DNA from: a virus
Strand: one strand, 5' to 3'
Length of the DNA stretch: 30,536 nucleotides
Virus record (IMG/VR): IMGVR_UViG_3300027532_000001
The position numbers were made by a program, and so were the translations under genes. The notes under the pieces are model-generated. The model had not been told where the DNA came from. It saw only the letters and a list, made by a program, of their open reading frames with translations, and made no database searches. Of the stretch, positions 1 through 30,536 are shown in pieces (positions within the stretch are counted from its first letter, which is position 1; the number at the start of each line of letters is the position of its first letter).

Positions 1-6484: not shown

Positions 6485-9400
6485 ATGCCTTTGTATGCAC
6501 TTTCTAGCAATACTGATGGGAGAAATACTCTACATACAATAGATCCAGTTACTCGTACAGATACTTTCGTTGGCAATTTTCCCATTAGATATAGGGATTC
6601 GAATAGAAACGATAGATCTGTTGGCACATTACAGAACATTATATCTATCGGTGATAAACTATACATCCTTCCGTCAAGAGCAGGGGGATTAAGAGAGCTA
6701 ATTATATCTACAAATACAGTATCTATAAGTCGTGATGTTACTGGTGGGGATTTCACTGGTCAATTAAGGAGAGTCCCCAATGGAATTGTAGTTCTAGGCA
6801 CAAATGTTTATTTCGCTTTTGGAAATGAAATCTTCGCAATCAATACAGCACTTACATCGGGATACAGTCTGATTGGTCGGACAGGAACTCTTACTGGTTA
6901 CAAACTATTTACTTATGACAACGTTCTCTATGCACTTTCAAATAATGTAACTGTCCATAAAATTGACCCAACAACAATCGATAATGGAGTTATTGCCACT
7001 GAAAGGATTGGGGATCTAAGTGTTAGTATTGCTGGACTCGTTCAACATGATGGTGTATTATATGGAGTCACAGCAACTAACAGACTTTATCAAATAACTA
7101 TTTCTGCTAGTTCTGCAGATAGTGCACTCCTCGATACTCTTACTGGCAATGCTAGATCGATTAGGGATCTCACATCAGATGATCCTGGCTCCGTCACCCC
7201 ACCCAGAGTAGAGATCACTTCGCAGCGGCTCCATGATATTCGAGCCTCGGGCGACCCAGTTGTTGAGCCTCCAGGATCGGTTCAAGTCCAGTTTGGGTTA
7301 GACCACTCCATCCGTGCTCCAGAAGTTAATTTATTTGTACAACTTACTGTAATCTCAACAGAATTTGATTTAGGGACTCGTAATATATTAATCTTAGGCA
7401 GATTTAGAAATGAACTGAAACTCATAAATGGTGGTGTAGAGATTTTCTCATTTGAGGTTGGTGGGGATAGAAACCCCTTCTCGATGGGAATTAGAGGGAA
7501 TCGACTCTATTTATACACTCTTGGATTAGATGCGACACCCATTATTCAAGTTTATTCATGGAACCTTACTGCATCCTCTATAGAAGTCATAAGATTACCA
7601 GAGGAAGATATCCCAATTCGTAATGTAAGTTTAGGGTTAGACGTACAAACAAGTAATCGTAATCAATTTGGTGAATTTGTTGTACGGCGCGATATAGGTC
7701 AAGAAACAAGAATGCATTTGTTGAATAATAGAATTTATCTAGTAAATACAATCCAGAGACATCTTTTTCCAGAGGGAATTAGATACCAAGTATCTGTATA
7801 TGACTATAATGGTGGATTTCATCCCGAAGAATCAGTAAATGTTGAATTCCCCCCTGATTACCTAGAGTCATTTATCTATAGAGACAGAATATACTTATTT
7901 AACATTCAATCAGAATCATCACCAGGAGTATCTTTTTCCACAGTTAGAGTATATGATTTATCTGGCAATCGACTAACTAATGAGGAATTTAGGACATTCT
8001 ACAGAAGAGGTGGTAGAGTATTTATAGATAGAGGGTTCATCTATGAATTGTTCAACATAGATAGTGGTGGTCAGCCATCTGATCTCAATTTTCCTGATGG
8101 AACGTATCTGTCAGCAATACCATTAGGTGAGAATTTTGATATACGTACCAATCCTCGACGGTTTCTTACAGGATTAAGATCGAGTACAACCATAAATGAT
8201 TTCGCTAAATTACCAGATGACGTCAAGATACTACTTTCCAAAAATCATCAAATTAGATCGACAGCTATTCTAAAGGTTCCAACTGATGGCGATGTGCAGG
8301 TCACATTCGACCAGAGTCATTCCATCCGCGCTGAAGGCGACCCGTTATTGTTGCACGGTCACATGGCAGTGTTTGATCATACTCCTGATCAAGCAATCAT
8401 GCATGTGTATGATACTACTGGCAGGAGGATAGAGGATAGAAGTTTCCCTGTAGACCCATTGGGATTGAGCGTCCCAGTACATCCGTCTCCTCCATCAGCA
8501 AGACAGACTATAGGTCGCATTGACGGCGCGGCTTTGTCAGGAGACAGAATCTATCTGATAGTACGAGAGAGATCTAGTGATAGACCTTCTGAATTCAGGA
8601 CAGAAATATTCGTCATAGGGCTAAATGGAGAAAGGTATATAGAGGAGGAGGAAGTCTTTACAGCGGCCATTGAAAATTCTCTATTGGCACCAGGATTAGC
8701 TGCTACAGATACTAGATTATACTTTGTGCAGAGAGACTCTGATAGCGATGTTTTTAGGATCTTAGTCCATAACACTGCTGGAGTAAGGATAGAGAGTGAA
8801 GATTTCAATTTAGTTGGTAGTCCAGCTTCTGAATTGCACGGGTTGACAACCACTCAAAATAGATTGGTCGCTCTCAGATCCTTTAATAGCAACGTTACTA
8901 ACGGTAGGATTGAATTCTATGAATTCTCAGGATTCTTGAGGGAATCGGAAGGATTCGAGCTACCTGACGAAGATGAAACTGGACTTACATTTTTTAGAGG
9001 AGTCACCGCCATTGATGACAGACTATATGTATTGACAGGAGTGCCTACAGGTGCTACATCTCGAATAAGAGTCTATGGAGTAGATGGCACAAGATACGCT
9101 GACGAAGATTTCACATTAGAATTAAGCGGAATCCTCCCTGCAGCTATCACTCGAGTCCCTCGGTATGACGAGAATGTCGTAATTGAATTTGGGAAACAAC
9201 ACCAGATCCGCGCTGGTGGCGCACTAGACTTCATAGAATTATCTGAATTTGACGTTAGAGTTCTCAACATAAGTAAGAATCACCAAATTCGTGGGTCTGT
9301 TGCCAGCGTCGAGTCGGAACCAGTAGACCTTCGGATAGAGTTCAGTAAATTCCATCGCATACGTGCTGATGGTGATGTCACGATCGCATCCAGAGAAGGT

Positions 9401-12400
9401 GATATTAGAATTACTTTCAGATCCTCACACCGGATAAGGGGTGGTGGTGATATTAGAACTACTCTGCCTGTAGAAGTTAGAGTCACATTTGACCCTAATT
9501 ATTCCATACGTGGGGGAGGGAATCTAGGCTCTCCAGATAAGCTCGTTGAATTTGTATCATTTCACCAACTTAGAGGTGGTGGTGACATTATTGTAAATAG
9601 AACAGAAGATAATAGAGTCATATTTGGACTGAACCATGGTATAAGAGCGTCCTCCACATTAAGAATTAAGCTGCCACCTATTGCTGGTGTTGGACTGGAA
9701 GTCTATATCAATGGACAACTATACCCATTTGCTAGAAAAAGGGTTAGAGTTAAGAGACCATCTGACTCTCCTTCCAGGGCTAAAATCCATGGTCTGATAC
9801 GAGCAAATACTCTGGCAAGGTTACGTCCATCTAGTGATCAAGAAGTTCAAATCTATGACAGAACTCTCAGAAGATTGGTCTTTGGTGGCTACTTGTACGA
9901 GCCTGACACTGAAATCAAATCTGGCAATCAACTCGTAGAAATCACATTCAACTGTTTGGGGTACACTTATCGTCTGCAAAAGACAGACATATCCCAAGAA
10001 CAAGGAATCAATGTTATCAAGCAAACTACTGTGTTAGCACAGATGGAAGCACTTGTTAACATAATGGGAGATGAAGGATTCAGAGTTGGTATAGCACCAT
10101 CTGGTGGCACTACATTAACTTCAGATATTCGGTTCACGGATGTCTACTCCGCGCTGGAACAACTCGCTTCTCTAAATAGTAGTAATGTTGTAGTTGAACA
10201 GAATAAGATAGTATCCATTGTTAATGCAGATAACATTCCTGATTCTAGAGTAGTGCTTAATGAAAGAAATGTTATGTCTATCAAATCCTCAGTTGATAGA
10301 CAAAGCTATAGATCCTTCCAAAGAATGATTGGTGGGTTCGTAACTCGTTCTGAATTGCTATCTGGAGATGGTGGTTCTAGAGCATTCCGTATTGGTGGGA
10401 TGGGTGCTGCTGACTCAACTTCATACTTTGGAGCATCTGCACCAGTAGGACCATTATCTCCGGTAAATGACTTAGGATTGAGATCCCAATTTAGGGGAGA
10501 ACTGGAAAGAATAGATATTTTCGATGAGTTAGTTTCACCAGGTTGGTCGGACCCAGCCTTCCCGCAGGCAGCGCCGGGGTTGGCATGGAAAACGACTCAA
10601 GTTGTTCCCGAAAGGGGTTTACTGGATGAGAGCACAATATTCAATTTCCCCATTCCTCCTCGGTATGTTGAGTCGAATGTTAGAGCCTACATCGCCAGCA
10701 TAGAAATTTCATTCTCTCGGGTAAACATCTCCCTAACCGGGCTGGTAACGAGTGACGATGCGGATGAAGAAATACAGTTCTCATTGCTTGGAATCAACAA
10801 TCTCACACTCATAGTCTCCACTGAATCAGGCGACTCATTAAGCTGGAAGATATCAGATCTAATCTCAGATGGTGACACGAATCCATATTCTTGGGGTCTT
10901 CCAAATAACATTTCAACGCAATTTATCACAGATCTCGCACCGCAAGGAGCCAAAGTTGCTCTTGTAGACACTACTATTGAAGGGGTAGACGTTGATGCTG
11001 TATCTGTGTATACTGATTCTCCAGAAATAAATATGCTCGCTAATCCCGAAGTATTCTTGCCATATTATGACGATGCTGATTTGAAGAGAGTTCTAGATTT
11101 GAGATTGTATAATGGTAAGCTGAGAGTTCTTCTAGATAACAATCTCACCAGAAGGACTGAGCTCACAGCATTAATCCAGCATGTGAACAGCGAGCAGAGT
11201 TGGGCCGCTGAAGTGACACAGGTACAAAACATTCCTCTATTTGATGCAGATGGATTGTCTGGATTCGGTGACGATGTTTATGCCACTCAAGGACTAGCAT
11301 GGAAGACTAAGAGAGAAGGTATAGATGCATCCCCTAATCCTGCCTTGAGCTTCATTACCAATAGTGCCTATGGATTCATATCAACCGAGCCATTCCCTTC
11401 TGCGTACATTAGAGATGGGGCCGACACCCCAAGAGCATTTGTATCTGAATTGTTATTTGATGCAAAGAATAACAGAGTGAGTGTGACCCTCTCTGATAGA
11501 CATACCGGAGATGTACAAAATTCTCTCTACCTGCTAGCCGAAAATCAATTATGGGTAATAGACCCATTAAACCCATTTTTGACATTGGGAGTATTCGGTC
11601 TGAGAGGAAATCTCCCAACATCATTAGATAAACCTAATGGTTTATTTAGTCATAGAGGGTCTTTGTATTGCATTGATATAACTAACAAATCTCTATGGAG
11701 GATCAATTCCCTAGATCCTTCTGATACTTCTGGGCAATTCGGTAGAGTTGGACTTCTACCCAGCTTTGTGGAGTTAAACCCAGAATGGAACGCATCAATT
11801 ATCTTTGAAGATGAGTTGTATCTTGTGGGGAGTGAAAACAGAGTCTATAAGATTGACATCACGGACCCTGATAATGACGATGATGGATTTGGGTTAATAG
11901 GTGCATTTCCATATGATCCAGATCCTATTGACCCACCTCAAATAATAGATTTGACTATTCATAATGGAGTTATGCTAGGTATTTCATCGGGATTTCTATG
12001 GATTGTTGATCTCAATGGAACAAGCCTGGTGTTGGTAAGTAGACTCCCGACTGCGTTTATACCCTTTCCTGGTTCTTCCACAGGATATACAGAAATATTC
12101 AATACCTATTATTCCATTTCTTCCATAAATGGTGAAATATATCTAACAGATGAACAAGGGGGAGTATGGAGATTAGGACTATTAAATCCAGGCAATCCTC
12201 CAGGTGAGATGCATAAAGCAGATATCGATTCTGATGAAGCTGGTCAGATTGCGATGCTGCCAACACCATTACAATTAAGGGGTAATTATCTCGATCCTCG
12301 TATTCCTGTTATACCCTCTCCGGTAAGATCGATGATTTCATATACGGAAGCATCGGTGGATGATGTTAATCTATTTTCGATAGATCGTCTACCTTTCCCA

Positions 12401-14065
12401 GGTGCACCACATATATTGATAGACTGGGGTCTGTATAGACTAGATCCAGACAATTCCGGTGACACTACCAATTTCGGCCCAATTTCTGGACCATTCTACT
12501 TCCAGGATGACATACCATTTGTCGCACAGTTCTTTGGTATGGAAAATGCGGATGGTGAATTGTATGTCTTCCTATTGACCAGACAAGGGTTCTATAGAGT
12601 CTTTGTAGTTGATCCCAATAATCCACACGATGCAGATAGAGGCAGATTAGTTGGCAATATATCTGCTCTCATAATTGAGCCATCTAACCCCACAACATTC
12701 CATGACATATGGTATATCGTAGATAAATCCACGAATATTCTGTACAGTGCTCCCATAGATAATCCCGCCGCTGCAACAGAAGTCAAAACTCTGGGTGCTG
12801 GTGTCCCAGACATGGTCGCATTAACAATTCTAGAAGGGAGACTATATGGGGTTTCCAATCCATTAGACTCTACTTCTGATGCGCAGCTTTGGGTAATTGA
12901 CCCGACCAATGCTGGGGTTACGGAAGTATTTGTAGGCAATCTGCCGCCAGAGATTAGAGACATTCTATCATTGACAACATTTAGAGGTGATATGTGGCTG
13001 TCCTCTTCTGATTCATTATGGATTATTGACCACAATGACCCAGATAATGTTCAAGGAAAATTCGGTAGAGTCAGTGGGTCCAGAGGGCGGATCATATCTT
13101 CGTTTGTTGGGTCACGTAATCGACCCATCCAACTTACGGAGCATGCTCTATCAAATCTGCATCTAGCTGTCAAGACTCTAGATAACTCTGAATACATATG
13201 GTCTATTGACACATTATCCTCCATAGATCGCACTAACAGATTCAATTGGTACAGCCGAGACATCGACCAGGTTCTGATAGACAAGCTCCGCGCTGGAACG
13301 GCGGAGGCTATGTTCTTGGATGGGTCTGACAGTAACGTGCTGCTATCTGTCAGGAGATTCCGCTCCCCGATTGGCAGAAACGGAATCTTGTTCGACTTAG
13401 GTGTTGGTGATACAGGCTTTAGAGAAAGGGCTCTGGAAAATCAACTGTTCGTGACAGCCATAGTGGATTCTTCCCTAGGAGTGGTGGACATCCCGAATAG
13501 AGAGTTCATTTCACAAATTGATAACATTACGGTGGACAGGGTTACTGCTGTCCGTTTGAATGCAGCGGACCAAATCATTGGTCCTGGAGAGTGGTCATTC
13601 AACATAGCTACCCAAGAGATTATTCCTCCAGCTTACTTGAGGTTGCTGAGATTAACCGATTTGATCGAAGTCACGGAAGAGGGACGTTGGATTGTGGAAG
13701 AATCCAGCGGGGTGTCTCCGTCGGTCCATGACACAGAATACGTTAATTTGCCTCTTGTCGAACAAGGCAGGTCGTTAAGTCGAGCTAGACTGAGACAGCA
13801 CCGGAATCCATCGGAATCATTGATGATCACGATCTTCCCCAATGCTCGAGTGCATATAGATGACGGGGAAGGGGTTCGGATTGACACCAGTCTCACGGGT
13901 TCGCTGGGAACGTTGAACCCGGACCAAGACGAAATCTACATCACAGACTATCTAGAGATTAACACCGAGGGTGACATTCTGGTCTATACCGTGAGGGTTT
14001 CGAGGAGAGTGTTCGAATCGAAGCTGAGACCGTTCTGGAATAGGTTGCTGGGCAGTAGAAGGTAG
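6485..14065 (+). CDS. Giant 2526-aa modular tail / host-recognition protein
   Basis: One uninterrupted ORF covering a quarter of the genome. Several blocks of blade-like repeats are present (LYxL / RIYLx...VYDxxGxRxxxEDFxL / LWVIDPxNP...G.LP...LY). There are eleven copies of a short H-x-I-R-[AG]-x-G-D repeat. A central segment (aa ~1090-1330, EVQIYDRTLRRLVFGGYLYEPD...) resembles distal-tail or hub proteins. Duplicated GLAWKT modules start at 10577 and 11291. Confidence 0.75.
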   Translation: MPLYALSSNTDGRNTLHTIDPVTRTDTFVGNFPIRYRDSNRNDRSVGTLQNIISIGDKLYILPSRAGGLRELIISTNTVSISRDVTGGDFTGQLRRVPNGIVVLGTNVYFAFGNEIFAINTALTSGYSLIGRTGTLTGYKLFTYDNVLYALSNNVTVHKIDPTTIDNGVIATERIGDLSVSIAGLVQHDGVLYGVTATNRLYQITISASSADSALLDTLTGNARSIRDLTSDDPGSVTPPRVEITSQRLHDIRASGDPVVEPPGSVQVQFGLDHSIRAPEVNLFVQLTVISTEFDLGTRNILILGRFRNELKLINGGVEIFSFEVGGDRNPFSMGIRGNRLYLYTLGLDATPIIQVYSWNLTASSIEVIRLPEEDIPIRNVSLGLDVQTSNRNQFGEFVVRRDIGQETRMHLLNNRIYLVNTIQRHLFPEGIRYQVSVYDYNGGFHPEESVNVEFPPDYLESFIYRDRIYLFNIQSESSPGVSFSTVRVYDLSGNRLTNEEFRTFYRRGGRVFIDRGFIYELFNIDSGGQPSDLNFPDGTYLSAIPLGENFDIRTNPRRFLTGLRSSTTINDFAKLPDDVKILLSKNHQIRSTAILKVPTDGDVQVTFDQSHSIRAEGDPLLLHGHMAVFDHTPDQAIMHVYDTTGRRIEDRSFPVDPLGLSVPVHPSPPSARQTIGRIDGAALSGDRIYLIVRERSSDRPSEFRTEIFVIGLNGERYIEEEEVFTAAIENSLLAPGLAATDTRLYFVQRDSDSDVFRILVHNTAGVRIESEDFNLVGSPASELHGLTTTQNRLVALRSFNSNVTNGRIEFYEFSGFLRESEGFELPDEDETGLTFFRGVTAIDDRLYVLTGVPTGATSRIRVYGVDGTRYADEDFTLELSGILPAAITRVPRYDENVVIEFGKQHQIRAGGALDFIELSEFDVRVLNISKNHQIRGSVASVESEPVDLRIEFSKFHRIRADGDVTIASREGDIRITFRSSHRIRGGGDIRTTLPVEVRVTFDPNYSIRGGGNLGSPDKLVEFVSFHQLRGGGDIIVNRTEDNRVIFGLNHGIRASSTLRIKLPPIAGVGLEVYINGQLYPFARKRVRVKRPSDSPSRAKIHGLIRANTLARLRPSSDQEVQIYDRTLRRLVFGGYLYEPDTEIKSGNQLVEITFNCLGYTYRLQKTDISQEQGINVIKQTTVLAQMEALVNIMGDEGFRVGIAPSGGTTLTSDIRFTDVYSALEQLASLNSSNVVVEQNKIVSIVNADNIPDSRVVLNERNVMSIKSSVDRQSYRSFQRMIGGFVTRSELLSGDGGSRAFRIGGMGAADSTSYFGASAPVGPLSPVNDLGLRSQFRGELERIDIFDELVSPGWSDPAFPQAAPGLAWKTTQVVPERGLLDESTIFNFPIPPRYVESNVRAYIASIEISFSRVNISLTGLVTSDDADEEIQFSLLGINNLTLIVSTESGDSLSWKISDLISDGDTNPYSWGLPNNISTQFITDLAPQGAKVALVDTTIEGVDVDAVSVYTDSPEINMLANPEVFLPYYDDADLKRVLDLRLYNGKLRVLLDNNLTRRTELTALIQHVNSEQSWAAEVTQVQNIPLFDADGLSGFGDDVYATQGLAWKTKREGIDASPNPALSFITNSAYGFISTEPFPSAYIRDGADTPRAFVSELLFDAKNNRVSVTLSDRHTGDVQNSLYLLAENQLWVIDPLNPFLTLGVFGLRGNLPTSLDKPNGLFSHRGSLYCIDITNKSLWRINSLDPSDTSGQFGRVGLLPSFVELNPEWNASIIFEDELYLVGSENRVYKIDITDPDNDDDGFGLIGAFPYDPDPIDPPQIIDLTIHNGVMLGISSGFLWIVDLNGTSLVLVSRLPTAFIPFPGSSTGYTEIFNTYYSISSINGEIYLTDEQGGVWRLGLLNPGNPPGEMHKADIDSDEAGQIAMLPTPLQLRGNYLDPRIPVIPSPVRSMISYTEASVDDVNLFSIDRLPFPGAPHILIDWGLYRLDPDNSGDTTNFGPISGPFYFQDDIPFVAQFFGMENADGELYVFLLTRQGFYRVFVVDPNNPHDADRGRLVGNISALIIEPSNPTTFHDIWYIVDKSTNILYSAPIDNPAAATEVKTLGAGVPDMVALTILEGRLYGVSNPLDSTSDAQLWVIDPTNAGVTEVFVGNLPPEIRDILSLTTFRGDMWLSSSDSLWIIDHNDPDNVQGKFGRVSGSRGRIISSFVGSRNRPIQLTEHALSNLHLAVKTLDNSEYIWSIDTLSSIDRTNRFNWYSRDIDQVLIDKLRAGTAEAMFLDGSDSNVLLSVRRFRSPIGRNGILFDLGVGDTGFRERALENQLFVTAIVDSSLGVVDIPNREFISQIDNITVDRVTAVRLNAADQIIGPGEWSFNIATQEIIPPAYLRLLRLTDLIEVTEEGRWIVEESSGVSPSVHDTEYVNLPLVEQGRSLSRARLRQHRNPSESLMITIFPNARVHIDDGEGVRIDTSLTGSLGTLNPDQDEIYITDYLEINTEGDILVYTVRVSRRVFESKLRPFWNRLLGSRR

Positions 14066-14091
14066 AGTAGTCGTCACCACCTTCCACTGCC
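14051..14091. terminator. Hairpin between the convergent late and minus-strand operons (bidirectional terminator candidate)
   Basis: GGCAGTAGAAGGT (14051-14063) pairs with ACCTTCCACTGCC (14079-14091) at 12 of 13 positions, with a 15-nt loop. It overlaps the giant gene's stop (TAG 14063-14065) and lies 8 nt from the stop of 14099-14299. Confidence 0.5.
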
Positions 14092-14098
14092 CGTTGGG

Positions 14099-14299
14099 TC
14101 ACAGGGCTCTCCACCCAGACTCACACGTAATCACACTCTTGGGGTGTGGGTGAACATTCAAGGTCTGAGTGTAGACTCGACCAGATGAGTCACATACCCA
14201 CCTGATCGACGAACCCGAAGGGTATGCCGGGAGTTCGAGTTCTTCTCCACAAGCACTCATTCCCAACACGATCCCGGCCGCTGCGAGCAATCTCTTCAT
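14099..14299 (-). CDS. 66-aa lipoprotein (mature ~50 aa, two further Cys)
   Basis: AAGGAG lies 6 nt upstream of the ATG at 14299. MKRLLAAAGIVLGMSAC fits the lipobox rule. It is the last gene of the minus-strand operon and converges on the giant tail gene. Confidence 0.7.
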   Translation of the reverse strand: MKRLLAAAGIVLGMSACGEELELPAYPSGSSIRWVCDSSGRVYTQTLNVHPHPKSVITCESGWRAL

Positions 14300-14323
14300 G
14301 TTGTTCTCCTTACGGTGTCCGGA

Positions 14324-14530
14324 CTACCTGTGCAGCCATTCCCCGAACGCACCAGAGTCGCGGAACACTTCCGCACGTTCTTCTCTCGAACTACGCTTGA
14401 ACAAGCACGTCTTGCAGGTCACGTCATCGGCATCCTCTGCGATGGTCTTCTCGTCGATGATGAGGATCCCGCAGTCGGTCCAGATGTTCGACATCGGTCG
14501 AGGGGCGTGGAGCTTGCGTCGTTGACTCAT
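14324..14530 (-). CDS. 68-aa Cys-containing hypothetical protein
   Basis: The ATG at 14530 lies only ~10 nt downstream of a strong -10 element, so the mRNA would be near-leaderless. Contains DCG...CKTC. GC-rich ORFs overlap it on the opposite strand, so the coding call rests mainly on operon context. Confidence 0.45.
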   Translation of the reverse strand: MSQRRKLHAPRPMSNIWTDCGILIIDEKTIAEDADDVTCKTCLFKRSSREERAEVFRDSGAFGEWLHR

Positions 14531-14539
14531 GATGGCTCG

Positions 14540-14568
14540 AGTATACGCTACTCGAACCTGGGTGTCAA
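14540..14568 (-). promoter_or_regulatory. Sigma70-like promoter TTGACA-N17-TATACT with a 7-bp inverted repeat overlapping the -10
   Basis: The minus strand reads TTGACA (14568-14563), a 17-nt spacer, then TATACT (14545-14540). The arms TCGAGTA / TACTCGA (plus-strand 14537-14543 and 14549-14555) form an operator-like palindrome over the -10. Confidence 0.55.
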
Positions 14569-14569
14569 G

Positions 14570-14983
14570 CTATCCGTCGTACAGCGTCCGCAGCACCACA
14601 GGTCCAAACTCCGGCACCGCCATCCCCACGATGGCAGTCTCCGACGCCCTGCGGTAGTTGTCAACCCAAATGGGCGTGTCTACATCACAGGTGTACATCC
14701 CTCCCTTGTAACCTTCGAAGTCTTTACCCACCGCTGACTTCAACATCTGGATTAGATCCTTCACGAGCATCTCGCCGTTCTCGGACCAAGTGAGTGCCAG
14801 CTGGCTGTAGTCTCCACGGTAGGAGATGAGGCTCACTGGAGAGACGCGGCAGAAGTCGAAGACTACGTGGCGGTCGTCGCCGTCGGAATCCTTCAGGGCG
14901 CTGGGATACGTATTCCGTGACAGCGCGATGACGAGCTTGTCGAGTTCTACGGTCTCGAGACATTTGAAGGTTGTTTCATGCAT
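14570..14983 (-). CDS. 137-aa hypothetical protein
   Basis: The internal ATG at 14983 (MHETTFKCLETVELDKL...) overlaps the upstream gene's TGA by one base (TGATG). The longer track ORF reaching 15145 would overlap the upstream gene heavily. No motif recognised. Confidence 0.55.
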   Translation of the reverse strand: MHETTFKCLETVELDKLVIALSRNTYPSALKDSDGDDRHVVFDFCRVSPVSLISYRGDYSQLALTWSENGEMLVKDLIQMLKSAVGKDFEGYKGGMYTCDVDTPIWVDNYRRASETAIVGMAVPEFGPVVLRTLYDG

Positions 14984-15243
14984 CAGTCTTTCCAGTCCAT
15001 TCCGAGGAATGCCTCGTTGACCCGTCTCTTCCACTCTTCCTTCGGGAAAGACCTTGTGTACAGGAATGCTATGAGTTCGGTCGCGCTGAAACCACCCCTG
15101 CAGCTGCCAACGACAATGGCTTCCTGTGGGCCGTACACGTGACAATAGACTTCATAGGCTCTCAGGGTGATGGCAGAGTCTATGAGAGGAACTTTTCTCG
15201 AACGGGTCCACTCTATGGGGACTTGGATTGGGTGTTTAGTCAT
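14983..15243 (-). CDS. 86-aa hypothetical protein
   Basis: Translationally coupled on both sides: its start overlaps the stop of 15240-15668 and its stop overlaps the next start. AYEVY...G.CRGGFSATELIAFLY resembles a small phage protein family I cannot name. Confidence 0.55.
   Translation of the reverse strand: MTKHPIQVPIEWTRSRKVPLIDSAITLRAYEVYCHVYGPQEAIVVGSCRGGFSATELIAFLYTRSFPKEEWKRRVNEAFLGMDWKD

Positions 15244-30536: not shown

What the first reader, a model, noticed from the sequence alone, without database searches (positions are those of the whole stretch)
6485..14065. A single 2526-aa modular protein takes up a quarter of a 30-kb phage genome
The ORF is uninterrupted. By eye it contains these parts:
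- An N-terminal blade-repeat region (aa 1-235: LYALSSN, LYILPSR, VYFAFGNEIFAINT, LYALSNN, LYGVTATNRLYQI).
- Two further repeat domains with the unit RIYLx(10-20)VYDxxGxRxxxEDFxL (aa ~290-580 and ~620-895).
- A tandem array of a short repeat (see the separate finding).
- A central segment resembling distal-tail or hub proteins (EVQIYDRTLRRLVFGGYLYEPDTEIKSGNQLVEITFNCLGY...).
- Duplicated modules starting GLAWKT (nt 10577 and 11291).
- Two more propeller-like regions built on LW[VI]IDPxNP...G.LP...LY.
- A more GC-rich C-terminal ~270 aa.

It looks like a fusion of distal tail, hub and several receptor-binding domains in one chain. No separate tape-measure protein is present. I know of no described family with this architecture.
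Basis: partly seen in the sequence, partly recalled or inferred. Interest (0 to 1): 0.7.

Follow-up and report, generated by a model that had tools for sequence, protein, structure and literature searches.

The report
Giant decorated phage tail-hub protein
The 2526-residue protein is this phage's tail-tip hub, the plug at the end of the tail tube, enlarged about five-fold by built-in propeller-shaped domains that probably bind the host; it is an extreme and oddly arranged example of a known kind of phage protein, not a new kind of machine.

Summary
ORF 6485-14065 is an uninterrupted 2526-codon gene covering 24.9% of a complete, circularly assembled 30.4-kb phage genome.

No sequence library names the protein (Pfam, PHROGs, NCBIfam, PDB, cultured phages). 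An exhaustive HMMER search found 44 metagenomic proteins, many 450-850 aa. Their N-termini match giant aa ~1070-1335; in 19 the C-terminus also matches aa ~2315-2525. A confident AlphaFold model of the central segment matches gp27-like tail/baseplate hubs (MuSo2 43-kDa protein E 2e-11; Mu gp44, T4 gp27, VgrG, T5, 80alpha, Bxb1).

In relatives the gene order is tape measure, then a 270-aa protein, then the hub. The giant is therefore a Tal-class hub with a 1066-aa N-terminal extension and a ~980-aa insert, two beta-propellers nested in a duplicated module.

The "distal tail fusion" is not supported: tandem paralogues upstream hold that position. No normal tape measure exists. A 95-aa ORF in that slot ends like relatives' tape measures.

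Verdict: new variant of a known kind, moderate interest.

The parts
6485..14065 (+). Whole gene: 2526-aa decorated tail hub protein
   Evidence: Uninterrupted ORF. AGGA RBS 7 nt upstream. Identical in independent assemblies.
6485..7189 (+). aa 1-235: N-terminal propeller-like domain (blade motifs LYALSSN, LYILPSR, VYFAF, LYALSNN, LYGVT)
   Evidence: Motifs verified. Weak self-similarity to the C-terminal propellers, E 0.003-0.007. Faint blade-profile hit at aa 181-211. Sub-threshold DUF4394 hit. Fold not modelled.
7190..7339 (+). aa 236-285: two units of the ~24-aa short repeat (V-x-V-x-F-x3-H-x-I-R-A/G)
7340..8209 (+). aa 286-575: repeat domain R1 (RIYL ... VYDxxG units), probably propeller-like
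   Evidence: Motif positions. Similar to R2. No database homologues found. Fold not modelled.
8210..8350 (+). aa 576-622: two more short-repeat units
8351..9160 (+). aa 623-892: repeat domain R2
   Evidence: Faint blade-profile hits at aa 737-778 and 832-851. P0017 matches aa 734-880.
9161..9682 (+). aa 893-1066: array of seven short-repeat units directly N-terminal to the hub domain
   Evidence: The same repeat precedes the hub in P0016, P0045, P0093 and P0061. No DNA-level tandem repeat. AlphaFold gives pLDDT 26-48, so the structure is unresolved.
9683..10498 (+). aa 1067-1338: hub N-core (gp27-like tube-like barrel, alpha/beta domain and start of the next beta domain)
   Evidence: AlphaFold pLDDT above 90 over ~190 residues. 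Foldseek: MuSo2 3cdd E 2e-11, Mu gp44, T4 gp27, VgrG, HFTV1, T5 pb3, 80alpha, Bxb1. 44 homologous representatives.
10499..11218 (+). aa 1339-1578: G1 module (GLAWKT ... D-x-NPYSW ...), intact first copy
   Evidence: Collinear homology to P0031 (q1108-1579) and to P0010, P0121 and P0145. Family consensus motifs G-x-W and D..PY.W. Poorly modelled.
11219..11530 (+). aa 1579-1682: first half of the second G module (G2a, second GLAWKT)
11531..12229 (+). aa 1683-1915: beta-propeller A (~48-aa blades, LWVIDP...G.LP...LY)
   Evidence: Over 100 blade homologues, which carry DUF6923/NHL/SGL/SBBP propeller hits. Blade profile hits at aa 1687-1760, 1775-1809 and 1877-1905.
12230..13096 (+). aa 1916-2204: linker plus beta-propeller B
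   Evidence: Blade profile hits at aa 1983-2196. aa 1665-1762 resembles 2111-2208, E 1e-11.
13097..13426 (+). aa 2205-2314: second half of the second G module (G2b, ...NRFNW...)
   Evidence: aa 1405-1470 resembles 2188-2255, E 1e-4. Spliced G2a+G2b aligns collinearly to G1 in one HSP across the junction, E 3e-5.
13427..14062 (+). aa 2315-2526: conserved C-core of the hub family
   Evidence: Matches the C-termini of 19 family representatives. AlphaFold pLDDT 80-94. BFVD proteins as short as 448 aa align over both cores. GC3 0.55. No PDB sequence relative.
4844..5641 (+). 265-aa protein; by synteny the distal-tail-position gene, copy 1
   Evidence: 39% identical to the 275-aa neighbour. Homologue in L008 lies between a 905-aa tape measure and the hub, E 1.6e-42.
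5648..6475 (+). 275-aa paralogue, copy 2
   Evidence: E 5e-51 to the L008 270-aa protein
4525..4812 (+). 95-aa acidic ORF in the tape-measure slot; candidate miniature tape measure (hypothesis)
   Evidence: Ends ...ENAGRVGRRLGIG. Compare L006 ...ENAPRQLRRLGL, L005 ...VPRSLKRQGLR, L008 ...LPRQAGRLRLR. The relaxed motif is unique among six-frame ORFs of the window.
2662..3441 (+). 259-aa putative major tail (tube) protein
   Evidence: phrog_9522 major tail protein, E 2.9e-5

Best explanation
The gene encodes the phage's tail hub, the Tal/gp27-class protein that as a trimer closes the distal end of a siphovirus tail tube. This copy is greatly enlarged.

The hub proper is split in the sequence. 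An N-core at aa 1067-1338 has the gp27-like fold. A conserved C-core lies at aa 2315-2526.

Between the two cores lie two copies of a family-typical 'G' module. The second copy carries two roughly five-bladed beta-propellers nested inside it.

In front of the hub is a 1066-aa arm. It has three propeller-like domains separated by 2, 2 and 7 copies of a ~24-aa His-containing repeat.

Inferred mechanism: three copies assemble at the tail tip through the hub cores, below the 265/275-aa proteins that hold the distal-tail position. The arms and inserted propellers project outwards and act as built-in receptor-binding or adhesion modules, up to 15 per virion. One gene would then supply what other siphoviruses spread over Tal, side fibres and separate receptor-binding proteins.

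Shown: ORF integrity, family membership, hub fold, synteny, repeat architecture, nested insertion. Inferred: trimeric assembly, outward display, binding function.
For: 1. The gene is real: uninterrupted, with an RBS, and identical in independent assemblies.

2. The exhaustive HMMER search gave 185 hits. Mapping them shows 44 representatives with an N-core match to aa ~1070-1335, of which 19 also have a C-core match to aa ~2315-2525.

3. The hub fold is well supported. The AlphaFold model with 27 sequences has pLDDT 79.6, above 90 over ~190 residues. Foldseek against the PDB gives MuSo2 3cdd (E 9e-8, then 2e-11 with the second model), Mu gp44 1wru, T4 gp27 1k28_D, VgrG, contractile injection system hubs, HFTV1 9h4p_BD, T5 pb3 7zqp_b, 80alpha 6v8i_AE, Bxb1 9d93_Oa, Douge 8zdo_s and the NF5 Tal 9m7n_A. 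These align over ~225-250 columns at 4-5 A.

4. BFVD proteins of 448-954 aa, some named 'minor tail protein' or 'tail protein', align across both cores.

5. Synteny fits. Family members lie just after a large upstream gene: a PhageMin_Tail tape measure in L005 and a classic tape-measure sequence in L008. L008 has tape measure, then a 265-like gene, then the hub.

6. The nested insertion is supported. P0031 joins giant aa 1579 to aa 2322 with 30 aa. Spliced G2 aligns to G1 in one HSP, E 3e-5.

7. The propeller identity is supported by the blade profile and by DUF6923/NHL/SGL/SBBP hits in blade homologues that also carry Ig, cadherin, FN3 and invasin adhesin domains.

8. There is precedent: Tal proteins of 890-2020 aa with inserted binding modules (PMC7533335), and a five-bladed propeller as the binding domain of the phage phi11 receptor-binding protein (PMC4901313).
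Against: - No sequence library recognises any part of the protein.
- Only about two-thirds of a canonical hub is covered by the confident fold alignment (TM about 0.5 to 325-aa hubs).
- It is not shown that the C-core supplies the rest of the hub. Long alignments have RMSD of 25-45 A.
- The N-terminal arm, the short-repeat array and the G modules were either not modelled or modelled poorly.
- A hub domain starting at residue 1067 breaks the rule that the gp27-like domain is N-terminal, so the geometry of assembly is unknown.
- No lysin domain was found.
- Binding function is inferred only from domain type.
- No virion proteomics or microscopy exists.
Confidence: 0.75

Rival explanations
1. One reading: one chain fuses the distal tail protein, the hub and the receptor-binding proteins, and stands in for the missing tape measure.
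For: The central segment contains a tube-like barrel of the kind Dit also has; weak hits to tail-tube proteins cover ~125 columns. No conventional tape measure exists in the genome.
Against: The best fold matches are hubs, and no listed match is described as a distal tail protein. In L008 the Dit slot, between tape measure and hub, holds a homologue of the separate 265/275-aa genes. The modelled parts of the giant are mostly beta-strand, with no tape-measure-like helical or hydrophobic stretch. A 95-aa ORF with a tape-measure-like C-terminus sits in the proper slot.
Confidence: 0.08
2. The ORF is translated as one chain but does not function as one. Proteolytic processing or internal initiation would yield a separate hub (from about aa 1067) and a free ~1000-aa fibre or adhesin.
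For: A 1066-aa arm in front of a domain that is normally N-terminal is geometrically awkward. The short-repeat array just before the hub could be a hinge or a cleavage region.
Against: 13 of 44 family representatives also carry more than 150 aa before the hub core; P0031 has 1077 aa. Extension in cis is therefore a recurrent, selected arrangement. No Met or obvious internal start lies near aa 1050-1075. No protease or intein domain was found.
Confidence: 0.15
3. The propeller and repeat modules are enzymes, such as depolymerases, lactonases or glycosidases that degrade host surface polymers, rather than passive binding domains.
For: Blade homologues hit NHL and SGL (SMP-30/gluconolactonase) families. 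The phi11 propeller most resembles carbohydrate-active enzymes and a glutamine cyclotransferase (PMC4901313).
Against: The giant's own blades do not reach any enzyme family threshold. Blade homologues co-occur mainly with adhesin-type Ig, cadherin, FN3 and invasin domains. No catalytic motif was identified.
Confidence: 0.15
4. Assembly artefact: a chimeric or mis-joined contig produced a false long ORF.
For: The data are metagenomic. GC3 varies strongly along the gene, from 0.23 to 0.55.
Against: Identical sequence over 13-17 kb in separate Logan and ENA assemblies, with 14 contigs carrying the exact protein. There is no stop in 7.6 kb. The domain order is collinear with independent relatives P0031, P0045 and L009.
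Confidence: 0.02

Closest known systems
Siphovirus Tal / tail-tip hub proteins with 'evolved' decorations (e.g. Streptococcus thermophilus pac-group Tals, 890-2020 aa; PMC7533335)
   Same: A gp27-like structural domain sits at the tail tip. The chain is lengthened by binding modules, and modules can be inserted into the structural region. The gene lies after the tape-measure and Dit genes.
   Different: In those Tals the gp27-like domain is always at the N-terminus, the extension is C-terminal and often collagen-like, and the inserted modules are BppA-type CBMs. Here the hub starts at residue 1067. The modules are beta-propellers. One insertion is nested inside a duplicated module. The protein is larger (2526 aa) in a much smaller genome. 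No lysin domain was found, and there is no sequence similarity to those Tals.
gp27-like hub proteins: Mu gp44, prophage MuSo2 43-kDa tail protein (3cdd), T4 gp27, VgrG N-terminal domain
   Same: The fold of aa 1067-1300 matches (Foldseek E 2e-11 to 9e-4, ~225-250 aligned columns, 4-5 A).
   Different: Those are ~320-380-aa stand-alone proteins or N-terminal domains, mostly of contractile systems. There is no detectable sequence similarity. Only about two-thirds of their fold is covered by the confident part of the model.
The unnamed metagenomic hub family found here (44 representatives, e.g. P0021 599 aa, P0040 772 aa, P0031 1839 aa, P0045 1516 aa)
   Same: Same N-core, G-module motifs and C-core at 22-31% identity. 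The insertion hot spot between G-a and G-b is shared. Some members have the same His-containing short repeat before the hub. N-terminal extensions are found in about 30% of members. The same 265-like gene lies upstream in L008 and L009.
   Different: The giant is the largest member seen (the next is 1839 aa). Its core-to-core spacer is ~980 aa against at most 373 aa. Relatives L005, L008 and L009 carry a recognisable tape-measure gene (860 aa, 905 aa and a fragmented one); this phage does not.
Staphylococcus phage phi11 receptor-binding protein Gp45 (PMC4901313)
   Same: A roughly five-bladed beta-propeller is used as a presumed sugar-binding platform on a siphovirus baseplate.
   Different: Gp45 is a separate trimeric protein attached to the baseplate, not part of the hub chain. 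There is no sequence relation.
Lambda gpJ, T5 pb3 and the RcGTA g15 'megatron'
   Same: Large single-chain tail-tip proteins that combine a hub or tip structural role with host recognition. T5 pb3 is among the fold hits.
   Different: These are 950-1300 aa with an N-terminal hub, a C-terminal fibre or FN3 domains, and no propellers. Comparison with RDJL phi1 GTA-like tail proteins found no similarity.

Membership tests
gp27-like tail/baseplate hub (Tal class) | gp27-like fold: tube-like beta-barrel plus alpha/beta insertion domain plus a second barrel | tested here: met
   AlphaFold model pLDDT above 90 over ~190 residues. Foldseek probability 1.0, E 2e-11 to 3cdd; also Mu gp44, T4 gp27, VgrG, T5, 80alpha and Bxb1. 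Coverage is about two-thirds of the reference hubs; the second barrel is only partly modelled.
gp27-like tail/baseplate hub (Tal class) | Gene lies downstream of the tape-measure and distal tail genes in the tail module | tested here: met
   Relatives: a large upstream gene, then the hub (Pfam tape-measure hit only in L005). L008: tape measure, then a 265-like gene, then the hub. In the window the order is major tail protein, 146-aa, 192-aa, 95-aa, 265-aa, 275-aa, then the giant.
gp27-like tail/baseplate hub (Tal class) | Structural hub domain at the N-terminus of the chain | tested here: not met
   The hub core begins at aa ~1067. 13 of 44 family representatives also have more than 150 aa in front.
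gp27-like tail/baseplate hub (Tal class) | Match to the sequence families used to annotate hubs (Phage_GPD, Prophage_tail, Sipho_Gp37 and similar) | tested here: not met
   No Pfam, PHROG or NCBIfam hit for the giant, its hub core or ten family members. The PDB profile search gave only E 0.14.
gp27-like tail/baseplate hub (Tal class) | Trimer forming a pseudo-hexameric ring that closes the tube | not testable with these tools
   Only monomer models were available. This needs multimer prediction or cryo-EM.
Tail-associated lysin in the strict sense | A peptidoglycan-hydrolase domain in the chain | tested here: not met
   No hydrolase, lysin or peptidase family was detected.
Distal tail protein (Dit) | Dit fold or family (Sipho_tail) and the position between tape measure and hub | tested here: not met
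   No Dit family hit. Fold hits are hubs. The Dit position belongs to the 265/275-aa genes; their own fold was not tested.
Tape measure protein | A long, helix-rich segment with hydrophobic stretches, or a tape-measure family hit | tested here: not met
   No tape-measure family hit on the giant. The modelled parts are mostly beta-strand with only short helices. Residue composition is not helix-biased.
Beta-propeller repeat (DUF6923 / NHL-like) | Tandem ~45-50-aa blades detectable by a propeller family model | tested here: inconclusive
   The giant itself does not reach any Pfam propeller threshold. Its blade homologues do: DUF6923, NHL, SGL, SBBP. A blade profile built from them finds three blade-profile hits in region A (one spanning two blades) and four overlapping hits in region B. 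No 3D model was made. The N-terminal, R1 and R2 domains give only faint hits.

The most novel reading that the evidence does not exclude
This phage and its metagenomic relatives may represent an undescribed style of siphovirus tail tip. In it the hub carries its host-binding apparatus in cis on its N-terminus, as arms built from propeller or Ig domains spaced by a His-containing ~24-aa repeat, and in a nested insertion hot spot. In this particular phage that design is coupled to a tape measure shrunk to ~95 aa. The result would be a stubby-tailed siphovirus (tail of roughly 15 nm) whose reach to the host comes from three ~1000-aa hub arms rather than from the tail itself.
Probability: 0.25. 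Interest if true: 0.65.

Novelty: new variant of a known kind. Interest (0 to 1): 0.45.

Why it matters
The finding shows how far the tail hub can be loaded with adhesion modules: five propeller-type domains in one chain, a quarter of the genome. It also shows that the hub domain tolerates a very long N-terminal extension and domain-within-domain insertions. That is useful knowledge for engineering phage host range.

It defines a hub family that current annotation libraries miss entirely. Such genes are therefore labelled 'hypothetical' in sponge and other metagenomes.

The apparent reduction of the tape measure to ~95 aa, if real, would be a natural test of the tape-measure rule for tail length.

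Tried and rejected
- Sequence libraries. The whole protein and its segments gave nothing against Pfam, PHROGs, NCBIfam, PDB sequences or 50,697 cultured-phage records.
- The word-indexed 5.8-billion-protein search. It found only the protein itself with the full query. It found nothing with the hub alignment or with aa 286-895, and in those two runs it did not even return the parent protein. I treat those two negatives as uninformative.
- The search for related loci. The 275-aa protein and the major head protein had no relatives in IMG/VR. The hub alignment was too divergent for that tool.
- A link to GTA-like tail tips, suggested by the capsid's similarity to Roseobacter phage RDJL phi1. phmmer found no similarity to the RDJL tail proteins, including the orf13- and orf15-like ones, so I rejected it.
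- Naming the short-repeat array and the C-core. PDB sequence and profile searches gave nothing significant. AlphaFold did not resolve the array.
- DNA-level tandem repeats in the gene: none.
- Read-through joining the 192-aa and 107-aa ORFs. They share a frame but several stop codons separate them, so I rejected it.
- Identity of the 265-aa protein from PDB sequences: only chance-level hits.
Full report
**Observation**

The window is a complete phage genome. Its first 127 bases recur at its end, giving a 30,409-bp circle.

It encodes a terminase, portal, protease/scaffold and HK97-type major head protein at 22-27.7 kb. A head-tail connector and a weak major-tail-protein match lie at 1.7-3.4 kb, and a helicase/primase lies on the other strand.

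ORF 6485-14065 is uninterrupted for 2526 codons. It starts 10 nt after the stop of the upstream gene, with an AGGA 7 nt before the ATG. It takes up 24.9% of the genome.

The exact protein is on 14 contigs. Contigs from a Logan assembly of SRR8092709 and from an ENA assembly are base-for-base identical to the window over 17.3 and 13.5 kb. SRR8092709 is listed in a marine-sponge metagenome study. An assembly artefact is therefore very unlikely.

The internal repeats are real by self-comparison.

**No library names it, but it has a family**

Pfam, PHROGs, NCBIfam, PDB sequences and tblastn against cultured phages all gave nothing significant.

The exhaustive HMMER search with aa 1061-2260 returned 185 proteins at E<=0.001. 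I mapped the best 149 back onto the whole giant. They fall into two groups.

- Group A consists of blade repeats matching aa ~1685-1810.
- Group B has 44 representatives whose hub-like region matches aa ~1070-1335. In 19 of them the C-terminus also matches aa ~2315-2525.

Typical group B members are 450-850 aa. The giant is thus an expanded member of an existing but unannotated family. Ten family members also gave no Pfam or PHROG hit in the shared regions.

**The central segment is a tail hub**

An AlphaFold model of aa 1066-1340, built with 26 homologues, was confident: mean pLDDT 79.6, and above 90 for about 190 residues.

Foldseek against the PDB returned gp27-like hubs almost exclusively. 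These included the prophage MuSo2 43-kDa tail protein (3cdd), 3d37, Mu gp44 (1wru), hubs of contractile injection systems and VgrG. They also included the Haloferax virus HFTV1 tail and the 80alpha, Bxb1 and Douge tail tips.

A second model used the giant's own sequence with aa 1580-2291 removed, which mimics the natural junction in P0031. It improved the matches to E 2e-11 over ~225-250 columns at 4-5 A. It added T4 gp27, T5 pb3 and a bacteriophage NF5 Tal.

The C-core was also confidently folded (pLDDT 80-94). In the viral structure library many proteins align over both cores. One is only 448 aa (TM 0.57). Some are annotated as minor tail or tail proteins of siphoviruses (Rhodococcus phage Trina, Clavibacter phage CMP1).

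I conclude that N-core plus C-core make up the minimal hub protein. Whether the C-core completes the gp27 fold or is an appended domain is not resolved.

**Synteny**

Family members sit directly after a large upstream gene. That gene carries a PhageMin_Tail domain in L005. In L008 it is an unmistakable 905-aa tape measure.

L008 also places a 270-aa homologue of the window's 265/275-aa proteins (E 1e-42 and 5e-51) between the tape measure and the hub. The frameshift-ridden L009 shows the same order and carries further short repeats upstream of its hub.

The two tandem paralogues upstream of the giant are 39% identical.

**Architecture**

- aa 1-235: propeller-like domain.
- aa 236-285: two short repeats.
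- aa 286-575: repeat domain R1.
- aa 576-622: two short repeats.
- aa 623-892: repeat domain R2.
- aa 893-1066: seven short repeats.
- aa 1067-1338: hub N-core.
- aa 1339-1578: module G1.
- aa 1579-1682: first half of module G2.
- aa 1683-2204: two propellers with ~48-aa blades.
- aa 2205-2314: second half of G2.
- aa 2315-2526: C-core.

The nested insertion rests on three observations:

- P0031 joins the equivalents of aa 1579 and 2322 with only 30 residues.
- aa 1405-1470 resemble aa 2188-2255.
- G2 spliced across the propeller block aligns to G1 in a single HSP (E 3e-5).

Other family members carry propeller-like or other inserts at the same place. Their core-to-core spacer is at most 373 aa, against about 980 aa here.

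N-terminal extensions of more than 150 aa occur in 13 of 44 representatives. P0031 has 1077 aa of PKD/Ig-type domains.

The ~24-aa short repeat has the consensus V-x-V-T-F-x3-H-x-I-R-A/G-G-G-D with a near-invariant His. It also precedes the hub in P0016, P0045, P0093 and P0061. It leaves no DNA-level repeat signal. AlphaFold could not fold it as a monomer, which would fit an oligomeric shaft but proves nothing.

Blade homologues hit the DUF6923, NHL, SGL and SBBP propeller families. They co-occur with Ig, cadherin, FN3 and invasin domains. A profile built from them finds three hits in the first propeller region (one spanning two blades) and four overlapping hits in the second, with only faint echoes in the N-terminal domains.

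**Mechanism**

Shown: this is the hub gene of a siphovirus-type tail module, heavily decorated.

Inferred from the established behaviour of gp27-like hubs and Tal proteins: three copies close the tube tip. The N-terminal arms and the inserted propellers face outward and mediate adsorption.

Published Tals reach ~2020 aa and can carry modules even in loops of the gp27 fold, but their gp27 domain is N-terminal (PMC7533335). A five-bladed propeller is the presumed sugar-binding platform of the phi11 receptor-binding protein (PMC4901313).

Three features are unusual here: the mid-chain hub, the domain-in-domain nesting, and the size relative to the genome.

**Tape measure**

The 30.4-kb circle has no tape-measure family hit and no helix-rich long ORF. 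The only unassigned ORFs over 300 aa are a 779-aa protein and a 322-aa signal-peptide protein.

The slot between the 192-aa ORF and the 265-aa gene holds only a 95-aa acidic ORF ending ...ENAGRVGRRLGIG. Tape measures next to this hub family end in:

- ...ENAPRQLRRLGL (L006)
- ...VPRSLKRQGLR (L005)
- ...LPRQAGRLRLR (L008)
- ...ENTPDAAERLGLT (L009 fragment)

A pattern built from these occurs once in all six-frame ORFs of the window, at that C-terminus, and nowhere in 112,000 residues of other proteins. I had relaxed two positions of the pattern to admit the window's own residues, so this is suggestive and not independent evidence. I record it as a hypothesis: a miniature tape measure, and hence a very short tail.

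**Verdict**

This is a new variant of a known kind: a Tal-class hub with an unusual topology, belonging to a family absent from annotation libraries.

Interest is moderate. It would be higher if the N-terminal-arm design and the miniature tape measure are borne out.

Noticed in passing
window 3886-4844 (95-aa ORF at 4525-4812): No conventional tape-measure gene exists anywhere in the complete genome, although relatives L005, L008 and L009 have a recognisable one (860 aa, 905 aa and a fragmented copy). The tape-measure slot holds only a 95-aa acidic ORF whose C-terminus (...ENAGRVGRRLGIG) resembles the C-terminal motif of those tape measures.
   Followed up: partly
window 4844-5641 and 5648-6475: Tandem paralogues (39% identity) occupy the distal-tail position, where relative L008 has a single 270-aa copy. 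No library names them. Each shows a weak internal duplication (E 0.07).
   Followed up: partly
whole window; e.g. 26737-27687 against 6485-8209: Codon composition is extremely mosaic. GC3 is 0.81 in the major head protein and 0.66-0.71 in portal, terminase and protease. It is 0.34-0.51 in the tail genes and only 0.23-0.24 in the N-terminal modules of the giant gene. This suggests modules with different histories.
   Followed up: partly
window 27733-30072: A 779-aa protein of unknown function lies between the major head protein and the connector genes. It has an internal duplication (PLIIHVSGDIAG...YFAP and PLIIWITADISG...YVLP). A 38-aa stretch is 47% identical to the N-terminus of the 953-aa gene that follows the hub in L005 (E 7e-7). 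It may be a fibre in an unusual position.
   Followed up: partly
window 74-1042: A 322-aa protein with an N-terminal signal peptide or lipobox-like sequence (MRRLILGSLIAFMIGC) is embedded in the structural module. It runs across the assembly junction and has no family hit.
   Followed up: no
window 15682-16782 (- strand): A 366-aa protein whose product in L001 carries Reprolysin-type zinc metalloprotease Pfam hits. This is an unusual gene for a small phage.
   Followed up: no
window 2662-3441 and 3445-3885: The putative major tail protein and the following 146-aa protein both start MPIRS..., which hints at a second tube-like paralogue.
   Followed up: no
L008 12218-14330 and L010 7507-9736: Two relatives are prophage ends with an integrase next to a PQQ-repeat beta-propeller gene. 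The hub family therefore also occurs in temperate phages of related hosts. The host was not identified.
   Followed up: no
L009 7943-12980: P0016 (770 aa) is probably a fragment. In this 2x-coverage contig the hub gene seems broken by frameshifts. It likely spans ~1450 aa or more, with RLFLLD...VYDTDSG units, further short repeats, the hub and a separate C-core ORF, an architecture close to the giant's.
   Followed up: partly

What the first reader, a model, noticed from the sequence alone, without database searches (positions are those of the whole stretch)
14099..14568. Self-promoted two-gene moron ending in a tiny lipoprotein, convergent on the receptor-binding giant gene
A near-consensus promoter (TTGACA-N17-TATACT, 14568-14540) has a 7-bp inverted repeat over its -10. 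It drives a 68-aa Cys-containing ORF and a 66-aa lipoprotein. The lipoprotein has an AAGGAG RBS, the lipobox LGMSAC, and a mature length of ~50 aa with two further Cys.

The unit ends at a hairpin shared with the giant tail gene. It therefore has its own promoter, operator and terminator, which is the classic moron layout.

In T5-like phages the small lipoprotein Llp blocks the FhuA receptor, and its gene lies next to the receptor-binding protein gene. The arrangement here is a close positional parallel. That suggests receptor masking, either for superinfection exclusion or to protect progeny virions.
Basis: partly seen in the sequence, partly recalled or inferred. Interest (0 to 1): 0.62.

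Follow-up and report, generated by a model that had tools for sequence, protein, structure and literature searches.

The report
Small phage lipoprotein behind conserved leaderless gene
An uncultivated phage carries a short promoter-driven unit in which a well-conserved 68-residue protein is followed by a swappable 66-residue lipoprotein gene facing the end of the giant tail gene; the lipoprotein may block re-infection as in phages T5 and Rtp, but this is an ordinary kind of phage accessory gene and the function is untested.

Summary
There is an 11/12 sigma-70-type promoter, a 10-nt inverted repeat over its -10, two small ORFs and a strong hairpin at the junction with the 2526-aa tail gene.

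Both ORFs are real genes.
- ORF A (68 aa) has an 83%-identical homologue in a related phage (L006). pN/pS is 0.24 in its frame. The -35 and -10 hexamers are conserved while the spacer has drifted. The ATG lies 9 nt (window) or 6 nt (L006) after the -10, so the mRNA is leaderless or nearly so.
- ORF B meets the PROSITE lipoprotein rule (Cys17; mature 50 aa; two further Cys). Its single true homologue (51% identity, L007) keeps the signal peptide, lipobox and both Cys. That homologue also lies convergent on a β-strand-rich gene of unidentified function, with a hairpin between.

The whole unit is not a moron. ORF A and its promoter are conserved, and ORF A is the best-conserved early-arm protein. 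Only the lipoprotein is variable cargo; L006 has two membrane proteins in its place.

ORF B is not homologous to T5 Llp/Cor or Rtp45, but it shares their class features. The Rtp locus (rtp45+rtp44, convergent on gpJ) is the closer layout parallel. Receptor masking is plausible (about 0.35) but unproven. The host is unknown and the sequencing-run tool for RNA data was closed. This scan has not found the unit on other DNA.

The parts
14563..14568 (-). -35 hexamer TTGACA
   Evidence: 11/12 promoter. Conserved as TTGACC in L006.
14540..14545 (-). -10 hexamer TATACT
   Evidence: Identical in L006, with the same 17-nt spacing.
14534..14558 (.). Inverted repeat GGTTCGAGTA-N5-TACTCGAGCC spanning the spacer, the -10 and the expected start site; candidate operator
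   Evidence: Only 0.9% of 51-nt genome windows hold a repeat this good. Not conserved in this form in L006.
14324..14530 (-). ORF A: 68 aa, no signal peptide or transmembrane segment; His8, Cys20, Cys39 and Cys42 conserved; leaderless or 3-nt-leader mRNA
   Evidence: pN/pS is 0.24 in its frame, against 1.05 for the antisense ORF. No family or PDB match.
14306..14311 (-). Shine-Dalgarno AAGGAG for ORF B, 6 nt before the ATG
   Evidence: Read directly from the sequence.
14099..14299 (-). ORF B: 66-aa prolipoprotein (signal MKRLLAAAGIVLGMSA|C; mature 50 aa; Cys36 and Cys59 conserved)
   Evidence: Homologue P0005 at 51% identity. It is the only frame open in both loci, pN/pS 0.58, and both Cys codons changed synonymously.
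14249..14251 (-). Codon of Cys17, the predicted lipid-modified first residue of the mature protein
   Evidence: PROSITE PS51257-type rule applied. Invariant in the homologue.
14050..14092 (.). Hairpin at the convergent junction (14-nt arms, 15-nt loop); the left arm overlaps the last codons of the giant gene
   Evidence: - strand RNA -30.2 kcal/mol, z -5.0. A hairpin of different sequence occupies the same place in L007.
6485..14065 (+). Giant 2526-aa last gene of the tail module (context; presumed host-recognition protein)
   Evidence: No match in Pfam, PHROGs, PDB sequences or 50,697 phage records. Its role is inferred from position only.

Best explanation
The unit is the last transcription unit of the phage's leftward arm. 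That arm runs 21546 to 14099 on the - strand and appears to be read by host RNA polymerase.

A sigma-70-type promoter starts an mRNA at, or 3 nt before, the ATG of ORF A. ORF A is a conserved 68-aa cytoplasmic protein with one His and three Cys conserved. Its function is unknown; a small metal-binding regulator is the guess.

The same mRNA carries ORF B behind a strong Shine-Dalgarno site. ORF B is a swappable cargo gene. Its product is exported, lipid-modified at Cys17 and cleaved to a 50-residue lipoprotein. That lipoprotein probably holds one disulfide (Cys36-Cys59) and is anchored in the host envelope. A stable hairpin ends or stabilises the transcript where it meets the end of the giant tail gene.

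The most likely role of the lipoprotein is that of T5 Llp, Rtp45 and Cor. It would bind or distort the phage's own envelope receptor from the periplasmic side. Infected cells and lysis debris would then stop adsorbing further virions.

Shown here: the anatomy, the coding status of both genes, promoter conservation, and the variable-cargo status of ORF B.

Inferred: the transcription start, termination, lipidation, the disulfide, early timing, and the exclusion function.
For: Anatomy.

Promoter and ORF A:
- The promoter hexamers and spacing are conserved in L006 while the spacer and flank diverge.
- ORF A is under purifying selection. pN/pS is 0.24, and 23 of 42 differences fall at third codon positions. 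The first 13 codons show about 6 synonymous differences against about 2 non-synonymous, plus an in-frame codon indel. Translation therefore starts at the first ATG, 9 nt after the -10, or 6 nt in L006.
- ORF A is the best-conserved early-arm protein between the two phages: 83% identity, against portal 79% and terminase 66%.

ORF B:
- It meets the lipobox rule.
- Its only real homologue keeps the lipobox and both Cys. The frame is conserved, with synonymous changes in both Cys codons.
- In L007 the homologue again lies immediately convergent on a β-strand-rich gene of unidentified function, with a hairpin between.
- In L006 the same slot holds two membrane proteins, and the tail gene's C-terminus is different.

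Known exclusion lipoproteins share the class features:
- T5 Llp: mature 62 aa, two extra Cys, next to oad.
- Rtp45: mature 57 aa, two extra Cys, in a two-gene locus convergent on the gpJ homologue.
- Their mechanisms are described in PMC9586334 and PMC12685063. The pairing of RBP loci with cognate exclusion genes is described in PMC8594841.
Against: - ORF B shows no sequence similarity to Llp/Cor (phrog_1119) or Rtp45 beyond the signal peptide.
- Both structure predictions were too poor to compare folds: pLDDT 48 for ORF B and 43 for ORF A.
- The family has only two members, and the host is unknown.
- The L007 homologue (51% identical) faces a gene whose C-terminus is unrelated to the giant's. 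This does not fit strict lipoprotein/receptor-binder coupling.
- The phage encodes three other lipobox proteins, so adjacency to the tail gene could be incidental.
- The giant gene's receptor-binding role is not shown.
- The partner gene is a conserved small cytoplasmic protein, not a receptor-binding protein as in Rtp.
- The hairpin lacks a U-tract.
Confidence: 0.4

Rival explanations
1. ORF B is a lysis or envelope-remodelling accessory. It would act as an o-spanin-like outer-membrane lipoprotein, or as a partner of the nearby membrane-tethered metzincin cluster, at the end of infection rather than in exclusion.
For: - It is a small lipoprotein with Cys residues, like Rz1-type o-spanins.
- No endolysin or spanin was recognised among the window ORFs I scanned.
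- In L006 the equivalent slot holds a two-TMD 69-aa protein and an N-terminal-TMD 120-aa protein. These could be read as holin-like and i-spanin-like.
Against: - No i-spanin-type gene (N-terminal TMD plus periplasmic domain) is adjacent to, embedding or overlapping ORF B. ORF A has no transmembrane segment.
- ORF B has no C-terminal TMD, so it is not a u-spanin.
- The unit is driven by a consensus host-type promoter and is separated from the lysis-like cluster by an unrelated gene pair.
- The 69-aa L006 protein has an acidic tail, unlike most holins.
Confidence: 0.17
2. ORF B is a host-envelope fitness factor with no link to the phage's own receptor. Examples would be defence against other phages, altered surface properties, or a role in the bacterium-sponge association. 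Its position next to the tail gene would only reflect the arm end being a tolerant insertion site for accessory genes.
For: - Ends of convergent arms are permissive for cargo. The slot's content differs among three loci.
- pN/pS is relaxed at 0.58.
- The L007 homologue sits beside an unrelated gene C-terminus.
- The phage carries several lipoproteins with near-identical signal peptides.
Against: - Two homologues in two different phage contexts both lie directly convergent on the 3' end of a large, lower-GC gene, each with its own hairpin. Random cargo placement does not predict this.
- No integrase or repressor was detected among the ORFs scanned. A classic lysogenic-conversion role therefore has no obvious setting.
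Confidence: 0.25
3. ORF A and/or ORF B are chance ORFs, and the promoter and hairpin are chance matches.
For: - Public gene callers skipped ORF A and called an antisense 135-aa ORF instead.
- Neither ORF matches any family.
- Promoter-like sites in the region are no more frequent than in shuffled sequence: 7 found against 5.1 expected.
Against: - Frame-specific purifying selection acts on ORF A. The antisense frame carries a stop in L006 and has pN/pS 1.05.
- The promoter hexamers are conserved within an otherwise diverged flank.
- ORF B is the only frame open in both loci, and the lipobox and Cys residues are conserved through synonymous changes.
- The hairpin has z -5.0.
Confidence: 0.03

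Closest known systems
Rtp45 superinfection-exclusion lipoprotein in the RBP locus of small siphophages (phage Rtp, Drexlerviridae; PMC12685063, PMC8594841)
   Same: - Small lipoprotein: mature 57 aa against 50 aa here.
- Two additional Cys in the mature part.
- Encoded in a two-gene unit on the opposite strand, convergent on the 3' end of the tail-tip gene (rtp43/gpJ).
- Such loci vary by horizontal exchange.
   Different: - No sequence similarity.
- In Rtp the partner gene is the 311-aa receptor-binding protein Rtp44, and the lipoprotein comes first. Here the partner is a conserved 68-aa cytoplasmic protein, and the lipoprotein comes second.
- The host and receptor are unknown here.
T5 Llp (phrog_1119, 'Cor superinfection exclusion protein'; PMC9586334)
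   Same: - Lipobox signal peptide.
- Mature size about 50-62 aa.
- Two further Cys, one close to the C-terminus (..TCEG.. against ..TCESG..).
- The gene is adjacent to a host-recognition gene.
- A host-type promoter is consistent with early expression.
   Different: - No homology beyond the signal peptide.
- T5 llp is monocistronic and divergent from the 5' end of oad, with overlapping promoters. It is not convergent on the 3' end.
- FhuA blocking has been shown for Llp; nothing has been shown here.
Morons of lambdoid phages (promoter-gene-terminator inserts such as bor and lom; Hendrix/Juhala concept, from general knowledge)
   Same: - A strong promoter upstream and a hairpin downstream.
- An envelope-targeted product.
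- ORF B is present in one phage and absent from a relative.
   Different: - The promoter belongs to ORF A, which is conserved rather than extra DNA.
- ORF B has no promoter of its own.
- The hairpin has no U-tract.
- The unit lies at the end of an arm, not inserted between genes that are adjacent in relatives.
- There is no sign of lysogeny.
Rz1-type o-spanins
   Same: A small lipoprotein with periplasmic Cys residues.
   Different: No i-spanin partner is adjacent or overlapping. The gene is not in a recognisable lysis cassette, and it is driven by a host-type promoter.
Leaderless phage mRNAs such as lambda cI from PRM (general knowledge)
   Same: The ATG lies 6-9 nt after the -10 hexamer, so the transcript begins at or within 3 nt of the start codon. 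An inverted repeat overlaps the promoter.
   Different: ORF A has no helix-turn-helix and no family match. Autoregulation is only conjecture.

Membership tests
T5 Llp / Cor family (phrog_1119) | Sequence match to the family profile | tested here: not met
   ORF B gives no phrog_1119 hit at E<=0.1. The T5 Llp control hits at 1.1e-19. BLASTP aligns only the signal peptide.
T5 Llp / Cor family (phrog_1119) | Lipoprotein signal peptide and a small mature protein with two further Cys | tested here: met
   The PS51257-type rule is met. ORF B is 50 aa mature with Cys at +20 and +43; Llp is 62 aa with Cys at +11 and +58.
T5 Llp / Cor family (phrog_1119) | Gene adjacent to the receptor-binding protein gene | tested here: inconclusive
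   ORF B is adjacent to the 3' end of the last tail gene. That gene's receptor-binding role is not demonstrable. The orientation also differs from T5.
T5 Llp / Cor family (phrog_1119) | Blocks the phage's own receptor; expressed early | not testable with these tools
Rtp45-type exclusion lipoproteins of RBP loci | Sequence similarity to Rtp45 | tested here: not met
   BLASTP E 3.7.
Rtp45-type exclusion lipoproteins of RBP loci | Co-encoded with a dedicated receptor-binding protein in a unit convergent on the tail-tip gene | tested here: not met
   The convergent two-gene layout is shared. However, the partner here is a 68-aa cytoplasmic protein that is conserved across phages with different tail genes.
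Moron | Own promoter | tested here: inconclusive
   The unit has an 11/12 promoter that is conserved in L006. It belongs to ORF A. ORF B has only a 24-nt gap with an RBS, and no promoter was found within ORF A.
Moron | Own terminator | tested here: inconclusive
   A strong hairpin is present (z -5.0), but no U-tract follows it.
Moron | Extra DNA absent from related phages between otherwise adjacent genes | tested here: not met
   ORF A and its promoter are present in the relative L006 at 83% amino-acid identity. Only ORF B is absent there, and the flanking genes differ as well.
Bacterial lipoprotein precursor (PROSITE PS51257 rule) | K/R within the first 7 residues, an uncharged hydrophobic stretch, [LIVMFWSTAG](2)-[LIVMFYSTAGCQ]-[AGS]-C, and Cys at position 15-35 | tested here: met
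   The homologue P0005 also meets the rule. SignalP and LipoP were not available.
o-spanin (Rz1-like) | An adjacent, overlapping or embedding i-spanin gene with an N-terminal TMD | tested here: not met
   The hydropathy scan of all arm genes found no such neighbour. ORF A has no TMD.

The most novel reading that the evidence does not exclude
ORF A and its leaderless promoter may form a conserved 'expression dock' at the end of the early arm in a previously undescribed, apparently sponge-associated phage lineage. Into this dock, different envelope-targeted exclusion genes would be swapped together with the distal part of the tail gene: a lipoprotein here and in L007, two membrane proteins in L006. 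ORF B would then found a new, sequence-unrelated family of receptor-masking lipoproteins outside the enterobacterial phages. ORF A would be its small metal-binding regulator, acting at the inverted repeat over the -10.
Probability: 0.2. Interest if true: 0.5.

Novelty: new member of a known kind. Interest (0 to 1): 0.3.

Why it matters
If ORF B masks the receptor, it would extend the pairing of a small periplasmic lipoprotein with the host-recognition gene beyond coliphages. So far that strategy has been worked out structurally only for T5 (FhuA) and Rtp (LptDE). Here it would apply to an uncultivated phage lineage with an unknown host. The lipoprotein could then serve as bait to identify that phage's receptor.

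The practical corrections are modest but concrete:
- ORF A is a real, conserved gene with a leaderless mRNA. Public gene calls replace it with a spurious antisense ORF.
- The accessory part of the unit is the lipoprotein alone.

Tried and rejected
1. Homology of ORF B to giant repeat proteins. phmmer E-values reached 4.5e-17 against 1.84 billion representatives. I rejected these hits: they are sums of 8-27 individually insignificant repeat matches, and many alignments include the signal peptide. ORF B gives no reportable match to the window's own giant protein, which was included in that search.

2. A Sushi/CCP-like domain. A 15-residue motif (YPSGSSIRWVCDSS) scores 12.7 bits against an HMM built from P0007 repeats. 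The homologue P0005 lacks it, the Cys spacing differs, and Pfam Sushi gives no hit. Rejected.

3. Fold comparison with Llp or Rtp45. AlphaFold2 models of ORF B (pLDDT 48) and ORF A (pLDDT 43) are too poor. Sequence searches of the PDB gave only noise.

4. More relatives. Searches with ORF A, ORF B, portal and metzincin found nothing in IMG/VR, JGI metagenomes or GTDB genomes. The terminase found only relatives at about 25% identity. There was no DNA or protein match for the region, or for ORF B, in 50,697 phage records.

5. Conserved operator. The window's inverted repeat is not reproduced in L006. Only a shifted CCCAGGT(T)CGAGTA block is shared.

No whole genome is held for this window.

7. 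Rfam and tRNA scans were empty.

Full report
CONTEXT

The window is nearly a whole tailed-phage genome of about 31.6 kb, known only from metagenome assemblies. No genome is held for it and no cultured phage record matches it. Identical copies occur on 17 contigs from several samples, the longest 31,668 bp.

The + strand carries the terminase, portal, S49 protease, capsid, connector and tail genes. It ends with a 2526-aa gene at 6485-14065. The - strand arm, 21546 to 14099, carries a VapE-type primase/helicase, small Cys-rich proteins, a lipid-anchored reprolysin-like protease, a 142-aa lipoprotein and a coupled 86/137-aa pair. The two ORFs of the finding lie at its far end. The unit is therefore the last transcription unit of the leftward arm, meeting the end of the tail operon head-on.

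OBSERVATION

Every element is present.
- The promoter TTGACA-17-TATACT (14568-14540, - strand) scores 11/12. The exact form TTGAC-N18-TATACT occurs only twice in the window, both times on the - strand.
- The inverted repeat over the -10 has 10-nt arms with one mismatch. Only 0.9% of 51-nt windows of this genome contain one as good.
- ORF A (68 aa) and ORF B (66 aa) are separated by 24 nt that contain AAGGAG.
- ORF B meets the PROSITE lipoprotein rule: Cys17, mature length 50 aa, and two further Cys.
- The hairpin at 14050-14092 overlaps the giant gene's stop codon. It is far more stable in the - strand transcript (-30.2 kcal/mol, z -5.0) than in the + strand transcript (-22.8, z -1.5). It has no U-tract on either side.
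- The stop codon of the upstream gene abuts the -35, so read-through from upstream is not blocked.

ARE THE ORFS GENES?

ORF A has an 83%-identical homologue (P0003) on a contig of a related phage, L006. That phage shares the portal (79%), terminase (66%) and protease (60-65%) but almost nothing else of the early arm.
- In ORF A's frame pN/pS is 0.24, and 23 of 42 differences fall at third codon positions.
- Every other frame gives 0.43 or more. The antisense 135-aa ORF that public gene callers chose has a stop in L006 and pN/pS 1.05.
- The first 13 codons show about 6 synonymous differences against about 2 non-synonymous, plus an in-frame one-codon indel. Translation therefore starts at the first ATG (14530), not at Met13.

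ORF B has one true homologue, P0005 (64 aa, 51% identical), found by an exhaustive phmmer search.
- It keeps the n-region, h-region, lipobox, Cys+1 and both further Cys, and also the GR.YTQ, HP.P and CESGW motifs.
- ORF B's frame is the only one open in both loci, and pN/pS is 0.58.
- 13 of the 32 identical residues use different codons, including both Cys codons.
- The other phmmer hits, to giant repeat proteins, are artefacts of summed weak repeat matches.

PROMOTER AND START

In L006 the homologue is preceded by TTGACC-17-TATACT. In the alignment both hexamers match, while the spacer and the upstream flank are largely different. This is the pattern expected of a functional promoter.

The ATG begins 6 nt after the -10 in L006 and 9 nt after it in the window. 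With a start 7 nt downstream of the -10, the L006 mRNA would begin with AUG and the window's mRNA would have a 3-nt leader.

The inverted repeat is statistically unusual but is not conserved as such in L006. The two promoters share only a CCCAGGT(T)CGAGTA block, displaced by 4-5 nt. Its role as an operator remains open.

WHAT VARIES AND WHAT DOES NOT

ORF A with its promoter is the conserved part. The gene downstream of it is not.
- In L006 the slot holds a 69-aa two-TMD protein and a 120-aa protein with an N-terminal TMD. The convergent tail-like gene has an unrelated, SLSGGGV.YT-repeat C-terminus.
- On the 811-nt contig L007, the ORF B homologue again lies directly convergent on a lower-GC, β-strand-rich gene that has no family match. 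A perfect 15-17-bp hairpin lies between them, again more stable in the lipoprotein's sense.
- That neighbouring gene's C-terminus is unrelated to the giant's.

So the small lipoprotein is found twice at the same kind of junction. However, lipoprotein similarity does not track similarity of the neighbouring C-terminus, and three loci are too few for a co-variation test.

COMPARISON WITH KNOWN SYSTEMS

In T5 (NC_005859), llp is a 77-aa prolipoprotein gene next to oad (pb5). It is divergent from oad's 5' end, with overlapping promoters.

In Rtp (NC_007603), the exclusion lipoprotein gene rtp45 and the receptor-binding gene rtp44 form a two-gene unit on the opposite strand, convergent on the gpJ homologue rtp43. 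The roles of Rtp44 and Rtp45 are taken from PMC12685063. The general pairing of RBP loci with cognate exclusion genes is taken from PMC8594841. The Rtp layout is the closer parallel to this window.

Mature Llp (62 aa), Rtp45 (57 aa) and ORF B (50 aa) are all small, and each has two Cys beyond the lipidated one. They share no detectable sequence similarity. ORF B does not match phrog_1119, which T5 Llp hits at 1e-19. Fold comparison was impossible because both AlphaFold2 models were of low confidence.

ORF B therefore plausibly works like these proteins, but it is not a member of their families.

RIVALS

An o-spanin role lacks the obligatory i-spanin neighbour. A generic envelope cargo role cannot be excluded. 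It is favoured by the relaxed pN/pS and by the abundance of lipoproteins in this phage. Chance ORFs are excluded.

VERDICT

The 'moron' is really a conserved leaderless gene, with its promoter, carrying a variable lipoprotein passenger. The lipoprotein is a credible but unproven analogue of Llp/Rtp45, with a probability of about 0.35-0.4. That makes it a new member of a known kind, of modest interest. This scan has not reported the same unit on other DNA.

Noticed in passing
window 16647-16697 (-) and L007 77-129: The signal peptide of the window's reprolysin-like lipoprotein (MLKKIAALVGMVVGMSC) is about 78% identical to that of the small-lipoprotein homologue in L007 (MLKKLAAVVGMVVGMGAC). This points to a shared host group, or to exchange of signal-peptide modules between phage lipoprotein genes.
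   Followed up: partly
window 14546-14562 and L006 9972-9988: The spacers of the two ORF A promoters share a CCCAGGT(T)CGAGTA block. It is displaced by 4-5 nt relative to the -35 and -10 hexamers, which nevertheless keep 17-nt spacing. It may be a regulator-binding site.
   Followed up: partly
window 17739-17767 (-); L006 5862-5890 (-) and 9966-9994 (+): Exact TTGAC-N18-TATACT promoters recur in both phages: two in the window and two in L006, against well under one expected. The one at 17767 has a leader of about 115 nt and is not leaderless.
   Followed up: partly
L006 10223-10858: In the related phage, the slot after the ORF A homologue holds a 69-aa two-TMD protein with an acidic tail and a 120-aa protein with an N-terminal TMD. 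The 3' end of the 120-aa gene overlaps the convergent tail-like gene by 86 nt. Neither protein has a family match.
   Followed up: partly
window 14315-14737 (+); L001 3879-4286: Public gene calls on identical contigs annotate an antisense 135-aa ORF in place of ORF A. That frame is interrupted in L006 and shows pN/pS 1.05, so it is a mis-annotation.
   Followed up: yes
window 6485-14065 (+): The 2526-aa protein has no match in Pfam, PHROGs, PDB sequences, or tblastn against 50,697 phage records. Among the ORFs scanned against Pfam and PHROGs, none matched a tape-measure family.
   Followed up: partly
window 14570-15243 (-): The 137-aa gene just upstream of the promoter matches phrog_12889, of unknown function (E 1.2e-11). 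Its stop codon abuts the -35 of the ORF A promoter. Read-through from the upstream genes is therefore possible.
   Followed up: no
L007 7-35: A second strong hairpin (-21 kcal/mol, z -3.6) lies 50 nt upstream of the lipoprotein homologue. The gene is thus bracketed by hairpins, and no recognisable promoter was found.
   Followed up: partly
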